Shown: piece by piece, positions 1 through 64,000 of the stretch
Numbering within the stretch: position 1 is the stretch's first letter
Layout: every line of letters begins with the position of its first letter
Source of the DNA: Lachnospiraceae bacterium
Lineage (GTDB): Bacteria; Bacteroidota; Bacteroidia; Bacteroidales; Bacteroidaceae
Length of the DNA: 64,000 bases
Reading direction: 5' to 3'
NCBI GenBank assembly: GCA_963660075.1
Contig: CAVKWN010000003.1
Location: 4,517 to 68,516 of the forward strand
The notes under the pieces: generated by a model
The model's database searches: none
Seen by the model: the letters and a program-made list of their open reading frames with translations, nothing else
What the model was told of the DNA's origin: nothing
Program-made: the position numbers and the translations under genes

Positions 1-137
1 AGATCCTCTACAGTCAATGGCTCATGCGTCTTTGGATTCAATGGAGGCATTGGCTTATTTGGCATCTCAGCCTGGATATTATACCATTGTGTGGGTAAAT
101 CCTGCTCAGACAGGAGAAATTTCTTTTGATGCTTCAT
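1..137 (-). CDS. TrpB-like (TrpB2-type) PLP-dependent enzyme, N-terminal fragment only; the gene runs off the left edge
   Basis: My own minus-strand translation from ATG 137..135 gives MKHQKKFLLSEQDLPTQWYNIQAEMPNKPMPPLNPKTHEPLTVEDL. This resembles the N-terminus of TrpB2-type tryptophan synthase beta-like proteins as I remember them. A -7 box lies just upstream. Confidence 0.5.
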   Translation of the reverse strand, partial: MKHQKKFLLSEQDLPTQWYNIQAEMPNKPMPPLNPKTHEPLTVED

Positions 138-162
138 GATTGCCTAATATTTAATTATATTG

Positions 163-170
163 CAAAGATA
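163..170 (-). promoter_or_regulatory. -7 promoter box TATCTTTG (Bacteroidetes consensus TAnnTTTG) for the trpB-like gene
   Basis: Exact consensus match about 25 nt upstream of ATG 137. Six fixed bases occur by chance about once per 4 kb per strand, so a single box is weak evidence. Confidence 0.45.
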
Positions 171-235
171 GGTTATTTCATATTAAATCGCAAAGAAATT
201 GAAGACAATTTGCACTAATTGTTGCAATTTTGAAT

Positions 236-382
236 TCAAAACACACCAGCCTTGATCAATACGTAAGCAATGATAAACAATGCTATGACACCTATCGTGG
301 TCTTGAGAAGACAAGTTGTAACCTTCTTGATAACGACAATAGCAACAATAACGACTATTAAGGCAATAATATAATCAGTCAT
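236..382 (-). CDS. Possible 48-aa two-helix membrane peptide, below the ORF-track cutoff
   Basis: Hand translation gives MTDYIIALIVVIVAIVVIKKVTTCLLKTTIGVIALFIIAYVLIKAGVF: two hydrophobic stretches split by KK. It lies directly downstream of, and co-directional with, the pseudouridine synthase gene. No homology evidence. Confidence 0.3.
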   Translation of the reverse strand: MTDYIIALIVVIVAIVVIKKVTTCLLKTTIGVIALFIIAYVLIKAGVF

Positions 383-421
383 GACATTAAGATATTCAGT
401 CTGTATAACTTAGGATAAAAT

Positions 422-1330
422 TTATTTAAACAAGCTCTTGAATGCTTGAGGGAAGTCGGTCTCAAACTCCATAGGACGATGGGTGACAGGATGGTAAAAA
501 CACAAACGGAAAGCATGTAGGCAAAGACGTCCCACAGGGTCGTCGCCGTTGCCATATTTTACATCTCCACAAACCGGATGTCCCAAGTCGGCGGCATGTA
601 CGCGAATTTGGTTCTTACGTCCTGTCTCCAATTTGAACTCAACGAGAGAGTGCTCCTCGCTACGATTCAATACATAATAATGTGTAATGGCAAGTTTGCC
701 CCCATTGTCATATGGTGAACTATATGTGAAATAGGCGCGATTGTCTTTAAGCCAACTCTCAATAGTGCCGTTTTCTTGTTCCATAACTCCAGAAAGAACG
801 GCAACATAGCGACGATCAAAGACTATGTTGTGCCAGTCTGATTCAAGGGCAAGTTCCACGTTTTTGTCTTTTGCGTAAACCATCAATCCACTCGTGTCTC
901 TGTCAAGTCGATGCACCACATGAGCAGTACACCGCTGATGACTCTGACGGAAATATTCGTCGAGCACGGATTTGACGTTCAAGGTGCTGTGGCCAGCAGC
1001 CATGGAGAGTATTCCTGGCTTTTTTTCAACAACCACAAGATAACGATCTTCGAAGACAATGCGTAAGTAATGGTTTTTGAACTCTACGTTTTGTTTCGAC
1101 TTGCTGACCTCTATCTTCATCCCGGGAAGCAACTCATAATCAAACTGAGTAATTACCTTGCCATTGACCCTGACACCACGGCCTGAAAGAGTGGCCTTAA
1201 TCTTTGATCGGCTCTCTTGCAAATTTGCAAGAAGCCAATCAAGAAGTTTTGAAGGCTCTTCTACGACATGGCTATTAAAATTGCGCGTTGTTTTGGATTG
1301 TGACAATCGTCTCACTCTTTTCTCTTCCAT
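422..1330 (-). CDS. RluA-family pseudouridine synthase with N-terminal S4-like domain
   Basis: HRLDRDTSGLMVYAK catalytic-Asp motif. Size of 302 aa fits. Its 5' end overlaps the upstream permease gene by 19 nt. Confidence 0.85.
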   Translation of the reverse strand: MEEKRVRRLSQSKTTRNFNSHVVEEPSKLLDWLLANLQESRSKIKATLSGRGVRVNGKVITQFDYELLPGMKIEVSKSKQNVEFKNHYLRIVFEDRYLVVVEKKPGILSMAAGHSTLNVKSVLDEYFRQSHQRCTAHVVHRLDRDTSGLMVYAKDKNVELALESDWHNIVFDRRYVAVLSGVMEQENGTIESWLKDNRAYFTYSSPYDNGGKLAITHYYVLNRSEEHSLVEFKLETGRKNQIRVHAADLGHPVCGDVKYGNGDDPVGRLCLHAFRLCFYHPVTHRPMEFETDFPQAFKSLFK

Positions 1331-2511
1331 ATCGCTGATATTTTATGGTGAATGGCTAAAATGTTGCAAACGCTAACCAAGACAAGAAGCATGATGCCAA
1401 GGATTATAGACGGAAGCATTGAAGCTGTGTCAATATTGGGGAACAATGTGGAAATAACCCCAACATAATAATCTCTTACGAAGAATACGACGGCAAGAGC
1501 CACAACAAGTACGCCAAGATTCAAGAATATGGTCAACAACTGATAGGGTCGTGCAACCTGTCGTGGACTATAACCAATAAACAACAGGTTTTCAAGTTTT
1601 GAAGAGTTCTTCTGAACCAATAGGTAAATGCTAAGCATGAGGATATAGAAACTGAGGACAGAGATAACAAGACCAACCATCATAACCATTGTTACCATGA
1701 AGCGCAAAAAGTATGTTGTCTTTTCTGCGTCAAGTTTGTCATCCTCAACCTCAAAACCATGTCGGTCTAAATAACTTGTCATCTGCTCAGTCTTGCTGTT
1801 GTCGGGTTCAAGAATAAGACGTGTCGGGGCTTGATTCTTCCCTGGTGCAAATGTATGGTTACTCCAATCCATAAACGCTTGAGGCACGAGAATGCTACTA
1901 ACACGCGAAGAGAAACCAATAACCTTTCCCTTGAAAGAGCCGTTGCCGTTAGTACCCTGAACAAAAAGGTCAAAGTCGATCATCCCTACAAGTCCATCAC
2001 TAATTTTAGGAAGGGATCGGCTTTGTGCAAAGCCAAAGTTGTACATGGCAATGTAACTTCGTGGCAAGATTACCGGCACAATTTTATCACCAGGTTTATA
2101 ACTCCACGTCCCCTTGGGAGCATCCACGAAGTCATCCGGTATACTCTCAAGAAATATTTCAGAATTAAGGATGTTAGTTCCGCTAATGCCCATACGGGCT
2201 GTCACGGTATATTGAGTAGAAGTGAAAGCCCCCAAATTATTAGCGAAATTGGCGACATTGATATTGTCAACATCCTGTTTAGTGAAGGCGTTTGAACGAC
2301 CAGACAGAGTATTTCCGGCTCCGACCTTTTTCTCTACTATGATATAATTCGATTTCATAAAGGAGTCTTCCCCTGTGAACACAGGTGAGACATCTTTATA
2401 AAATTGATAGCCTAGCAACACTATCAGTAAGCCAAAAAGATTAGCAAAAGCAAAACCAGCGAACTGGGAGATGCTAATATGTTGGCGTAAAAGTTTCCAT
2501 ACAAGATTCAT
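1312..2511 (-). CDS. ABC transporter permease, FtsX/MacB/LolC-type topology
   Basis: One N-terminal TM helix, a long extracytoplasmic loop of about 230 aa, and three C-terminal TM helices. 4-nt overlap with the ATPase gene. Confidence 0.75.
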   Translation of the reverse strand: MNLVWKLLRQHISISQFAGFAFANLFGLLIVLLGYQFYKDVSPVFTGEDSFMKSNYIIVEKKVGAGNTLSGRSNAFTKQDVDNINVANFANNLGAFTSTQYTVTARMGISGTNILNSEIFLESIPDDFVDAPKGTWSYKPGDKIVPVILPRSYIAMYNFGFAQSRSLPKISDGLVGMIDFDLFVQGTNGNGSFKGKVIGFSSRVSSILVPQAFMDWSNHTFAPGKNQAPTRLILEPDNSKTEQMTSYLDRHGFEVEDDKLDAEKTTYFLRFMVTMVMMVGLVISVLSFYILMLSIYLLVQKNSSKLENLLFIGYSPRQVARPYQLLTIFLNLGVLVVALAVVFFVRDYYVGVISTLFPNIDTASMLPSIILGIMLLVLVSVCNILAIHHKISAIWKRKE

Positions 2512-3152
2512 AGCTTCACCGTCCTTTCATAGTTTAGATTCATGTGTTTGCCGATACTTGTCACAATCACACCTGCGCCTTGTCGGTTTGCTTCGTCCAT
2601 CATTATGTTTGCCATAATCTCGGCATTGCGGTCGTCAAGATGCGAGATTGGCTCATCGGCAAGAATGAAGTCGAATGGTTGCACGAGTGACCTCATCATT
2701 GCCACCCTCTGTTGCTGACCAAACGACATCCTGCCCACTTTAGCGTCGACCTTGTCGGCAATGCCGAGCATGTCGAACCATTCAAGAATTTGTTTTTCAG
2801 ACTTAAACCCCGTCAGCTTGTTCTTGATTTGAACGTTCTCCAGCGCCGTGAGTTCTGGGAAGAGCCTTAATTCCTGAAAGAGGTGGCTTATGTTTAGACG
2901 GCGAGCGTCAACCCATTGCGACACGCTAAAATTAATTGTATCTGCGTCATCAAAAAACACATGTCCCGTATAATCGTGACGATAGCCAACTACATAGCTA
3001 CAAAATGTACTTTTTCCCTTGCCAGAGTCAGCCTCAACAAGGTAGAGTTTACCTTTCTCAAACGTGATGTCGTTTGCCCAAACGTCTGAACACAAGTCCT
3101 TGCGCTCAGAAAAAACATTTGGCACGACATTATTGAAATATATCCTGTTCAT
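2508..3152 (-). CDS. ABC transporter ATP-binding protein
   Basis: Walker A SGKGKST, signature-like SFGQQQR, Walker B FILADEP followed by SH. Confidence 0.85.
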   Translation of the reverse strand: MNRIYFNNVVPNVFSERKDLCSDVWANDITFEKGKLYLVEADSGKGKSTFCSYVVGYRHDYTGHVFFDDADTINFSVSQWVDARRLNISHLFQELRLFPELTALENVQIKNKLTGFKSEKQILEWFDMLGIADKVDAKVGRMSFGQQQRVAMMRSLVQPFDFILADEPISHLDDRNAEIMANIMMDEANRQGAGVIVTSIGKHMNLNYERTVKL

Positions 3153-4507
3153 CAGTCCATTGTATATACAATCGTATTGATATTTCCAAACATTGGCATG
3201 AGAAGCGAGGTCACAGCCGCAGCCTTGCTATTGTCCAAAGCCTTAAAGTTAACAACCATTGCGAACTTCTTGCCCTTTATAATGCCTTGTAAATCGGAAG
3301 GGAGAGGTTTTGTAGAGGTAGTTATGCTATGTCTTGCCTCTTCTGGCGATGCACCGCTCATATATTGCATGTCAGGTGTGACTCCAAAGAAATATGTGGT
3401 GCCATTGCCTGAATAGTAATAACAATTCTTTCCCCAATCACCAATGCGCCCACCCGCCGGGACACTCTTTTTCCAATAGTCAATATCTGCCAGCCATGGA
3501 GCTCCAGAGAGGCGAGCAGCCATCATCATGTGAAGGTTGCTACTTCCGAGTGAAGACGTTACAAGCGTGAGGTCTCCATCTACGCTCTTTATGATGTTGT
3601 CCATGTCTATTGCAGTGTTAATGCCTGCAAGCATGGCTGTCGCTGGCCTATTCTGAATCAACAAATTATGGAATTGTTTACCATCAACATTCAAAAAAAG
3701 TCCAAGCACGTCGTCCTGCGACATCGCCTTTACATAATCACCCTTAATGGGACGGTATACAGTAGCGGCTTTTTCAATCGCGGAATTAATGCTTTTCTTA
3801 TACGATAATGTCTTGCCATGCATGAGCAAACGACCTTTTTTAACCTCCATTGCCGCGGCAAGAATAACATCGGCAGGGTCAGCATCCTTTGGGGCGCCCA
3901 TTGTGAACGGCGCGACAAACTGTTCTGGCAATGCTCTTGTTTGACTTACTATCGACATTGGCGCGTCAATAGAATCGGACGTGGCATACATAGGCGAAGA
4001 CTTTATGCCTTGTTCCTCGTCGGAGCCAAGATAGCGAGCCATCAGCGTGATAAGATCATCTTGCGCAGCAGGAACTACGGGACCCATCAACAAGACGGCG
4101 TTGTCTGAAAAACCGATTACCCAGCCCGACGACAATGCTGCAAATTTATAGTCACGACGTTTTGTAAGCGACAAGCCGGCATCCTGCAACGACTTTGCAA
4201 GCTTGCTGTCGCTATTAACCTTTGCGCAAATACCGAAATTGCCTTGACCATCCTCAAAAAAGAAAACGTCTTGTGAAAGGTCGATGCCAGAACTGTCTAA
4301 ATTTTTCAGGTGAAGCAGAGTTTTCAATATCAATGGACTTTTCGCTCCACTTAGTTTGGCAGGGCTGACTCGAATAAGCATCTGACTCTCAGACGGAATA
4401 GCGTTTATATAATCACTAGCCGAACAAGACGACAAAACGCCAACGGTTGCAAGAATACAAAATGTCCATAGGACAAGCGTTATCCTAATGTGATTAAGCA
4501 TCTTCAT
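3152..4507 (-). CDS. Lipoprotein of unknown function (DUF4836-like by recollection)
   Basis: Signal peptide with lipobox LSSC. First gene of the ABC operon, with 1-nt overlap to the ATPase gene. The family assignment is from memory only. Confidence 0.55.
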   Translation of the reverse strand: MKMLNHIRITLVLWTFCILATVGVLSSCSASDYINAIPSESQMLIRVSPAKLSGAKSPLILKTLLHLKNLDSSGIDLSQDVFFFEDGQGNFGICAKVNSDSKLAKSLQDAGLSLTKRRDYKFAALSSGWVIGFSDNAVLLMGPVVPAAQDDLITLMARYLGSDEEQGIKSSPMYATSDSIDAPMSIVSQTRALPEQFVAPFTMGAPKDADPADVILAAAMEVKKGRLLMHGKTLSYKKSINSAIEKAATVYRPIKGDYVKAMSQDDVLGLFLNVDGKQFHNLLIQNRPATAMLAGINTAIDMDNIIKSVDGDLTLVTSSLGSSNLHMMMAARLSGAPWLADIDYWKKSVPAGGRIGDWGKNCYYYSGNGTTYFFGVTPDMQYMSGASPEEARHSITTSTKPLPSDLQGIIKGKKFAMVVNFKALDNSKAAAVTSLLMPMFGNINTIVYTMD

Positions 4508-4538
4508 TGTTTCTTTCTATCTATTAATTGCTTGAATG

Positions 4539-5261
4539 TCAATTTCGTTTTTGTATCTGAGCCATGCTTACAGCCATCAAGCCTGCTGTCTCGGTTCGTA
4601 AACGGCTATTCCCCAACGTAATCGGCTCAAAACCGTTAGCAAGAGCCAAGTCTACCTCATCGGAAGAGAAGTCGCCTTCAGGACCAACTAGCACACATAC
4701 TGAAGCATCAGCGGGAAGAGTTTCCAACTTATCGAACAGGTCTATACGCTCACGGTCGTTATAACAATGGGCTATAAACTTGTAATCTGCATCACATGAT
4801 GCCACAAACTCTTTGAAAGCTGTAAGCCCATTTACCACAGGCATATAAGCCTTACGACTTTGCTTCATAGCCGACACCACAATCCTCTCGACACGATCTA
4901 CTCTTATTACGTGACGCTCGGAAAACTTACAGTCAAGAAATGTCAACTCATCAAAGCCTATCTCTGTTGCCTTCTCTGCCATCCATTCAATGCGCTCCAT
5001 CATCTTTGTCGGCGCAATGGCAAGATGAATTTTTCCAGACCATGTCTTTTGTTGGGGTAAGGTCTCGACAATATTGTATAGGCAACGCTTTTTTGTAACG
5101 ATGCCAACGTCAGCACGATAGAAATTACCCACTCCATCCATTAACCATATAGAGTCGCCTTCGCTCAAGCGCAACACCCTAACTGCATGTGTGGCTTCCT
5201 CTTCAGGCAACTCTTTGCCCGCAAGGGCGTTGGGAACATAAAAATACCTTTCCTCTTTCAA
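4539..5261 (-). CDS. rsmE: 16S rRNA (uracil1498-N3)-methyltransferase RsmE
   Basis: 240 aa. N-terminal PUA-like region and the C-terminal SPOUT motif LVGPEGDFS typical of RsmE. Confidence 0.8.
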   Translation of the reverse strand: MKEERYFYVPNALAGKELPEEEATHAVRVLRLSEGDSIWLMDGVGNFYRADVGIVTKKRCLYNIVETLPQQKTWSGKIHLAIAPTKMMERIEWMAEKATEIGFDELTFLDCKFSERHVIRVDRVERIVVSAMKQSRKAYMPVVNGLTAFKEFVASCDADYKFIAHCYNDRERIDLFDKLETLPADASVCVLVGPEGDFSSDEVDLALANGFEPITLGNSRLRTETAGLMAVSMAQIQKRN

Positions 5262-5297
5262 GACTCTGAATATTTTTTATAATCTAAATGCATCGTC

Positions 5298-5876
5298 TCA
5301 TTCCACGACATCATCAGCTTTTGAATCACCTGCTTTCCTTCTTCTGTTTAATTCATCCCTCAACTGCGACGCGAGTTCATAATTTTCTGCCGCAACTGCC
5401 TTGCCAAGGGTTTTCTCAAGCATAGACACCGGCAAGGCATTTACAGGAAGAGCTACCCCTTCTGCCTTCATGTCAAATTTAGAGCTTTGCCTAAGAAACA
5501 GCTCCTCGTCTATGTAGAGTGGTATCTTATCCTTGCTAATGACGTTTAGCAATACAGCCTCCACTCCACCAATGCTTATTTGTTTCTGTATGTCCTCGTT
5601 ATTGAGTATAGCACTGTAAGCTCCGTCCTCTACGTTGTTTATAAGAAGCGAAAGAGACAACGATGTTTGATTGTCTATAACGTCTAATAATATGTCAATA
5701 ATCCCGGAATGATTCTCATGTTTATCAAGACGAAACTTGAACTCCTCCAGCAAACGACCTTGACAAGGCACAACAAGTTGACGCTCTTGATAAGAGTCGG
5801 TAAGGACAAGCAAGCCATCTTTATTATCCCCAACAACTTCTGATGCTTGCTGAAGAAACAATCTTATTCTTGACAT
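5298..5876 (-). CDS. Bifunctional nuclease family protein (DUF151-type) with C-terminal UVR motif
   Basis: Overall architecture plus AAENYELASQLRDELNRR, a UvrB/C-like helix. Confidence 0.65.
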   Translation of the reverse strand: MSRIRLFLQQASEVVGDNKDGLLVLTDSYQERQLVVPCQGRLLEEFKFRLDKHENHSGIIDILLDVIDNQTSLSLSLLINNVEDGAYSAILNNEDIQKQISIGGVEAVLLNVISKDKIPLYIDEELFLRQSSKFDMKAEGVALPVNALPVSMLEKTLGKAVAAENYELASQLRDELNRRRKAGDSKADDVVE

Positions 5877-5950
5877 CTTTAATTATGCGAACATTGAAAA
5901 CCATATAGCGGGCTTGACTTTCATCCAAGCCCTTAGCGTATATAAAGCAA

Positions 5951-7285
5951 CTATTTTTTCTTAACAGGCTTAAACACCAAAGCGAACGCCAAGCCTACAG
6001 CTAATGCGAAACCTGCAAATATGAACCAGCATGATTGCCAATCTCCCATAAGGTAAGAACTCTCACCTTTTTGCGTCCATGAACAGAAGTTGTTTACAAT
6101 AGCTCCTGCCGACAATGTGCCTATCGTCGCGCCTATGCCATTTGTCATAAGCATGAACAACCCTTGCGCAGAAGCCTTAATGGATGGATCACACTCTTGG
6201 TCAACAAATATACCTCCAGAAACATTGAAAAAGTCGAATGCCACTCCATAGACAATGCAAGAAAGAATGAAGCAAATCACACCAGGCATTGTCGGGTTGC
6301 CAACTCCAAAGAAGGCAAAGCGCGCTACCCAAGCAAACATCGCTATCAGCATTACGCTCTTAATGCCATACCGCTTGAGAAAGAATGGTATCAACAAAAT
6401 ACAGAAAGCCTCGCTAACCTGTGATATTGATGTAAGCAATGTGGCGTTGCTAGCGGCAAATGAAGTTGCGATGGCAGGATCCGAACTGCCTTGAAAACTG
6501 GAAATGAAAGGTCCGGCAAAACTATTAGTGACCTGAAGGGACATTCCCAACAATGCCGAGAAGATAAAGAACAAAGCCATGCGACGCTCTTTAAACAACT
6601 TGAATGCATCAAGACCAAGCAACTGAGCCAAAGACTTTTTCTCTGAGCATACACTTCGCACGATCTTACATTGGGGAAGTGTGAACACGTACAAGAACAT
6701 AACAAGGCTCAACAAGCCAGAAACGAGAAACTGGTTATAGGTATATTGGAACTTGTGAGCGTTCTGTGAAAGTGTCATTGAGAACACGCCGTTGTCCCAC
6801 GTAGCGCAATTAACAAACCACATGACAACGATGAAACCTACCGTTCCACAAGAACGAATCGGAGGGAAATCTGTAACAGTATCTCCCCCGTTATTCTTCA
6901 ATACGGTAAAGGCCGTAGTGTTAGACAATGCCAATGTTGGCATATAGAACGCCACGCTTAACGTATACAGAGCTATAAAAAGTGATTTGTCAGCCACTTG
7001 ATTTCCAAAGCCAGCGTTCATTCCTATGCCCCAAAGCGATAACATGAATACGCCTGCAACTAAATGACACAAGCCCAAAAGACGTTGTGGTTGAATCCAT
7101 TTGTCGGCGACTATGCCTATCAACGTTGGCATGAAAATGGAGACAATGCCTTGAATGGCGTAGAACCATGAAATCTCGGCTCCCATGCCTGCTACGCCAA
7201 GATAATTACCCATGCAAGTAAGGTAGGCTCCCCAAACGCCAAACTCAAGGAATGTCAACACCGACAAGCGTATTTTCAAGTTCAT
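5951..7285 (-). CDS. Nucleoside permease, NupG/XapB-type MFS transporter
   Basis: 444 aa, about 12 TM helices. The N-terminus MNLKIRLSVLTFLEFGVWGAY resembles nucleoside:H+ symporters. Confidence 0.75.
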   Translation of the reverse strand: MNLKIRLSVLTFLEFGVWGAYLTCMGNYLGVAGMGAEISWFYAIQGIVSIFMPTLIGIVADKWIQPQRLLGLCHLVAGVFMLSLWGIGMNAGFGNQVADKSLFIALYTLSVAFYMPTLALSNTTAFTVLKNNGGDTVTDFPPIRSCGTVGFIVVMWFVNCATWDNGVFSMTLSQNAHKFQYTYNQFLVSGLLSLVMFLYVFTLPQCKIVRSVCSEKKSLAQLLGLDAFKLFKERRMALFFIFSALLGMSLQVTNSFAGPFISSFQGSSDPAIATSFAASNATLLTSISQVSEAFCILLIPFFLKRYGIKSVMLIAMFAWVARFAFFGVGNPTMPGVICFILSCIVYGVAFDFFNVSGGIFVDQECDPSIKASAQGLFMLMTNGIGATIGTLSAGAIVNNFCSWTQKGESSYLMGDWQSCWFIFAGFALAVGLAFALVFKPVKKK

Positions 7286-7320
7286 AAATGTATTCTATTT
7301 ATAAGTTCGTTATTATTCTG

Positions 7321-7328
7321 CAAAAATA
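7321..7328 (-). promoter_or_regulatory. -7 promoter box TATTTTTG for the nucleoside permease gene
   Basis: Exact TAnnTTTG about 35 nt upstream of ATG 7285. Confidence 0.45.
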
Positions 7329-7415
7329 CACATAATAATTGATATACAAAAATCAAGTTGAAAAAGTTTACCATAATTATATTGCTAAATATTTGGCAAG
7401 AAGAATAAAAAGTCT

Positions 7416-7423
7416 TATTTTTG
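7416..7423 (+). promoter_or_regulatory. -7 promoter box TATTTTTG for the sigma factor gene
   Basis: Exact TAnnTTTG about 73 nt upstream of ATG 7497. Confidence 0.4.
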
Positions 7424-7496
7424 CAATCGGTATATATTAATGCATAACAATTTGGCCTATAGGATAGATTTTTACTTCATTAATACACATTAATTC

Positions 7497-8105
7497 ATGG
7501 AGAATTACACAAAGTCACTTATGGAAATGAGTGATGAAGAACTTGCGGTTTGCTATATGAGGGGCGAAGACAAGGCTTTTAACCTTTTATTGGAACACAA
7601 CAAGTCAAAGCTTTTTTCATATATATATTATGTGGTGCATGATGAAGATCTAGCCAACGATTTGTTTCAGGATACATTCATCAAGATTATCACCAAGTTG
7701 CGTAATAGCATGTACACGCCGACAGGCAAATTCCATTCATGGTGTTTGCGTATCGCGCATAATGTCATTATGGATAACTTCCGCACTGCCAAGAACTGCA
7801 ATATCGTTGAACCAACCGAAGACAACGATCTAACCAACATTCACAACAGCAATGTTGAGGAAATGAACATCGAGCGGATGTTTATAAACAGGCAGATATT
7901 GGAAGACGCCAAAAACATAATGAACAATCTTCCCGCATCACAGCGCGAGGTTGTCTATATGCGTTTTTTCCAACAGATGTCTTTCAAGGAAATCTCCGAA
8001 GCCACAAACGTTAGCATCAACACTGCTTTAGGCAGAATGAGATATGCCCTGCTTAACATGCGCAGAATGGCACACGATCACAACATAAACTTGTACATAT
8101 ATTAA
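7497..8105 (+). CDS. RNA polymerase sigma-70 family (ECF-like) sigma factor with no adjacent anti-sigma gene
   Basis: Region 2-like DLFQDTFIKI...WCLRIAHNVIMDNFR and region 4 HTH MSFKEISEATNVSINTALGRMRYAL. Confidence 0.8.
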   Translation: MENYTKSLMEMSDEELAVCYMRGEDKAFNLLLEHNKSKLFSYIYYVVHDEDLANDLFQDTFIKIITKLRNSMYTPTGKFHSWCLRIAHNVIMDNFRTAKNCNIVEPTEDNDLTNIHNSNVEEMNIERMFINRQILEDAKNIMNNLPASQREVVYMRFFQQMSFKEISEATNVSINTALGRMRYALLNMRRMAHDHNINLYIY

Positions 8106-8125
8106 TTGACACGTAAGGTCAATAT

Positions 8126-8162
8126 AAAAAAGTGGAAGCTTCAAACGCTCCCACTTTTTTTA
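8126..8162. terminator. Bidirectional intrinsic terminator between the sigma factor gene and leuB
   Basis: Stem AGTGGAAGC / GCTCCCACT (8 of 9 pairs) flanked by an A-run upstream and a T-run downstream. Confidence 0.6.
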
Positions 8163-8190
8163 TTTTAGTATCCTACCCTATTAAGAAGGA

Positions 8191-9252
8191 TTAATTCTTC
8201 TCAAGATATTCCGCAATCCAAGAGCCAACTTCCTTGGTTCCGTAGTGTTCGCCTTCTTCAACCTGAATTTCAGGAGTTCGGACATTGTTAAGCAGACTTG
8301 CGTCGCATGCCTTGCGAATTGCGGCACCTTCTTCCTTGAGACCGAAATGCTCAAGCATCATTGCTGCAGAAAGTATTTCGGCAAGAGGATTGGCAATGTT
8401 CTTTCCAGCAGCTTGAGGCCAAGAGCCATGTACAGGCTCGAAAAGTGGAGTGTGCTCGCCAAGAGAAGCGGATGGCTGCAAGCCCATCGAACCGGTAATG
8501 GCCGATGTCTCATCGGTAAGGATGTCGCCAAAGGTATTCTCGGTAACAATGACATCAAAGAAACGTGGCTCTGTCAATACTCGCATTGAGGCATTGTCGA
8601 TGAACATATAGTCTACTGTCACCTCTGGGTATTGTGGCTCCATCTCCTTGGCAATCTGCCTCCAAAGACGTGAACTGGCAAGCACGTTAGCCTTGTCAAC
8701 TACCGTCAGGTGCTTGTTGCGTCGCATGGCAAACTGGAAAGCCACCTTCAGGATACGCTCAATCTCTGGACGGTAATATATGTCCGTGTCATAAGCTTTC
8801 TCATTGTCCTGGTATTTCTCTCCGAAATACATTCCACCGGTCAGCTCACGTATGACCACGAAATCGGCACCCTTGATAAGGTTCTCTTTCAAAGGGCTCT
8901 TATGCAATAAGCAGTCGAACGTGGCCACGGGACGGACATTGGCAAAAAGTCCAAGCTTCTTGCGCATTGCGAGCAAACCTGTCTCTGGGCGAACTTTCAA
9001 TGTAGGATTGTTGTCGAAACGTGGGTCGCCGACAGCAGCGAACAAAACGGCATCAGCGTCCATGCAAATCTTGAACGTCTCGTCGGGGAACGGGTCACCA
9101 CAAGCGTCAATCGCATGAGCTCCGCAAAGGCCCTCTGTGTAAGTGAACTTATGGCCAAACTTCTTTGCCACGACATCCAATACCTTAATGGCCTCTGGCA
9201 TAATTTCCGGGCCAATGCCATCGCCCGGAAGAACTGCAATTTTCAAATTCAT
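8191..9252 (-). CDS. leuB: 3-isopropylmalate dehydrogenase
   Basis: 353 aa. [20 protein letters not shown] motif of the isocitrate/isopropylmalate dehydrogenase family. Last gene of the leu operon. Confidence 0.92.
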
Positions 9253-9282
9253 TGGTTTATATTTTATTGTTTCCAGTATTTA

Positions 9283-10827
9283 TTATGACAAACTGACGGT
9301 TTCTTCAACCATATTCAGCATCTTAATAGTGGCCTGTATGGCAGCTTCTGTCTGGTCTGCGTCAAGTCCGCGCGTTCGCCATTGTTTTTCTCCGTCAGTC
9401 CATGTGATTACAGTCTGTACGAGAGCGTCGGTACGACCACCAGGTGGAATGGTTACAGCATAGTTTTGCAAGAGTGGGAACGTGCGGTTGAGCTTTTCCT
9501 TGTAAATCTTACGCAATGCCCTTACAAAGGCATCATACTGACCATCACCTGTTGAATCGGCTTCGTAATCCTTACCGTTGATGCTAACCTTTAGGCTTGC
9601 TATAGGTTTCAGTCCATAACTCGTTGAAACCATGTAGCTCACAAGTTTTACCCTTTGCTCTGGCGAGGTGTGTTTCAGCACGTCGCTTACAATGTATGGC
9701 AGGTCGTCTTGGGTAACGAGCTGTTTTCTGTCACCCAATTCCGTAATGCGCTGAGTTACCGCCTTTGTTTGCTCCTTTGTCAGCTCTAAGCCAATGTCCT
9801 CAAGGTTTCTCACGATATTAGCCTTGCCCGAGTTCTTGCCCAACGCGAATTCACGATGCCTGCCAAAACGCTCTGGTACCAAAGTGTTGCTATAAAGGTG
9901 TGCCTTGTTGTCACCATCGGCATGGACACCGGCAACCTGAGTAAACACGTTCTCACCAATCACAGGCGTGTTCGGCGAATAAGAGATGCCACTGTAGCCA
10001 GCTACAACATTGCTTATTTCCATGAGTGTAGACTCGTCGATATGCTCTTTCACATGCATTTGGTCTTTCAACATCACGTGAATGCTGCTCAATGGCGCAT
10101 TGCCGCAACGTTCCCCAAGGCCGTTCACCGTGACGTGCAATCCTGAGCAGCCAGCCTCAACAGCCATAAGAGAGTTGCCCACGGCCATGTCATAATCGTT
10201 ATGGGCATGGAACTCAAACTTCTGGTCAGGATATTTATCGGTCATGGCTTTCACATACTCATAAGAGTTTAATGGGTTGAGGATTCCAAGCGTGTCGGGC
10301 AGAAGAAACCTTACTATGCCTTCGTCTTTCAATGAATCCATCATGCCCCAAACGTAATCGCGACTGTCCCTCATGCCTTGCGACCAATCCTCAAGATAGA
10401 GGTTTACCGCCATTCCCTTGGAATGAGCATAAGCAATAACCGACTTTATATCGCTGACATGTTCTTCAAGAGTCTTTTTAAGTTGATACTGGCAATGTCT
10501 CAAGGAACCTTTTGCCAACAGGTTTACCGTCTTGCAATCGCATTCGATAATCCAGTCGACAGATTTTGTGCCATCAACGAATCCCAACACTTCTACCCTA
10601 TCGAGCATTCCGTGCTGCTGTGCATAGTTGCATATCATGCGGACGGCCTCTTTCTCGCCGTCAGACACTCTCGCGGAGGCCACCTCTATGCGGTCAACTC
10701 CAACGTCAGACAAGAGGTAGCGAGCAATCATGAGCTTCTCATGAGGCAAGAAGCTCACGCCATTGGTCTGCTCACCATCGCGAAGAGTAGAGTCCATTAT
10801 CTCTATTTCGCGTTCCTGATTTTTCAT
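9283..10827 (-). CDS. cimA: LeuA paralogue, probable (R)-citramalate synthase
   Basis: LRDGEQ and HAHNDYDMAVGNS motifs (HMGL-like TIM barrel) plus a C-terminal LeuA-type regulatory domain. It is the second such gene in the same operon as a bona fide leuA. The cimA call is inference. Confidence 0.6.
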   Translation of the reverse strand: MKNQEREIEIMDSTLRDGEQTNGVSFLPHEKLMIARYLLSDVGVDRIEVASARVSDGEKEAVRMICNYAQQHGMLDRVEVLGFVDGTKSVDWIIECDCKTVNLLAKGSLRHCQYQLKKTLEEHVSDIKSVIAYAHSKGMAVNLYLEDWSQGMRDSRDYVWGMMDSLKDEGIVRFLLPDTLGILNPLNSYEYVKAMTDKYPDQKFEFHAHNDYDMAVGNSLMAVEAGCSGLHVTVNGLGERCGNAPLSSIHVMLKDQMHVKEHIDESTLMEISNVVAGYSGISYSPNTPVIGENVFTQVAGVHADGDNKAHLYSNTLVPERFGRHREFALGKNSGKANIVRNLEDIGLELTKEQTKAVTQRITELGDRKQLVTQDDLPYIVSDVLKHTSPEQRVKLVSYMVSTSYGLKPIASLKVSINGKDYEADSTGDGQYDAFVRALRKIYKEKLNRTFPLLQNYAVTIPPGGRTDALVQTVITWTDGEKQWRTRGLDADQTEAAIQATIKMLNMVEETVSLS

Positions 10828-11423
10828 TATCGCTTGTTATTTTCTTCCCATGCTTCTACCTTGTCACGGTTCTGCACGAGGAAATCAACATCATCGAGAC
10901 CATTCTCTAAACAATGTTTCTTGTAACCGTTTATCTCAAAATGCTCATTGCGGCCCGTTGCGAGATTTGTCACGGTCTGGTTTGGCAAGTCTACCTTAAC
11001 CTGAGTCGTATGATAATTATTAATACACGTAAACAGCTCACTAAGGAAATCTTCCGACACAACAACCGGGAGCACGAAGTTGTTGAGCTCATTGTTCTTG
11101 TGGATATCAGCGAAGAAAGAACTGATTACCACGCGGAAACCATAACCAGCTATTGCCCAGGCAGCATGCTCACGCGAAGAACCAGAACCAAAGTTCTTGC
11201 CGGCTACCAAGATGACAGCATCCTTGAAGTCGGGATTGTTGAGCACAAAGTCTTTCTTCTCAGAGCCATCAGCATTGAAACGCCAATCGCGGAAAAGATA
11301 TGGGCCGAAACCGTCTTTTTGGGTCAATTTGAGGTAACGTGCCGGTATTATCTGGTCTGTATCAACGTTCTCCAAAGGAAGTGGCACACACGTTGAGGTG
11401 ATGATATTAAATTTCTGCTTCAT
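10827..11423 (-). CDS. leuD: 3-isopropylmalate dehydratase small subunit
   Basis: 198 aa. GKNFGSGSSREHA motif. Adjacent to leuC. Confidence 0.92.
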   Translation of the reverse strand: MKQKFNIITSTCVPLPLENVDTDQIIPARYLKLTQKDGFGPYLFRDWRFNADGSEKKDFVLNNPDFKDAVILVAGKNFGSGSSREHAAWAIAGYGFRVVISSFFADIHKNNELNNFVLPVVVSEDFLSELFTCINNYHTTQVKVDLPNQTVTNLATGRNEHFEINGYKKHCLENGLDDVDFLVQNRDKVEAWEENNKR

Positions 11424-11425
11424 GA

Positions 11426-12817
11426 TTATAGAGTTCTGGGATCTGTTATTTTACCTGTTAATGCCGCTGCCGCTGCCACAAGTGGGCTCGCGAGAATCGT
11501 ACGGCTTCCAGGCCCTTGTCGTCCCTCAAAGTTGCGGTTGCTTGTTGAGACGCTATACTTGCCTGCCGGCACCTTGTCGTCGTTCATGGCAAGGCAAGCC
11601 GAGCAACCGGGTTGGCGAATGGCGAAGCCTGCCTCTTCAAGTATCTTGTCAAGACCCTCTTCCTCTATCTGCTTTGCCACGAGATGTGAACCAGGCACAA
11701 GCCATGCTACAACATTCTCGGCCTTATGCTTTCCTTTTACAATCTCGGTAAAGGCACGGAAATCCTCGATGCGTCCATTGGTACATGCGCCTAGGAACAC
11801 GTAATCTATTGGATGGCCAAGCAACTTCTCGCCTGGCTCGAAGCCCATGTATTTCAAGCTCTTTTCAAAACCAGCTTGCTCTGCCTCGGGTATCTCGTCA
11901 AGTGTAGGAATTGAGCCATTGATTGCGATGCCCATGCCGGGATTGGTTCCATAGGTGATTCGAGGCTCAATATCGTCGGCATCGAAGACAAGTTCCTTGT
12001 CGAAAACGGCATCCTCGCCGCTCTTCAATGTCTTCCAATAGGCCACGGCCTTATCCCATTCAGCGCCCTTAGGTGCATATTCACGTCCCTTGATATATTC
12101 GAACGTGGTCTCGTCGGGAGCCACGAAGCCACCACGTGCACCCATCTCTATGGAAAGATTGCACAGGGTCAAACGGCCGTCCATGGTCATGTCGCGAACC
12201 ACGTCGCCTGCATATTCCACAAAATAGCCCGTCGCACCAGATGTGGTGAGCTTGCTCATGAGATAGAGAGCCACGTCTTTAGCGGTTACACCTGGCTTCA
12301 ACTTGCCGTTTACACTTATGCGCATCGACTTTGGTTTTTGCTGCAATATGCATTGCGACGCGAGCACCATCTCTACCTCGGAAGTGCCGATACCGAAGGC
12401 TACTGCTCCAACGGCACCATGGGTTGACGTATGGCTGTCGCCACAAACTATCGTCATGCCGGGTAAAGAGAGAGCCTTTTCGGGACCTACTACGTGGATG
12501 ATACCATTATCCTCGGTGTTATACTTAAACTCTGTCAAGCCAAACTCATCACAGTTCTTGTCGAGCGTATCAATCTGTTTCTTGCCCACTGGATCTGCGA
12601 CAGGCTTGTCTTGGTCATGGGTCTGTGTATTATGGTCTGGCATAAAGATGTTCTGTTTTGGACGGAACACCTTCAAGCCACGCTGGCGAAGTCCGTCAAA
12701 AGCCTGCGGAGTTGTTACCTCATGGCCATAAAGACGGTCTATGTAAAGTTGGGTGGGACCGTCCTCGACGATCTGAACAACGTGACTGTCCCAAATCTTG
12801 TCAAAAAGTGTATTCAT
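11426..12817 (-). CDS. leuC: 3-isopropylmalate dehydratase large subunit
   Basis: Aconitase-family motifs CGDSHT, GACTNGR and [10 protein letters not shown] (cluster cysteines). Confidence 0.93.
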
Positions 12818-12844
12818 AATATTTTTGCTGAATCTAATGCCTTT

Positions 12845-14344
12845 TTATTTGCGAAACTTATTGATACAGTCGAGATATGCCTCAACAGAAGCAGTCACGA
12901 TATCGGTGTTGGCACCAAAGCCATAGTAGACGTGCCCGTCATACTCCACCTGCATGTGAACCTTACCGACATCATCCGAACCTTGCGTGATGGCTTGAAT
13001 GGTAAACTCCTTCAATGTCATTTGCCTATGGATAATTCGCTTGAGAGCCTTGATTGCCGCATCAACCGGACCATTGCCAGTAGCGCTTTCCTCAAACTTC
13101 TCGCCAGCGATATCAAGACCTACGCTTGCCACGTTGCGAACACCCTTACCTGCTGTCACCTGCAAATAATCGAGCTTTACAGAATGAGAATCTGCCTTGT
13201 CGGCTCCCGCAAGCATCAACACGTCGTCGTCTGTGATTTCCTTCTTGCGGTCAGCAAGCTTAAGGAACTCTTCGTAAATCTTGTCCAATCGGCTTTGATC
13301 CTTGATGTCAACGCCGTTGGCTTCCAATCTGTATTTGAGGGCCGCACGACCCGAACGCGCCGTAAGCACGATCTCGTTGTTCTCCAAACCTATGTCCTTT
13401 GGATCGATAATCTCATAGGTCTGAACGTTTTTAAGCACGCCATCCTGGTGGATACCCGAAGAGTGAGCGAAGGCGTTGCGGCCAACGATTGCCTTGTTAG
13501 GTTGTACGGGCATGTTCATCAACGAAGACACCATGCGCGAGACAGGATAGATCTTGCGAGTATTGATATTGGTGTTTATGGCAACGTTCTTGTGGCATTT
13601 CAGAATCATGGCTATTTCCTCCAACGAGGTGTTGCCGGCACGCTCACCAATGCCGTTGATGGTCACTTCAACCTGACGGGCTCCGTTCAATACGCCTTCA
13701 AGTGTGTTGGCGGTGGCCATGCCAAGGTCGTTGTGGCAGTGGGTCGAAATTATTGCCTTGTCGATATTGTCAACATGCTCCTTGAGATACTTTATTTTCG
13801 CGCCGTACTCGCTGGGCAAGCAATAGCCGGTTGTATCTGGAATGTTGACCACTGTAGCACCGGCCTTTATGACGGCTTCCACCACCTGGGCAAGATATTC
13901 GTTGTCGGTGCGACCAGCGTCCTCGGCATAGAACTCCACGTCCTCGACATACTTCTTAGCGTAAGCCACAGATCGCACTGCACGCTCGAGAATATCCTCT
14001 CGGTTGCTGTTGAACTTGTACTTGATATGATAATCGCTCGTGCCTAATCCGGTATGTATTCTCTTGTGTTTGGCAAACTTCAATGCCTCGGCAGCACAGT
14101 CGATATCCTTCTCCACGGCACGTGTCAAAGCGCAAATCGTTGGCCATGTCACGGCCTTGCTTATCTCTACCACCGAATTGAAATCGCCTGGCGATGATAT
14201 TGGGAAGCCAGCCTCAATGACGTCAACGCCAAGAAGTTCAAGCTGCTTGGCCACCTGAATCTTCTCAATGGTGTTTAATTGGCAACCTGGCACCTGCTCG
14301 CCATCACGAAGCGTCGTATCAAAAATATAAAGTCTCTCACTCAT
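12845..14344 (-). CDS. leuA: 2-isopropylmalate synthase
   Basis: 499 aa. LRDGEQ and [13 protein letters not shown] motifs plus a C-terminal LeuA dimer/regulatory domain. Confidence 0.9.
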
Positions 14345-14399
14345 AATTAAGTTGTGATTAACGTAATATGTAATTAATTATTTCTATCCCTTTATTTTG

Positions 14400-14437
14400 A
14401 AAGCAAAAAGCCTTTCCACTTATGGAAGTGGAAAGGC
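14400..14437 (-). terminator. Intrinsic terminator in the leu leader (candidate attenuator terminator)
   Basis: On the minus strand: GCCTTTCCACTT, loop CCAT, AAGTGGAAAGGC (perfect 12-bp stem), then TTTTTGCTTTC. It lies 55 nt upstream of the leuA ATG. Confidence 0.7.
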
Positions 14438-14487
14438 CTTGCTATCGTATGTTTTATCAAGCATGCACACACGCCCATTCACTTCCA
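14423..14487 (-). promoter_or_regulatory. Candidate antiterminator pairing in the leu leader
   Basis: UGGAAGUGAAUGGGC (14487..14473, leader codons 20-25) can pair with GCCUUUCCACUUCCA (14437..14423, terminator 5' arm plus loop) at 13 of 15 positions by hand alignment. This is mutually exclusive with the terminator. Confidence 0.5.
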
Positions 14488-14546
14488 ACCGTTACACGCA
14501 GTCGAATGCTTAGAATAATGCTAATTATGGCGATAAGTGCTGTCAT
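14457..14546 (-). CDS. Candidate leu/ilv-type leader peptide, 29 aa
   Basis: Hand translation gives MTALIAIISIILSIRLRVTVGSEWACVHA. 11 of codons 4-20 are Ile (6), Leu (3) or Val (2). It sits between a -7 box and a terminator upstream of leuA, with an A-rich stretch before the ATG. Confidence 0.55.
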   Translation of the reverse strand: MTALIAIISIILSIRLRVTVGSEWACVHA

Positions 14547-14576
14547 TTCTTTTTATGCTATTTTCTTTAACGGTTG

Positions 14577-14584
14577 CAAAGGTA
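14577..14584 (-). promoter_or_regulatory. -7 promoter box TACCTTTG for the leu leader and operon
   Basis: Exact TAnnTTTG about 30 nt upstream of the leader ATG 14546 and downstream of the dnaB stop. Confidence 0.45.
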
Positions 14585-14646
14585 AACATTTGTCGTGATA
14601 TAAACAAATAATCTATTATTTTTTTGCTATGTTTCGTTATAATCTA

Positions 14647-16146
14647 TCAGAATGGAGTGTTTATCTCACCACCAAGAGGGTCATCGTCGTTGCCAAGCCG
14701 CGAGCCGATTATCTCTCCTCCCAAGTTGTCAACCAATGGTGTAAGCATTGTATCCTCCGGATTGGCAAAGCGCGTATACTGTCCTTGGAAGGAGAGCAAC
14801 ACGTCGCCCGTGGCACCTTTACGGTGCTTGGCAATGATGATTTGTGCCTTTCCTCGCAGGTCATTTCCTTTTTCGTCTTGATAAAGATGGTAATACTCGG
14901 GGCGGTGAACGAAAAGCACCATGTCGGCATCCTGCTCGATGGCTCCAGATTCTCGCAAGTCGCTCAGCTGAGGCCTTTTGCCTTCCAGTCCCTCTCGGTT
15001 TTCCACAGTACGGTTAAGCTGTGAGAGAGCTATCACGGGTATGTCAAGTTCTTTTGCGAGACCTTTAAGAGAACGAGATATGGTAGACACCTCCTCTTGG
15101 CGATTGCCAAAACGGGCTCCACTCGCGTTCATAAGCTGAAGGTAGTCTATCATGATTAGCTTCACACCTTTTTCACGTACTAGGCGGCGGGCCTTGGTAC
15201 GAAGCTCAAAGATTGACATGCCCGGCGTGTCGTCAACATACAACGGAACGCCCGTGAGCTTCGACAAACGTTTGTCGAATCTGTCCCATTCGTCACGGCT
15301 CAACTGACCGTTCATGATTTTCTTTCCCTCAATCTCGCACACATTACTTATTAAGCGGTCTACAAGCTGCACGTTGTTCATCTCAAGCGAGAAGAAAGCC
15401 ACAGGCTCACGATAGTCGACCGTTATGTTCTTTGCTATTGACAAAGCGAACGACGTCTTACCCATTGCAGGGCGACCGGCAATGATGACTAGGTCACTCT
15501 TCTGCCACCCTGAGGTCATGTCGTCGAGCTTGGTAAAGCCTGTTGGCAATCCCGTCAGACCAGTGCTGTTTGACGATGCTTTTTGTATGATGTCCACGGC
15601 TTGGCGCACCACAGGGTCAATCTGCGTGTAGTCTTGCCGCATGTTTTTCCGTGAAATCTCGAACAGCGAACCTTCCGCCTCTTGCATGAGCTCGTCAGTG
15701 TCGACCATAGGGTCAAAGGCAGACGTTTCTATCTTGCTGGCAAAAGAGATGAGCTGGCGTGCCATGTATTTCTGCTGGAGTATCTTGGCGTGATACTGTA
15801 TGTTGGCAGCCGAGCCAACATGCGAAGCAAGATCCACTACGTAGGTAGGTCCGCCAATGCTTTCAAGGTTGCCTTCTTTCTCAAGCTCATTGGTCACGGT
15901 GAGAATATCCACTGGATTTTCTTCGACGTTGAGATTGCGAATGGCAGCGAATATCTTTTGATGTCGTGGCTCATAGAATGTATCGGGCACCAATGTCTCG
16001 GAGACAATGGAAAAAGCGTCCTTGTCAATCATCAGCGCGCCAAGCACAACTTTTTCTATATCAAGTGCTTGTGGTTGAAGGTGACCATAAGTCGAGTCTA
16101 TCGGGGAGGATGCCTTGCGGCGTGTATTCTTGCTAGGTTCTGCCAT
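14647..16146 (-). CDS. dnaB: Replicative DNA helicase DnaB
   Basis: 499 aa. Walker A GRPAMGKTSF. N-terminal DnaB domain (LPQALDIEKVVLGALM...). Confidence 0.93.
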   Translation of the reverse strand: MAEPSKNTRRKASSPIDSTYGHLQPQALDIEKVVLGALMIDKDAFSIVSETLVPDTFYEPRHQKIFAAIRNLNVEENPVDILTVTNELEKEGNLESIGGPTYVVDLASHVGSAANIQYHAKILQQKYMARQLISFASKIETSAFDPMVDTDELMQEAEGSLFEISRKNMRQDYTQIDPVVRQAVDIIQKASSNSTGLTGLPTGFTKLDDMTSGWQKSDLVIIAGRPAMGKTSFALSIAKNITVDYREPVAFFSLEMNNVQLVDRLISNVCEIEGKKIMNGQLSRDEWDRFDKRLSKLTGVPLYVDDTPGMSIFELRTKARRLVREKGVKLIMIDYLQLMNASGARFGNRQEEVSTISRSLKGLAKELDIPVIALSQLNRTVENREGLEGKRPQLSDLRESGAIEQDADMVLFVHRPEYYHLYQDEKGNDLRGKAQIIIAKHRKGATGDVLLSFQGQYTRFANPEDTMLTPLVDNLGGEIIGSRLGNDDDPLGGEINTPF

Positions 16147-16165
16147 GTCTTTCTTAATTTCGGCA

Positions 16166-16173
16166 CAAATTTA
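16166..16173 (-). promoter_or_regulatory. -7 promoter box TAAATTTG for dnaB
   Basis: Exact TAnnTTTG about 19 nt upstream of ATG 16146. Confidence 0.4.
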
Positions 16174-16216
16174 CAAAATAATCGCAACAAAGCATAGCCA
16201 TTTCAATAAAATGATT

Positions 16217-16224
16217 TATATTTG
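16217..16224 (+). promoter_or_regulatory. -7 promoter box TATATTTG for ispE
   Basis: Exact TAnnTTTG about 22 nt upstream of ATG 16247. It lies inside the over-extended track ORF 16115..17086. Confidence 0.45.
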
Positions 16225-16246
16225 CAGATATAAAACTATTAAGACA

Positions 16247-17086
16247 ATGATTACATTTCCTTGCGCCAAAATCAATCTCGGATTAAACATCGTGGCCGAA
16301 CGCCAGGATGGCTATCACGACATAGAAACCGTGTTCTACCCTGTGAAGTTGACCGATGCCCTTGAGATAAAACTCATGTCGGATGAGTTTCCGTCGGATG
16401 TAGACTGCGACTTGAAGGTCACGGGCAATGCCGTCGACTGCGACGAGCGAAACAATCTCGTGGTAAAAGCTTACTCCTTGCTCTCTGCCGATTATGAATT
16501 GCCACGCATTCACGCTCATCTCGTGAAACGCATACCCATGCAGGCTGGCCTGGGCGGTGGTTCCTCGGATGGTGCTTACATGATAAGGCTGCTCGACGAA
16601 CGTTTCCGCCTCAACATCGGCATAGCGGAGATGGAACGCTACGCTGCCAAGTTGGGTTCCGACTGCGCGTTCTTCATCGAGGCATCTCCCGCTTACGCCA
16701 CAGGAAGGGGAGATGTGCTTGAGCCAGTAGATGGGCCACAAGGCAATCTCGACGGTTATTACATAGCCATAGTGAAACCAGACATTGCCGTGTCTACAGC
16801 GCAAGCCTACAAAGAAATCGCTTGCCACAAGCCGACCAAATGTTGTCGCGACGTGGTCAGGCAACCAATAGACACATGGAAGAATGAACTCTGCAACGAC
16901 TTCGAACAACCGGTGTTCAAGGCTCATCCTGAGCTTTCCGACATCAAGAACAAGCTATACGAACTCGGCGCCTCCTATGCGCAGATGTCGGGAAGCGGAA
17001 GTGCCATCTTCGGCATATTCAAGAACGAGCCCGTGGCGTTGGCAAAGTCATTCCCAAATTACTATACGTTCACGGCTAGACTATAA
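16247..17086 (+). CDS. ispE: 4-(cytidine 5'-diphospho)-2-C-methyl-D-erythritol kinase
   Basis: GHMP kinase motif PMQAGLGGGSSDGA. I moved the start to MITFPCAKINLGLNIV (ATG 16247) because the track ORF overlaps dnaB and the promoter box. Confidence 0.85.
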   Translation: MITFPCAKINLGLNIVAERQDGYHDIETVFYPVKLTDALEIKLMSDEFPSDVDCDLKVTGNAVDCDERNNLVVKAYSLLSADYELPRIHAHLVKRIPMQAGLGGGSSDGAYMIRLLDERFRLNIGIAEMERYAAKLGSDCAFFIEASPAYATGRGDVLEPVDGPQGNLDGYYIAIVKPDIAVSTAQAYKEIACHKPTKCCRDVVRQPIDTWKNELCNDFEQPVFKAHPELSDIKNKLYELGASYAQMSGSGSAIFGIFKNEPVALAKSFPNYYTFTARL

Positions 17087-17101
17087 TAGAAATGTAAAGG
17101 C

Positions 17102-17758
17102 ATGAAAAGAAAGGTGTTTTTCTCACACAAGGAAGAGCTATGGAACTCTTGGAGTCATGCCGCCGGTATCTTGCTTGGCGTTGTCGTTGGCATCATATTC
17201 TTGGTCTGGTGTTTTCGTTATCACAACGGATGGGCAACTGCAGGAGTCATACTCTACCTTTTCGGCATGCTCTCGAGCTATGTGGCATCAACCGTGTACC
17301 ATGCGCTATCTGCCCGCTCTATATGGAAAGAGCGGCTGCGAAAGTGGGATCATGCTGCCATCTATTGGCATATTGCGGGCTCTTATTCTCCAATAACGCT
17401 CGTGGCGCTTCGCGACCAGGGCTTGTGGGGTTGGGCATTGTTCTGTTTCGTATGGCTATGCGCAATTGTGGGTACGATAATTTCTTTTAAACATCTCAAA
17501 GGTCATAGCAACTTAGAGACCTTTGCCTACGTTGGCATGGGCCTATGCGTGCTTGTTGCGTTTAAGCCTTTGATAGACAGCGTTTCGGCTGGTGCAGTGT
17601 CGTGGATTGTGGCTGAGGGGGTGGCTTACATCACAGGCGCATTGTTTTATATGCAGCACAATCGCAAATACATGCACACGGTGTTCCATTTCTTCGTGTT
17701 GCTCGGAAGCGTCTGCCACATAATAGCGGTATGGAGCATCCTGCTGCAATATGTTTGA
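17102..17758 (+). CDS. Hemolysin III / PAQR family membrane protein
   Basis: 218 aa, seven TM helices, conserved His-containing segments (WSHAAG, HTVFHFFV). Confidence 0.75.
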   Translation: MKRKVFFSHKEELWNSWSHAAGILLGVVVGIIFLVWCFRYHNGWATAGVILYLFGMLSSYVASTVYHALSARSIWKERLRKWDHAAIYWHIAGSYSPITLVALRDQGLWGWALFCFVWLCAIVGTIISFKHLKGHSNLETFAYVGMGLCVLVAFKPLIDSVSAGAVSWIVAEGVAYITGALFYMQHNRKYMHTVFHFFVLLGSVCHIIAVWSILLQYV

Positions 17759-17848
17759 CATTGACGTATAAATCATTTAGACATAACATAACGTGTTGCT
17801 GTAGCAGTTCATTGCGTTCGCGACATCATGTCATGAGACTTATAAATA

Positions 17849-18652
17849 ATGAAGATTACTAAACGTAAATTTACGCTATATTTTTTCGGTGCAGTTGTGT
17901 TTTTAGCCTTTGTCAGGCTTATCTTTCCAAGCGTGGCGACGGGTGTTGAAAAGCCAACGGAAAAGAAACCCGCAGACGAGACGATTGTTGCCGACGGCAA
18001 CCGGAAAAACAAGTCGGCTATGCCGTTGCCCATTGACAAGACAGACATGCGTACCATCTTCTTTGGCAAAGATGGCAAAGAGGCGAAGAGCAGAATATAC
18101 AGCGTGCCTGGCTTTGAGGCCTCTTTCCCTGACCAAAACGACGTACAGCTCTTAGCCGCTGAAAAATGGGGTGTGAGACCTGTTGCCGACAGTGCCGACG
18201 CCTCAAAGCATTTGTCTTCATTGGTGTATGTAGGAGCCAATCCATACTTTCATGTAGACCGCCTTCGTGACAGTTCTCCGTTTCTTGTCCCGCGTGCAGC
18301 CGTGCTTCTTCAAGACATAGGACGCAATTTCTTCGACTCTCTTCATGTCAAGCACATTCCACTCCATAAGATAATCGTTACGAGCGTTTTGCGAACCAAG
18401 GCTGACGTTGCCAAGTTGCAAAAGAAGAATGCCAATGCCAAGACAAACAGTTGCCATCTCTTTGGTACCACTTTCGACGTGGCATACAATCGTTATAAGA
18501 CGGTTGAAGTGCCAGGCGAACACAGGCGTGAGGTCAGAAACGACACGCTGAAGTGGGTTCTTGCGGAGGTTATGCGCGACATGAGGGAAAGAAACCGTTG
18601 CCTCATAAAATACGAGGTGAAACAAGGGTGTTGGCACATAACGGTAAAATAA
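17849..18652 (+). CDS. Secreted peptidase M15 (VanY/LD-carboxypeptidase)-like protein
   Basis: N-terminal signal/anchor. SCHLFGTTFD resembles the SxHxxGxAxD zinc-ligand motif, and C-terminal CWHI resembles the final His motif. The functional call is tentative. Confidence 0.5.
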   Translation: MKITKRKFTLYFFGAVVFLAFVRLIFPSVATGVEKPTEKKPADETIVADGNRKNKSAMPLPIDKTDMRTIFFGKDGKEAKSRIYSVPGFEASFPDQNDVQLLAAEKWGVRPVADSADASKHLSSLVYVGANPYFHVDRLRDSSPFLVPRAAVLLQDIGRNFFDSLHVKHIPLHKIIVTSVLRTKADVAKLQKKNANAKTNSCHLFGTTFDVAYNRYKTVEVPGEHRREVRNDTLKWVLAEVMRDMRERNRCLIKYEVKQGCWHITVK

Positions 18653-18688
18653 AACCTCCAAGCTCTTTTCACAAAAAGCCTGGAGGTT
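18653..18688. terminator. Weak hairpin between convergent genes
   Basis: AACCTCCA / TGGAGGTT, an 8-bp stem with a 20-nt loop. The T-run is only on the minus-strand side. Confidence 0.3.
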
Positions 18689-18703
18689 GAGTATATATCG
18701 TGG

Positions 18704-19102
18704 TTATAGTTTGAATAGTTTCGCGAAAGACTCGGCAGCCTTACCCTCATAAACGCACAACCCGGTTACAGGCTTGTATGACAAGCCTTGGAAGCTAAGA
18801 AGCATCGCGGCAGCGAATTGATGGTCGGTGGAGACACAAGCCTCAAGTCTGGCATTTCCCAGTTCTTGCTCAGAAACCGTATACTTGCGAATAGCATCAT
18901 CGAGGTTCTCCGGCTTTGAGGCAAGAATGTTTTCAAGTTTTTTTCCATCTTCGGCCGAATACTCGGTTTCCTTCATTTTTACCTCACTGTTGGTTGGCTT
19001 GTAAATGACCTTTGTGCCAAAGCCTAAAAATCCCTTTTTTACTTCTACTGTGTCGAGCGCCATGACTTGGGCACCCATAACGAAATGGTTTATCTTTGCC
19101 AT
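18704..19102 (-). CDS. Hypothetical protein, 132 aa
   Basis: Clean ORF with ATG start and no signal peptide. I do not recognise a family. Confidence 0.5.
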   Translation of the reverse strand: MAKINHFVMGAQVMALDTVEVKKGFLGFGTKVIYKPTNSEVKMKETEYSAEDGKKLENILASKPENLDDAIRKYTVSEQELGNARLEACVSTDHQFAAAMLLSFQGLSYKPVTGLCVYEGKAAESFAKLFKL

Positions 19103-19210
19103 TTTTCTAATTTCTTGTTTTCTATTTTTTTTGCACTAAAAACCTTTAGCAAAATACATGTTCATATTTTGCCATAACTCTTAAACTCTTCCTTAAAAAA
19201 CAATATATAG

Positions 19211-19600
19211 CTAACAAAGGAGATGCCGCAAGCAAATGACATAATACTTGCTGGCGACATCAAAGTGGATTGGGGCAGACTCGTCACGAGTAGGCTTGCA
19301 ATCACTTGAAATGGCTGATAAGAAATATGATAAAAGTCGAATTTTATTATCTGTCAGTCTACTTGATGAACTAGCATACATGTTGCCCGAAGGTGACAAG
19401 CGTTGCGGACGATTGCCGCAAACCATATAAGCAAGAGTGGAAGCTTCATTGATTTGGGCCTCAGGCTTATCCTGCTTGTGCTCGACCTTCTCCAATCTGT
19501 CCTTCGAGACAGGTGCTGACTGTGAGACAGCCGAAATCTCTCCATGGCTTCCGAGAAGCATGGTCAGCATGAAAATGATGTAAAGTATCAACTGTCTCAT
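19211..19600 (-). CDS. Hypothetical secreted protein, 129 aa
   Basis: N-terminal signal peptide MRQLILYIIFMLTMLLGSHG. A -7 box lies upstream. No family recognised. Confidence 0.5.
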   Translation of the reverse strand: MRQLILYIIFMLTMLLGSHGEISAVSQSAPVSKDRLEKVEHKQDKPEAQINEASTLAYMVCGNRPQRLSPSGNMYASSSSRLTDNKIRLLSYFLSAISSDCKPTRDESAPIHFDVASKYYVICLRHLLC

Positions 19601-19637
19601 TGTTTTAATTGTATTGCGAACAACTTGTATGTTTTTG

Positions 19638-19645
19638 CAAAGATA
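19638..19645 (-). promoter_or_regulatory. -7 promoter box TATCTTTG for the 129-aa secreted protein gene
   Basis: Exact TAnnTTTG about 37 nt upstream of ATG 19600. Confidence 0.4.
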
Positions 19646-19750
19646 CGAAAATTATTTATCATTCGTTCTTTTTAAGCTGACTTTTTTCAATTCAAGTCCA
19701 TGTTTTTCACGAATTTTGAAAAGACAGACCTCATGCAATATCTTGGCGAG

Positions 19751-19863
19751 TCGGCTTTGCACTGAAAAGGCAATACGATTTCAGTGTAAAGGCATCGGCT
19801 TTCCACTGAAAAGACGTTGGCATTGCACTGAAAAGACGACACGATTTCAGTGCAAAGCCGAAT
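19751..19863. repeat. Composite hairpin repeat built from TTTGCACTGAAA / TTTCAGTGCAAA units (REP- or MITE-like)
   Basis: Perfect 16-bp terminal inverted repeats CGGCTTTGCACTGAAA (19752-19767) and TTTCAGTGCAAAGCCG (19845-19860). Three further unit copies lie inside, forming two 11-13-bp hairpins with 11-nt loops. The same motif family recurs at 50852-50962. Confidence 0.75.
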
Positions 19864-20105
19864 CAGTTTAAAATCAGCAACTTATAGTGATATTAAAAAG
19901 ATGGCCAAGCGCATGAAATATCGGTTGGATATTCTCCCATGTACACCAAAAGTGCATTCTTGGCTACAAGGCGCTTATGTTGTGCTGGAGCGATGTACGC
20001 TCAAACTGCTTGAGACCTAAATCCGAAACTTGAGTAATATTCTATTTCTCGTGCTATTTCTTGAATCTTCATAAGTGATGATTTGGCAGTAGCAATATAA
20101 AGTTG

Positions 20106-20113
20106 TAAATTTG
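20106..20113 (+). promoter_or_regulatory. -7 promoter box TAAATTTG with no obvious gene behind it
   Basis: Exact TAnnTTTG. The downstream frame is open from 20126 but has no ATG; the first start-like codon is TTG at 20294. Confidence 0.3.
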
Positions 20114-20293
20114 CAACATATCTAAATAATAGGCAACAATACGAAATATCCTATAAGAATACAGAGTTTTGAGACAATTATAGAAGATGGATACGTAGCA
20201 AATACTCCCAAAGGGAAAGCTGACAATACGAGCTACGACTCTCAGCAAGCACAAGATGCCGGTACCTCTCATCGCCCTACACAACCAAAGGAC

Positions 20294-20488
20294 TTGGTAG
20301 CCCAAGGCATATCTTTCCTGTCTGGTTTGGCAGAGACCTTGAAGTCGCCAGAGGCAACAGCACAGTTAGTAGACTCCATCGTTGAGAAAAATGAGCAGAC
20401 TGGCGAAACTTCCATCAAGATTCATGTGGAGAACAAGGAAGCGGTGGTTAATCTCTTTAGCCTTATCGGTAAACTGTTTGCGAAATAA
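20294..20488 (+). CDS. Possible 64-aa protein with TTG start, or the 3' remnant of a decayed gene
   Basis: The reading frame is open for 121 codons (20126-20488) with no in-frame ATG. The peptide ...GISFLSGLAETLKSPEATAQLVDSIVEKNEQTGETSIKIHVENKEAVVNLFSLIGKLFAK has protein-like composition. No family recognised. Confidence 0.3.
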   Translation: MVAQGISFLSGLAETLKSPEATAQLVDSIVEKNEQTGETSIKIHVENKEAVVNLFSLIGKLFAK

Positions 20489-20633
20489 AAACTTACAATA
20501 ATCTTATACATAATCAGCCTCTCAAAGGGATTATGCATGCTTTGCATCAATTCTGACAATGGATAGAAGAAGTATGTTGATCTAGTTTTGCCCCATTTTA
20601 CTGCCAACTGTTGTTGGACTCAAAAAAAAGCCT

Positions 20634-20641
20634 TAACTTTG
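20634..20641 (+). promoter_or_regulatory. -7 promoter box TAACTTTG for the NhaC-type transporter gene
   Basis: Exact TAnnTTTG about 29 nt upstream of ATG 20671. It lies inside the TTG-extended track ORF. Confidence 0.45.
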
Positions 20642-20670
20642 TCAACCAATCCACAAGTAAGGAAAGCATA

Positions 20671-22302
20671 ATGGACTATAACATGATAGGCACGGCATGG
20701 TCACTTCTTCCACCTGTCGTGGCCATCACCTTGGCATTAAAGACAAAGGAGGTCTACTCCTCCCTTTTTATCGGCATCATCCTTGGCGCCGCACAATATT
20801 GCATATCCATGGGCAGCGGTCTCGATGGTTTTCTCGTTCACATCACCAACCACACCGTAGGTTCAGGTGCAGACGCCAAGTCTTATGGCATGATAAGCTG
20901 CCTGTCGGATCCTTGGAATGTTGGCATTCTCGTGTTTCTTGTCATTCTCGGTGCCATGGTGTCGCTAATGAACAAGGCCGGAGGCTCAGCCGCTTTCGGA
21001 AGATGGGCATCGCGACATGTCAAAACGAAGATGGGCGTGCAGATAGCTACGATCTTATTAGGCATACTTATATTTATAGACGACTATTTCAACTGCCTTA
21101 CGGTTGGCTCGGTTATGCGCCCCATCGCGGTTCGCAATGGCGTAACAAAGGAGAAATTGGCTTATCTCATAGACTCCACCGCCGCACCGGTTTGTATCAT
21201 CTCACCAATATCGAGTTGGGCTGTTGCGGTGTCGGGTTTCGTGTCGGGAGGTGAAAACGGACTGGCACTTTTCTGCAGAGCGATACCATTCAACTTCTAT
21301 GCCTTCTTCACCATCATCTTCATGTTTGCCATTGTGTGGCTTGACTTCGACTTCAAGGCTATGAGCAAGTATGACGCCAGATTGAAAGAATGGTATGAGC
21401 GTACCAATGGAGGAAAACTTGACGAGGTGAGCGATACAAAACTCCAAGTTGTGGAACATGGCGTTGGTGCAAAAAGCAATGAAGAGCACAATGTGAGCAA
21501 CGGTTCGGTTTATGATCTTGTAATACCAATAGTTACTCTCATAATATTCTGCATGGCTGGCATGCTCTATTCGGGAGGCTTTTTTGAGACTGGCAACAAG
21601 AACTTTATGGATTTTATCAATGCCTTCGCTGAAAGCAACGCTTCAGTAGGGCTTGTCATTGGTTCGCTCTTCTCCTTCATCCTCACTGTCGTTATGCTTG
21701 TATCTCGCAAAACGCTGCCTTTTCATGACGCAATGAGCTGTATCATAAAAGGTTTCGAGGCCATGGTACCTGCTATCCTCATCCTCACATTGGCATGGAC
21801 GCTGAAAAGCATGACCGACTCACTTGGCGCAGCGGAATATGTATCGGGAATCGTGGCAAGCAGCGCTACGGGGCTGCAGCAGCTATTGCCCGCCATAATT
21901 TTCGTTGTAGCTGCTTTCTTGGCGTTCGCCACTGGCACTTCATGGGGTACTTTCGGCATTCTGATACCTATCTGTATTGCCGTTTTCCCTGTCACTGCTC
22001 CACTCCGTATAATATCAATATCGGCATGCATGGCAGGTGCCGTTTGCGGCGACCACATTTCCCCAATAAGCGACACAACCATCATGGCAAGCGCCGGAGC
22101 CGAATGCAAGCACGTGCATCATGTGTCGTCACAGTTGCCATACGCGCTTACCGTTGCCTCGGTTTCTTGCCTCACATTCTTGGTAGCAGGTTTCTCACAA
22201 TGGTTAGGCTATGTAGCAAGTGCCATCATATCATGGGCAGCAGGCTTAGCATTCCTCATTGCAGCATTATGCTTACTCAAGAAGATGCGTAAGAAATGTT
22301 GA
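20671..22302 (+). CDS. Na+/H+ antiporter NhaC family transporter
   Basis: Polytopic membrane protein. The N-terminus MDYNMIGTAWSLLPPVVAITLALKTKEVYSSLFIGI is typical of the NhaC family. Start set at ATG 20671. Confidence 0.75.
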   Translation: MDYNMIGTAWSLLPPVVAITLALKTKEVYSSLFIGIILGAAQYCISMGSGLDGFLVHITNHTVGSGADAKSYGMISCLSDPWNVGILVFLVILGAMVSLMNKAGGSAAFGRWASRHVKTKMGVQIATILLGILIFIDDYFNCLTVGSVMRPIAVRNGVTKEKLAYLIDSTAAPVCIISPISSWAVAVSGFVSGGENGLALFCRAIPFNFYAFFTIIFMFAIVWLDFDFKAMSKYDARLKEWYERTNGGKLDEVSDTKLQVVEHGVGAKSNEEHNVSNGSVYDLVIPIVTLIIFCMAGMLYSGGFFETGNKNFMDFINAFAESNASVGLVIGSLFSFILTVVMLVSRKTLPFHDAMSCIIKGFEAMVPAILILTLAWTLKSMTDSLGAAEYVSGIVASSATGLQQLLPAIIFVVAAFLAFATGTSWGTFGILIPICIAVFPVTAPLRIISISACMAGAVCGDHISPISDTTIMASAGAECKHVHHVSSQLPYALTVASVSCLTFLVAGFSQWLGYVASAIISWAAGLAFLIAALCLLKKMRKKC

Positions 22303-22335
22303 TGGTTCTCAATAAGTCGATAACGTATTATTACG

Positions 22336-23631
22336 TTACTTTGAGTATTCCACTCTAATGCCTTTGGCAAGATTTTCCTTGCCTACGTTCTGGCACATAA
22401 AAGCCTGGCGGTATTCGCCACCTTTTACACGTAACGTAACATTGTGGGCATTCACGTCGCTTACATTGCGGAAAAACATGCCCCAACATGGGAATACAGG
22501 CCATTGGCTCGTTGGCTTATCCTCAAACCATGCGGGGAGTGATGGGTCATCGATACCGGTAAACTCAAAGTCGCAGTCTCTAAGAACGACCTTATTTGTA
22601 GGTGCCTCTCCCCAACTTTTCACCGACAAAGCCATTCTGATTATGTCGCGAGCCTTCATGCCTTCAACTACTATTGTGCCACAGGTATTGTCATCGCCTA
22701 TAGTGACGCAAAGTGGTGACAATGTACTCCTTATATTGTTGCGCCTTATGTAAATGCTGTCAAGCCTCCCCGGGGCCTTTCCCCATGCCCCAGGCTCTAA
22801 GTTGATGGCATGCTCAGAACGTGTGCGATGCGAGGTGATGTGCTCAAACTGTCCGGGGCCAAAGATGTCACAATCGGCAACTTCCAAGTCGGTAGACGGC
22901 ATTATCATACGTATGCCGTTACACGAAGAGTTGAGTTTGCAATGGGTAATCTTCATCCCTTCCCAATAGCCACCGGCAATGGCATCATCGCCAGTGTGAA
23001 GCTTGCATTTTTTAATTATCAAGTCGTGACCACCACGTATGTGTATGCCGTCCCAACCACCTTCTACTGTGAGGTTGCTAAATGTTGACTTATCAAGGCA
23101 AAAAGCCAAGAAAGCATAGTTGGCAGAGCGCCTTACTTTGAAATTGCGCATAACCATTTTCTTGCACCCAGCGAGCAATATCGTATGTGGACCACGCATG
23201 TGTTCCTCGCCAAGAGGGTTGCGCACGTCTCCTCCATCTATGCAACCTACACCTTCTATGCCTGCGTCGACACATCCCACACCGATAATCATGGCCTTAG
23301 ACCACTGGGTATCGGTCGCACTATTATAGTTGACAGTTCCTTGACCGCTCTCGTAACGAGAGAGATCGAGATCGGTCACGAGTGAAGAATAGTCTGACAA
23401 TCTTCTTGTTCCAAGCAAGACTGCGTCCTTGCCTAATCTCAATGTTACACCAGAGCGCAAGAACACAGTACCCGTGGTGAACGTCCCTGCTGGCACCTCC
23501 ACCACTCCACCGCCCTTGTCGGCACAATGAATTATGGCGGAATTGATGGCTTTTGCATTGTTCACGGTGGTATCGTTTGGAACAGCACCAAAAGAAAGGA
23601 TGCTAATAACGATTGTCAACAGTAGATTCAT
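22336..23631 (-). CDS. Glycoside hydrolase family 28-like (polygalacturonase fold) protein, secreted
   Basis: Signal peptide. Beta-helix repeats. WDGIHI and TGDDAIAGG match the GH28 NTDG/GDD catalytic region. Confidence 0.7.
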   Translation of the reverse strand: MNLLLTIVISILSFGAVPNDTTVNNAKAINSAIIHCADKGGGVVEVPAGTFTTGTVFLRSGVTLRLGKDAVLLGTRRLSDYSSLVTDLDLSRYESGQGTVNYNSATDTQWSKAMIIGVGCVDAGIEGVGCIDGGDVRNPLGEEHMRGPHTILLAGCKKMVMRNFKVRRSANYAFLAFCLDKSTFSNLTVEGGWDGIHIRGGHDLIIKKCKLHTGDDAIAGGYWEGMKITHCKLNSSCNGIRMIMPSTDLEVADCDIFGPGQFEHITSHRTRSEHAINLEPGAWGKAPGRLDSIYIRRNNIRSTLSPLCVTIGDDNTCGTIVVEGMKARDIIRMALSVKSWGEAPTNKVVLRDCDFEFTGIDDPSLPAWFEDKPTSQWPVFPCWGMFFRNVSDVNAHNVTLRVKGGEYRQAFMCQNVGKENLAKGIRVEYSK

Positions 23632-23659
23632 GGTACAAGAGATGGGATGGAAATTAAAA

Positions 23660-23714
23660 CAAAAAAAACAGTTAACTTCACACCGATACTCAAGATCAGT
23701 GTAGAAGCTAACTG
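23660..23714 (-). terminator. Intrinsic terminator of maeB
   Basis: Minus strand: CAGTTAGCTTCTACAC...GTGTGAAGTTAACTG, an imperfect stem of about 14 bp, followed by TTTTTTTTG. It starts 20 nt after the maeB stop. Confidence 0.6.
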
Positions 23715-23733
23715 CTTTATTGGGAAAAGTGTA

Positions 23734-26022
23734 TTACTTGTTCGTTTTCAACTTATAAACGTAGGCATCGATAACAGCCACTGCCGTGACATTGACCACA
23801 TCGCTGACGCTTGCCTCAAAGTCGGTGAAATGGATAGGCTTGTTAAGACCCATCTGCACTGGTCCAACGACCTCACAGTCTGGATCCAAAGCCTGAATAA
23901 GCTTATAGCTGCTATTGGCAGCATTCATATTCGCGAAGACGATAGTGTTGACATCCTTGCCTTTCAGTCGGGTAAAAGGATATTTGTCGTCACGCAGCTC
24001 ACGGTTTAGGGCGAAGTTGACTTGCATTTCACCGTCTACAACCATGTCAGGGAAATCGTGCTGCAACTTTGCCACAGCCTGATGAACAGCTACTGGCGAG
24101 CCAACCTCATCTGTGCCGAAATTAGAATAGCTGACCATTGCAATGACAGGATCCTGGTTGAAGAATTTAACCGTGTGGGCTGATAGTCTTGCCACATCAT
24201 AGAGCACGTCCTGATTTGGGTGACGATTGATAAGCGTATCAGCAAGATAAATCGTTCCCCTCTTTGAATTGAGGATATGCATGGTTGCAAACGTGTTGTA
24301 GTCTTTTCTAACACCTACAACTTCCTTTGCCACCTTGATGGTATTACTATACTTGGTGTAAAGACCAGTGATGAAGGCATCTGCATCGCCCTGCTCCACC
24401 ATGGACATACCAAAGTAGTTACGTTCATACATCTTGTCATAGGCTTCCTCGAAGGTGACGCCTTGGCGTGCACGCTTTTCAGCCAAGTGCTTGGCATAGG
24501 TCGCCCTGCGTCCTTGCTCCTTGTCGGCACGCATGTCTATAAGTTCAACCCCCGTGAGGTCGAGCTTCAAACGTTTTGCCATACGGTTAAGACGGTCAGG
24601 GTTGCCCAAGAGGATTGGATGGCAAATGCCCTCTTGCAGAGCCGTGACAGCAGCCTTCATCATGGTTGGGTGACCACCTTCGGCAAACACCACCCTTTGC
24701 GGATGCAAAGCAGCTGTAGCATGGAGCGTGCGGGTAAACTTAGTCTCCTGACCAAGCATCTGCTTCAAGCGATTCTTGTATTCATCCCAATCGGTAATTG
24801 TCTTCCTTGCGACACCACTCTCTATGGCGGCCTTGGCAACAGCGGCTGACACCTCGGTGATGAGACGTGGATCAACGGGTTTAGGGATAAAGTATTTAGG
24901 ACCGAACTGCAGATCGTTTACATGATAAACCTGGTTAACAATCTCAGGCACAGGCAGCTTTGCCAAGTCGGCTATTGCCCTTACGGCCGCAAGTTTCATC
25001 TCCTCATTAATAGCCTTAGCATGGACGTCAAGCGCACCACGGAAGATATAAGGGAAACCGATGACATTGTTTATCTGGTTAGGATAGTCGGACCTGCCGG
25101 TAGACATCAGTATGTCCGGACGAGCAGCAGTTGCGTCCTCGTAGGAAATCTCTGGTACAGGATTAGCAAGGGCAAACACTATTGGCATGTGAGCCATGGA
25201 GCGCACCATGTCTTGACTGAGAATGTTACCCTTGGAAAGACCAACGAAGACATCCGCACCCTTCACTGCGTCCTCTAGGGTCTTGATATCAGTACGTTCA
25301 GTAGCAAACTCCATCTTTTGCTCATTCACGTGATCACGGCCTTTGTAGATAACGCCTCGCGAATCGAGCATGACAATATTCTCATGCCTTGCACCAAGTG
25401 AACAATAAAGCTTTGTGCAACTGATAGCTGCCGCGCCAGCGCCGTTGACTACTATCTTTGCGTCTTCTATCTTCTTGCCTGCTACCTCCAACGCATTGAT
25501 AAGACCCGCTGCAGATATAATAGCCGTACCATGTTGGTCGTCGTGCATCACGGGAATATCCAGCGTCTTCTTGAGCCTGTTTTCAATGTAGAAACACTCA
25601 GGGGCCTTAATGTCCTCAAGGTTTATACCGCCAAATGTCGGTGCAATTTTCTCTACAGCCTCACAGAACTTCTCAGGGTCTTTCTCATTTACCTCTATGT
25701 CAAAAACGTCTACTCCACCGTAAATCTTAAACAGAAGTCCTTTGCCTTCCATTACAGGCTTACCGCTCATGGCACCAATATCACCGAGTCCCAATACCGC
25801 TGTGCCATTGGAGATTACAGCAACAAGGTTTCCTTTGTCTGTGTACTTGTATACATCATTAGGATTCTCCTGAATCTCCAAGCATGGGTATGCAACTCCT
25901 GGAGAATAAGCAAGGCTGAGGTCAGTCTGTGTACGGTAAGCCTTAGTTGGTTTAACCTCTATTTTTCCAGGTCTACCGTTCTCATGATAAGCTAAAGCAG
26001 CTTCTTTGGTAATTTTTACCAT
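23734..26022 (-). CDS. maeB: NADP-dependent malic enzyme with C-terminal phosphate-acetyltransferase-like domain
   Basis: 762 aa from ATG 26022. N-terminal malic enzyme and NAD(P)-binding domains ([30 protein letters not shown]) plus a PTA-like C-terminal half, as in E. coli MaeB. Confidence 0.9.
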
Positions 26023-26056
26023 AACGATTTTGTTGATTATCAAATGTAATTCATGG

Positions 26057-26064
26057 CAAAATTA
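26057..26064 (-). promoter_or_regulatory. -7 promoter box TAATTTTG for maeB
   Basis: Exact TAnnTTTG about 34 nt upstream of ATG 26022. Part of a 13-mer that is repeated inverted at 26102-26114. Confidence 0.45.
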
Positions 26065-26105
26065 CAAAAAAACCGGAAAAAAGAAAATAGTTTTTTCTTT
26101 TTTTG

Positions 26106-26113
26106 TAATTTTG
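26106..26113 (+). promoter_or_regulatory. -7 promoter box TAATTTTG for the TetR gene
   Basis: Exact TAnnTTTG about 18 nt upstream of ATG 26132. It overlaps the palindrome TTGCATGCAA (26110-26119). Confidence 0.45.
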
Positions 26114-26131
26114 CATGCAAATTATACAAAT

Positions 26132-26758
26132 ATGACCTATAAATGTGACTATTCAGCAGAGCATAAATCACAAGTCAGCTTGAAAATTATCGAGGTGGCA
26201 ACAACAATGTTCTTGACCAAAGGCATAAAGGCGGTAAAAATGGATGATGTGTCAAAAGAACTTGGCATATCCAAGCGAACTCTGTATGAATTTTTCAACA
26301 ACAAGGAGACTTTGCTCCTTCATTGCATTAAGAACATGAAGGAGAAAGAAAGCCTTTACCTAAAAAATGTCATTGAAAAGTCACCCGAATTGACAGAGAT
26401 AGGCAAAATAGTAGAGTATTATCGCTATCAATTGCAGCAAACCACAAAGGTGTCGACCTTGTTCATCATGGACTTGAAAAAATATCCAGTTGTGTTAGAG
26501 TGGATGAACAGCATTAAGCTTAAAAACCACGACAAGGTTTTATCTTTCTTCCAAGGCGGCGTAAAAAATGGCTATTTCAGAAAGAACGTTAACTTCGACT
26601 TGATAATGGAGTTCTGCAATGTTGCAATGGAAAACGCAATAAGCAGCGGTTTATTGGAAAAATATGGTGTACAACAAGTATTCCAGAATGTTACAATGCT
26701 TTATATTCGAGGATACTGCACGTTGAAAGGTATCGAGGAATTGGAGAAGATTCTTTGA
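26132..26758 (+). CDS. TetR/AcrR family transcriptional regulator
   Basis: N-terminal HTH IKAVKMDDVSKELGISKRTLYEFFNNKETLL. About 208 aa from ATG 26132. Confidence 0.8.
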   Translation: MTYKCDYSAEHKSQVSLKIIEVATTMFLTKGIKAVKMDDVSKELGISKRTLYEFFNNKETLLLHCIKNMKEKESLYLKNVIEKSPELTEIGKIVEYYRYQLQQTTKVSTLFIMDLKKYPVVLEWMNSIKLKNHDKVLSFFQGGVKNGYFRKNVNFDLIMEFCNVAMENAISSGLLEKYGVQQVFQNVTMLYIRGYCTLKGIEELEKIL

Positions 26759-26802
26759 TTTATCTTCTCCCGTTCCCTATATGCTATTTCATGGTTTTTC
26801 GT

Positions 26803-27984
26803 TTATTCCACGTATACGACAAATCCCTTGAGATATTCACCTTCGGGATGGTAGATGTTAATGGGATGATCAGCAGGTTGGTGAAGCTGATGAAGAATTC
26901 TGACTTTCCTGTGGGCTTGCGCTGCCGCTGTAAATATCGCAGTACGGAAATTTTCCTTTGTCACCACTTGTGAGCAACTGAAAGTGAAGAGTATTCCATG
27001 ATGTTTGATCTTCTCCAATCCCTTGACATTAAGCCTTATATATCCTTTAAGGGCATTGTGAAGGGAAGACCTATGCTTGGCAAAAGCAGGCGGATCCAGC
27101 ACTATGAGGTCATAACTGTCGTCATGGCTGTTAAGATAATCGAAAGCGTCTGCACATATAGCCTGGTGCCTGTCATCATCTGGAAAGTTCATGCCAACAT
27201 TGAGTTTGGTCAATTCGATGGCCTTTGCACTACTATCGACAGAATGAACTAATTTTGCACCACCTCTCATGGCATAAACCGAGAAGCCACCTGTATAGCA
27301 GAACATGTTTAACACACTTTTTCCCTTTGCATAATGCTCCAACAGAGAACGATTCTCACGCTGGTCAATAAAAAATCCCGTCTTTTGGCCTTTCAACCAA
27401 TCGATGTGGAATTTCAAGCCATTCTCTACCGCCACGTTATCATCGGTATGACCAACGATAAAGCCATCCTCTTGATGTAGGTCTTTTTTAAGCGGGAGAG
27501 TGGTCTCGCTCTTGTAGAAAACATTTTCTATCCTGTTTCCCATAACCTTGATCAAAGCCTGGCTGATAGCCATTCTGCTATAATGCATGCCTACACTATG
27601 CGCTTGGATAACAGCTGTCTTACCATAACAATCTATGATAAGTCCCGGCATGTAGTCGCCTTCACCGTGAACAAGCCTGTAAGTGTTATTATTGGTATTA
27701 TCGGCAATGCCAATCATGACGCGCATATTCAAGGCTGACCAAATGCTTTGTTCCCAATAATCCTCATTGATAAGAATGTCATCAAAAGATAGCACACGAA
27801 CAGTAATGGTGCCTTTTTGATAATGTCCTACCGCAATGAAGTCACCATTTGAATTCAGCACCCTAACCACGTCACCTTCCTCTATACCTTCGTCCATTCG
27901 TTGTATGGCACCAGAAAAGATCCATGGATGAAAGCGCTTCAACGACTCGTCCTTGCCTCGTTTAAGATATATAGTCCTATACAT
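26803..27984 (-). CDS. Class I SAM-dependent rRNA methyltransferase (RlmI/RlmK-like, PUA domain)
   Basis: 393 aa. N-terminal PUA-like region. SAM-binding core VLNMFCYTGGFS and the catalytic LDPPAFAK motif. Confidence 0.8.
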   Translation of the reverse strand: MYRTIYLKRGKDESLKRFHPWIFSGAIQRMDEGIEEGDVVRVLNSNGDFIAVGHYQKGTITVRVLSFDDILINEDYWEQSIWSALNMRVMIGIADNTNNNTYRLVHGEGDYMPGLIIDCYGKTAVIQAHSVGMHYSRMAISQALIKVMGNRIENVFYKSETTLPLKKDLHQEDGFIVGHTDDNVAVENGLKFHIDWLKGQKTGFFIDQRENRSLLEHYAKGKSVLNMFCYTGGFSVYAMRGGAKLVHSVDSSAKAIELTKLNVGMNFPDDDRHQAICADAFDYLNSHDDSYDLIVLDPPAFAKHRSSLHNALKGYIRLNVKGLEKIKHHGILFTFSCSQVVTKENFRTAIFTAAAQAHRKVRILHQLHQPADHPINIYHPEGEYLKGFVVYVE

Positions 27985-28009
27985 TATAATTATATAATAG
28001 ATTTTTCAC

Positions 28010-28675
28010 TTACTGATTCTTATTATTAGCAATATTGACTACCTGAGAAGACTCGGGCTCCGGAACCATGACAAGGTCGTAATCACCAGTCTTTTTCAAA
28101 CGCAATATTTCCTCATAAATCAAGATACAACTCCAAGCGTCAATAGCAGCATACATCTTTTGCTTATCTGACAAAACCGGTGCCTCCCAATTGGTAAGTC
28201 GTTGACGCTTTGATATTTTCTGATGAAAGATATTGGCAAATATCTTTTGAAGACTGAGGTCTTTAATACCAATTTCGCCCACAATATCTTGCAAATCAAT
28301 GAATGCCCCAGGTTTAAACTTGCTTCTTGCTTCCAAGCCCCTTATGTCATCATGCCATGAAAGGCCAATTTTCTTTACACTTTTATCCTCAAGCAATCGT
28401 TTTATAGCTGGTGTTATGCCAGTGAGGTTCAGACGAAAAAGAAAGCAAATGTCACGGTTGGATACTTGAAGCAATGCCACCTTGTTTTGTTCGCCTTTAT
28501 GAAAGGAAGGTTTAGTCTCGGTGTCCACACCGATTATATCACTATTAAGAAGACAATCGACAGCTTTCTCGGCTTCACCTGCAGTGATAATAGTAATGAC
28601 CTTGCCCGGAAAAGCCACTACTGGTAAATCTGTTATGGCTTTCTTATCAAATCTGCTGTATATTGTCTTGCTCAT
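28010..28675 (-). CDS. DEDD-family 3'-5' exonuclease (RNase D / WRN-exonuclease-like)
   Basis: IGVDTETKP (ExoI) and YAAIDAW (ExoIII) motifs. Start set at ATG 28675; the track uses an upstream TTG. Confidence 0.75.
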   Translation of the reverse strand: MSKTIYSRFDKKAITDLPVVAFPGKVITIITAGEAEKAVDCLLNSDIIGVDTETKPSFHKGEQNKVALLQVSNRDICFLFRLNLTGITPAIKRLLEDKSVKKIGLSWHDDIRGLEARSKFKPGAFIDLQDIVGEIGIKDLSLQKIFANIFHQKISKRQRLTNWEAPVLSDKQKMYAAIDAWSCILIYEEILRLKKTGDYDLVMVPEPESSQVVNIANNKNQ

Positions 28676-28729
28676 GTTATAATTGTTATATTTGTGCAAA
28701 AGTAAAAAAAAGAAATGACATATTAGCCT

Positions 28730-29533
28730 CTACTCTTCTATTTCCTGCAATGAGCGCGCAAAATTGTTGATATAATTGCTTACAGTCTCTATCGGAGCAT
28801 AAGGTAAATAGCGAAGGCTACGGCGAAGGTTACGGCGAAGCAACTGAGAGTTATTGGTCACAAATCCAGAACGGCTCTGCCGGAAATGCCACTCCTCAGC
28901 TGTGTCGCTAGCAGTATGGTTTACCGACCGCAAAACCAAATTATAGGCAGACGGTTCTAAATGATGAACAAAAGGCAACTCTTCAGTTTCGAAATTAAAA
29001 ACTGCAACAAGCATACTGCCCTGCAGCTGTGCCATGCGAGCCAGATGAAGCTTTGAAAGCCATGAGTCGAGCTTAACAAAATCCACATGATCGCCTTGCA
29101 AACGAAGATAACGTCCTAGTTCGAGCATTCCTCTTATCATAATGCCTTGATTGAGCATGGTAGAAACTGTGCCCACTATTATCTTCAAAACGTCAAGCGA
29201 TGCCACGTTTGTATCAATCGCATGAATCTCACGATTCTTAATATGGTCGAACCTGACATTAAAGAATGCATTGCTGAGTTGAATACCATTTTTGGAAGAT
29301 GCTATACCTTTATTTATATCCACAAGAAAGTCCTCGGGGAGATTGACCCAAGCTCCCTCACTTATACGTTTCAGACCTTCTTTTACAATAGAGCCCACAC
29401 ATTGAGCATGAACCATCTGCCCAAGCCTATTCCATTTAAAATGTGACATAGGTTCGAGAGCCTCATCCTCATTCCATGCGCCTGAGCGTAACAGTCTGAA
29501 AAAATTGCGCGTGATGACATCCATCTCCTGCAT
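28730..29533 (-). CDS. Hypothetical protein, 267 aa
   Basis: Clean ORF, tightly packed between the transporter and exonuclease genes. No motif I can name. Confidence 0.55.
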   Translation of the reverse strand: MQEMDVITRNFFRLLRSGAWNEDEALEPMSHFKWNRLGQMVHAQCVGSIVKEGLKRISEGAWVNLPEDFLVDINKGIASSKNGIQLSNAFFNVRFDHIKNREIHAIDTNVASLDVLKIIVGTVSTMLNQGIMIRGMLELGRYLRLQGDHVDFVKLDSWLSKLHLARMAQLQGSMLVAVFNFETEELPFVHHLEPSAYNLVLRSVNHTASDTAEEWHFRQSRSGFVTNNSQLLRRNLRRSLRYLPYAPIETVSNYINNFARSLQEIEE

Positions 29534-29547
29534 TTGACAAACATGGG

Positions 29548-30822
29548 TTAAGAATACCGTTTAGGATAGCGCAGCAATATCGACAACACCGCAGCTATGC
29601 CAATGGCAAATGGATAATATAAATATGGTATTATGTCCACAGGTTGAACATGAGCAAGTCCGGCAGCCAACAGAATTTGCACTCCATAAGGTATTATACC
29701 CTGAATGGTACACGAGAACGTATCAAGGATACTTGCAGCCTTGCGTGGGTCAATGCCAAACTTTTCACTAATTTGCTTGGCAATGTTTCCAACAGTGAGT
29801 ATGGCAACAGTATTGTTGGCGGTGCAAAGGTTGACAAGGCTCACAAGGGCGGCAATGGTAAACTCCGCACCACGCTTTCCTCGAATTCTACTAGACAACC
29901 TTTCTATGATATAGTCGATACCACCATTAACCTTGATAATCTCAAGCATACCACCAGCCATCATGGCAATGATAATAAGTTCACCCATGCCAACTATTCC
30001 TGTCCCCAAGGCATTGAGCCAACCATAAAAACTATATGTGCCTCCCAACACGCCAATGATTCCACAAAGTGCGATGCCGCAAACAAGTACGGCCATGACA
30101 TTAAGACCACAAACCGCTGTTACAAGAACGACAAGGTAAGGTATCACTTTCAATAAATCCGTTTGTCCAATATGTGTTGGAGCTTGCATTCCAAACCCAA
30201 TAAAAGCATACACTGCAAGCACAACTACAACAGCTGGGGCTACTATAAGAAGATTCACCTTGAACTTGTCTTTCATCCTTACGCCTTGTGTTTGAGTGGC
30301 TACTACCGTAGTGTCGGAGATAAATGACAAATTGTCACCGAAATAAGCTCCACCCACTATTACTGCCGTCAACAATGCGACATTGCTGTTCGTCTGTGTT
30401 GCGATGCCTGCCGCGATAGGAACTAAAGTAACTACCGTGCCAACGCTTGTACCAATGGATAAAGATATAAAGCATGCTGTGATAAAGAGCCCAGGAAGGA
30501 TCATGCTCGGCGGAAGTATTTCGAGGGCAAGGTTCACGGTGGTGTCTATGGCACCCATGCCCTTAGCCGACTGCGAAAAAGCCCCTGCAAGGACGTAGAT
30601 CCACAACATCAAGAGCAAATTAGGCGTGGATGCACCTTGGCCATAAATATCAATGCGCTCTTTTAGGGAAAATTTGGTGGATGTTGCCACCGCGTAAACG
30701 CTTGATATAAGGAACACCACCGTCAATGGCACACTATTAAAATTACCCGCGACAAGACTTAGTCCAAGGTAAAGCACTATAAAAACAACGAGCGGTGAAA
30801 GCGCAAGAAAGCCTTTGTTCAT
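29548..30822 (-). CDS. NhaC-family-like transporter (second paralogue), co-transcribed with LacI
   Basis: 424 aa polytopic membrane protein with an NhaC-like N-terminus. Its ATG overlaps the LacI stop (ATGA). Confidence 0.65.
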   Translation of the reverse strand: MNKGFLALSPLVVFIVLYLGLSLVAGNFNSVPLTVVFLISSVYAVATSTKFSLKERIDIYGQGASTPNLLLMLWIYVLAGAFSQSAKGMGAIDTTVNLALEILPPSMILPGLFITACFISLSIGTSVGTVVTLVPIAAGIATQTNSNVALLTAVIVGGAYFGDNLSFISDTTVVATQTQGVRMKDKFKVNLLIVAPAVVVVLAVYAFIGFGMQAPTHIGQTDLLKVIPYLVVLVTAVCGLNVMAVLVCGIALCGIIGVLGGTYSFYGWLNALGTGIVGMGELIIIAMMAGGMLEIIKVNGGIDYIIERLSSRIRGKRGAEFTIAALVSLVNLCTANNTVAILTVGNIAKQISEKFGIDPRKAASILDTFSCTIQGIIPYGVQILLAAGLAHVQPVDIIPYLYYPFAIGIAAVLSILLRYPKRYS

Positions 30823-31883
30823 AATTGCATCCTACGATAGAAATTGACATTTTCAGGGGTTAAAAGCTCAATGGGCATATAATTGATTACCGGAACTGAA
30901 GTTTTCAACACCACGGCCTTAAACAGAGCGTCAATGCATGAATAACCTTGCTGATAGGCGTGTTGGGCAATGAGAAAGGAAATACTTCCTTTGGTTAGGC
31001 ACTCCGCATTTTTCTTCACCATGTCATAGCCCATTATCTGTATGTCGCGTCGGTTTGAGCGCAACAAGTACTCCCCCAATATATGAGCCTTTGAACCAAG
31101 AGTAATACAATGATGAATATTAGGATGAAGACTGAAGAACTCATTGAATATGGCATCGTTCTTCTGCCTGGTGCCAAAGAATGGCAATTCTAATGAAACT
31201 ATCTTGATTGACGGGAAATGATCTTTCATGTAATGACGAAAACCGACCTCACGATTGTCTTGCTGCTTACTCACCACAATTCCATCCTTGGTAATTTTCA
31301 TGAGCATGATTTCTTTCTCCTGACCAGCAAGAAGCATAAGCATGCGAGCCGCAAAATACCCACTTGCAAAAGAGTCTTGACCAAAAAAAGCCAACGGGCG
31401 CAAGTCTGGCATATATGAGTCGAGGAGCACAAACGGAATGGCCTCACCATGGAGTCTGTCGGTAATCACCTTAGTCACATCAAGTGTGGTGGGAACAATT
31501 ACCATCCCGTCAAGTTTGCCATCAAAACACGTCTCAGCCTCCTTGAGAAAGTTTTCACTGTCGAAACGATCATAATAAAGCAGACTGACAGATATATGGA
31601 AGTCTTTTCTTACCTCTATCGCTTTCTTGACACCTTGTTCTACTTCCTCCCAGTAAGCCACTTGGTCATGTTTTGGGATAAGTACGCAAAAATGATATGA
31701 CTTATTATAAGCCAAAGCAGAGGCATAAATATTGGGCTCGTAGTTTTGTTCCTTTAGAACTTTCTCTACTTTCTCCCTAACCCTCTCAGACACGTTTGGT
31801 CTTTTATGCAACACCCTGTCCACAGTACCTACGGATACTCCGGCTTTCAAGGCTATATCCTTTATCCTAATTCTTTCCGCCAT
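30819..31883 (-). CDS. LacI family transcriptional regulator
   Basis: HTH IKDIALKAGVSVGTVDRVLH plus a periplasmic-binding-protein-like sugar-binding fold. 354 aa. Confidence 0.85.
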   Translation of the reverse strand: MAERIRIKDIALKAGVSVGTVDRVLHKRPNVSERVREKVEKVLKEQNYEPNIYASALAYNKSYHFCVLIPKHDQVAYWEEVEQGVKKAIEVRKDFHISVSLLYYDRFDSENFLKEAETCFDGKLDGMVIVPTTLDVTKVITDRLHGEAIPFVLLDSYMPDLRPLAFFGQDSFASGYFAARMLMLLAGQEKEIMLMKITKDGIVVSKQQDNREVGFRHYMKDHFPSIKIVSLELPFFGTRQKNDAIFNEFFSLHPNIHHCITLGSKAHILGEYLLRSNRRDIQIMGYDMVKKNAECLTKGSISFLIAQHAYQQGYSCIDALFKAVVLKTSVPVINYMPIELLTPENVNFYRRMQL

Positions 31884-31904
31884 ATAATGTCATATAATTG
31901 GGGA

Positions 31905-31912
31905 CAAAGATA
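31905..31912 (-). promoter_or_regulatory. -7 promoter box TATCTTTG for the LacI-transporter operon
   Basis: Exact TAnnTTTG about 21 nt upstream of ATG 31883. Confidence 0.45.
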
Positions 31913-31944
31913 TTAAAAATAGTCAATATGTCCAAGAAAAACAT

Positions 31945-34194
31945 TTAGAAAGGTAAGCCTACGGCAAAATGAAATGTGAAATCTCTGCTGAAATCTGGAT
32001 GAATGATAGCATAATGCTCGTCACTGTCAGTATAAGCAGGATTTATAGCTTTCATTCCCATGTCAAAACGCAAAATGAAATAGTTGAAGTTAAGACGCAG
32101 ACCCATGCCATATGCAACGGCTATCTGTTTTAAAAAACTGTTCCATTTAAATTGACCTCCAGGCTGATCTGGATAGTTGCGCAATGTCCAGATGTTTCCC
32201 GCGTCTACAAATACCGCTCCATTAAACTTCCAGAAAAGAAATGTTCGATATTCCGCATTCAAGTCAAGCTTCATATCGCCTGTTTGGTTGATAAAATCGA
32301 TACGCCCGTCTTTGCCTTTGAATGCGCCCGGGCCCAGTTCTCTTACACTCCATCCTCGGACACTATTGGCACCTCCGGAAAAATATCTTTTCTCAAACGG
32401 AAGGATGTTACTGTTGCCATAAGGATAGGCGATGCCAAAATCAGCATGAAGTGCAAGGCTGTTGTGAGTATCAAATGTCAAGAGACGCGTATAGTCGAAG
32501 TCGAGCTTAGCATACTGGGCATATGCTATGCCAAACAGCGTATGCCTACCACTACTAGTTGTATGAAACTTCATGCTTCTCGATAATGCATCGAGAAGGT
32601 TGCCAGCCGTTTCAATATTAAAGCGAAAAGCGTCAATACCGTTGTTATAAGTCAGTCCAAAGCCCAATTTCATTATGAAAAGGTCTTCATAATTATATCG
32701 CAAGATGGCGTTCCTATTGTCGGCATTGTCAAGATAGTTTGTCTTAAATGTCTCACTAATCCATGGCATATAAACATAGTTAAGGTCTGGAACGTCTAAA
32801 CGGTAGTTTATGTGACTGTCAGGCGACGACCAACGGTATCGCCATGCCGTAGAGAAGACGCGACGGTGAAATTCCGGGCGATTTTGCATATCCCACGACA
32901 ACGAAAGTTCAGAAAACGCCGTGCTGCGTTGTCGTACTCTTCTCGATACGAATGGCACAAGCAAACGTGGAAATTGCAACTTCGTTTCAGCGCTCCACTC
33001 CATGAAATTTTCATCCCTATAACCTTCTAAACCTGTTATTGCCTCAAAAGCACCCCTCACCTCCGCGCTAAAAAGCTCAGAGCCATGGAAAACGTTACGG
33101 TTCTGATATGTCAACGACATTGCTGCGCCAAAATCGCCAGCAGTGTTAGTTCCTTCAGGCTGGAAGGCTATGGTTGAAGGTTTGTTTGTATTTAACTGAA
33201 TGTCACAATTGAGATTGTTCGTATTTTGATCCTCATGGAATTGTATGCTTGTATACCTCACAGCCGACAAACGCCCAAAGTTTCGATATGTCTCCTCAAG
33301 GTCTGAATGGCTATAGAGCTTTCCTTCCTTCAGCAGAGTAGCGTTATCGAGAACATTACGCGAAAGATTTAACTTTCCATTGTCTGTGGAATAATTAATT
33401 TTGCCAATAATGTATCTTGGATGTGAAACTTCCGGAGAGTCGTTGTTGGCACGGAACTTCAGCAAATGAAGAGTTAAATCGACATCCGTGTTATTTAAAG
33501 CAGTGTCTGCGTCGAATTTTATGAAGTCCTTATGAAACTTGTAATAGCCTGAATCAAGCAATATCTCCGTAATAAGTTTACGTTCCTCGTCAAGCTTGTC
33601 CACGGTAAAAGGAGTTCCCTTGGTCAAGACATGTGATTTGACGCGTTTTTGGGGAAGCGTGGAGAAATAATTGGACAGTACCGTTGCAACCTCTGTATCT
33701 TGGATGTCATATCTTACATTATTTATGTGGAAAGGCTGACCAGGATGCAACATGTATAATGCTGTCATCTTTTTGCCCTTCACCTTGGTTGTCAAGTCTA
33801 CTGTGGCATGCATGTATCCCATGTTTTTAAGAGTGTTGCGAAGATCGTCAACAGAAAGACGCGCTTGAACACTATCGAAAATCACAGGAGCCTCACCCAT
33901 GTTTTTCAGCGTGCGGTTTATCCATTTTGTACTGTCCTTCCCAGACATGGAATATGTAGCAAGTGGTATCTTGAAAAGAGAAAACCACTTGGAGTTTGCC
34001 TTCTGCCGTATATAAGGTGCGACAGAAGAGACATCAAAACCTTTGACATCTGCTTGTATCTCCACTTTTTGCAGGAGATATTCATTTTCTGGAATATATT
34101 TTGAAGAGCTACAACTCGTAATAATGACAAGTAACCACAATGGTATTAATCGGTATAACGACCTGCAGGATAAACTTTTTAATATTTTTTCCAA
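31945..34194 (-). CDS. BamA/TamA family outer membrane protein (surface antigen D15 beta-barrel)
   Basis: 749 aa. Signal with lipobox-like ITSC. POTRA-like N-terminal half. The C-terminal barrel ends in an aromatic residue (...FHFAVGLPF). Confidence 0.75.
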   Translation of the reverse strand: MEKILKSLSCRSLYRLIPLWLLVIITSCSSSKYIPENEYLLQKVEIQADVKGFDVSSVAPYIRQKANSKWFSLFKIPLATYSMSGKDSTKWINRTLKNMGEAPVIFDSVQARLSVDDLRNTLKNMGYMHATVDLTTKVKGKKMTALYMLHPGQPFHINNVRYDIQDTEVATVLSNYFSTLPQKRVKSHVLTKGTPFTVDKLDEERKLITEILLDSGYYKFHKDFIKFDADTALNNTDVDLTLHLLKFRANNDSPEVSHPRYIIGKINYSTDNGKLNLSRNVLDNATLLKEGKLYSHSDLEETYRNFGRLSAVRYTSIQFHEDQNTNNLNCDIQLNTNKPSTIAFQPEGTNTAGDFGAAMSLTYQNRNVFHGSELFSAEVRGAFEAITGLEGYRDENFMEWSAETKLQFPRLLVPFVSRRVRQRSTAFSELSLSWDMQNRPEFHRRVFSTAWRYRWSSPDSHINYRLDVPDLNYVYMPWISETFKTNYLDNADNRNAILRYNYEDLFIMKLGFGLTYNNGIDAFRFNIETAGNLLDALSRSMKFHTTSSGRHTLFGIAYAQYAKLDFDYTRLLTFDTHNSLALHADFGIAYPYGNSNILPFEKRYFSGGANSVRGWSVRELGPGAFKGKDGRIDFINQTGDMKLDLNAEYRTFLFWKFNGAVFVDAGNIWTLRNYPDQPGGQFKWNSFLKQIAVAYGMGLRLNFNYFILRFDMGMKAINPAYTDSDEHYAIIHPDFSRDFTFHFAVGLPF

Positions 34195-34207
34195 TGTCTA
34201 TTTTGTT

Positions 34208-35194
34208 TCAGAACTTGCCAAGCACACGATCCATGACCCAATTGACAGGTGTAGCACTAACCGATGTGGCTGTACAAGCGTCAAGGCCTTGGAGATGGTG
34301 TATGACAGAAGTGATTATGGGCAATTGTACATAGGGTGGATTGGGCACTATAAAACTCTTTGTCCCTGAATTGTTAATCAATTGTATAGGATCGTAATTA
34401 TATACACTGAACGACAATATTCCCTTATCGCCAATAGCGGTTATCCTGTCTGCCTTGGAGCTTTCGTGTCCTACAAAACACCATGACGCACTACCAGATA
34501 TTCCATTGTCGAATATGAAAGCCGCTGAAATAGTGTCCTCAGCCTGGTAAAGGTGTTCCCTATTTGTTGGATAACCATGTGCTCTTACTATCGTGCCAAA
34601 AAGATCCTGAAGGATGTCAAGTTGATGAGGCGCTAGATCATAGAAATAACCTCCACCCGATATGTCCGGTTGAAGACGCCATGGTTTTAAAGATGAGGCA
34701 TTGTAGTCAAGATCACGTGGCGGCACGGCAAACTGCAACTGCACCGTCAACATCTTGCCAATACCGTCTGTAGCTATAATGTCTCTAACCTTGTTGAAAT
34801 AAGGCAAATAGCGACGATAATACGCCACGAAACAAGGTACGCCCGTCTCTTCGCTTATACGATTGATACGAATACAATCCTCATAGTTTGCCGCCAATGG
34901 TTTCTCTACATAACAAGGCTTGCCCGCACGCATACACATAATGGCATAAGTGGCATGAGAGGAAGGAGGCGTTGCGATGTATATAGCGTTGACATTCGGG
35001 TCGTCCACAAGCTGTTGGGCATCCGTATACCATTTTGGAATACCGTGGCGCTTGGCATAATCCTTGACGCGTTGCTCATTACGGCTCATCACAGCCTCTA
35101 CATGAGAGCCTTCAACTTCATTGAACGCTGGCCCGGACTTCTTTTCCGTGACCTCGCCACATCCTATAAATCCCCAGCTTATTTGCTTCACCAT
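34208..35194 (-). CDS. Gfo/Idh/MocA family oxidoreductase
   Basis: N-terminal Rossmann motif ISWGFIGCGEV. 328 aa. EKP motif (CYVEKPLA). Confidence 0.8.
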   Translation of the reverse strand: MVKQISWGFIGCGEVTEKKSGPAFNEVEGSHVEAVMSRNEQRVKDYAKRHGIPKWYTDAQQLVDDPNVNAIYIATPPSSHATYAIMCMRAGKPCYVEKPLAANYEDCIRINRISEETGVPCFVAYYRRYLPYFNKVRDIIATDGIGKMLTVQLQFAVPPRDLDYNASSLKPWRLQPDISGGGYFYDLAPHQLDILQDLFGTIVRAHGYPTNREHLYQAEDTISAAFIFDNGISGSASWCFVGHESSKADRITAIGDKGILSFSVYNYDPIQLINNSGTKSFIVPNPPYVQLPIITSVIHHLQGLDACTATSVSATPVNWVMDRVLGKF

Positions 35195-35261
35195 GAATCG
35201 TTATTGCCTTATTGTCAAGTTCCTCTTAACAAAAATGAAGAACTCACGCTGTATACAATAG

Positions 35262-35300
35262 AGAAAAATGCTGGGGCTACCATTTTCACAGCACCCCAGC
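35262..35300 (-). terminator. Intrinsic terminator of pgm
   Basis: Minus strand: GCTGGGG...CCCCAGC stem followed by ATTTTTCTC. It starts about 20 nt after the pgm stop. Confidence 0.55.
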
Positions 35301-35320
35301 GTTTAACCTAAATTCTATGT

Positions 35321-37069
35321 TTAAGAAAGATGCAGACTGTTCTTGATAGCCTCTATCTTCTCAACACCATTCTTCTCAAGAGACTCATACTCAGACGCGT
35401 CGCTCATAGTGCCTTTCACCTCGATATAGAACTTAATCTTAGGCTCGGTACCAGAAGGACGCACGCTTACCTTCGTGTCGTCATCGCAGAACCATTGCAA
35501 CACATTGCTTGTCTCAGGCATGTCGAGCTTGGTCTTGTTGCCCTTGTCATCCGTGGCTTCCAACGTTTTATAGTCTTTCCACAACACGACCTTAGAGCCG
35601 CCGAGATCCTTTGGAGGATTGGCACGGAAATCTACCATCATCTTTTGTATCTCCTCAGCTCCAGCCTTTCCTGGACGTTCAACGTTTACAGTGAACTCCT
35701 TGGAGAAACCATACTCCTTGTAAATGCCCATCAGGATATCGTAAAGCGTCTTGCCTAGCTCCTTGGCATAAGCACAAATCTCGGCAAGAAGCGAGCATGC
35801 TGACACCGCATCCTTGTCACGCACGAAATCCTCAGCAAGGAAGCCGTAGCTTTCTTCACCACCGCCAATATATTGTTGCTTGCCTTCAGAAAGGGCTATC
35901 TCGCGTGCTATCCACTTGAAGCCAGTGTAGCAATCGCGCATTTCCACGCCTTGCTTGTCGGCTATCTTCTTGATAAGTTCCGTGGTAACAATTGTCTTGA
36001 CGATGAAGTCGGTTGGCTTAAGCAAGCCTTTTGCCTTCCTATTTGAGATGATATACCACAAGAATATCATGCAGGTCTGGTTGCCATTGATAAGCACCCA
36101 CTCGCCCTTGTCGTTCTTGCATGCCATGCCAACACGATCGGCGTCAGGGTCTGAGGCCATAAGAATGTCGGCATCTATATTCTTGGCATCGCGCAAGCCA
36201 AGGGTCAAAGCCTCTGCAAACTCAGGATTAGGACGATCAACTGTAGGGAAGTCGCCATCCTTAATCATCTGCTCGAACACGCAGTGAACATTGTCGAATC
36301 CCCAATAAGCCAATGAGCGTGGGATAATCACACGACCGGCTCCATGAAGCGGAGTGTACACGATTTTCAAGTCGTGCTGCTTCTTAATGACCTCTGGATC
36401 AATGCTTATCGTGCGAATCTCACGAAGGTATGGCTCGTCTATATCCTCGCCCACAATCTGAATGAGATCCTTGTTGCCTTCAAACTTCACATCGGCTATG
36501 GAACACTTGTTCACCTCGTCGATTATGCCCTTGTCGTGAGGAGCAAGCACTTGTGCGCCATCTTCCCAATAAGCCTTGTAACCATTGTACTCACGTGGAT
36601 TATGGCTTGCGGTAATATTAACGCCACCTTGCGCCTTCAAGTAGCGAATGGCGAAAGAGCATTCTGGTGTCGGGCGAAGATCGTCAAACAAGTAAGCCTT
36701 TATACCATTGGCTGAAAAGATGTTAGCCACCGTCTCTGCATAAAGTCTACTGTTATTGCGGCAATCATGACAAACTACAACGGATATTTCATCACGATCT
36801 TTGAAGTTCTTCTTCAAGTAGTTGGCAAAACCCTGGGTGGCCATACCAACTGTGTACACATTCATGCGGTTGGAACCAGCTCCCATGATGCCACGCAAGC
36901 CTCCTGTGCCAAATTCCAAGTCTTTATAGAAGCACTCTATAAGATCTGTCTTGTCGTCGTTATCAAGCATGGCCTGAACTGACTTACGTGTCTCCTCGTC
37001 AAAAGCAGGAGCAAGCCACTGCTCGGCCTTCGCCTCACATTGAGCTATCAATTCTTTATTTTCATCCAT
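35321..37069 (-). CDS. pgm: Phosphoglucomutase / phospho-sugar mutase
   Basis: 582 aa. Active-site TASHNP. Metal loop DPDADR. Confidence 0.88.
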   Translation of the reverse strand: MDENKELIAQCEAKAEQWLAPAFDEETRKSVQAMLDNDDKTDLIECFYKDLEFGTGGLRGIMGAGSNRMNVYTVGMATQGFANYLKKNFKDRDEISVVVCHDCRNNSRLYAETVANIFSANGIKAYLFDDLRPTPECSFAIRYLKAQGGVNITASHNPREYNGYKAYWEDGAQVLAPHDKGIIDEVNKCSIADVKFEGNKDLIQIVGEDIDEPYLREIRTISIDPEVIKKQHDLKIVYTPLHGAGRVIIPRSLAYWGFDNVHCVFEQMIKDGDFPTVDRPNPEFAEALTLGLRDAKNIDADILMASDPDADRVGMACKNDKGEWVLINGNQTCMIFLWYIISNRKAKGLLKPTDFIVKTIVTTELIKKIADKQGVEMRDCYTGFKWIAREIALSEGKQQYIGGGEESYGFLAEDFVRDKDAVSACSLLAEICAYAKELGKTLYDILMGIYKEYGFSKEFTVNVERPGKAGAEEIQKMMVDFRANPPKDLGGSKVVLWKDYKTLEATDDKGNKTKLDMPETSNVLQWFCDDDTKVSVRPSGTEPKIKFYIEVKGTMSDASEYESLEKNGVEKIEAIKNSLHLS

Positions 37070-37111
37070 AACTGATTGTGGTTAAAATGTGATTATTAGT
37101 TATATTTTTGG

Positions 37112-37119
37112 CAAAGATA
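37112..37119 (-). promoter_or_regulatory. -7 promoter box TATCTTTG for pgm
   Basis: Exact TAnnTTTG about 42 nt upstream of ATG 37069. Confidence 0.45.
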
Positions 37120-37163
37120 ATGTTTTTTTTTCTTTTCCGGCATTTCGTACAAATTAATTTTTG

Positions 37164-37171
37164 TAAATTTG
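37164..37171 (+). promoter_or_regulatory. -7 promoter box TAAATTTG for the small membrane protein gene
   Basis: Exact TAnnTTTG about 49 nt upstream of ATG 37221. Confidence 0.4.
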
Positions 37172-37220
37172 CAAAAGTAATGTGTTCAGAAATAAAGAAT
37201 CAAGATAAATAGATAAGAAG

Positions 37221-37541
37221 ATGTATTTCACAGGATTTGCCATAGCCGTTTGTACTTTTTTGATAATCGGCGCTTTCCACCCTATTGTCATTAAAGTTGA
37301 ATATTACTTTGGCACTCGTCCATGGTGGCTGTTCCTCTTGGCTGGCATTGCGTGCATAATATCATCTATAAGTATTGAGAACACGTTTGTTTCGGCTCTT
37401 GTCGGAGTAGTTGGTGCCTCCCTATTGTGGTCTATTGGAGAATTATTCGAACAAAAGAAACGCGTAGAGAAAGGATGGTTCCCTATGAATCCTAAAAGGA
37501 GTGGCGAATACACCAACACAACCTTGAAAAACAAGGCTTAA
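37221..37541 (+). CDS. Small membrane protein (DUF4491-like by recollection)
   Basis: 106 aa with three hydrophobic helices. Confidence 0.55.
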   Translation: MYFTGFAIAVCTFLIIGAFHPIVIKVEYYFGTRPWWLFLLAGIACIISSISIENTFVSALVGVVGASLLWSIGELFEQKKRVEKGWFPMNPKRSGEYTNTTLKNKA

Positions 37542-37662
37542 ATGTTGCCTTGAAATGAAGATTTACCGGCAATGAAAAAGCTTTCTTCAAGCACTAGACG
37601 CAAAAGGTTGAAAAACACGAATAAAAAAGTCTAATTTCTTTATTTGTTCTTCTCTTTTTTTG

Positions 37663-37670
37663 TAACTTTG
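37663..37670 (+). promoter_or_regulatory. -7 promoter box TAACTTTG for pgk
   Basis: Exact TAnnTTTG about 43 nt upstream of ATG 37714. Confidence 0.5.
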
Positions 37671-37713
37671 TACACAAGAACATTTCACATAACACATTAA
37701 ATAATTAGTAACA

Positions 37714-38964
37714 ATGACAATCGATGAATTTAACTTTGCCGGCAAGAAGGCAATTGTTCGCGTAGATTTCAATGTGCCATTGGATGAGAATGGCAACGTG
37801 ACCGATGACACTCGTATTCGTGGTGCCCTGCCTACTTTGAAGAAAATCTTGGGTGATGGCGGAGCCCTCATCATGATGAGCCACATGGGTAAGCCGAAAG
37901 GTAAAGTGAACGCCAAGCTGAGCCTTAAGCAGATTGTTCCAAACGTGAGCAAGGCTTTAGGTGTCGAGGTGAAGTTCGCAGGCGATTGTGGCAAGGCAGA
38001 CGCAGAGGCTGCTGCTCTTCAGTGCGGCGAGGCCTTGTTGCTTGAGAATCTCCGTTTCTATCCTGAGGAGGAAGGCAAGCCTGTTGGCGTAGAGAAAGGC
38101 ACACCTGAATACGACGCTGCCAAGAAGGAAATGAAGGACCGTCAGAAAGACTTCGCAAAGAAGCTCGCTTCTTATGCAAACGTTTATGTCAACGACGCCT
38201 TCGGTACTGCTCACCGCAAACATGCTTCAACAGCTGTCATAGCCGACTATTTCGACAAGGACAGCAAGATGCTCGGTTATCTTATGCAGAAAGAGGTAAC
38301 AGCTATCAACAACGTTCTCAAGAACGCTCAGCATCCTTTCACCGCAATCATCGGTGGTTCTAAGGTCAGCTCTAAGTTGGCTGTCATAAAGAACCTGCTC
38401 GACAAGGTAGACAACCTCATTATCGGCGGTGGCATGGGCTACACATTCATCAAGGCTCAGGGTGGCCACATTGGTAAGTCACTCCATGAGGACGAACTCA
38501 TGCCTGAGGCAATCAATGTCATCAACGCAGCCAAGGAAAAGGGTGTGAACCTCTCATTGTCAGTAGCTACACTTTGCGGACAGGATTTCTGCAACGACAC
38601 ACCGCGCCAGGTATTCCCAATCGACCAGATTCCAGACGAATGGGAGGGCATGGACGCTTCAGAAGAGAGCATCGAGAACTGGCGCAAAATCATCATGGCT
38701 TCCAAGACTATTCTTTGGAACGGTCCTGTTGGCGTCTTTGAGTTGGAGAACTTCTCTCACGGCACTGGCGAGATTGCCAAGGCTGTGGCTCAGGCAACAC
38801 AAGAGAACGGCGCTTACTCTCTCGTAGGCGGTGGTGACTCTGTTGCCGCTATCAACAAGTTCGGCCTTGCCGACAAGGTCAGCTATGTTTCAACAGGTGG
38901 TGGCGCAATGCTTGAGGCTATCGAGGGCAAGGTGCTTCCTGGAGTAGCCGCTATTGAAGGTTAA
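37714..38964 (+). CDS. pgk: Phosphoglycerate kinase
   Basis: 416 aa. RVDFNVP N-terminal signature and the GGGDS / STGGGA C-terminal motifs. Confidence 0.95.
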
Positions 38965-38966
38965 TC

Positions 38967-40226
38967 TTGAAATTTAATATAACCATCCTATTAATAATCT
39001 CATTACACTGTGTCAATATCATGGCACAGCGTAATGAGATTTTTGTTTCTAATATTGCCACACTGCAAGTGGTGGCCAACGACAATTGGCAAGAACCGCT
39101 TCCAGTAATCACACTTGACGGCATCAATGGTGATGAAACGATAAACATCTCTTTCGATGAGCTGTCGCATCTGTATCATCGCTATTCATACGTCATAGAG
39201 CATTGCGAGGCAGATTGGTCACCTTCACAAGAGCTCATAGAAAGCGATTATGTTGATGGATTCGCCTCTGGAAACACAATTGACGAGTATGAGCAATCCG
39301 ACAACACCAATACGCAATACACACATTATCAATTGACAATACCCAATGACAGGTGCCGCCTTAAAATCAGTGGCAACTATACTGTCACTGTACTTGACGA
39401 GGACCAAGACAATGCCCCAATCTTGAAAGCATGCTTCATGGTTACGGAACAGACCATGAAGAGCGAGATGACCCAAACATCAAACACGGATATTGACATA
39501 AACAAAAGTCATCAACAAGTCAGCATCAACCTAAACTTTGGCTCTAACCGAGTATCATCTCCAAACACCCAAATAAAGACTGTGGTACTTCAAAATGGAA
39601 GATGGGACAACGCCGTGAAAAATGCCACGCCGCAATATGTAAAGACCGATGGGATAATTTGGGACCACAACCGAAAGTTTATATTCACCGGTGGCAACGA
39701 GTATCGTAAATTCGAGACCCTCGACCCTACTCATCCCACTATGGGAATAGAGCGAGTGAGATGGGACGGCAACGCCTACCATGCCTGGATCTTCACCGAT
39801 GAGCCAAGAACCAACTATCTTTACGACGAAGATGCAGACGGCGCTTTTTTTATTCGCAACTCAGACAATATTGACAATGACACAAGAAGCGAATACATTT
39901 TCACTCACTTCACACTCAAGACGACAAGACAACCTGGTGATGTTTTTATAAACGGCTCTTTTACGCAAGGTCTGTTAGACAACAAATACAGGATGGTCTG
40001 GAACGAAAACGACAGCCTCTACGAAGCTGTCGTTCCCCTCAAACAAGGGTATTATAACTATCAATATCTCACAAGAGGCGCTGATGGTTCCCTTAATATC
40101 TTACCCTCGGAAGGTAACTTCTATCAAACAGAGAACAGTTACCAACTCCTTGTATATTTCCGTGGGCAAGGCGAACGCACCGATCGCCTTGTAAACTATC
40201 TCAACCTATCTTGTCGCCAACCTTAA
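38967..40226 (+). CDS. Secreted protein, DUF5103-like (T9SS-associated plug-domain family by recollection)
   Basis: Starting at TTG 38967 gives a plausible signal peptide MKFNITILLIISLHCVNIMA-Q. The alternative ATG 39021 would remove it. The family call is from memory. Confidence 0.5.
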   Translation: MKFNITILLIISLHCVNIMAQRNEIFVSNIATLQVVANDNWQEPLPVITLDGINGDETINISFDELSHLYHRYSYVIEHCEADWSPSQELIESDYVDGFASGNTIDEYEQSDNTNTQYTHYQLTIPNDRCRLKISGNYTVTVLDEDQDNAPILKACFMVTEQTMKSEMTQTSNTDIDINKSHQQVSINLNFGSNRVSSPNTQIKTVVLQNGRWDNAVKNATPQYVKTDGIIWDHNRKFIFTGGNEYRKFETLDPTHPTMGIERVRWDGNAYHAWIFTDEPRTNYLYDEDADGAFFIRNSDNIDNDTRSEYIFTHFTLKTTRQPGDVFINGSFTQGLLDNKYRMVWNENDSLYEAVVPLKQGYYNYQYLTRGADGSLNILPSEGNFYQTENSYQLLVYFRGQGERTDRLVNYLNLSCRQP

Positions 40227-41616
40227 TCAACTCAAGTAGCGTGGTGCCATCACCCAAAGTGTCAAGAGAGCCGGACAGATAAGCCACCTTATCGTCATTG
40301 GTCACGTAGCCTTTCTGCCTAAGCATACGCAAGGCGGCATTGAATATCTCATCAGACGATGCCTTTTCCTTTTGCCTTACGGAAATGACGCCATAAGAGA
40401 GATTCAGCCAACGCTGGAGTTTATCATTATAGCAGATTGCAAGTATCGGTTTCGGACCACGATATGTGGCAAGACAACGCGCGGTATATCCAGACTTGGA
40501 TGCCGTTATGATGCCCTCGATACCCAACAAACGAGTTGACTCAATGGCTGAATGCGACAAAAACTCGCGTTGAGAACAATGGTCATTGAGTGGCACATTA
40601 TACATTGGGTCAAAACTGTTACGATCGTTCTCGGCTTGCTCTGCTACAGTAGCCATAGTCTTAACAGCCTCCAAAGGATATTTGCCAGAAGCAGTCTCAC
40701 CACTCAGCATCAATGCGTCGGTGTTGCTGTAAATGGCATTAGCTATATCAGTAACCTCTGCTCGTGTAGGACGAGGGTTATTGATCATCGTGTGCAACAT
40801 TTGTGTAGCCACAATCACGGGCTTGTGTCGCTCTACGCACTTACGGATAATCATTCGCTGAATGCCCGGAATTTTCTCAACAGGAACCTCAATGCCCAAG
40901 TCACCACGTGCTACCATAATACCATAGCTTGCGTTGATTATCTCATCTATATTGTCTACACCTTCCTGGTTCTCAATCTTGGAAATAATCTTGATGTCAG
41001 AATTGCGCTCGTCAAGAATTTTCTGAACGGCATGCACATCTTCAGCCGACCTCACAAAACTATGTGCGATAAAGTCAATATCCTCATCGATGGCGAGATT
41101 GATGTTTCGTTTGTCCTTTTCGGTAAGAGCAGGCAAATCAATGTGTTCTCCTGGCACGTTGACGCTCTTATGGGCACCAAGCAAACCATCATTTTGAACT
41201 TCTACGTAAACAGCAGGACCTTCAATGCCGATAACCTTCATGCCAATGGCACCGTCATCGAAAAGAATGGTATCACCTACTTTAACGTCCTTGGCAAAAT
41301 CAGTGAAAGAAACATTTATGATGTCGTGAGTTGAGTTTACCTCAGGACGACCGAATATTCTCACAACATCGCCCGTCTTATATTCTATGGGAGCCTCTAC
41401 GTCAGTTGTTCTCACCTCTGGTCCCTTAGTATCGATAAGAATGCCTATATGAGGCGACACCGCACGAGTGTTACTTATGATTTTTCGAATACCGTCAGGA
41501 GTGGCATGAGCCGTGTTCATTCTAACAACATTCATGCCGGCATTGAAAAGACCGCGAATGAAGTCGACATCGCATCGACGGTCACTGATTGAGCAAACTA
41601 TTTTTGTCTGTTTCAT
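40201..41616 (-). CDS. pyk: Pyruvate kinase
   Basis: 471 aa. MKQTKIVCSI...NVVRMNTAHA, and MVARGDLGIE motif. Confidence 0.93.
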   Translation of the reverse strand: MKQTKIVCSISDRRCDVDFIRGLFNAGMNVVRMNTAHATPDGIRKIISNTRAVSPHIGILIDTKGPEVRTTDVEAPIEYKTGDVVRIFGRPEVNSTHDIINVSFTDFAKDVKVGDTILFDDGAIGMKVIGIEGPAVYVEVQNDGLLGAHKSVNVPGEHIDLPALTEKDKRNINLAIDEDIDFIAHSFVRSAEDVHAVQKILDERNSDIKIISKIENQEGVDNIDEIINASYGIMVARGDLGIEVPVEKIPGIQRMIIRKCVERHKPVIVATQMLHTMINNPRPTRAEVTDIANAIYSNTDALMLSGETASGKYPLEAVKTMATVAEQAENDRNSFDPMYNVPLNDHCSQREFLSHSAIESTRLLGIEGIITASKSGYTARCLATYRGPKPILAICYNDKLQRWLNLSYGVISVRQKEKASSDEIFNAALRMLRQKGYVTNDDKVAYLSGSLDTLGDGTTLLELIKVGDKIG

Positions 41617-41708
41617 GAAACAATCTTATATTTATCGCAAATATTGCAGGTTCAGCGCATAACATTAAGCATCTTCAAACGTTATGCGGATATTTTTTCT
41701 CTCATATG

Positions 41709-41716
41709 CAAAGATA
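41709..41716 (-). promoter_or_regulatory. -7 promoter box TATCTTTG for pyk
   Basis: Exact TAnnTTTG about 92 nt upstream of ATG 41616. Confidence 0.4.
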
Positions 41717-41775
41717 AGATTTTTTTCGTATTCTCACAAATGAATTTCATTAAAAAGTAAACAAAATTCAAGCTA

Positions 41776-42207
41776 TTATGGCAAATGCGTCAACTTTACC
41801 CTCCAATGCTTACCATCAAAGGCAACGGGTATTTGAAAATTATGTTCAGCCTGGATCTTAGGATGTTGACCAATACTATCCGATGCGAGAAAATTCATCA
41901 CCTTGACAGTGGCCAATGATGTAGAGTCGTCTATGTCTTCAATGTCCTCAATTTCAGCGGTCGCGGCAAATTCCATGGCACGCAAAGAATCGATGTCCTC
42001 AGAGTCTACTTGCGATGCAGCGAAAACAAGCCATTTCCTTGACTCATTAGTGACATATGATTCAGCCTCTTTGAAACGCCAGTTGAAATATGCATTGGCG
42101 AAAGATTCAACCACCGTGCGAGAATCATTATGTTGCCCATCTCCACATCCATCCAAAACCATGGAGAACAAAATCATTAAGAAGCAAACGAGAAATGATT
42201 TCTTCAT
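41776..42207 (-). CDS. Lipoprotein of unknown function (NTF2-like/DUF4878-like guess)
   Basis: From ATG 42207: MKKSFLVCFLMILFSMVLDGC lipoprotein signal. An upstream ATG 42267 would add 20 non-signal-like residues. Confidence 0.55.
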   Translation of the reverse strand: MKKSFLVCFLMILFSMVLDGCGDGQHNDSRTVVESFANAYFNWRFKEAESYVTNESRKWLVFAASQVDSEDIDSLRAMEFAATAEIEDIEDIDDSTSLATVKVMNFLASDSIGQHPKIQAEHNFQIPVAFDGKHWRVKLTHLP

Positions 42208-42307
42208 ATCATGAGAAAAATGCTTGTTACTAATATCAATAAAATAGGGGACAAGCACAAAGCTCATCCCCTACCCTATATTCATGTAATTTTATTCAAG
42301 AAACAAA

Positions 42308-44095
42308 TTACTTGTTCTTCTCCATGTCTGCCTTGAGCTTAGCGAGCACGTCAAGATCACCAAGTGATGTGCCAGCCTGCACGTTGTTGATAACAGGTGC
42401 GTCGTTCTGCTTGCGAGCGTTGTTGTTGGCGTGACGGTGCTGACGAGGCTCATCGTGACCCTCTTCGAATGTACGGCTGTGAGAGAGGATGATACGGTGA
42501 GAATCCTTGTTGAACTCAATCACCTTGAATGAAAGCTCCTCGCCGAGCTTAGCCTGTGAACCATCTTCCTTTGTAAGATGCTTAGGAGTTGCGAAGCCCT
42601 CGCCACCCTCATCGAGAGTGATAACAGCGCCCTTGTCCATCATCTCCGTGATCTTGCCGGCATGAACAGTTCCGGGCTCATAAAGAGTCTCATACTTGTC
42701 CCAAGGATTCTCCTCAAGCTGCTTGTGACCAAGGCTCAAACGACGGTTCTCCTTGTCAATCTCCAGCACAACAACATCGATGTCGGCACCGATTGTAGTG
42801 AACTCTGAAGGATGCTTAACCTTCTTAGTCCAAGAGAGGTCTGAGATGTGGATCAAGCCGTCAACACCTTCCTCAAGCTCTGTGAAGATACCGAAGTTGG
42901 TGAAGTTGCGAACCTTTGCCTTGTGAACAGAACCAACAGGATATTTCACCTCGATGTTCTCCCATGGATCAGCCTTGAGCTGCTTCAAGCCGAGAGACAT
43001 CTTACGCTCCTGACGATCGAGAGAGAGGATAACTGCCTCAACCTCGTCACCGACGTGGAGGAACTCCTGTGCTGAACGCAGGTGCTGGCTCCAAGACATC
43101 TCAGAAACGTGGATAAGGCCTTCAACGCCGGGCTGAATCTCAACGAATGCGCCATAGTCGGCGATAACGACAACCTTACCATTGACGTGGTCACCCACCT
43201 TGAGGTTTGCGTCGAGGCTATCCCAAGGATGCGGAGTGAGCTGCTTCACGCCGAGGGCGATACGCTTCTTCTCCTCATCGAAGTCGAGGATAACGACCTT
43301 AATCTTCTGGTCAAGGGCGACAACCTCGTGAGGATCGCTAACACGACCCCAAGAGAGATCTGTGATGTGCACGAGTCCGTCTACACCGCCGAGGTCTACG
43401 AACACACCGTAAGAAGTGATGTTCTTGACAGTGCCCTCGAGCACCTGACCCTTCTCCAGGTGAGAGATAATTTCCTTCTTCTGTGCCTCCAACTCGGCCT
43501 CGATGAGAGCCTTGTGAGACACGACAACATTGCGGAACTCCTGGTTGATTTTCACAACCTTGAACTCCATTGTCTTGCCTACGAACACGTCGTAGTCGCG
43601 TATTGGATGGACATCAATCTGTGAACCAGGCAAGAATGCCTCGATACCCAGCACGTCAACAATCATGCCACCCTTGGTACGGCACTTGATGTAACCCTGG
43701 ATAACCTCGTTGTTCTCCATGGCCTTGTTGATATCCTCCCAGCTCTTGGCAAGACGTGCCTTCTTGTGAGAGAGAACCAACTGACCATGCTTGTCCTCCT
43801 GGTCTTCAACGTAAACCTCTACCTTGTCACCAATCTTAAGGTCTGGATTGTAACGGAACTCAGATGCGGGAATGATACCATCGCTCTTGTAGCCGATGTT
43901 CACAACCACTTCCTTCTTGTCGATAGAGATGACAGAGCCCTCAACAACCTCGTGATCCTGAATCTTGTTCAAAGTGGTGTCGTAGGCCTTTGCCTGATCT
44001 TCCTTGCTCACGCTGGAGCTTGAGCCATTCTCAAATTCTTCCCAATTGAAGTCATCCAATGGCTTAACGTTCTTGATGTCGTTTAAATCTGACAT
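42308..44095 (-). CDS. rpsA: 30S ribosomal protein S1
   Basis: 595 aa with six S1 repeats (recurring G.V..I..YGAFV.L motifs). Confidence 0.95.
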   Translation of the reverse strand: MSDLNDIKNVKPLDDFNWEEFENGSSSSVSKEDQAKAYDTTLNKIQDHEVVEGSVISIDKKEVVVNIGYKSDGIIPASEFRYNPDLKIGDKVEVYVEDQEDKHGQLVLSHKKARLAKSWEDINKAMENNEVIQGYIKCRTKGGMIVDVLGIEAFLPGSQIDVHPIRDYDVFVGKTMEFKVVKINQEFRNVVVSHKALIEAELEAQKKEIISHLEKGQVLEGTVKNITSYGVFVDLGGVDGLVHITDLSWGRVSDPHEVVALDQKIKVVILDFDEEKKRIALGVKQLTPHPWDSLDANLKVGDHVNGKVVVIADYGAFVEIQPGVEGLIHVSEMSWSQHLRSAQEFLHVGDEVEAVILSLDRQERKMSLGLKQLKADPWENIEVKYPVGSVHKAKVRNFTNFGIFTELEEGVDGLIHISDLSWTKKVKHPSEFTTIGADIDVVVLEIDKENRRLSLGHKQLEENPWDKYETLYEPGTVHAGKITEMMDKGAVITLDEGGEGFATPKHLTKEDGSQAKLGEELSFKVIEFNKDSHRIILSHSRTFEEGHDEPRQHRHANNNARKQNDAPVINNVQAGTSLGDLDVLAKLKADMEKNK

Positions 44096-44183
44096 AAATA
44101 AATAATGTTTGTAAAATTAATAAAGTTGGACTTTATGTGAATTATTCGGGCACACAAAACGTGCACCTTCGCTAAATCGGGTG

Positions 44184-44191
44184 CAAAGTTA
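44184..44191 (-). promoter_or_regulatory. -7 promoter box TAACTTTG for rpsA
   Basis: Exact TAnnTTTG about 88 nt upstream of ATG 44095. Confidence 0.45.
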
Positions 44192-44309
44192 CTGTTTTTG
44201 AATGCCTTATCGTTATCACAGCTGCTTTCGTAGCACTGTTTTATGCTTTTTTAACTTCAAACAGACAGTATTGCGTCTCTTACGCATCACGATTACGTGG
44301 GTAATCAGC

Positions 44310-44771
44310 CTATTCGAAGTAGTAAAGGAACTGAGCCTCACCTTTCAGTGCAGGCTTACGCTGACCTTCAATCTCAATTGTAAAGTCAATGTATGCCTTG
44401 CAGATGCCGCGCAGGTTCTCTATATTGGCAAGTTTGGCTGTCATGCGTATGCGGCTGCCAGTGAGAACAGGCTGTCCAAAACGCATTTTGTCCATGCCAT
44501 AGTTTACCATCATCTTCAGGTTATTCACCTCAACAATCTGGTCCCACAAGTGTGGCAACAAAGAGAGGGTCAAATAACCATGTGCAATGGTGCTCTTGTA
44601 TGGACTTTCCACTTTCGCACGCTCAACATCCACGTGAATCCATTGATGGTCAAGGGTGGCATCGGCAAAAGAGTTGATTCGTTCCTGGTTCACCTCCAAC
44701 CATTCGGAGGTGCCAAGCGATTTGCCTAAGTACAAGACAAACTCGTCGTAAGAATTAATTACAGTTTTCAT
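44310..44771 (-). CDS. MaoC family (R)-specific enoyl-CoA hydratase/dehydratase, hot-dog fold
   Basis: DHQWIHVDVERA and IAHGYLTLSLL motifs. Start set at ATG 44771, because the track's TTG 44798 would overlap the -7 box. Confidence 0.75.
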   Translation of the reverse strand: MKTVINSYDEFVLYLGKSLGTSEWLEVNQERINSFADATLDHQWIHVDVERAKVESPYKSTIAHGYLTLSLLPHLWDQIVEVNNLKMMVNYGMDKMRFGQPVLTGSRIRMTAKLANIENLRGICKAYIDFTIEIEGQRKPALKGEAQFLYYFE

Positions 44772-44795
44772 ATTATGTTCTATTTTTTTAGACTG

Positions 44796-44803
44796 CAAAG
44801 TTA
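44796..44803 (-). promoter_or_regulatory. -7 promoter box TAACTTTG for the MaoC gene
   Basis: Exact TAnnTTTG about 24 nt upstream of ATG 44771. Confidence 0.45.
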
Positions 44804-44861
44804 CAAATAAATATCAAAATATCATTCTTGCTACGAAAAATGGTTGACAGTTATTTTGTAA

Positions 44862-44898
44862 CCAAAGAATATAAGAGGATTGGACGTTTTTGCGTCTA
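44862..44898. terminator. Strong hairpin ending the inositol-lipid-type operon
   Basis: AGAGGATTGGACG / CGTCTAATCCTCT: 13-bp stem with one G-U, loop TTTTTG. The T-run is on the plus side and the A/T-rich flank on the minus side. It starts about 25 nt after the PAP2 gene stop. Confidence 0.55.
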
Positions 44899-44923
44899 AT
44901 CCTCTTTTTGCATGACTTTCCCG

Positions 44924-45727
44924 TCAACAACAGGTCCGTTTAACTATCTTTCTCCAAATAAGCTCAAAGATGATTGTTCCAAGGATAGCAGTGCATATGC
45001 CAAGGAGCACATCTATGATATAATGATGGGCAGTATATACCGCCGTGAACCAGATTCCCACGCAAATGAACGCAAACAGGCATGAAGTGTACCACTTACG
45101 ACGACTCATCACAGAGTAGAATGTGGTAACAAGCAGATATGCCGCATGCAAACTAGGCACTGCCGCGAAGACATTGGCATTCTTGCCATATATGCTATGG
45201 AAGATGGGAAGCCCTGTCAATGCGTCGAAACGGCCAAGGCCTGCCACATTGCCAGGCGTGTGAAGCACTGGCGTGAAACCACAGGTCATTGCGTACCATG
45301 GTGGTGCTGCAGGATGCACATAGTAGCCTATGAATCCAACGAGGTTAACCGTCAGAAATGCCCAAGCGAAACGCGTGGCCCATTCCTGATGGTTTGAAAA
45401 GTAAAGGTAAATGGTGAAAATGATAGGCACTGGCACCCAGCACAAATAGAAACAGCCTGCCATGAAGTCGGCAACGGCGCAATGGTGAATGGCAAACCAT
45501 TCGCCTGGAATCATCTTCCCGGCAATTGTCGTTATGCCAAACAGGTTTTTCTCTGCCTCATAAAGACCGCGAACGTCAATTTCGTGGAACTCATAGTTTG
45601 GGTAAAAGTTGAAACTACTGTATATGAACCCGAACAAGAACCACGGAGCCATGTAGAGCGTGAATCTCCTCGTGGGCTTGATGGCAACGAGTACGGCAAA
45701 CAAGACGGCTATCAGCAAGCAATCCAT
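44924..45727 (-). CDS. PAP2-superfamily integral membrane protein, inositol-phosphoceramide-synthase-like
   Basis: Six or more TM helices. PAP2 C2/C3-like motifs PSLHAAY and HHYIIDV. Operon context. Confidence 0.65.
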   Translation of the reverse strand: MDCLLIAVLFAVLVAIKPTRRFTLYMAPWFLFGFIYSSFNFYPNYEFHEIDVRGLYEAEKNLFGITTIAGKMIPGEWFAIHHCAVADFMAGCFYLCWVPVPIIFTIYLYFSNHQEWATRFAWAFLTVNLVGFIGYYVHPAAPPWYAMTCGFTPVLHTPGNVAGLGRFDALTGLPIFHSIYGKNANVFAAVPSLHAAYLLVTTFYSVMSRRKWYTSCLFAFICVGIWFTAVYTAHHYIIDVLLGICTAILGTIIFELIWRKIVKRTCC

Positions 45728-45763
45728 CCTATTGTATTAAAATGATTGAAACTGTTGATGGCA

Positions 45764-46435
45764 TTACTCTGTCTCGGCAGACTTGTTGGCCTTGTCACGC
45801 GCGTTCAGTTTACCATAGCAATATGCCACACGCCAAAACGCCGTTATGTTGGCAAGCACGGCAATGAGTATCATGCCACCCGCAAGCCACCAAAGCGAGC
45901 CTGTGACCCCTGTAAGGATAGCCGTCAAGGCTGTTACCACAACACGCTCGGGGCGCTGCATGAAACCTACCTTGCACTCAATGCAAAGGCCCTCGGCGCG
46001 AGCCCTGACATAACTCACCATCACGCTGCCTACCAAAGCCGCAAATGTCACCACTCCCATCCAGAACCAGCCTTCGTCCTCAAGGAATACGAGAACTATT
46101 CCGAAAAGCGACACCAACTCGCTGTATCTGTCGAGTGTGGAGTCCCACATGGCTCCAAACGACGAGCTCATGTTGCCCATGCGTGCCAGTCGTCCGTCCA
46201 TCATGTCAAAAAGGCCGGAGGCGATAATGATGAATCCGCCCCAACCGACAAGTGTAGTCTGGTAACACAAGTCCGCTTGCTGGGATGCCACGATAAAAAA
46301 CGCGGCAGCTATGATATTGCCGATGAATCCAATCGTAGTGACAATGTTTGGCGTAATGCCAATCTTAATCATGCCCTTTATCAAGGGGTTTATGATTTTG
46401 TAGATAATCTGTTGCAGGAAATCCCTATACCACAT
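45764..46435 (-). CDS. CDP-alcohol phosphatidyltransferase (phosphatidylinositol-phosphate-synthase-like)
   Basis: [23 protein letters not shown] matches the family motif DG(x2)AR(x8)G(x3)D(x3)D. The opposite-strand track ORF 45746..46489 is rejected. Confidence 0.8.
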
Positions 46436-46443
46436 AATATATA

Positions 46444-46857
46444 TTATTTATTTTTTTGTCGAAAAACCCATCCACGCTGGAGTGGATAGTTGAAGCAGAA
46501 AGCCACACACATAGCCACCACGCATTTCACGATAACGAAGTAGCTTTTTCCACCCACAAGCCATGTCAGCAGGTTTGTGCCACCGCCATTAAGTATTAGG
46601 CTGCCTGTCCAAACGCACAGATACCTTAGCGCCAATCGCCCTCCGCCTCGTCCTGTCTTGTTGAAAACATAACGGATGTTGATGAAATAATTGGTCACTC
46701 CACCCGACACCACACCCACGACGTTTGCGTAGCCGTAGGCAAGCAAACCCGTATAAGTGAGTATGATAGCCAAGCCGAAATCGACAGAGCTTGCCACCAA
46801 GGAACTTATTTCCGCCTTAGTGAATGTCCATATCTCATGACGTACCTTCCCCATCAA
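46444..46857 (-). CDS. GtrA family membrane protein
   Basis: 137 aa with four TM helices. 4-nt overlap with the pgpA-like gene. Confidence 0.6.
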
Positions 46858-47363
46858 GCTGCCATAAAATTGGCAACCTGCATTGCCGCGACAAGTACAA
46901 ACAAGGCATATATGCCACCCAATATATCGTCACCCATTACCCAGAAAGCCCCTTTCATGCGATCCAGCTTCTTTATGCCCAGAGGTTTCACGATGTCAAA
47001 AAAGCGGAACAACACAAGGGCAGCAAATGCCCAACCCCATCCACGTGGATTCACGATGATGAGCGGTATCCACACGCCAACCATCTCGTCAACCACCACT
47101 CGCGAGGGATCTTCGCCCCAGAATGGCTGCAAACGTTTCGTAGCCCATGTGCCAAGTACCGTGAATAGGATGACGAGTGCCAACGTGACGACAGACAACA
47201 TGAAGGACGGAAGCCAAAGGCCGAGAATGCCCCAAACAATCGTGGCAAAAACACTGCCAGCCGTGCCAGGCCCCCATGGCCAAAAGCCACTGCCGAACCC
47301 CGTGCCAATAAGCATCGGCAGAAAAGGTGGACGCTGATCTATGATGTTGCCTTTATCGTTCAT
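46854..47363 (-). CDS. pgpA: Phosphatidylglycerophosphatase A family protein (PIP-phosphatase-like in this context)
   Basis: 169 aa. GFGSGFWPWGPGTAGS motif typical of PgpA. Confidence 0.75.
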   Translation of the reverse strand: MNDKGNIIDQRPPFLPMLIGTGFGSGFWPWGPGTAGSVFATIVWGILGLWLPSFMLSVVTLALVILFTVLGTWATKRLQPFWGEDPSRVVVDEMVGVWIPLIIVNPRGWGWAFAALVLFRFFDIVKPLGIKKLDRMKGAFWVMGDDILGGIYALFVLVAAMQVANFMAA

Positions 47364-47422
47364 GTAAAGAAATAAGTGACTAATTTTTCGGGCTTTGAAG
47401 CCCTTATTTTTGATTTATATTG

Positions 47423-47430
47423 CAAAATTA
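47423..47430 (-). promoter_or_regulatory. -7 promoter box TAATTTTG for the pgpA-like operon
   Basis: Exact TAnnTTTG about 59 nt upstream of ATG 47363. Confidence 0.4.
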
Positions 47431-47485
47431 ATATAAAACTCAATTCTCTCAAAGAGTTTTGGTAAGTTTTTTCCTAATTAATATA

Positions 47486-47493
47486 TAACTTTG
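47486..47493 (+). promoter_or_regulatory. -7 promoter box TAACTTTG for the DUF5686-like gene
   Basis: Exact TAnnTTTG about 89 nt upstream of ATG 47583. Confidence 0.4.
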
Positions 47494-47582
47494 CCCACAA
47501 ATTATAGATTGCGTTGCCCTTCTCCTTATAAAAATGGAAGAAATAAAGGGAGCAGATTGTAAAAGCAGGACAATTATTTATT

Positions 47583-50123
47583 ATGAGCAACAAACGTTTG
47601 GCCATGGTACTGATGATGTCATTCATTTGCATCCTAAGTGCAATGGCACAGAAAATCACGGGTCAAGTTGTAGACAAGGATGGTTATGCCATTCCCTACG
47701 CAAGTATTACATATCGTGGACATCACATAGCCGTCTCAAGCGACATTGACGGTAAGTTTACCATTGAAAAGCATCCCGGTTGGCCCATCACGGTGACAAG
47801 TGTCGGATTCAAGAGTGCCACGTTAAAGGTTGACGCTAACACTGACGACCTGGGCAAGATCGTGCTAAAGGACGACTCACGCTCGCTCGCTGAGGTAGTG
47901 GTGAAACAGAAGCGCGGACGCTACCGCCGCAAGGACAACCCTGCAGTGGAACTGATGCGCAGGGTAATAGCAGCCAAGAAGAAAAGCGACTTGAGCAATC
48001 ATCCTTATTATCAATATGATAAGTATCAAAAGATAACACTTGCCTTCAACGACATCACCGACAAGCAGCTTGAAGGCAATTTCTTCAAGAAACGCTCTTA
48101 CCTTCGCGATCAAATAGAGGTGTCGTCTTTCAACGGAAAGCGCATCCTGCCTATCCAGGTCGACGAGACCGTGACACAACACGTCTACCGCAAAAGCCCA
48201 CAAAAGGAGAAAGACATCATCATGGGCCAACAGTCGAACGGCATAGGCGAGATGCTTTCCACCGGCGAGATACTCAACACCATGCTCAAGGAGGTGTTCA
48301 CCGATGTTGACATCTACGACGATTATGTTCGCCTTGTGCAGTATCCCTTCGTCTCGCCCATCGGCAAGGACGCCATTTCTTTCTATCACTTTTACATAGA
48401 GGACACCACTTATGTGGAAAAGGACAAGTGCTATCACCTCCAGTTCATCCCTGCAAACCAGCAAGACTTTGGCTTCCGCGGAGAGCTTTACGTGCTTGCC
48501 GACTCCACGCTGCACGTGAGAAAAGTGAACCTCTACATGCCAAAGAAGAGTGACGTGAACTGGATCGACGACATGCAGATCACGCAGGAGTACACAAAGC
48601 TCGACAATGGGGAGTGGGTGCTCACGCAAGACGACATGGTAGCGGAAATTCATGCCAACAAGCTCTTGCAGGACCTGCAGGTCTCACGCACCACCCGCCT
48701 TACAAACTATTCGTTCAACGACTTACCCAAGCAGCTCTTCCAAGGCAAGGCCAAAGTGAAACATTATAGCGACGCGTACAACCGCAACGAGGCATTCTGG
48801 AACAGCTACAGGCAAGTGGAGCTGACTAAGAGCGAGTCGTCGATGTCGCAGTTTATCACCAATCTGCAAAACTCGAAAGGTTTCAAATATATCATCAAGG
48901 CCGTACAGGTGCTCGTAGAGAACTATGTGGAAACCAATCTTGACCCAAAGAAGAAAAGCAAGTTCGACATAGGACCTATCAATACTTTCATCAGTTCCAA
49001 CTATGTGGACGGTTTGCGCTTGCGCTTGGCTGGCCGTACACTGGCAGCCCTCAACCCACACTTCTTCTGGAATGGCTACGCGGCTTACGGAACCAAGACC
49101 CATCGCTGGTACTATGGCGATGAATTCACGTGGTCGCTCAACAAGAAGCAGCTAAGCCCATTTGAGTTCCCGCAGCGCAACCTCACGTTCGAGACCGCGC
49201 GTGACGTGATGTCGCCTTCCGACCTCAACCTTATCCACAACAAGGACAACATCTTCATGACCCTGCGGTCTTCTTCACAGAAAGAGATGTTCCTTTACAA
49301 CCGCCAACGCCTCACGTTCAACTATGAGACCGAGGCTGGCTGGCGATACAACGCGCGCTTACAGACCCAGAGCAACGAGACGCAAGGGGAGCTCCACTTC
49401 TACAAGGTAAACACGGGCGAGGAAATAAGGAAGATTCGCCTTACCGATGCCACGGTTGGCATTACATGGAACCCCGGAGTGACCTACGTGAACACCAAGC
49501 GCACGCGCCTTCCCGTCAACCTCGACTCGCCAGACATAAACCTCAGCCACACCATGGGCTTCAAGGGCGTGCTTGGTGGCGACTTCCGTAGCAACATCAC
49601 GTCGTTGAGCATATATCAACGCCAATGGCTCGGCTCGTGGGGATACATGGACATCCACGTTAAAGGGCAAGCGCAATGGAACAAGGTGCCATTCCCACTT
49701 CTCATTCAGCCACCCGTAAACCTCAGCTATGTAGAGACAGAGAATACCGTTTCGCTCGTGCACGACTGGGAGTTTCTGAACGACCGCCAGGTGTTCTGGA
49801 GCTGGAAATGGGACCTCAACGGAAAGCTGCTCAACCGCATTCCGTTGATAAGGAAGCTGAAATGGAGAGAGTTTGTCGACGTGAAAGGGTTCTGGGGAAC
49901 ACTGACCAACAAGAACAACCCCACGAAGAACCTCAACGACAACCTGATTTACCGTTTCCCTGCCGACTCCCACATCATGAGCAACAAGCCGTATTGGGAG
50001 GTAGAAGCTGGAATACACAATATATTGAAGATCATGAGTATTGGTTATGTGCGTCGTTTGACATACAACTATCCAGGCATAAGCAAGTGGGGAATAAGGT
50101 TCGACTTCCAAGCCTCGTTCTAA
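47583..50123 (+). CDS. Carboxypeptidase-regulatory-like domain outer membrane protein (DUF5686-like)
   Basis: Signal peptide. N-terminal CarboxypepD_reg-like ITGQVVDKDGYAIPYASITY...DGKFTI. 846 aa. The C-terminus ends in F. Confidence 0.65.
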   Translation: MSNKRLAMVLMMSFICILSAMAQKITGQVVDKDGYAIPYASITYRGHHIAVSSDIDGKFTIEKHPGWPITVTSVGFKSATLKVDANTDDLGKIVLKDDSRSLAEVVVKQKRGRYRRKDNPAVELMRRVIAAKKKSDLSNHPYYQYDKYQKITLAFNDITDKQLEGNFFKKRSYLRDQIEVSSFNGKRILPIQVDETVTQHVYRKSPQKEKDIIMGQQSNGIGEMLSTGEILNTMLKEVFTDVDIYDDYVRLVQYPFVSPIGKDAISFYHFYIEDTTYVEKDKCYHLQFIPANQQDFGFRGELYVLADSTLHVRKVNLYMPKKSDVNWIDDMQITQEYTKLDNGEWVLTQDDMVAEIHANKLLQDLQVSRTTRLTNYSFNDLPKQLFQGKAKVKHYSDAYNRNEAFWNSYRQVELTKSESSMSQFITNLQNSKGFKYIIKAVQVLVENYVETNLDPKKKSKFDIGPINTFISSNYVDGLRLRLAGRTLAALNPHFFWNGYAAYGTKTHRWYYGDEFTWSLNKKQLSPFEFPQRNLTFETARDVMSPSDLNLIHNKDNIFMTLRSSSQKEMFLYNRQRLTFNYETEAGWRYNARLQTQSNETQGELHFYKVNTGEEIRKIRLTDATVGITWNPGVTYVNTKRTRLPVNLDSPDINLSHTMGFKGVLGGDFRSNITSLSIYQRQWLGSWGYMDIHVKGQAQWNKVPFPLLIQPPVNLSYVETENTVSLVHDWEFLNDRQVFWSWKWDLNGKLLNRIPLIRKLKWREFVDVKGFWGTLTNKNNPTKNLNDNLIYRFPADSHIMSNKPYWEVEAGIHNILKIMSIGYVRRLTYNYPGISKWGIRFDFQASF

Positions 50124-50145
50124 GCGTAACGTGGAATAAAACTCA

Positions 50146-50180
50146 AGGAGCTTACTTAAAGGGAAGCTCCTCATTCAATT
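50146..50180 (+). terminator. Possible weak terminator after the DUF5686-like gene
   Basis: AGGAGCTT / AAGCTCCT, an 8-bp stem with a 10-nt loop. The following T-run is poor (CATTCAATTT). Confidence 0.3.
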
Positions 50181-50187
50181 TAAAGGC

Positions 50188-50841
50188 ATGAAAATCTACA
50201 TTGCGGATAATCAAGACATAACGCGTGCCGGCTTGCTCTATATTGTCTCGCAACGCCCTGGCTGCGAGAGCAAGCTGACATCCGACAAGACAAGCCTCAT
50301 CGAGGCATTGAAGGACGACAGCCAAGTGGTGATAATCCTCGACTACACCTTGTTCGACATCAACGACGCGGCGGAGCTGAGCATCATCAGCCAACGCTTC
50401 CCGAAGGCGCAATGGATTCTCTTCAGCGATGACTTGAGCCACGACTTCTTGCGCGAGATAGTGCTCGTGTGCCCTAAATGCGGAATAGTGCTGAAAGATT
50501 GCTCACTGGCTGAGATAAGGGAGGCTCTCGACTTCGCGTCGAAAGGGAAAAGGTACATTTGCCAGCAAATCACCGAATTGCTCCTTGCCACGCCCTCCAA
50601 GGAAGAAACGCAACAAAGAGAGACACTGCCCAACCTCACGAAGACGGAGTTGGAAATACTGCGAGACATAACATTGGGAATGACCACGAAAGAGATAGCG
50701 CAAAAACGCTTTTCGAGTTTCCATACAGTCAACACTCACAGGAAAAACATATTCCGCAAACTTGGTGTCAACAACTTGCAGGAAGCAATAAAATTCGCCC
50801 TGCGTGCCGGACTCGTTGATGCCGCCGAATATTATATCTAA
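50188..50841 (+). CDS. Response regulator, LuxR/NarL family, orphan (no kinase adjacent)
   Basis: Receiver residues D7, D52, S80 and K103 are present. C-terminal LuxR HTH TKTELEILRDITLGMTTKEIAQKRFSSFHTVNTHRKNIFRKLGV. Confidence 0.85.
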   Translation: MKIYIADNQDITRAGLLYIVSQRPGCESKLTSDKTSLIEALKDDSQVVIILDYTLFDINDAAELSIISQRFPKAQWILFSDDLSHDFLREIVLVCPKCGIVLKDCSLAEIREALDFASKGKRYICQQITELLLATPSKEETQQRETLPNLTKTELEILRDITLGMTTKEIAQKRFSSFHTVNTHRKNIFRKLGVNNLQEAIKFALRAGLVDAAEYYI

Positions 50842-50851
50842 TAAGGCGCTT

Positions 50852-50962
50852 TTGCCTTTGCACGGGAATCGCGTTGCCTTTGCACTGGAATCGCGTTGCC
50901 TTTGCACTAGAATCTCATTGCCTTTACACTAGAATCAAGTCGTCATTTCAGTGTAAAGGCAA
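50852..50962. repeat. Four tandem 22-bp direct repeats TTGCCTTTGCACnGGAATCGCG plus one inverted copy; same family as 19751-19863
   Basis: Copies start at 50852, 50874, 50896 and 50918, an exact 22-bp period with progressive divergence. The inverted copy TTTCAGTGTAAAGGCAA at 50946-50962 forms a hairpin with copy 4. Confidence 0.75.
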
Positions 50963-50981
50963 TGCCATTTCAGCGTAAAAT

Positions 50982-51026
50982 AAAATAGGAGGTAAAAACC
51001 AATGGTTGGTGTTTACCTCCTATTTT
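50982..51026. terminator. Bidirectional intrinsic terminator between the response regulator gene and GH97
   Basis: Perfect 15-bp stem AAAATAGGAGGTAAA / TTTACCTCCTATTTT with a 15-nt loop. The A/T runs are built into the stem ends. Confidence 0.7.
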
Positions 51027-51094
51027 ATTTCTACAGAAACTACAGAACGCTAGCTCTCTATTATACAGCGTGTTAAGCAACACACATAACAGAC

Positions 51095-53089
51095 CTACTC
51101 GATGACAATGCCACCGTTGGGCTGGATTACCACCTTTGCCTTACCGTCCTTGCCTACCTTCAAGGTTTTCTTGACGGAGGTGAAGAACTTCTCGCCCTTC
51201 TTCTTGGGCTGGTCTGTGATGTAGGTCACGGTCTTGCCTGCAAACATCGGCAAATCCAAAGTCAGCGACAAAGGCGTGTCAGTGGCGTTCAGTCCGCCCA
51301 CCATCCATTTGCCGTTGTTCACGGAAGCCGTACCACCGTTAGAGGCGGAAGCCTTGCGAGCCACCACGGCATACTTCGTTGGATAGCCTGCAATGAACTT
51401 CACGTCGTCCCATGCCGTGGGCACGCCCTTGAGCCAGTCAAGTTCCCACTGGGGCACGTCCTCCAGATTGTTGGGATAAAGGCAGACGCAGTTCACGCTG
51501 CTTTGGTTGGTGATAGCTGTAGCCATCTCGAAAGCATCGCTCGTATAGCGCTGGTGGCGGCTCATGTTGTCGCGCGAGAAATACTTGTTCATCATCACGC
51601 CGCCCCAGTCGAAGCTCGCCACGGCGTTGCGGGAGAAGGGGTGCATCGTCATCTCGAAGGCCTCCTGCTTGGCATGGTGGTCGGTGAAGAAGACGTTCTC
51701 CGAAGCCAATGCCGCCTCACTAGACACATAGTTGGGGTACATGCGCTCCCAGCCGCGAGGGATGGTGCAGCCATGGAAGATGACCTCCAGGCCGTAGTCG
51801 TTGGCATCGCTGAGGATATCCTCGTAGAGGCGCATGGTCTCCTGCTTGTCGCCACCGAAGAAATCGACCTTGATGCCCACTACGCCTATTTTCTTCATCC
51901 ACGCCATTTCCTTCTTTCGCGCAATGGCATTGTTCATTATTTGGCGAGGTGTCTGGGGAGCATCGTTCTCGAAGCCGTTGGAATTGTACCAGAGCATCAG
52001 ACTCACGCCCTTGCCCTTGGCATACTTCGAGAGCAGCTCGATGCGCTCCCTACCTATCTGCTTGTCCCACCAGTTGTCTACCAAGATAGCCTCGTAGCCT
52101 TGTGCGGCAGCCACATCCACCATCTTCACTTGGTCGTCGTAGTTGATAGAATTGTCCTGCCAGATGAGCCAGCTCCAAGTGTATCGGGCAGGCTTATAGT
52201 CTTTGCCAGGTTCGTAGAGAGGGGTAACGACATCGTAGGGGATGGTGGTCTCTACGATGGGAGCCAACGAAGAGCCTACCGTGATGGTGCGCCAAGGGGT
52301 CTCGCCCGGCAACGGGATGCCAGCGTACTCCGACCCTACGCCGTTGTTCTCGCCCTTTTGGGGGAAGGCAATGGTGTAGCCCTTGCCCTGCTCATAGTCG
52401 GAGAGACGGCTTCCGGGGTATGCGCTCGACACGCCGGTCTCGCTCACCAAAACCCAGCCGTCGTTGCCTACTTTGAAAAGGCAAGGAAAGGTATATCCCA
52501 CGCCATACTGCGACTTCACGTCCATCTTTGCGTCGGGCGTGTATTCCTCCTCGTAGGAAGGCTTGGTGCGCTCCCAACCAGTCATCGGGGTTATCTGTGG
52601 ACAGAGGAAGGTGGTGGTTTGGTCGGGGAAGTTGAATCCGCTCACCTCATTATATATTATCACCGCCTTGGGGTTGTCCTTCTTGGGGCGTGTCATCTCG
52701 TACTTGTAGGCCACGTCGTTGTCGGAGACGTGCAGATGGAGGGTCATGGAGTCTTTGGCAGCGTTGAGGAAGCCGATGGTAGCCTCATACACATCCTTCT
52801 CCACGTGCCCTTTCTTGGTGCGCGTCATGTCGTAGGCGAGGTGCCTCTTTTCGCCCTTGCAACCGCCCATCGTGAGACCTTGCGAGAAGTCGCCGTAATT
52901 GGCCACCAACCCGAGCGCCGACGGCCGCAGCATCTGCTTGCCATCCAGTTCCACGGAGTAGGAGGCCTTGCCCCCCTCGCACGCCACGTTCACCTTCAAC
53001 TTGCCGCTGGGCGAGGTCACTGTGTAGTTGCCAGCTTGCGCACAGACTGCGCCAAGCAACAAAATACTAGTCAGAATATTTGTTTTCAT
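51095..53089 (-). CDS. Glycoside hydrolase family 97 (SusB-like alpha-glucosidase/alpha-galactosidase family)
   Basis: 664 aa. Signal peptide. The N-terminus ...VTSPSGKLKVNV...ASYSVELDGKQMLRPSALGL is typical of GH97 as I remember it. TIM-barrel middle section. Confidence 0.75.
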   Translation of the reverse strand: MKTNILTSILLLGAVCAQAGNYTVTSPSGKLKVNVACEGGKASYSVELDGKQMLRPSALGLVANYGDFSQGLTMGGCKGEKRHLAYDMTRTKKGHVEKDVYEATIGFLNAAKDSMTLHLHVSDNDVAYKYEMTRPKKDNPKAVIIYNEVSGFNFPDQTTTFLCPQITPMTGWERTKPSYEEEYTPDAKMDVKSQYGVGYTFPCLFKVGNDGWVLVSETGVSSAYPGSRLSDYEQGKGYTIAFPQKGENNGVGSEYAGIPLPGETPWRTITVGSSLAPIVETTIPYDVVTPLYEPGKDYKPARYTWSWLIWQDNSINYDDQVKMVDVAAAQGYEAILVDNWWDKQIGRERIELLSKYAKGKGVSLMLWYNSNGFENDAPQTPRQIMNNAIARKKEMAWMKKIGVVGIKVDFFGGDKQETMRLYEDILSDANDYGLEVIFHGCTIPRGWERMYPNYVSSEAALASENVFFTDHHAKQEAFEMTMHPFSRNAVASFDWGGVMMNKYFSRDNMSRHQRYTSDAFEMATAITNQSSVNCVCLYPNNLEDVPQWELDWLKGVPTAWDDVKFIAGYPTKYAVVARKASASNGGTASVNNGKWMVGGLNATDTPLSLTLDLPMFAGKTVTYITDQPKKKGEKFFTSVKKTLKVGKDGKAKVVIQPNGGIVIE

Positions 53090-53120
53090 GATTTATTTTT
53101 AAATCGTTAGGTTTTCGGTG

Positions 53121-53128
53121 CAAAGATA
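53121..53128 (-). promoter_or_regulatory. -7 promoter box TATCTTTG for GH97
   Basis: Exact TAnnTTTG about 31 nt upstream of ATG 53089. Confidence 0.45.
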
Positions 53129-53234
53129 GCTAATTATCTGAAAAAGGACAAGCGAGAAGTGTTAATTTTACACCTTTCCGCCAAATACGTAACTAAAATG
53201 CCAATTATCCTTTACGCTCATGCCGAGCATACCG

Positions 53235-53275
53235 CAAAAAAGCCTGCAGCGGAGGCATACCGTCGCAGGCTTTTC
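53235..53275 (-). terminator. Intrinsic terminator of the aminopeptidase gene
   Basis: Minus strand: GCCTGCGACGG...CCGCTGCAGGC (6+3 bp stem with an internal mismatch pair) followed by TTTTTTG. Confidence 0.5.
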
Positions 53276-53350
53276 TCATTATTAGTCCGAATATTTGAAT
53301 ATCAAGCGAAGCCTTCTAATTGCCAGGGCGTTACTTGATTTCCACACTAC

Positions 53351-54757
53351 CTATCCTTGGTTTGCTGCCATGAATTCCTCCACATCCTTTGGATGATAAG
53401 GAATGCGATCCTTGCCGATGAACCTGCAACCGTCCTTGGTTATGAGCAGGTCGTCCTCGATGCGGATGCCGCCAAAGTCCTTATAGGTCTCAAGCTTGTC
53501 GAAATTGATAAACTCCTTGCAATGACCAGAAGCTTTCCAATCGTCGATGAGGGCTGGAATGAAGTAGATTCCTGGCTCGTCGGTCACAACAAATCCTTCC
53601 TGCAAACGACGTCCCATGCGAAGGCAATTTGTGCCAAACTGCTCAAGGTTGGGACGCACTTCGTCGTCGAATCCCACGTTGATTTGGTCGAGCGACTCCA
53701 TGTCGTGAACGTCCATGCCCATCATGTGGCCTAAGCCATGAACCATGAACATGGCATGAGCACCGGCGGCAATAGCCTCCTCGGTGTCACCCTTCATCAA
53801 GCCTATCTCCTTGAGCCTGTCGGTGATAAGGCGGCATACACCAAAGTGAACGTCCCACCACTTAACGCCAGGCTTAGCCACTGAGAGAGCGTAGTCGTGA
53901 GCCGCCTCTACAATGGAGTAAATCTCAAGTTGTCTTTGGTCGAAGTGACCGCTTACAGGTGTCGTGCGAGTGTTGTCAGAACAATAGTGGTCCATGGTCT
54001 CGGCACCAGCGTCGCAGAGCATCAACTTGCCAGCCTGCAATTTGTTCAATGATGGCGCGCCATGCTGTATCTCGCCATGTTGAGACAATATCGTTGGGAA
54101 GCTCACCATCGAGCCCATGCTGTTGGCAATGCCATCCAGCGCGCCGGCTATTTCTTTCTCTACCACACCAGGACGACACATCTTCATGGCAGTGGTATGC
54201 ATCTTGTATCCTATGATTGCAGCCCTCTCCAGCTCGTCGATCTCCTCTTGCGTCTTGGTAGAACGCAACTTCACCACGGCCTGTATGAGAGGCATCGACG
54301 CGCTTTCCTTCTGCTGGTTGGGATGTATGCCAAGAAGGTCGAATATCTGTATCTTGATGTCCGCGCGATAAGGTGGAAGGAAGTGAATCTTCCTGTGAAG
54401 ACGCATGGCATCGTTGCAGATGGTCTTCAGCGACTTCATTGGGGCGGAATTGTGTACACCAACCTGAGCCGCCATGTCGTGGACGCTATCCACAGAGCCA
54501 TACCAAACAATGTCGTCGATGCTGATGTCATCGCCCACAAGTGTCTCGATATCGTTGTCCACGTCGATCACGCCTACAAGCCCGTCGCGCTGCTGACCAA
54601 AAAAGTACAAGAACGACGAGTCTTGACGGAATGGATAATAAGTGTTGTTGGGGAAGTTGGCAGGAGAACCATTGTTGCCAAAAAGCAAAATGACGCCCTC
54701 ACCTACGAGCTTCTTTAGCTCTGCCCGACGATTTACATAAGTCTCTTTGCTGAACAT
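53351..54757 (-). CDS. Xaa-Pro aminopeptidase (M24B, PepP-like)
   Basis: 468 aa from ATG 54757 (MFSKETYVNRRAEL...). Metal-ligand motifs HGLGHMMGMDVHD, EPGIY and IRIEDD. The track's 631-aa version runs through the promoter and the patatin gene. Confidence 0.85.
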   Translation of the reverse strand: MFSKETYVNRRAELKKLVGEGVILLFGNNGSPANFPNNTYYPFRQDSSFLYFFGQQRDGLVGVIDVDNDIETLVGDDISIDDIVWYGSVDSVHDMAAQVGVHNSAPMKSLKTICNDAMRLHRKIHFLPPYRADIKIQIFDLLGIHPNQQKESASMPLIQAVVKLRSTKTQEEIDELERAAIIGYKMHTTAMKMCRPGVVEKEIAGALDGIANSMGSMVSFPTILSQHGEIQHGAPSLNKLQAGKLMLCDAGAETMDHYCSDNTRTTPVSGHFDQRQLEIYSIVEAAHDYALSVAKPGVKWWDVHFGVCRLITDRLKEIGLMKGDTEEAIAAGAHAMFMVHGLGHMMGMDVHDMESLDQINVGFDDEVRPNLEQFGTNCLRMGRRLQEGFVVTDEPGIYFIPALIDDWKASGHCKEFINFDKLETYKDFGGIRIEDDLLITKDGCRFIGKDRIPYHPKDVEEFMAANQG

Positions 54758-54787
54758 AGTCTGAATGTTTTTGAGTTCTTTATAAAG

Positions 54788-54795
54788 CAAAATTA
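54788..54795 (-). promoter_or_regulatory. -7 promoter box TAATTTTG for the aminopeptidase gene
   Basis: Exact TAnnTTTG about 30 nt upstream of ATG 54757. Confidence 0.45.
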
Positions 54796-54817
54796 CAAAA
54801 GTTTGATAGAAAAATCT

Positions 54818-54825
54818 TAACTTTG
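54818..54825 (+). promoter_or_regulatory. -7 promoter box TAACTTTG for the patatin-like gene
   Basis: Exact TAnnTTTG about 22 nt upstream of ATG 54848. Confidence 0.45.
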
Positions 54826-54847
54826 CATACAAAATAACACTTTTTAT

Positions 54848-55705
54848 ATGCTTATTGACCCTCGTTCCATGGGTTTGGTACTTGAAGGCGGTGGCATGCG
54901 TGGCGTATTTACCAGTGGCGTGCTCGATGCCTTCATGAAACACGGACTCTACTTCGACTATATCGTCGCAGTCTCTGCAGGAGCCTGCAACGGCATGAGC
55001 TATGTTTCCCGCCAGCCTCGGCGCGCCCGCCTCTCCAATATCGACTTCCTCGCCAAGTACAACTATATTGGACTTCGGCATCTTGTGACGCAAGGGTGCA
55101 TATTCGACCAAAAGCTTCTGTACGACCGCTTCCCCAATGAGCTGATACCCTTTGACTATGACGAGTTCTTTAAACACTCTGCCGGATTCGAGGTTGTTGC
55201 CACAAACTGCCAGACGGGACGCAGCGAATACCTGACGGAGACACACGACCGCCAGCGCACTTGCGATTTGGCAAGAGCCTCAAGCTCTCTGCCATACGTA
55301 AGCAAGATAACATGGATCGACGGGCGGCCGATGCTCGACGGAGGCATTGTCGACTCCATACCCATAAGACGGGCACAAGCCACTGGCCACAAGCACAACA
55401 TCGTGATAACCACTCGCAACTATGGCTATAGGGAATCGGGACACGACCGCAAGCAGCCAATGTTCATCTACCGCCACTACCCTCGCCTCCGCGTCGTGCT
55501 AAGCCACCGCATTGAGGCTTATAATGAGCAACTGCAAATGGTGGAAGACCTTGAGCGAGACGGACAAATCACCGTCATCCGTCCTCAAAACCCAATGGAG
55601 GTGCACAGGATTGAAAAAGACATCACCAAACTCGAACGCCTCTATGAGGAAGGGTTCAAGCTTGGCGAGGAATTCTGTCAGAATAACGAGATTGCTATCG
55701 ACTAA
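54848..55705 (+). CDS. Patatin-like phospholipase family protein
   Basis: Oxyanion-hole GGGMRG, nucleophile elbow VSAGA, catalytic Asp region LDGGIVD. Confidence 0.8.
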   Translation: MLIDPRSMGLVLEGGGMRGVFTSGVLDAFMKHGLYFDYIVAVSAGACNGMSYVSRQPRRARLSNIDFLAKYNYIGLRHLVTQGCIFDQKLLYDRFPNELIPFDYDEFFKHSAGFEVVATNCQTGRSEYLTETHDRQRTCDLARASSSLPYVSKITWIDGRPMLDGGIVDSIPIRRAQATGHKHNIVITTRNYGYRESGHDRKQPMFIYRHYPRLRVVLSHRIEAYNEQLQMVEDLERDGQITVIRPQNPMEVHRIEKDITKLERLYEEGFKLGEEFCQNNEIAID

Positions 55706-55726
55706 GCCCTGGGCGACATCTTGAGG

Positions 55727-56491
55727 CTATCGCTGGTAATCGTACTTGCGATAATAATCGTTGCCCTGCTTGGGCATCCAGTCTTTCTCTACCGACAGCT
55801 GAAGAGAGAAGTTCTTGTTTGGTGTCCACCTTATGGCGGCACCTAATCGGTCGGCATAAGGATTGTAGCCAGGATAGCCGAAACCATTGCAGCCATAACT
55901 GTAGTATCCGTAATAAGGATAGCCATAACCATTTACACCAGTGTTGGCCAACGACTTTTGACCATATATGAAAGCAGACCAATTGTCGTTTATCTGATAA
56001 CCCAATTCACCATACAATCCAGCTGAAGTAGTATTGATACCACTCCAGTTGAGATGGTTCAAGTAGCCACCCACCGTCAACCATCCACGTTTGCCAATGG
56101 GCATTGAGTAGTTGAGGCTTATGTCTTGGGCGAACCCTGCTCCTTTTGGGGCACCCTTGCCAAAGCCAGCTATCACACTGAGACCAACGCTTCCGTGCAA
56201 CTCGCCTTTGGTTTTCTTTACTTGCTTTTTTGCTGGGCTCTCATTATCAGAGTAAGTGCCGTTTATGTCCTTCGCAGCGTTTTCGCCCTGCGTTTCAAGG
56301 TCCGCCGTGCGTTTGGCAAAAGGAGAACCTGTGGATTGAAACGACATTCCCGTGGCGGGATTTGTCGCCATAATTGCGCTGCCAGGCACAAACCTGACTG
56401 GTGAGCCTCCGTTCAGAACACTGTGGTCTGATTGTGCCGAGGCCAATGCCGGAAGGCCGAGAAATATATATATAATAATGAGTCTTCTCAT
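55727..56491 (-). CDS. Small secreted/outer-membrane protein with a Gly/Tyr/Pro-rich segment
   Basis: From ATG 56491: signal MRRLIIIYIFLGLPALASAQ. Low-complexity GYGYPYYGYYSYGCNGFGYPGYNPY near the C-terminus. No family recognised. Confidence 0.55.
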   Translation of the reverse strand: MRRLIIIYIFLGLPALASAQSDHSVLNGGSPVRFVPGSAIMATNPATGMSFQSTGSPFAKRTADLETQGENAAKDINGTYSDNESPAKKQVKKTKGELHGSVGLSVIAGFGKGAPKGAGFAQDISLNYSMPIGKRGWLTVGGYLNHLNWSGINTTSAGLYGELGYQINDNWSAFIYGQKSLANTGVNGYGYPYYGYYSYGCNGFGYPGYNPYADRLGAAIRWTPNKNFSLQLSVEKDWMPKQGNDYYRKYDYQR

Positions 56492-56512
56492 GATCGTGTA
56501 AGTTATCTCATG

Positions 56513-56520
56513 CAAATTTA
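56513..56520 (-). promoter_or_regulatory. -7 promoter box TAAATTTG for the small OMP gene
   Basis: Exact TAnnTTTG about 21 nt upstream of ATG 56491. The track's start 56515 would lie inside the box. Confidence 0.45.
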
Positions 56521-56573
56521 GTCATTTGAATAATATTTTTGTCTTTTTTCTTGCAAGTTTTAAATAAAAACTA

Positions 56574-56581
56574 TAATTTTG
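56574..56581 (+). promoter_or_regulatory. -7 promoter box TAATTTTG for the phe/tyr leader and operon
   Basis: Exact TAnnTTTG about 29 nt upstream of the leader ATG 56611. Confidence 0.45.
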
Positions 56582-56610
56582 CCGATGATTTAACAAGAAT
56601 AATACAACAC

Positions 56611-56685
56611 ATGAAGTTTTACGCAACATATTCCTATTATTATTTCTACTTTGCAAGCAGTTGTGAAGCGGGAAGTTGCGTGTAA
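56611..56685 (+). CDS. Candidate Phe/Tyr leader peptide, 24 aa
   Basis: Hand translation gives MKFYATYSYYYFYFASSCEAGSCV. 9 of codons 3-14 are Tyr (6) or Phe (3). A-rich stretch before the ATG. Followed by a terminator/antiterminator pair and then pheA. Confidence 0.65.
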   Translation: MKFYATYSYYYFYFASSCEAGSCV

Positions 56686-56746
56686 TTTCAACTTACGACA
56701 AGAGATACAAAACCTCATATAGGTTTGCATTCAAGGTCCCGCTTCA
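56664..56746 (+). promoter_or_regulatory. Candidate antiterminator pairing in the phe/tyr leader
   Basis: TGAAGCGGGA (56664-56673, leader codons 18-21) is an exact copy of the terminator 3' arm core (56756-56765). It is perfectly complementary to TCCCGCTTCA (56737-56746), the terminator 5' arm. Confidence 0.6.
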
Positions 56747-56773
56747 TAAATAGAATGAAGCGGGACTTTTGTT
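56736..56773 (+). terminator. Intrinsic terminator in the phe/tyr leader (candidate attenuator terminator)
   Basis: GTCCCGCTTCAT / ATGAAGCGGGAC, a 12-bp stem with a 7-nt loop, followed by TTTTGTT. It lies 55 nt upstream of the pheA ATG. Confidence 0.75.
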
Positions 56774-56827
56774 AAGAGTCAAGGATAAAAAAACGAGTAA
56801 AGTAAAAGACACAGAATAGAAAACAAG

Positions 56828-57658
56828 ATGAAGAGAATAGCGATACAAGGCATGCTGGGGTCGTTTCACGACATAGCCGCACACGAATACTTCAAGGGCG
56901 AGCAAATACAGTTGATTTGCTGCGACTCTTTTGAGCAAGTGTTCGATAGTGTAAAGCATGATCCAACCGTCATCTGCATGTCGGCCATCGAGAACACCAT
57001 AGCCGGCTCACTGCTCCACAACTATGAACTTCTGCGTGACAGCGACACAACCATCGTAGGCGAACACAAACTGCACATCACGCATTGCATCTGCTGCTTG
57101 CCAGAGGACGACTGGAACACGATACATGAGGTTCATTCCCATCCAGTCGCGCTTATGCAATGTCGCGACTATCTCTTCAAACATGAAGAACTGAAAGTGG
57201 TTGAGGATGAAGACACGGCAGGAAGCGCCAAGTACATACACGAGAACCATTGTCAGGGTTGGGCCGCCATCTGCCATGCCGACGCCGCGAAAATGTACGG
57301 GTTGAAAGTGCTCGACAACCACATCGAAGACAACAAGCACAACTTCACGCGTTTCCTCATTGCCACCGACCCACGTAAGGCCGACTTTCTTAGACCACTT
57401 AACGACGTGAACAAGTCGAGCATGGTTTTCACGCTTCCACACGCGGAAGGCTCTTTGTCCAAAATACTTACCATTCTCAGTTTCTACGACATCAACCTCA
57501 CCAAGATACAGTCGCTCCCCGTCATTGGGCACGAATGGGAATACATGTTCTACGTTGACGTGACATTCGCAGACCTCATACGATACCGACAGTCGATAGA
57601 TGCCATCACGCCACTCGTGAAATCAATAAAAATTCTCGGAGAATATAAAGAAGCATAA
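56828..57658 (+). CDS. pheA: Prephenate dehydratase
   Basis: 276 aa. PDT domain (TRFLI motif) plus a C-terminal ACT domain (SMVFTLPHAEGSL..., IQSLP). Confidence 0.88.
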   Translation: MKRIAIQGMLGSFHDIAAHEYFKGEQIQLICCDSFEQVFDSVKHDPTVICMSAIENTIAGSLLHNYELLRDSDTTIVGEHKLHITHCICCLPEDDWNTIHEVHSHPVALMQCRDYLFKHEELKVVEDEDTAGSAKYIHENHCQGWAAICHADAAKMYGLKVLDNHIEDNKHNFTRFLIATDPRKADFLRPLNDVNKSSMVFTLPHAEGSLSKILTILSFYDINLTKIQSLPVIGHEWEYMFYVDVTFADLIRYRQSIDAITPLVKSIKILGEYKEA

Positions 57659-57661
57659 GAT

Positions 57662-58828
57662 ATGAAACCAGCATCAAGAGTAGACAGCATTCAGGAATAC
57701 TACTTCAGCCGCAAGCTGAAGGAAGTGGCAAAGCTCAACGCGGAGGGCAAGGACATCATCTCGCTCGCCATCGGCTCACCAGACATGCCACCATCGAAAC
57801 AAACCATCGACAAGCTTTGCGCCGTTGCCCAAGAGCCAAACGCGCATGGCTACCAGCCAACGAGCGGACTGCCCGAACTGCGCACGGCAATGGCAGGATT
57901 CTACAAGCGCACCTACGGTGTGGAACTGGATGCAAAGACCGAGTTGCAGCCCATCATTGGCTCAAAGGAAGGCATCATGTATGTGACATTGGCTTTCTGC
58001 AACCCCGGCGACAAGGTTCTCATACCGAACCCTGGCTATCCTACCTACACAGCCGTGAACAAGTTGTTTGGCACACAAATCATAAACTACGACTTATGCG
58101 AGGACAATGGTTGGCAACCAGACTTTGAGCAATTGGAAAAGATGGATCTCACAGGCGTGAAGGTCATGTGGGCCAACTACCCCAACATGCCCACCGGTGG
58201 CAACGCGCGTCGCGAAACGTTCGAACGTCTCGTAGCGTTTGCCAAGGAACATGACATTCTGGTAGTCAACGACAATCCATACTCGCTCATCCTCAACGAC
58301 CACCCAATGAGCATCATGCAGGTGCCCGGGGCTAAAGATTACTGCATAGAGTTCAACTCCATGTCTAAAAGCCACAACATGCCAGGATGGCGAGTGGCAA
58401 TGATTGTGGGCAACAAGGACTACATTTCATGGATGTTCAAGATCCAGAGCAACATAGAGAACGGCACGTTCCGTGGAATACAACTCGCCGCTGCAGAGGC
58501 GTTCAATACAAACTCCAGCGAGTGGTATCGCGAAAACAACATAGAAAACTACCGCCGCCGCCGTACCATTGCCGAGGAGATAATGAAAGTCCTTGGCTGT
58601 ACGTTCGACCCAAAGCAGGTGGGGATGTTCTTGTGGGGAAAAATACCAGACCACTATGCCAACGTTGAAGACCTGACAGAGGCGGTGCTCCACAAGGCTC
58701 GCGTATTCATCACGCCAGGCTTCATCTTTGGCAGCAAAGGCGAACGCTACATCCGCATAAGCCTCTGCGCAAAAGACGACAAAATAAAAGAAGCCTTGGA
58801 AAGAATAAAAGAAGCAAGTCTTGGATAA
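57662..58828 (+). CDS. PLP-dependent aminotransferase, class I/II (aromatic/prephenate aminotransferase by context)
   Basis: NPGYPTY, the NDNPYS motif, and the PLP-lysine region SMSKSHNMPGWR. Confidence 0.85.
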   Translation: MKPASRVDSIQEYYFSRKLKEVAKLNAEGKDIISLAIGSPDMPPSKQTIDKLCAVAQEPNAHGYQPTSGLPELRTAMAGFYKRTYGVELDAKTELQPIIGSKEGIMYVTLAFCNPGDKVLIPNPGYPTYTAVNKLFGTQIINYDLCEDNGWQPDFEQLEKMDLTGVKVMWANYPNMPTGGNARRETFERLVAFAKEHDILVVNDNPYSLILNDHPMSIMQVPGAKDYCIEFNSMSKSHNMPGWRVAMIVGNKDYISWMFKIQSNIENGTFRGIQLAAAEAFNTNSSEWYRENNIENYRRRRTIAEEIMKVLGCTFDPKQVGMFLWGKIPDHYANVEDLTEAVLHKARVFITPGFIFGSKGERYIRISLCAKDDKIKEALERIKEASLG

Positions 58829-58879
58829 CAGGTAGAACACATTATTTATAAGACATCAAATAATATAAAAACATAAGTT

Positions 58880-59950
58880 ATGGAATTGGAACTTGAACCC
58901 CTTAACCTGCCGTCAGACAATGGCGGAGAACGTCCATTAGTAATCGCTGGCCCATGCTCGGCCGAGACTGAGGAACAAGTGATGACAACTGCTCGCAACC
59001 TGGCTGACAAAGGATGCCACATGTTTCGCGCAGGTATTTGGAAGCCTCGCACAAAACCCGGAGGCTTTGAGGGCAATGGAGAGAAAGCACTGCCTTGGAT
59101 GCAGGAGGTGAAGAAAGAGACCGGCATGCTCACCGCCACAGAGGTAGCCACTCCGGAACATGTGGAATTGGCCCGCAAATATGGCGTCGACATCCTGTGG
59201 GTAGGAGCACGCACCAGTGCCAATCCATTTGCCATGCAAGAACTAGCAGACAGCTTGAAAGGTTTCGAGGGTGCCGTACTGGTAAAGAACCCTGTCAACC
59301 CAGACCTTGAACTGTGGATAGGCGCAATGCAACGCATCAATCAGGCAGGAATCAAGAGGCTTGGAGCCATCCACCGTGGCTTCTCAAGCTACGACAAGAA
59401 GATTTACCGCAATCTCCCTATGTGGCAGATTCCAATCGAGCTGCATCGCCGCATACCCAACTTGCCCATAATCTGCGACCCAAGCCATATCGGCGGACGT
59501 CGCGACCTCATAGCGCCACTTTCCCAACAGGCAATGGACTTAGGCTTTGACGGTCTCATAGTGGAAAGTCACTGCGATCCTGACAAGGCGTGGAGTGATG
59601 CTAAACAGCAAGTGACACCAGATATCCTTGACTACATTTTGAGTTTACTCGTGGTAAGAAGTGAGCATACAACGACCGAGGGCATACGCCAACTTCGCTC
59701 ACAGATTGACGAGGTAGATAACATGCTGATGGATCTCTTGGCAAAACGTTTCCGCGTTTGCAGGGAGATAGGCACATTCAAGAAAGAGCACAACATGACA
59801 GTGCTGCAGGCGAATCGCTATGGGGAAATCCTTGACAAGCGTGGCGCCCAGGCGTCACTGTGTGGCATGTCGCCAGAGTTTGCCGGCAAGATGTTTGAGC
59901 TTATCCACGAGGAGAGCGTGCGCCAGCAATTGCAAGTTGTCAACGAATAA
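58880..59950 (+). CDS. Bifunctional 3-deoxy-7-phosphoheptulonate synthase (type I-beta) / chorismate mutase
   Basis: N-terminal KDO8PS-like DAHPS core (GPCSAE, ICDPSH) and a C-terminal AroQ chorismate mutase segment (LRSQIDEVDNMLMDLLAKRFRVCREIG). Confidence 0.85.
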   Translation: MELELEPLNLPSDNGGERPLVIAGPCSAETEEQVMTTARNLADKGCHMFRAGIWKPRTKPGGFEGNGEKALPWMQEVKKETGMLTATEVATPEHVELARKYGVDILWVGARTSANPFAMQELADSLKGFEGAVLVKNPVNPDLELWIGAMQRINQAGIKRLGAIHRGFSSYDKKIYRNLPMWQIPIELHRRIPNLPIICDPSHIGGRRDLIAPLSQQAMDLGFDGLIVESHCDPDKAWSDAKQQVTPDILDYILSLLVVRSEHTTTEGIRQLRSQIDEVDNMLMDLLAKRFRVCREIGTFKKEHNMTVLQANRYGEILDKRGAQASLCGMSPEFAGKMFELIHEESVRQQLQVVNE

Positions 59951-59974
59951 TTATTGTCAAGACTCAAAGACACA

Positions 59975-60754
59975 ATGAGAATATTGATAATTGGAGCCGG
60001 CAAAATGGGCTCTTTCTTTATTGACCTCCTTAGTTTTGACCATGAGGTAGCAGTAATGGAGCGCGATCCTAAGCGTATGCGCTTCACTTACAACTGCCAA
60101 CGCTTCACGACGATGGAAGAGGTTAAGGCTTTCGAGCCGGAGATGGTCATAAATGCCGTTACAGTAAAGTTCACCCTTTCGGCATTTGATGAGGTAATGC
60201 CATATCTTCCAAAAGACTGCATCATCTCAGACATCTCGTCTGTCAAGACTGGCCTGAAAGATTATTACGAGAAGTCGGGGCATCGTTATGTGTCCACTCA
60301 TCCGATGTTCGGGCCTACATTCGCCAACCTCAACCAATTGTCAGAAGAAAACGCCATCATAATAAACGAGGGCGACTACATGGGTCGTATCTTCTTCAAG
60401 GATCTATATCAAAGGCTGGGATTACACATCTATGAGTACAGCTTTGATGAGCATGACCGCACAGTGGCGTATTCACTAAGCATCCCCTTTGTCTCCACGT
60501 TTGTTTTCGCTGCCGTCATGAAACATCAGGACGCGCCGGGAACGACATTCAAGCGCCACATGAAGATCGCACGGGGCGTGCTATCGGAAGACGATTATTT
60601 GCTTCAAGAGATTCTGTTCAACCCCTACACCCATGACCAGGTGTCACAAATACGCATGGAGCTGAAAGAACTGCTGCAAATCATCGACAATAAGGATTCG
60701 GTGAAGATGAAAGATTACCTTACCAAGATAAGGAGCCACGTGGCAAACGAATGA
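59975..60754 (+). CDS. tyrA: Prephenate dehydrogenase
   Basis: MRILIIGAGKMGSFF Rossmann start at ATG 59975 (the track uses an upstream TTG). HPMFGP motif. Confidence 0.85.
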   Translation: MRILIIGAGKMGSFFIDLLSFDHEVAVMERDPKRMRFTYNCQRFTTMEEVKAFEPEMVINAVTVKFTLSAFDEVMPYLPKDCIISDISSVKTGLKDYYEKSGHRYVSTHPMFGPTFANLNQLSEENAIIINEGDYMGRIFFKDLYQRLGLHIYEYSFDEHDRTVAYSLSIPFVSTFVFAAVMKHQDAPGTTFKRHMKIARGVLSEDDYLLQEILFNPYTHDQVSQIRMELKELLQIIDNKDSVKMKDYLTKIRSHVANE

Positions 60755-60778
60755 CCACGTGATTTCACAACGAGTTCA

Positions 60779-60850
60779 TGCTTACTTTCACCGCTCAACG
60801 GCTTACAACAGCCTACGGCGGTAAAGGTAAGCATTTATTAATTCTTTTGG
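60779..60850 (+). terminator. Terminator of the aromatic amino acid operon
   Basis: TGCTTACTTTCACCGC / GCGGTAAAGGTAAGCA: 16-position stem with one mismatch and one G-U, 23-nt loop, followed by TTTATTAATTCTTTT. Confidence 0.5.
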
Positions 60851-60880
60851 TCTTAGCGATAATATTTCAATTATTATCCC

Positions 60881-60888
60881 TAACTTTG
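60881..60888 (+). promoter_or_regulatory. -7 promoter box TAACTTTG for the BASS-type transporter gene
   Basis: Exact TAnnTTTG about 43 nt upstream of ATG 60932. Confidence 0.45.
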
Positions 60889-60931
60889 CAATAGCTTATA
60901 CGCTTATCGCAAAGACAAGCTCATAAATTTT

Positions 60932-61903
60932 ATGCGCATGAAACTATTGGAATTTTTGAAAGACTGGACACTGCTTGTCGCACTTGCGATAGGCTCCATA
61001 ATATATTTGCTGTTTTCAGAGATAACATTCTTGCAACCAATAGGCGACTTCGTTGGTCCTAAGTTGGTTTCATTGATGCCAGTATTGATATTCGTGCTTC
61101 TCTATTTCACGTTTTGCAAGATAGACATGCACAACTTCAAGCCGCGCAAATGGCATTTCGCACTACAAGCCGTACGCACTACCCTTTCCGCCCTTATAGT
61201 TCTCGTCATTGTCAACCTTACGTCACCCGACGTAAAGATAGTTTGGGAAGGAATATTTGTCATTGTCATATGTCCAACAGCCGCCGCGGCTGCCGTTGTT
61301 ACCGAAAAGCTCGGAGGAAGCATCGCCACGATGACGGTATACACTATCATTGCCAACTGTTTCACCGTAGTCATTATTCCTCTATTCTTTCCAATGGTCG
61401 AGCGTGCAGCAAACTTGTCGTTCATAATGGCATTTCTCATGGTACTCGACAAGGTGATAAAAGTATTAATCCTGCCTCTTATTCTTGGTTTGCTAACCCA
61501 ACGCTACCTTCCGAAGGTCACGGCATTCATCAAAAGCATACCAAACGCTCCTTATTATATATGGTCGTTCAACCTTAGCATCATCATGGGGTTGTCGGTG
61601 CAGACCATTCTGCATTCGCCACTTTCCGGCAAGGTGTTATTCCTTTTGATTTTCCTTCCGCTCATAGTCTGCCTTATTCTCTTTAGCATAGGCAAAAGCG
61701 TTGCGGGCATTTGGGGCTACGAAGCGCGCATTGAGGGCGGCCAAGCCCTTGGACAAAAAAACAACATCGTTGGCATTTGGCTGCTGCTTCATTTCTTGAA
61801 TCCGGTTTGTGTCATTGCGCCATGTGCCTACGTATTGTGGCAAAACATCATTAACGCCGTGCAACTTTGGTATAACGAGAAACACGGCTATCTGAAATGG
61901 TAA
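60932..61903 (+). CDS. Bile acid:sodium symporter (BASS) family-like transporter
   Basis: 323 aa with about 9-10 TM helices. The family call rests on size and topology only. Confidence 0.5.
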   Translation: MRMKLLEFLKDWTLLVALAIGSIIYLLFSEITFLQPIGDFVGPKLVSLMPVLIFVLLYFTFCKIDMHNFKPRKWHFALQAVRTTLSALIVLVIVNLTSPDVKIVWEGIFVIVICPTAAAAAVVTEKLGGSIATMTVYTIIANCFTVVIIPLFFPMVERAANLSFIMAFLMVLDKVIKVLILPLILGLLTQRYLPKVTAFIKSIPNAPYYIWSFNLSIIMGLSVQTILHSPLSGKVLFLLIFLPLIVCLILFSIGKSVAGIWGYEARIEGGQALGQKNNIVGIWLLLHFLNPVCVIAPCAYVLWQNIINAVQLWYNEKHGYLKW

Positions 61904-61910
61904 GTCGAAC

Positions 61911-64000
61911 TTGAGACATGTCACTTTCATAATATGCGTATTGCTATCACTTCTCACTGGTTGCACGAGAAGTGACACCAAAATCGTAGACCATCTCAAC
62001 GAGAAGGCTTACGACTACCACTACCGCGACCTCGACTCCGTGCGTGCTTACGCCGACAAGGCCATGAAGCTTTCCGGCAACTACACGGCAGGACGCGCCG
62101 AGGCTCTCAACAACTTGGCCTTTGTGGAAACGGCTGCCATGCGATATAAGCAGGCAAAATCATACCTTGACGAGATCGCGCAAATAACAGACAATCAGAT
62201 AGAGCTGCTGATAGCAAACGTACAGCAAATGAAACTGTGCCAAAAGCAGTCGCACAACAAGGACTTTTACGTTTACAGCGAGCAAGCCAACAAACAACTT
62301 TCGCGCATTAAAGACGAGGAATTCGTGCTCAATGACCACGAGAAGCAAAGATTGGCTTATGCCTCGTCAGAATATCATATCGTTGCCTCTGCATATTATT
62401 ATTATCTCGGCCTTGAGAAACAATCTATTACTCAGCTGGAAAGCATCGACCCTTATGGGAGCATACAACGCGACACGGCACAACTTCTAAATTATTGGTA
62501 CAACATTGGTGCCGGAGGCATTCTTACTGATAAGGACCAGCAACAGAGAACGCGCAAGGAAATGGGATACCTTGCCACGTGCTATAAGCTTGCAATACAA
62601 CACGGTTATCCTTACTGGGAAGCGCAAGCACTGCAATCGATAAGTGAGCATCTACAAGACTCATCCACAAGACGCGAAATAATCAACGACAATTTTCCAA
62701 TAATCATTGCCGTGAACACTGACATGATGCCAGATTCCCTCATAGCCGGCAACCTTGCGCAACGTGCACTGAATATCTTCAAGCTATATGGCGACGTTTA
62801 CCAGACGGCTGGCGCTTGGAGAACGCTCGGTGAGTGCTTCTGGAATATCAACGACAATCGTTCGGCACTTATCTGCTTGGAACACGCGCTGAAAGATTCA
62901 AAGGAAGTGGAAATGGCACCAGACCTCATCGCGTCAATACGCGAAGACTTGTGTCTTGTATACTCGGCGGTCAACGATAAGCGCAACAGCGACTTAAACC
63001 GCAACATATACCTTGACTTGCAAGAACAAACAAGACAAGACAGGCAGTTGGAGGCAAGGGCAACACAACTCGATGACGCCGTGCAGGGACTGAATTTCTT
63101 GATAGTCATCGTCATACTGATGATAGTGTTGGTTGTGGTCTTGCTCGTTATCTTTACACGTATGCGCCGACATAGCGACGAGGCCTTCTCCATTTCCAAA
63201 CTCCTTATGCCCCTAAGCAAATGGAAAAGTAATAATGAGCGCGAAATAGAGATCAGACATGAGCAGTTTGACGAGATAAAAGAAGCCACAGACGTGGCTA
63301 ACCTTCATTTGACGCAAAACCGCAAGCGTAATCTTGAGCAACGCGCCAAGGTGCAACTCATTTGCAGCATTCTGCCGTTGATAGACAGAATGGTCAACGA
63401 GATAAAACGCATAAGACAAGCACAGACCAGCAAGGACAACGGTGATACGAACCTCAAGACGCAAGAAGCCAACGACAAGAGGTTAAGGTATGTGGAAGAA
63501 ATCACCGACAGCATAACTGAATATAACTCCATCCTCACAAAATGGATTCAGATGCGGCAAGGCGAGTTGAGTTTGCGAATAGAGAATTTCCGCTTGCAGC
63601 AAGTGTTCGACATGGTAAGCCACAGCGCAATGGGCTTTACGCTCGGAGGCATCCATCTCATTGTGAAGCCTACCGATGCCGTGCTAAAGGCAGACCCGAC
63701 CCTTACTTTGTTCATGGTCAACACCATTGCCGACAACGCAAGGAAATTCACGCCGAAAGACGGGACTGTGACAATAGAGTCGAGAACCGTAACCGACAGT
63801 CAAGATGGCAATCAGCAATACGTGGAGATATCAGTTTCCGACACGGGAAAAGGAATGACAGAGGAGGTGCTTTCGCACGTCTTCGACCGCACCTATACAG
63901 GCGGCCATGGCTTCGGACTGAAAAACTGCAAAGGGATAATAGAGAAATACAAAAAGACGAGTTCGATATTCAAGTCATGCATGATTGCCGCGGAAAGCAC
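61911..64000 (+). CDS. Sensor histidine-kinase-like lipoprotein (HATPase_c domain), 3'-truncated by the window edge
   Basis: Not in the ORF track because it has no stop in the window. My translation in the frame of 61911: (TTG)RHVTFIICVLLSLLTGC lipobox, a long helical/TPR-like sensor region, one TM helix (LNFLIVIVILMIVLVVVLLVIF, about 63090-63160), then N-box FMVNTIADNARKF and G-boxes DTGKGM and GGHGFGLKNC. Confidence 0.7.
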   Translation, partial: MRHVTFIICVLLSLLTGCTRSDTKIVDHLNEKAYDYHYRDLDSVRAYADKAMKLSGNYTAGRAEALNNLAFVETAAMRYKQAKSYLDEIAQITDNQIELLIANVQQMKLCQKQSHNKDFYVYSEQANKQLSRIKDEEFVLNDHEKQRLAYASSEYHIVASAYYYYLGLEKQSITQLESIDPYGSIQRDTAQLLNYWYNIGAGGILTDKDQQQRTRKEMGYLATCYKLAIQHGYPYWEAQALQSISEHLQDSSTRREIINDNFPIIIAVNTDMMPDSLIAGNLAQRALNIFKLYGDVYQTAGAWRTLGECFWNINDNRSALICLEHALKDSKEVEMAPDLIASIREDLCLVYSAVNDKRNSDLNRNIYLDLQEQTRQDRQLEARATQLDDAVQGLNFLIVIVILMIVLVVVLLVIFTRMRRHSDEAFSISKLLMPLSKWKSNNEREIEIRHEQFDEIKEATDVANLHLTQNRKRNLEQRAKVQLICSILPLIDRMVNEIKRIRQAQTSKDNGDTNLKTQEANDKRLRYVEEITDSITEYNSILTKWIQMRQGELSLRIENFRLQQVFDMVSHSAMGFTLGGIHLIVKPTDAVLKADPTLTLFMVNTIADNARKFTPKDGTVTIESRTVTDSQDGNQQYVEISVSDTGKGMTEEVLSHVFDRTYTGGHGFGLKNCKGIIEKYKKTSSIFKSCMIAAES

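Follow-up and report, generated by a model that had tools for sequence, protein, structure and literature searches.

A predicted leader-peptide attenuator for Ile and Leu upstream of leuA in gut and rumen Bacteroidales

A ribosome-mediated leader-peptide attenuator probably precedes the leuA-leuCD-cimA-leuB operon on the minus strand of the window, the whole stretch of 64,000 nucleotides of DNA that was analysed. It would make the expression of this operon depend on charged tRNA-Ile and tRNA-Leu. Judging from the sequence and its comparison with relatives, we put the probability of this reading at roughly 0.85. It is carried by the conservation of the sequence elements, by covariation in two hairpins (1:2 and 3:4), by a codon bias toward Ile and Leu in a short leader ORF, and by the linkage of the element to leuA and a cimA-like gene. 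The element is most likely an uncatalogued version of classic attenuation, widespread in gut and rumen Bacteroidales.

Site layout, promoter and operon

The features of the site and the genes downstream, all read on the minus strand, are the following:

14605..14608, minus strand: candidate -33 element of the promoter (TTTG), 20 nt ahead of the -7 box (sequence reading)
14577..14584, minus strand: -7 promoter box TACCTTTG, of the Bacteroidetes type TAnnTTTG (sequence reading and motif conservation)
14547..14570, minus strand: presumed A-rich 5' UTR of the leader mini-gene, without Shine-Dalgarno (sequence reading)
14457..14546, minus strand: leader ORF of 29 codons plus stop, MTALIAIISIILSIRLRVTVGSEWACVHA (sequence; homologous ORFs in relatives)
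14499..14537, minus strand: regulatory codon zone, codons 4–16, with 6 Ile and 3 Leu, the rare CUA included (translation)
14499..14517, minus strand: segment 1, 5' strand of the 1:2 hairpin (UAUUC..GC.UUCGACUG), over Ile, Arg and Leu codons (folds)
14473..14491, minus strand: segment 2, CGGUUGGAAGUGAAUGGGC, 3' strand of the 1:2 hairpin or antiterminator strand to segment 3 (folds and conservation)
14422..14440, minus strand: segment 3, terminator 5' arm AAGGCCUUUCCACUU plus loop CCAU (terminator scan; family consensus GCCUUUCUCACUUCC)
14407..14421, minus strand: segment 4, terminator 3' arm AAGUGGAAAGGCUUU (terminator scan)
14399..14409, minus strand: U-tract UUUUUGCUUUC (sequence reading and terminator scan)
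8191..14344, minus strand: regulated operon leuA-leuC-leuD-cimA-like-leuB (NCBIfam matches)
14344-12845, minus strand: leuA (NCBIfam)
12817-11426, minus strand: leuC (NCBIfam)
11423-10827, minus strand: leuD (NCBIfam)
10827-9283, minus strand: cimA-like synthase (NCBIfam)
9252-8191, minus strand: leuB (NCBIfam)

A first-pass annotation, made from the sequence alone, had described a -7 box, a 29-codon ORF, a hairpin with U-tract and a block complementary to the hairpin. All of these parts were found at the minus-strand positions it gave. The TTTG at 14605..14608 we take to be a -33 element after the Bacteroides promoter consensus, and the leader transcription start was placed by the position of the -7 box. 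The leuA start at 14344 lies 54 nt past the end of the UUUUUGCUUUC tail at 14399.

The same annotation had argued that the hairpin is conditional, as the only recognizable promoter box lies upstream of it. This holds among the relatives: an exact TAnnTTTG was present upstream of the leader in 56/56 loci, mostly 17–44 nt before the ATG, and between the terminator and leuA in only 1/55. By motif, the promoter is thus placed upstream of the leader, with none between the terminator and the gene.

The cimA-like paralogue scored 612 bits, which is below the NCBIfam curated CimA cut-off of 950. It had been suggested that an operon serving both Leu and, via citramalate, Ile would suit a leader rich in both codons. 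In agreement with this, the cimA-like gene was found between leuCD and leuB in 46/46 long-enough operons, among the matches listed.

Distribution of the element and codon content of the leader

Comparison of the regions upstream of leuA, proposed as a check in the first-pass annotation, showed that the mini-ORF and the hairpin are conserved across about 170 loci. A LeuA-anchored genome scan gave 80 loci from Prevotella, Segatella, Phocaeicola and Bacteroides (82–91% amino-acid identity), and in most of them the mini-ORF and hairpin were located 30–170 nt upstream of leuA. The element was missing from about 16 of these 80 related loci. We aligned 55 distinct leaders (A1, with its core alignment A2) and described the element by a covariance model (R1). 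The model matched 62–65 of 81 sources, each time just upstream of leuA, and the window only once (14400-14526, 83.9 bits). The extra model matches, which had been missed by the first ORF screen, all had an intact Ile/Leu ORF.

A gene-blind scan of metagenomes with the pattern GGAAGTG-N25-55-CCTTTCTCACTTCC retrieved at least 120 contigs. Among the matches listed, 116 contigs had at least 400 nt of downstream sequence, and in 114 of these a leuA start followed on the same strand within 350 nt. Two contigs were exceptions: a chance match in a repeat (L139), and a leader followed by non-leuA sequence, on a contig which is probably chimeric or rearranged (L151). In the metagenome loci the gene order after the element was the same as in the window operon. 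For the analysis of base pairing, 100 metagenome matches were aligned to the model (A3).

Within the 64-kb window, a combined scan for a codon-biased mini-ORF, a -7 box and a strong terminator recognized only the leu site and one Tyr/Phe leader. Rfam 15, searched with the whole window at gathering thresholds, gave no match to a leader, T-box, riboswitch, Leu_leader or RF01692. At E<=10, positions 14300-14700 gave only unrelated weak chance matches, for example RsaE on the opposite strand, which is explained by the C-rich hairpin. No match to the element was found in a plasmid collection.

Codons 4–20 of the window leader were recounted and comprise 6 Ile, 3 Leu and 2 Val, as first annotated. 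Ile and Leu account for 9/18 codons (2–19), versus 15% in the neighbouring genes (p = 6e-4), in which 6.4% of the codons are Ile, 8.8% Leu and 7.7% Val. In the zone upstream of segment 2, the 55 aligned genome leaders had 27.5% Ile, 19.3% Leu and 0.8% Val, and the 112 metagenome leaders among the matches listed had 24.6% Ile, 23.5% Leu and 0.6% Val. The family is therefore characterized by a short leader ORF with clustered end-product codons, Ile and Leu making up ~47–48% of the zone. From the branched-chain signal originally proposed, the Ile and Leu parts are conserved, and Val (0.6–0.8%) has no part in it. Val codons 18, 20 and 27 of the window leader fall, respectively, in the 1:2 loop, at the 5' edge of segment 2 and downstream of segment 2, so that a ribosome stalled on them would not release segment 2.

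The Ile and Leu content without Val fits with an operon always carrying the cimA-like gene, and it argues that the cimA-like synthase feeds Ile synthesis via LeuCD/LeuB. A contrast case was found on one contig (L175), where a second, weaker model match lies upstream of ilvD-ilvB-...-ilvC. Its leader, MMNNVLHIILVVVLLVISR plus a stop, has 3 Ile, 4 Leu and 5 Val, and a related terminator (z = -5.6) comes after it. Farther down this contig, the leu leader belongs to the Ile/Leu type and is not Val-rich. In this single example, the codon content fits with the products of each operon.

A homologous ORF was open in 55/55 aligned genome loci (21–35 codons) and in 112/112 metagenome loci with enough upstream sequence (19–31 codons, among the matches listed). 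The remaining two reading frames carried stops in 54 and 53 of the 55 leaders. The N-termini and linkers of the peptides have diverged among the homologues. Against the Pfam and NCBIfam leader-peptide families, neither the window leader nor a Segatella-type leader gave a match at E<=10. The leader stop is placed 8 nt after segment 2 in most homologues and 14 nt after it in the window, where a terminating ribosome would thus cover segment 2 less well.

Codon choice in the leaders differed from that in the leuA genes. The rare CUA made up 32% of the leader Leu codons (2% in leuA genes), the likewise rare CGA 70% of the Arg codons (5%) and AUU 83% of the Ile codons (33%). We considered CGA as a sensor or a programmed pause and rejected it, as this codon sits in the 1:2 stem and is better explained structurally. 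In Bacteroidaceae-type leaders the Leu codon CUA replaces the Arg codon CGA, often with a compensating change of the partner (pair 24-54), which indicates a structural rather than a sensing role for CGA.

Terminator, antiterminator and 1:2 hairpin

The terminator that had been annotated 19 nt past the leader stop is a perfect 12-bp hairpin (GCCUUUCCACUU, loop CCAU, AAGUGGAAAGGC) followed by UUUUUGCUUUC. In the terminator scan the hairpin extended to 15 bp (14440-14407), with about -21 kcal/mol, and it is predicted to be an intrinsic terminator between the leader ORF and the first gene. The 181-nt region around it, which the first-pass annotation had singled out for folding, gave -49.2 kcal/mol (z = -3.1 versus shuffles).

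A hand alignment had suggested that part of the leader resembles the terminator 3' arm. Our count agrees: the block UGGAAGUGAAUGGGC (14487-14473) forms 13/15 pairs, one of them G-U, with the terminator 5' arm plus loop. The duplex between segments 2 and 3 has an energy of -17.2 kcal/mol in the window and of -13 to -19 kcal/mol in about 50/55 sequences. It would be an antiterminator that uses the terminator 5' arm and is mutually exclusive with the terminator. Because the terminator (-21 kcal/mol) is stabler than the antiterminator (-17 kcal/mol), the switch would have to be kinetic.

Per-sequence folding also gave a 1:2 hairpin, absent from the first-pass annotation, in which 14517-14499 pairs with 14491-14476. 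Its partners are the Ile-codon run plus UUCGACUGC in segment 1 and G.GGUCGGA-AGUGAUAA in segment 2, and its 5' strand overlaps the regulatory codons. The hairpin is conserved and covaries, which completes the four-segment design.

Across the 55 leaders, four near-invariant blocks stand between diverged linkers: AUUAUUAUUCGACUGC in segment 1, consisting of Ile codons plus CGA CUG, GGAAGUGAUAAGG in segment 2, GCCUUUCUCACUUCC in segment 3 and GUGUGAAAGGCUUUUUU in segment 4. Within segment 2, GGAAGUGA is conserved at >=90%. In 33/112 metagenome loci, among the matches listed, segment 2 is in another reading frame, with the UGA within GGAAGUGA as the stop, showing that the block is conserved as RNA and not as the peptide "GSDKVC".

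The conformation with the 1:2 and 3:4 helices was assessed by explicit pair counts. On the A2 alignment 81.7% of the cells were paired, against 39–59% in slid controls, and 61 cells had double changes, against 25.8±4.9 in shuffles (0/500). On the independent A3 alignment, which is fitted to the model structure and in which the fetch pattern fixes parts of segments 2 and 3, 85.4% of the cells were paired and 151 had double changes, against 77±6 (0/500); slid controls did not exceed 59%. Pairs changed on both sides were found at 8/18 (A2) and 11/18 (A3) positions of helix 1, and the terminator helix was paired in 88.9% (A2) and 91.0% (A3) of the cells.

The 2:3 pairing was present in 88% of the cells across 52 sequences, versus 39–57% for slid controls. 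Its covariation was not significant (score 0.124 versus 0.117, a score reached by 55/500 shuffles), because both strands are nearly invariant. On A3 it was left uncounted, since the fetch pattern fixes most of the bases concerned. Anecdotally, three loci (L005, L008 and L031) carried compensating changes that match one another across segments 2, 3 and 4, and one (L021) a GCC/GGC swap. The putative antiterminator is thus supported by conservation and complementarity, with covariation in these anecdotal cases only.

To mimic a ribosome stalling at the last Ile codon, segment 1 was masked and segment 4 left out before folding. With segment 4 absent, the 2:3 helix folded in 53/55 sequences when segment 1 was masked, versus 29/55 when it was not. 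RNAalifold on the raw MAFFT alignment recovered the lower terminator stem only, because the alignment had gaps and two terminator variants were out of register by one base, and was replaced by anchored per-sequence folding together with the pair counts.

Proposed mechanism, alternatives and known systems

Transcription would begin at the promoter with the -7 box at 14584-14577, and a ribosome would translate the 29-codon leader while the RNA polymerase moves downstream. With ample Ile and Leu, the ribosome would reach the stop codon and either occupy segment 2 or let segment 1 re-pair with it. The 3:4 hairpin and the U-tract would then form, ending transcription before leuA. A shortage of Ile-tRNA or Leu-tRNA would make the ribosome stall on the AUU, CUA or CUG codons within segment 1. 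Segment 2 (GGAAGUGAAUGGGC) would be freed to pair with segment 3 once this is made, no terminator would form, and the polymerase would enter the operon. If the leader is not translated, the 1:2 hairpin would form, making termination the default. Leader translation, amino-acid-dependent stalling, termination or read-through, and the transcription start site are what we infer from these elements.

The leader may sense mainly Ile, with Leu as a co-signal. As the cimA-like gene is always present, this would point to a dual operon for Ile and Leu by the citramalate route, controlled by multivalent attenuation across the Prevotellaceae and Bacteroidaceae, beside a separate ilv operon with an Ile/Leu/Val leader. 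We give this extended reading even odds.

Other explanations were weighed against the attenuator. The gene upstream is dnaB (NCBIfam), on the same strand and ending at 14647, and the terminator scan found no other terminator-like site between the dnaB stop and the leader promoter in the window, so that the hairpin may also end dnaB transcripts, stopping read-through as a secondary role. It is hardly credible that the hairpin is just the plain intrinsic terminator of dnaB, with the mini-ORF and the complementary block being coincidental. The gene lies upstream in only 28/80 genome loci and in 2/120 metagenome loci among the matches listed, whereas the hairpin, ORF and box travel with leuA, and the conserved -7 box comes before the hairpin in all the loci in which it was sought. 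Since the element follows leuA, and dnaB lies upstream in only a minority of the loci, the hairpin is not merely a dnaB terminator.

A conditional terminator could also be read by a trans-acting factor, be it a metabolite, a protein that binds the RNA or, as in T-boxes, an uncharged tRNA, the ORF then being incidental. We consider this unlikely. The nearly invariant UUCGACU, GGAAGUGA and CCUUUCUCACUUCC could be a binding site, but the three-way complementarity alone accounts for their invariance. The Shine-Dalgarno-independent initiation in the phylum makes leader translation harder to judge from sequence; still, the ORF is open in all of about 170 copies with the other frames closed, the spacing of promoter box and ATG is fixed, and Ile codons were gained in frame (L034 versus L035). 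The bias is specific for Ile and Leu and employs rare codons, a Val-containing counterpart lies upstream of ilv genes, and no T-box or riboswitch family matched even at E<=10. Very improbable, too, is a functional small hydrophobic protein whose gene merely lies upstream of leuA. The peptide is indeed hydrophobic and its ORF conserved; however, conservation is lacking at the N-termini, the "GSDKVC" part is kept even at its synonymous positions, and a frame change over the same nucleotides turns it into "..RK" plus stop in 33/112 loci, among the matches listed. Moreover, the peptide belongs to no Pfam or NCBIfam family, and alternative RNA helices are interwoven with the ORF. The ribosome-mediated attenuator is thus the reading we retain.

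The leuA element was not found described in the literature searched, whose scope did not extend to Vitreschak et al. 2004, a work possibly listing Bacteroidetes candidates. Naville and Gautheret 2010 make no mention of Bacteroidetes or leu. In B. thetaiotaomicron, short ORFs "reminiscent of leader peptides" have been reported (PMC7366714), and the entries listed in the supplement for this species include a computationally predicted terminator between BT_1862 and leuA, and no leuA transcription start.

Bacteroidales are dominant gut and rumen bacteria, and the element would add a widespread cis-regulatory RNA, found in Prevotella, Segatella, Phocaeicola and Bacteroides, to their sparse catalogue of gene-control elements. 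The covariance model is usable in genome annotation. The codon content of the leader offers a regulatory "readout" of pathway function, which bears on the production of branched-chain amino acids by Prevotella. The element also lends itself to simple tests of intrinsic termination, and of how transcription and translation are coupled, in a phylum whose promoters and translation initiation are atypical. If the reading as an Ile sensor of a dual operon is true, it would mean tight transcription-translation coupling in a phylum lacking Shine-Dalgarno-led initiation.

The design corresponds to that of the leu, ilv and trp attenuators of enterobacteria, and closest to it is leuL of E. coli and Salmonella (Rfam Leu_leader). 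In both, the regulatory codons, the rare CUA among them, are clustered in a short ORF, four RNA segments can pair alternatively as 1:2, 2:3 and 3:4, and leuA is directly preceded by an intrinsic terminator. That leuL of enterobacteria uses rare Leu codons was reportedly described by Carter, Bartkus and Calvo in 1986. Unlike leuL, which has four Leu codons, the leuA element carries mainly Ile (3–7) plus Leu (1–6) codons. It has no sequence or model match to leuL, and it differs by its Bacteroidetes-type promoter, the lack of a Shine-Dalgarno and the cimA-like gene in the operon.

With the ilvGMEDA (ilvL) and thr attenuators of E. coli, the element shares a leader that mixes the codons of several operon-dependent amino acids, for multivalent control. 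However, ilvL senses Ile, Leu and Val, and the leu element excludes Val. The E. coli IlvL peptide starts with MTAL, a start that the first-pass annotation had also noticed in the window leader; it is not conserved among the homologues, and the likeness is coincidental.

Within the same phylum, the Bacteroid-trp motif (Rfam RF01692) is a predicted leader-peptide attenuator of Bacteroidota (PMC2864571), and Flavobacterium psychrophilum has an ilvE leader rich in Ile (8 of its 25 aa) and a hisG leader rich in His (PMC9723704 supplement). Like the leuA element, these are mini-ORFs with end-product codons before amino-acid operons, and they are computational or transcriptome-based predictions. They differ from it in their operons and sequences, the leuA element representing a distinct, tightly conserved family of the Bacteroidales.

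Frame variants and loci lacking the leader

In about 30% of the leu leaders, the conserved GGAAGUGA block, part of the antiterminator strand inside the leader ORF, was read in a different frame, a UGA within the block being the leader stop codon. The peptides of these variants terminate in ...WERDRK, directly before the stop. Frame variants were found among the metagenome contigs L081-L200 (e.g., L151, L172 and L155), and also at the related leuA loci L072 and L038. Therefore, we recognize one RNA design with two leader architectures.

The leader/attenuator was not detected at ~16 of the 80 closely related leuA loci (L019, L027, L039, L041, L044, L051-L054, L057, L058, L060, L061, L068, L069 and L071), some of which nevertheless have dnaB upstream. 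On L151, a typical leader and terminator (at about 8300-8440 of the oriented locus) were followed by non-leuA sequence resembling a partial sigma-factor gene, an arrangement that probably reflects either chimeric assembly or rearrangement.

Putative leaders of other amino acid operons

One metagenome contig, L175, had an additional leader ~7 kb upstream of its leu leader:

L175 6501-6640, + strand: Ile/Leu/Val-rich leader MMNNVLHIILVVVLLVISR (then stop), upstream of ilvD at 6701

This single example precedes an ilvD-ilvB-...-ilvC operon, and has a related terminator (GCCUUUCUCC...).

The first-pass annotation had mentioned a phe/tyr leader in the window, which was corroborated by a mini-ORF and its surroundings:

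Window 56611-56685, + strand: Tyr- and Phe-rich leader-like mini-ORF MKFYATYSYYYFYFASSCEAGSCV, with associated genes to about 60754

A -7 box (TAATTTTG) lies 37 nt 5' of this mini-ORF, which is accompanied by a terminator (-20 kcal/mol). Downstream are the genes for prephenate dehydratase and an aminotransferase, and a DAHP synthase-like gene.

The leu operon and its second synthase

No terminator-like site was found in window 14585-14646 (- strand), the interval that separates the leu leader promoter from the end of dnaB (stop at 14647), and therefore dnaB read-through transcripts would enter the leu attenuator. The second synthase and the genes just past leuB were:

Window 9283-10827, - strand: second synthase
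Window 7497-8105, + strand: ECF-type sigma factor
Window 5951-7285, - strand: nucleoside permease

The second synthase, a CimA-like protein, scored 612 bits, below the curated CimA cut-off of 950, and therefore its substrate may be either pyruvate or 2-oxoisovalerate. Along its full length, it is similar to the CimA of Leptospira.

Follow-up and report, generated by a model that had tools for sequence, protein, structure and literature searches.

The operon for phenylalanine and tyrosine synthesis in the window (the whole stretch of 64,000 nucleotides that was analyzed) is preceded by a short open reading frame (ORF) rich in Phe and Tyr codons and by a hairpin, which raises the question of whether translation of this ORF decides how far the operon is transcribed. 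The operon consists of four genes:

56828-57658, + strand: pheA, prephenate dehydratase with PDT and ACT domains (Pfam PF00800, E = 1.4e-52)
57662-58828, + strand: class I/II aminotransferase (Pfam PF00155, E = 4.7e-57)
58880-59950, + strand: DAHP synthase-chorismate mutase fusion (Pfam PF00793 and PF01817)
59954-60754, + strand: tyrA-like prephenate dehydrogenase, whose start codon is uncertain (Pfam PF02153, E = 5.3e-11)

We read the region ahead of pheA, with a probability of about 0.88, as a ribosome-mediated transcription attenuator that responds to charged tRNA-Phe and tRNA-Tyr and governs the pheA/aminotransferase/DAHP synthase-chorismate mutase/prephenate dehydrogenase operon. Its 5' part holds the putative promoter and the leader ORF:

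56551-56553, + strand: TTG resembling the -33 element of a Bacteroidetes-type promoter, 20 nt 5' of the -7 box (read from the sequence)
56574-56581, + strand: -7 box TAATTTTG, consensus TAnnTTTG (read from the sequence and found in the loci of relatives)
56587-56610, + strand: short A-rich 5' untranslated region (UTR) without a Shine-Dalgarno sequence, predicted from the position of the -7 box
56611-56685, + strand: leader ORF MKFYATYSYYYFYFASSCEAGSCV, 24 codons plus stop (translation; conserved in relatives)
56617-56652, + strand: run of regulatory codons, codons 3-14, with 6 Tyr and 3 Phe (translation, positional profile)

The leader ORF ends with TAA (56683-56685) and contains no Trp codon. 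Nine of the 12 codons in the run specify Phe or Tyr, the two amino acids that the operon makes, and this is the enrichment in end-product codons that characterizes the attenuator class. Among 771 ATG-started ORFs of 15-40 codons in the window, none but the leader reaches 8 Phe/Tyr in 12 residues. Translation in Bacteroidota is initiated without Shine-Dalgarno pairing. The -7 box is of the TAnnTTTG type reported for the primary start sites of Segatella copri (bioRxiv 10.1101/2024.04.05.588293). A further candidate, TAGGTTTG at 56720, was considered as a promoter of pheA itself; it lies 5' of the terminator, is kept in 2 of the 76 relatives taken from the best 80 matches of a genome scan, and was dismissed as a chance occurrence.

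The remaining part of the leader is occupied by RNA strands that can pair in alternative ways:

56612-56627, + strand: 5' strand of an outer helix, at the start of the ORF, with its partner at 56675-56690 (minimum free energy (MFE) fold, pair counts)
56643-56656, + strand: region 1, anti-antiterminator strand, sharing sequence with the last of the Phe/Tyr codons, with its partner at 56661-56674 (fold, alignment)
56661-56674, + strand: region 2, antiterminator strand, within leader codons 17-22 (fold, alignment)
56675-56690, + strand: 3' strand of the outer helix, at the end of the ORF and the stop codon (MFE fold, pair counts)
56710-56727, + strand: small hairpin AAACC...GGTTT in the leader-terminator spacer (fold, alignment)
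56736-56749, + strand: region 3, comprising the terminator 5' arm (56736-56747) and the partner of region 2 (56737-56749) (fold, alignment)
56755-56766, + strand: region 4, terminator 3' arm ATGAAGCGGGAC (fold, alignment)
56767-56773, + strand: T-tract TTTTGTT of the intrinsic terminator (read from the sequence; T-rich in the aligned loci)

The terminator stem is formed by GTCCCGCTTCAT (56736-56747) and region 4 around the loop AAATAGA; it has 12 bp and a predicted energy of -23.8 kcal/mol, begins 50 nt after the leader stop, and is followed by the ATG of pheA (56828) 54 nt past the end of the T-tract. A simple terminator scan did not detect the hairpin at 56736-56766 because residues of the T-run can be drawn into its stem (AAGG.../...CTTT) and are then lost to the count of T residues. 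The 10-mer TGAAGCGGGA within the leader (56664-56673) exactly duplicates the core of the terminator 3' arm and is therefore a perfect complement of 56737-56746; with the flanking pairs, the antiterminator extends to 13 bp (56661-56673 with 56737-56749). The preliminary description had already placed the -7 box and the leader ORF ahead of pheA, counted 6 Tyr, 3 Phe and zero Trp in codons 3-14, and pointed out both the 12-bp stem with TTTTGTT and the 10-mer duplicate, and all of these, including the coordinates, hold on re-examination. It had overlooked two helices, namely, that between the last regulatory codons (UUC UAC UUU GCA) and the antiterminator strand, and the outer helix, in which the start of the ORF pairs with its end. 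In the predicted folds, the complete set of 1:2, 2:3 and 3:4 attenuator helices is present. The spacer hairpin is kept only in near relatives, in which its sequence differs.

The leader as a whole is predicted to be far more stable than shuffled sequences of the same kind (MFE of -57.2 kcal/mol vs. -33.7 ± 3.8 kcal/mol, z = -6.2). The fold that is relevant to the switch is that of the transcript before region 4 emerges, which matches what the model needs. When such a transcript is folded without a ribosome, helix 1:2 forms with 13 of 13 pairs and helix 2:3 with 0 of 13. A mask representing a ribosome at codons 5-14 yields 11 to 13 of the 13 pairs of helix 2:3, and a mask at the stop codon yields neither 1:2 nor 2:3. 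The stalling geometry suggested in the preliminary description thus holds in constrained folds as long as region 4 is not yet transcribed. For the full-length leader at equilibrium, the terminator always wins, even with the mask of a stalled ribosome, and the switch would therefore have to be kinetic; classic attenuators likewise need kinetic switching.

For comparison, 76 Prevotellaceae pheA loci with at least 250 nt of upstream sequence each were taken from the best 80 matches of the genome scan, all of which are Prevotellaceae, and the sample is therefore confined to this family. Among these 76 loci from the best 80 matches, in which PheA identity ranges from 74 to 100%, every locus has a leader ORF of 18-27 codons with 6-10 Phe/Tyr codons and a TAnnTTTG box 5' of the leader ATG, mostly 25-34 nt away; a full TTTG lies 15-30 nt 5' of the -7 box in 59 loci, nearly all have a terminator 77-208 nt 5' of pheA, and only 2 have a TAnnTTTG box between the leader and pheA. 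The terminator 3' arm often carries a one-base bulge (GTGAAAGCGGG), because of which a finder limited to perfect stems failed in approximately 40% of the loci; these terminators were recovered with RNAfold and the alignment.

The loci contain 70 distinct leaders, or 71 with that of the window, and Trp occurs in only two of them. In the positional profile of the 71 leaders, the ATG and an in-frame stop are retained in every leader. At position -3, 70 of the 71 have Tyr, encoded equally by TAT (35) and TAC (35), and position -4 is either Phe (39) or Tyr (31). This synonymous variation and the exchange of Phe for Tyr point to translation of the leader.

Pairing statistics were obtained from an alignment of 77 sequences. 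The terminator helix 3:4 is paired in 86.7% of cases, 7 of its 12 pairs show compensatory changes, and its covariation score is reached by 0 of 500 shuffles. Helix 2:3 is paired in 89.7% of cells, as compared with 37-49% when the strands are slid against each other; its compensatory events are few (7 cells in 4 pairs, a number equaled by 16-25 of 500 shuffles) because region 2 is almost invariant. The intrinsic terminator and the mutually exclusive 2:3 helix of an attenuator are both found here, with pairing and compensatory changes to match. A 1:2 helix overlapping the regulatory codons, a further mark of the class, is seen both in the masked folds and in the alignment, where it is paired in 95.6% of cases and its closing pair covaries (AU 48, GC 21, UA 4, CG 1). 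The outer helix is paired in 60-68% of cases, with compensatory changes in 12 of its 15 pairs.

Individual sequences illustrate how region 2 and region 3 change together. In one locus (L016), GAAGCAGG occurs with CCTGCTTC, and in Dysgonomonadaceae, AGGCAGGA with TCCTGTC is found vs. AGGCGGGA with TCCCGTC; in both cases, region 4 stays G, so that G-C becomes G-U. In two leaders (L030 and L036), the pair is restored at the cost of a Glu-to-Arg replacement in the leader peptide. Two others (L064 and L065) carry a frameshift that ends the ORF inside region 2, and the Phe/Tyr run is retained. Dysgonomonadaceae and distant Bacteroidota loci have the same design 5' of the same operon, and seven loci (L081-L083, L085-L087 and L089) have an aromatic-rich ORF in which the 3' end can pair with the 5' arm of the terminator. 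What the distant taxa have in common is limited to the run of aromatic codons and the 2:3/3:4 logic, with no aptamer-like core, and the attenuator is missing from some Bacteroidota pheA operons (L084 and L088).

Several of these observations bear on other explanations of the locus. A promoter box and a terminator flank the short ORF, and its C-terminal CEAGSCV is highly conserved, as would be expected of an independent mini-gene for a functional small hydrophobic peptide, with pheA transcribed from a promoter of its own. The conserved C-terminus, however, corresponds exactly to strand 2 and the outer helix of the RNA and is invariant at the nucleotide level as well; where it differs, it is swapped wholesale (CEAVGRK, CEAEGRM) with the pairing partner changing to match, and the frameshifted leaders lose it altogether while keeping the aromatic run intact. 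Phe and Tyr are freely interchangeable, only 2 of the 76 loci from the best 80 matches contain a -7 box in the stretch from the terminator region to pheA, and the ORF is always tied to the Phe/Tyr operon, even in distant taxa with otherwise unrelated peptides. We consider this explanation extremely improbable.

It is likewise highly improbable that the leader is a translation-independent RNA switch bound by a protein, a tRNA or a small ligand, with the ORF incidental. The strong structure of the leader (z = -6.2) and its partial invariance at the nucleotide level would fit such a switch, but the ATG, frame and stop are retained in 76 of the 76 loci from the best 80 matches, and the 35:35 use of TAT and TAC together with the Phe/Tyr swaps are codon-level signals that are unexpected in untranslated RNA. 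At E <= 10, the search of 54000-64000 gave no credible match to any Rfam family, riboswitches and T-boxes included, and the distant taxa preserve the aromatic run and the alternative helices rather than an aptamer-like core. A third possibility retains the attenuator as proposed and adds an action in trans of the terminated leader RNA of approximately 180 nt or of its peptide. Attenuator RNAs that end at the terminator can be both structured and stable, trans action is reported for Sinorhizobium rnTrpL/peTrpL, and the leader combines a strong terminator hairpin with an invariant exposed core. On the other hand, the data contain no pointer to a trans target, and three simultaneous demands, namely, coding, helix 1:2 and helix 2:3, fully account for the invariance; we regard this addition as very unlikely.

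Ribosome-mediated attenuation, which the preliminary description had proposed, is strongly supported by the conserved ORF, terminator and duplicate and by the compensatory changes, and the ribosome-mask folds agree with it; the alignment of orthologous leaders that it had called for shows the short F/Y-rich ORF and compensatory changes in both Prevotellaceae and Dysgonomonadaceae. In the attenuator, transcription would start a few nucleotides 3' of the -7 box, and the A-rich, Shine-Dalgarno-free 5' UTR would take up a ribosome that translates the 24-codon leader. When Phe-tRNA or Tyr-tRNA runs short, the ribosome would stall within 56617-56652, cover region 1 and free region 2 (56661-56673), which would pair with the nascent region 3 (56737-56749); no terminator would form, and RNA polymerase would enter pheA. 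With an ample supply of both amino acids, the ribosome would reach the stop codon (56683-56685) and cover region 2, so that helix 3:4 would form and transcription would probably terminate near 56773. Without translation of the leader, region 2 would be sequestered by region 1 together with the outer helix, and the terminator would again form. The mechanism assumes efficient loading of a ribosome on a Shine-Dalgarno-free leader of approximately 20 nt, close behind RNA polymerase. From the sequence elements, their conservation, the patterns in codons and pairs and the modeled folds, we infer the start site, translation of the leader, termination at the hairpin and the response to Phe and Tyr.

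The element is real, conserved and of a textbook type, and not a new kind of regulation. Its closest counterpart is the pheA-aspC3 leader peptide of Flavobacterium psychrophilum with its terminator and antiterminator (Guerin et al. 2021, ISME Commun 1:33; PMC9723704, SI D9 and Table S7), for which condition-dependent read-through in nutrient-poor media is reported (PMC9723704). That species belongs to the same phylum, and its operon is of the same type, with an aminotransferase gene after pheA. Its leader of 27 codons, MNTNNTFYSNNSFYFYWNIGRDCYMVI, contains an FYFY(W) run like the F/Y run of Prevotella, and its 3' end GGGAUUGU pairs with the terminator 5' arm ACAAUCCC, following the same folding logic. 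The species is, however, in the class Flavobacteriia, whereas the present locus is in Bacteroidia, and its leader includes a Trp codon; outside the aromatic run there is no obvious nucleotide similarity, and the likeness is architectural, with homology between the classes not established. The F. psychrophilum element is described only in a supplement, in one species and without comparative or covariation analysis.

The E. coli pheL-pheA attenuator (Phe_leader, RF01859; summarized in PMC11802643 and PMC3082878) resembles the present one in its regulatory-codon leader peptide, its 1:2, 2:3 and 3:4 helices and an intrinsic terminator some tens of nucleotides 5' of pheA. It differs in that pheL uses Phe codons only and controls pheA alone, whereas Phe and Tyr codons alternate here and the operon makes both; the promoter type is also different, and the leader of the window has no Shine-Dalgarno sequence and no Phe_leader match at E <= 10. 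As summarized in PMC11802643, aroR-aroF of Corynebacterium glutamicum likewise combines mixed Phe-Tyr-Phe codons with an aromatic operon including DAHP synthase and responds to limitation of Phe but not Tyr (Neshat et al. 2014), although it is actinobacterial, has three aromatic codons only and is unrelated in sequence. Bacteroid-trp (RF01692) is a predicted leader-peptide attenuator of Trp operons in Bacteroidetes (Weinberg et al. 2010, PMC2864571), and since it is in Rfam, such control is already known in silico in the phylum; it has Trp codons and a trp operon, whereas the present leader has no Trp codon, precedes pheA/tyrA-type genes and does not match the model.

The novelty claimed in the preliminary description is accordingly retained only in part. 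No Rfam family matches the leader at E <= 10 over 54000-64000, including Phe_leader RF01859 and Bacteroid-trp RF01692, no family reaches its gathering score over the entire window, and no experimental study of a pheA leader was found in the literature for Bacteroidales; on the other hand, the F. psychrophilum pheA leader (PMC9723704) and Bacteroid-trp (PMC2864571) precede it. Rfam matches of the terminator hairpin to miRNA-like families were judged to be due to chance. The transcriptome supplements of B. thetaiotaomicron contain neither a small ORF of the FYFYF type nor an entry for pheA, the Segatella copri transcriptome preprint (bioRxiv 10.1101/2024.04.05.588293) does not mention attenuators, a full-text literature search gave nothing relevant on FYFYF peptides, and the literature citing Vitreschak 2004 gave nothing specific on Bacteroidetes attenuators.

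The alternating Phe and Tyr codons suggest a single switch that would answer to either end product, which fits a dual-product operon. A broader set of consequences, that is, ribosome-RNA polymerase coupling without Shine-Dalgarno initiation, one-shot sensing and trans action of the leader RNA or peptide, is unlikely to hold. If it did, a phylum-wide attenuator would imply a tight, uncharacterized coupling of the pioneer ribosome to RNA polymerase without Shine-Dalgarno sequences; with the start-codon region paired to the end of the ORF, only co-transcriptional loading would translate the leader, and each transcript would be sensed once; and, in addition, the peptide or an abundant leader RNA released at the terminator might have effects in trans. 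The alignment of 77 sequences could serve as the seed of an Rfam family and aid genome annotation, in which such leaders are currently unannotated, and the locus offers a natural reporter for translation-transcription coupling in a phylum without Shine-Dalgarno-led initiation. Prevotella/Segatella and other Bacteroidales are major gut and rumen bacteria for which, to our knowledge, few transcription factors or RNA switches are known, and the attenuator provides a concrete, strongly conserved case of cis-regulation of aromatic amino-acid synthesis in these organisms.

Re-reading of the sequence ahead of pheA bore out every coordinate and sequence statement of the preliminary description, in which a Phe/Tyr leader-peptide attenuator had been proposed.

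Features of the window leader
56574-56581, + strand: -7 box, TAATTTTG
56611-56685, + strand: leader ORF of 24 codons, translated as MKFYATYSYYYFYFASSCEAGSCV
56736-56747, + strand: terminator 5' arm, GTCCCGCTTCAT
Between the arms at 56736-56747 and 56755-56766, + strand: terminator loop, AAATAGA
56755-56766, + strand: terminator 3' arm, ATGAAGCGGGAC
56767-56773, + strand: T-tract TTTTGTT, ending 54 nt upstream of the pheA ATG (56828)

Codons 3 to 14 of the ORF include six Tyr, three Phe, and no Trp codons, and the terminator hairpin is a perfect 12-bp stem that starts 50 nt 3' of the leader stop. The 10-mer TGAAGCGGGA (56664-56673, leader codons 18 to 21) exactly duplicates the terminator 3' arm core, which makes it complementary to 56737-56746; flanking pairs extend the antiterminator helix to 13 bp (56661-56673 with 56737-56749). 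In the MFE fold, region 1, UUUCUACUUUGCA (56643-56656), made up of the final regulatory codons plus the Ala codon, pairs with UUGUGAAGCGGGAA (56661-56674), and an outer helix joins the first and last 16 nt of the ORF (56612-56627 with 56675-56690). Region 1 is a predicted fourth element that the preliminary description had overlooked; given this region and the outer helix, the leader can be read as a complete four-segment attenuator with anti-antiterminator (1:2), antiterminator (2:3), and terminator (3:4) helices. A small hairpin (AAACC-loop-GGTTT, 56710-56727) follows the leader stop, ahead of the terminator, and would fall within the antiterminator loop; near relatives keep it with an altered sequence, and many other loci are without it. 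Inside this hairpin, TAGGTTTG (56720-56727) fits the -7 box consensus, but it is upstream of the terminator and kept in only 2 of 76 relatives, and the match is probably due to chance.

Pfam matches agree with the gene order claimed downstream, i.e., prephenate dehydratase, a class I/II aminotransferase, a DAHP synthase-chorismate mutase fusion, and prephenate dehydrogenase. The hairpin could be taken for the terminator of a preceding gene; this is ruled out because the nearest listed upstream ORF (55727-56515, no Pfam match) is on the opposite strand. The leader region folds at -57.2 kcal/mol versus -33.7 ± 3.8 kcal/mol for shuffles (z = -6.2), and among the window's 771 ATG-started ORFs of 15 to 40 codons, only the leader ORF has at least eight Phe or Tyr in any 12 residues. 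With the recurrence in related genomes, these results show that the arrangement exceeds chance. The window contains no further short ORF with a single-amino-acid run adjoining a biosynthetic operon.

PheA homologues place the window within Prevotella. One genome per species was scanned, and the best 80 matches listed were all Prevotellaceae (PheA 74 to 100% identical); 76 of these loci were analyzed, three with almost no upstream sequence and one with only 213 nt being left out. All 76 carry a Phe/Tyr-rich, ATG-started ORF of 18 to 27 codons that ends 77 to 208 nt upstream of pheA, with 70 distinct nucleotide sequences (71 including that of the window). Each distinct leader has 6 to 10 Phe and Tyr codons (overall, Tyr 20% and Phe 15%), and only two have a Trp codon. 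The -7 box TAnnTTTG is found upstream of the ORF in 76/76 loci, mostly 25 to 34 nt before the ATG, with TTTG at the -33 distance in 59/76, and it occurs between leader and pheA in only 2/76. In an S. copri transcriptome preprint, most primary start sites have a Bacteroidetes-type -7 box, with no clear ribosome-binding site.

Three contigs with a Prevotella-type pheA operon and leader, CAVBBO010000026.1 (PheA 100% identical to that of the window), CAVHEN010000001.1, and CAVKHS010000036.1, are titled "Escherichia coli isolate", "Oscillospiraceae bacterium", and "Paratractidigestivibacter sp.", respectively; mislabelling or contamination of the metagenome bins probably accounts for these titles. 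In several rumen Prevotella loci (L053:4760-4972, L044:4805-4994, L080:4840-5000, and others; columns 190-276 of the leader alignment), the stretch from the terminator to the pheA ATG, and sometimes also the leader 5' UTR, consists of purine-rich tandem repeats, e.g., ATTGAAGA or GTAAAAA units, which may be linked to Shine-Dalgarno-independent initiation.

Alignment of the leaders revealed both the conserved Phe/Tyr-rich ORF and compensatory changes in the helices. An ATG and an in-frame stop are present in every one of the 71 distinct leaders. With codons numbered from the last Phe codon, position -3 is Tyr in 70/71 (TAT 35, TAC 35) and position -2 is Phe in 69/71 (TTT 64, TTC 5); positions -4 (Phe 39, Tyr 31) and -7 (Phe 49, Tyr 19) are Phe or Tyr. 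These patterns show apparent selection on Phe/Tyr identity rather than on nucleotide sequence, which would imply that the leader is translated. The final two aromatic codons (TAC TTT) do not vary, in keeping with a second role as strand 1.

Pairs were counted on the 77-row leader alignment. In the terminator helix, 86.7% of cells are paired versus 38 to 54% in slid controls, 7 of the 12 pairs change on both sides (e.g., UA 57/CG 13 and CG 67/UA 9), and the covariation score was matched by 0/500 shuffles. The antiterminator helix is 89.7% paired (37 to 49% when slid), and at least 92% of sequences keep each of its eight core pairs. Strand 2 hardly varies, as it is coding and pairs with both strand 1 and strand 3, and this leaves few compensatory events. 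The inner 1:2 helix is 95.6% paired, with a loop-closing pair of AU 48, GC 21, UA 4, or CG 1 and an outermost pair of UA 36 or CG 14. This pair-level signal points to an RNA structure under selection.

The conserved C-terminus CEAGSCV was considered as a functional peptide motif and rejected. Compensatory changes in helix 2:3 are seen in locus L016, where the leader has GAAGCAGG with the terminator 5' arm CCTGCTTC, and the 3' arm keeps G, so that G-C becomes G-U; they are also seen in L030 and L036, where GAA to AGA (Glu to Arg) brings back G-C pairing to a C of the terminator arm. Leaders ending in CEAVGRK or CEAEGRM have a matching change in the upstream outer-helix partner (UACGGC with GCCGUA). 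In L064 (4784-4984) and L065 (4842-5000), an insertion of one base just 3' of the Ala codon makes the ORF stop at a UGA inside strand 2, and the peptides end in FASKL and FAKTL, with the Phe/Tyr run and all helices kept; both are natural variants with a stop codon on the antiterminator strand. The compensation and the frameshift thus indicate that CEAGSCV conservation is a by-product of RNA constraints.

The stalling geometry first proposed was reproduced in constrained folds of a transcript ended at 56754, when region 3 is made and region 4 is not yet made. Without a ribosome, helix 1:2 forms (13/13 pairs) and 2:3 does not (0/13); with a ribosome stalled with its A site on any of codons 5 to 14, 1:2 is absent and 11 to 13 of the 13 pairs of 2:3 form. 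With a ribosome at the stop codon, both are absent, which would leave region 3 free to pair with region 4. The duplex energies are about -11 (1:2), -23.5 (2:3), and -25.7 (3:4) kcal/mol, and the equilibrium structure of the full transcript is always the terminator; the choice between terminator and antiterminator must therefore be kinetic, as it is in the classic trp and phe attenuators.

The same four-gene operon is found in Fermentimonas, Proteiniphilum, and a relative (Dysgonomonadaceae), with leaders MIGSVFAFGFWFYFYFSR or, GTG-started, NNS[IV]FA[YF]SFGFYFYFSR. A nucleotide core, TTTTACTTTTACTTT, is common to these and the Prevotella leaders. Changes in strand 2 (AGGCAGGATTT or AGGCGGGATTT) are matched by changes in the terminator 5' arm (AAAGTCCTGTC or AAAGTCCCGTC), and the 3' arm is constant (GGGAC/T). 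The GTG start appears in L081:3600-4000 and L083:3600-4000; the Proteiniphilum leader (L082) has an ATG start and one Trp codon (FGFWFYFYF). More distant Bacteroidota loci (PheA 42 to 53% identical) have aromatic-rich short ORFs, MKLTQTYFWFYPTLSTGG, MTQAFTTYNFSFYFFFYRPAKGTG, MTRFSGSYFYYFYFNHIDD, and MQKITYIRLYFRIYFQVLE; in each, the 3' end of the ORF or the sequence immediately past its stop pairs with the downstream terminator 5' arm. No leader is present in L084:3427-4846, where pheA is 7 nt after frr (the ribosome-recycling-factor gene), and neither an aromatic short ORF nor a terminator was found in the 134-nt gap upstream of pheA in L088:2866-3837. The element thus appears widespread in Bacteroidota but not universal. 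In L087:3001-3060, the called pheA start overlaps a predicted terminator (GGGTCCCGT-GAAA-GCGGGACTT, T-run at -7), so the annotated start codon is probably too far upstream.

Rfam Phe_leader represents the gamma-proteobacterial pheL. Rfam Bacteroid-trp is the Trp leader of Bacteroidetes (PMC2864571). A scan of the whole 64-kb window gave no Rfam family at the gathering score, and the claim that the leader matches no Rfam model stands; the leader is not unprecedented, as the supplementary material to Guerin et al. 2021 (PMC9723704) describes a similar pheA leader of F. psychrophilum, the closest prior description. There, putative terminator/antiterminator hairpins are given, some conditions are reported to give read-through, and operon expression is reported to peak in nutrient-poor media (PMC9723704). 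When refolded, that leader follows a ribosome-dependent logic identical to that of the window leader, GGGAUUGU in the leader pairing with ACAAUCCC of the terminator. Mixed regulatory codons also occur in Corynebacterium glutamicum aroR, a Phe-Tyr-Phe leader before aroF that is reported to respond to Phe and not to Tyr (PMC11802643). Our literature search found no experimental work on this pheA leader element in Bacteroidales.

The arrangement is real, and we consider its reading as leader-peptide attenuation very probably right (confidence about 0.88). The leader is best filed among the leader-peptide attenuators, as a member that Rfam lacks, and it is the Bacteroidales version of the aromatic pheA-operon leader noted earlier in a flavobacterium. 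Its alternating Phe and Tyr codons match an operon for the synthesis of both, and the same nucleotides are used three ways, as codons and as pairing strands in helices 1:2 and 2:3. The mechanism requires close ribosome-polymerase timing, yet it is conserved in Bacteroidota, a phylum without Shine-Dalgarno-led initiation.
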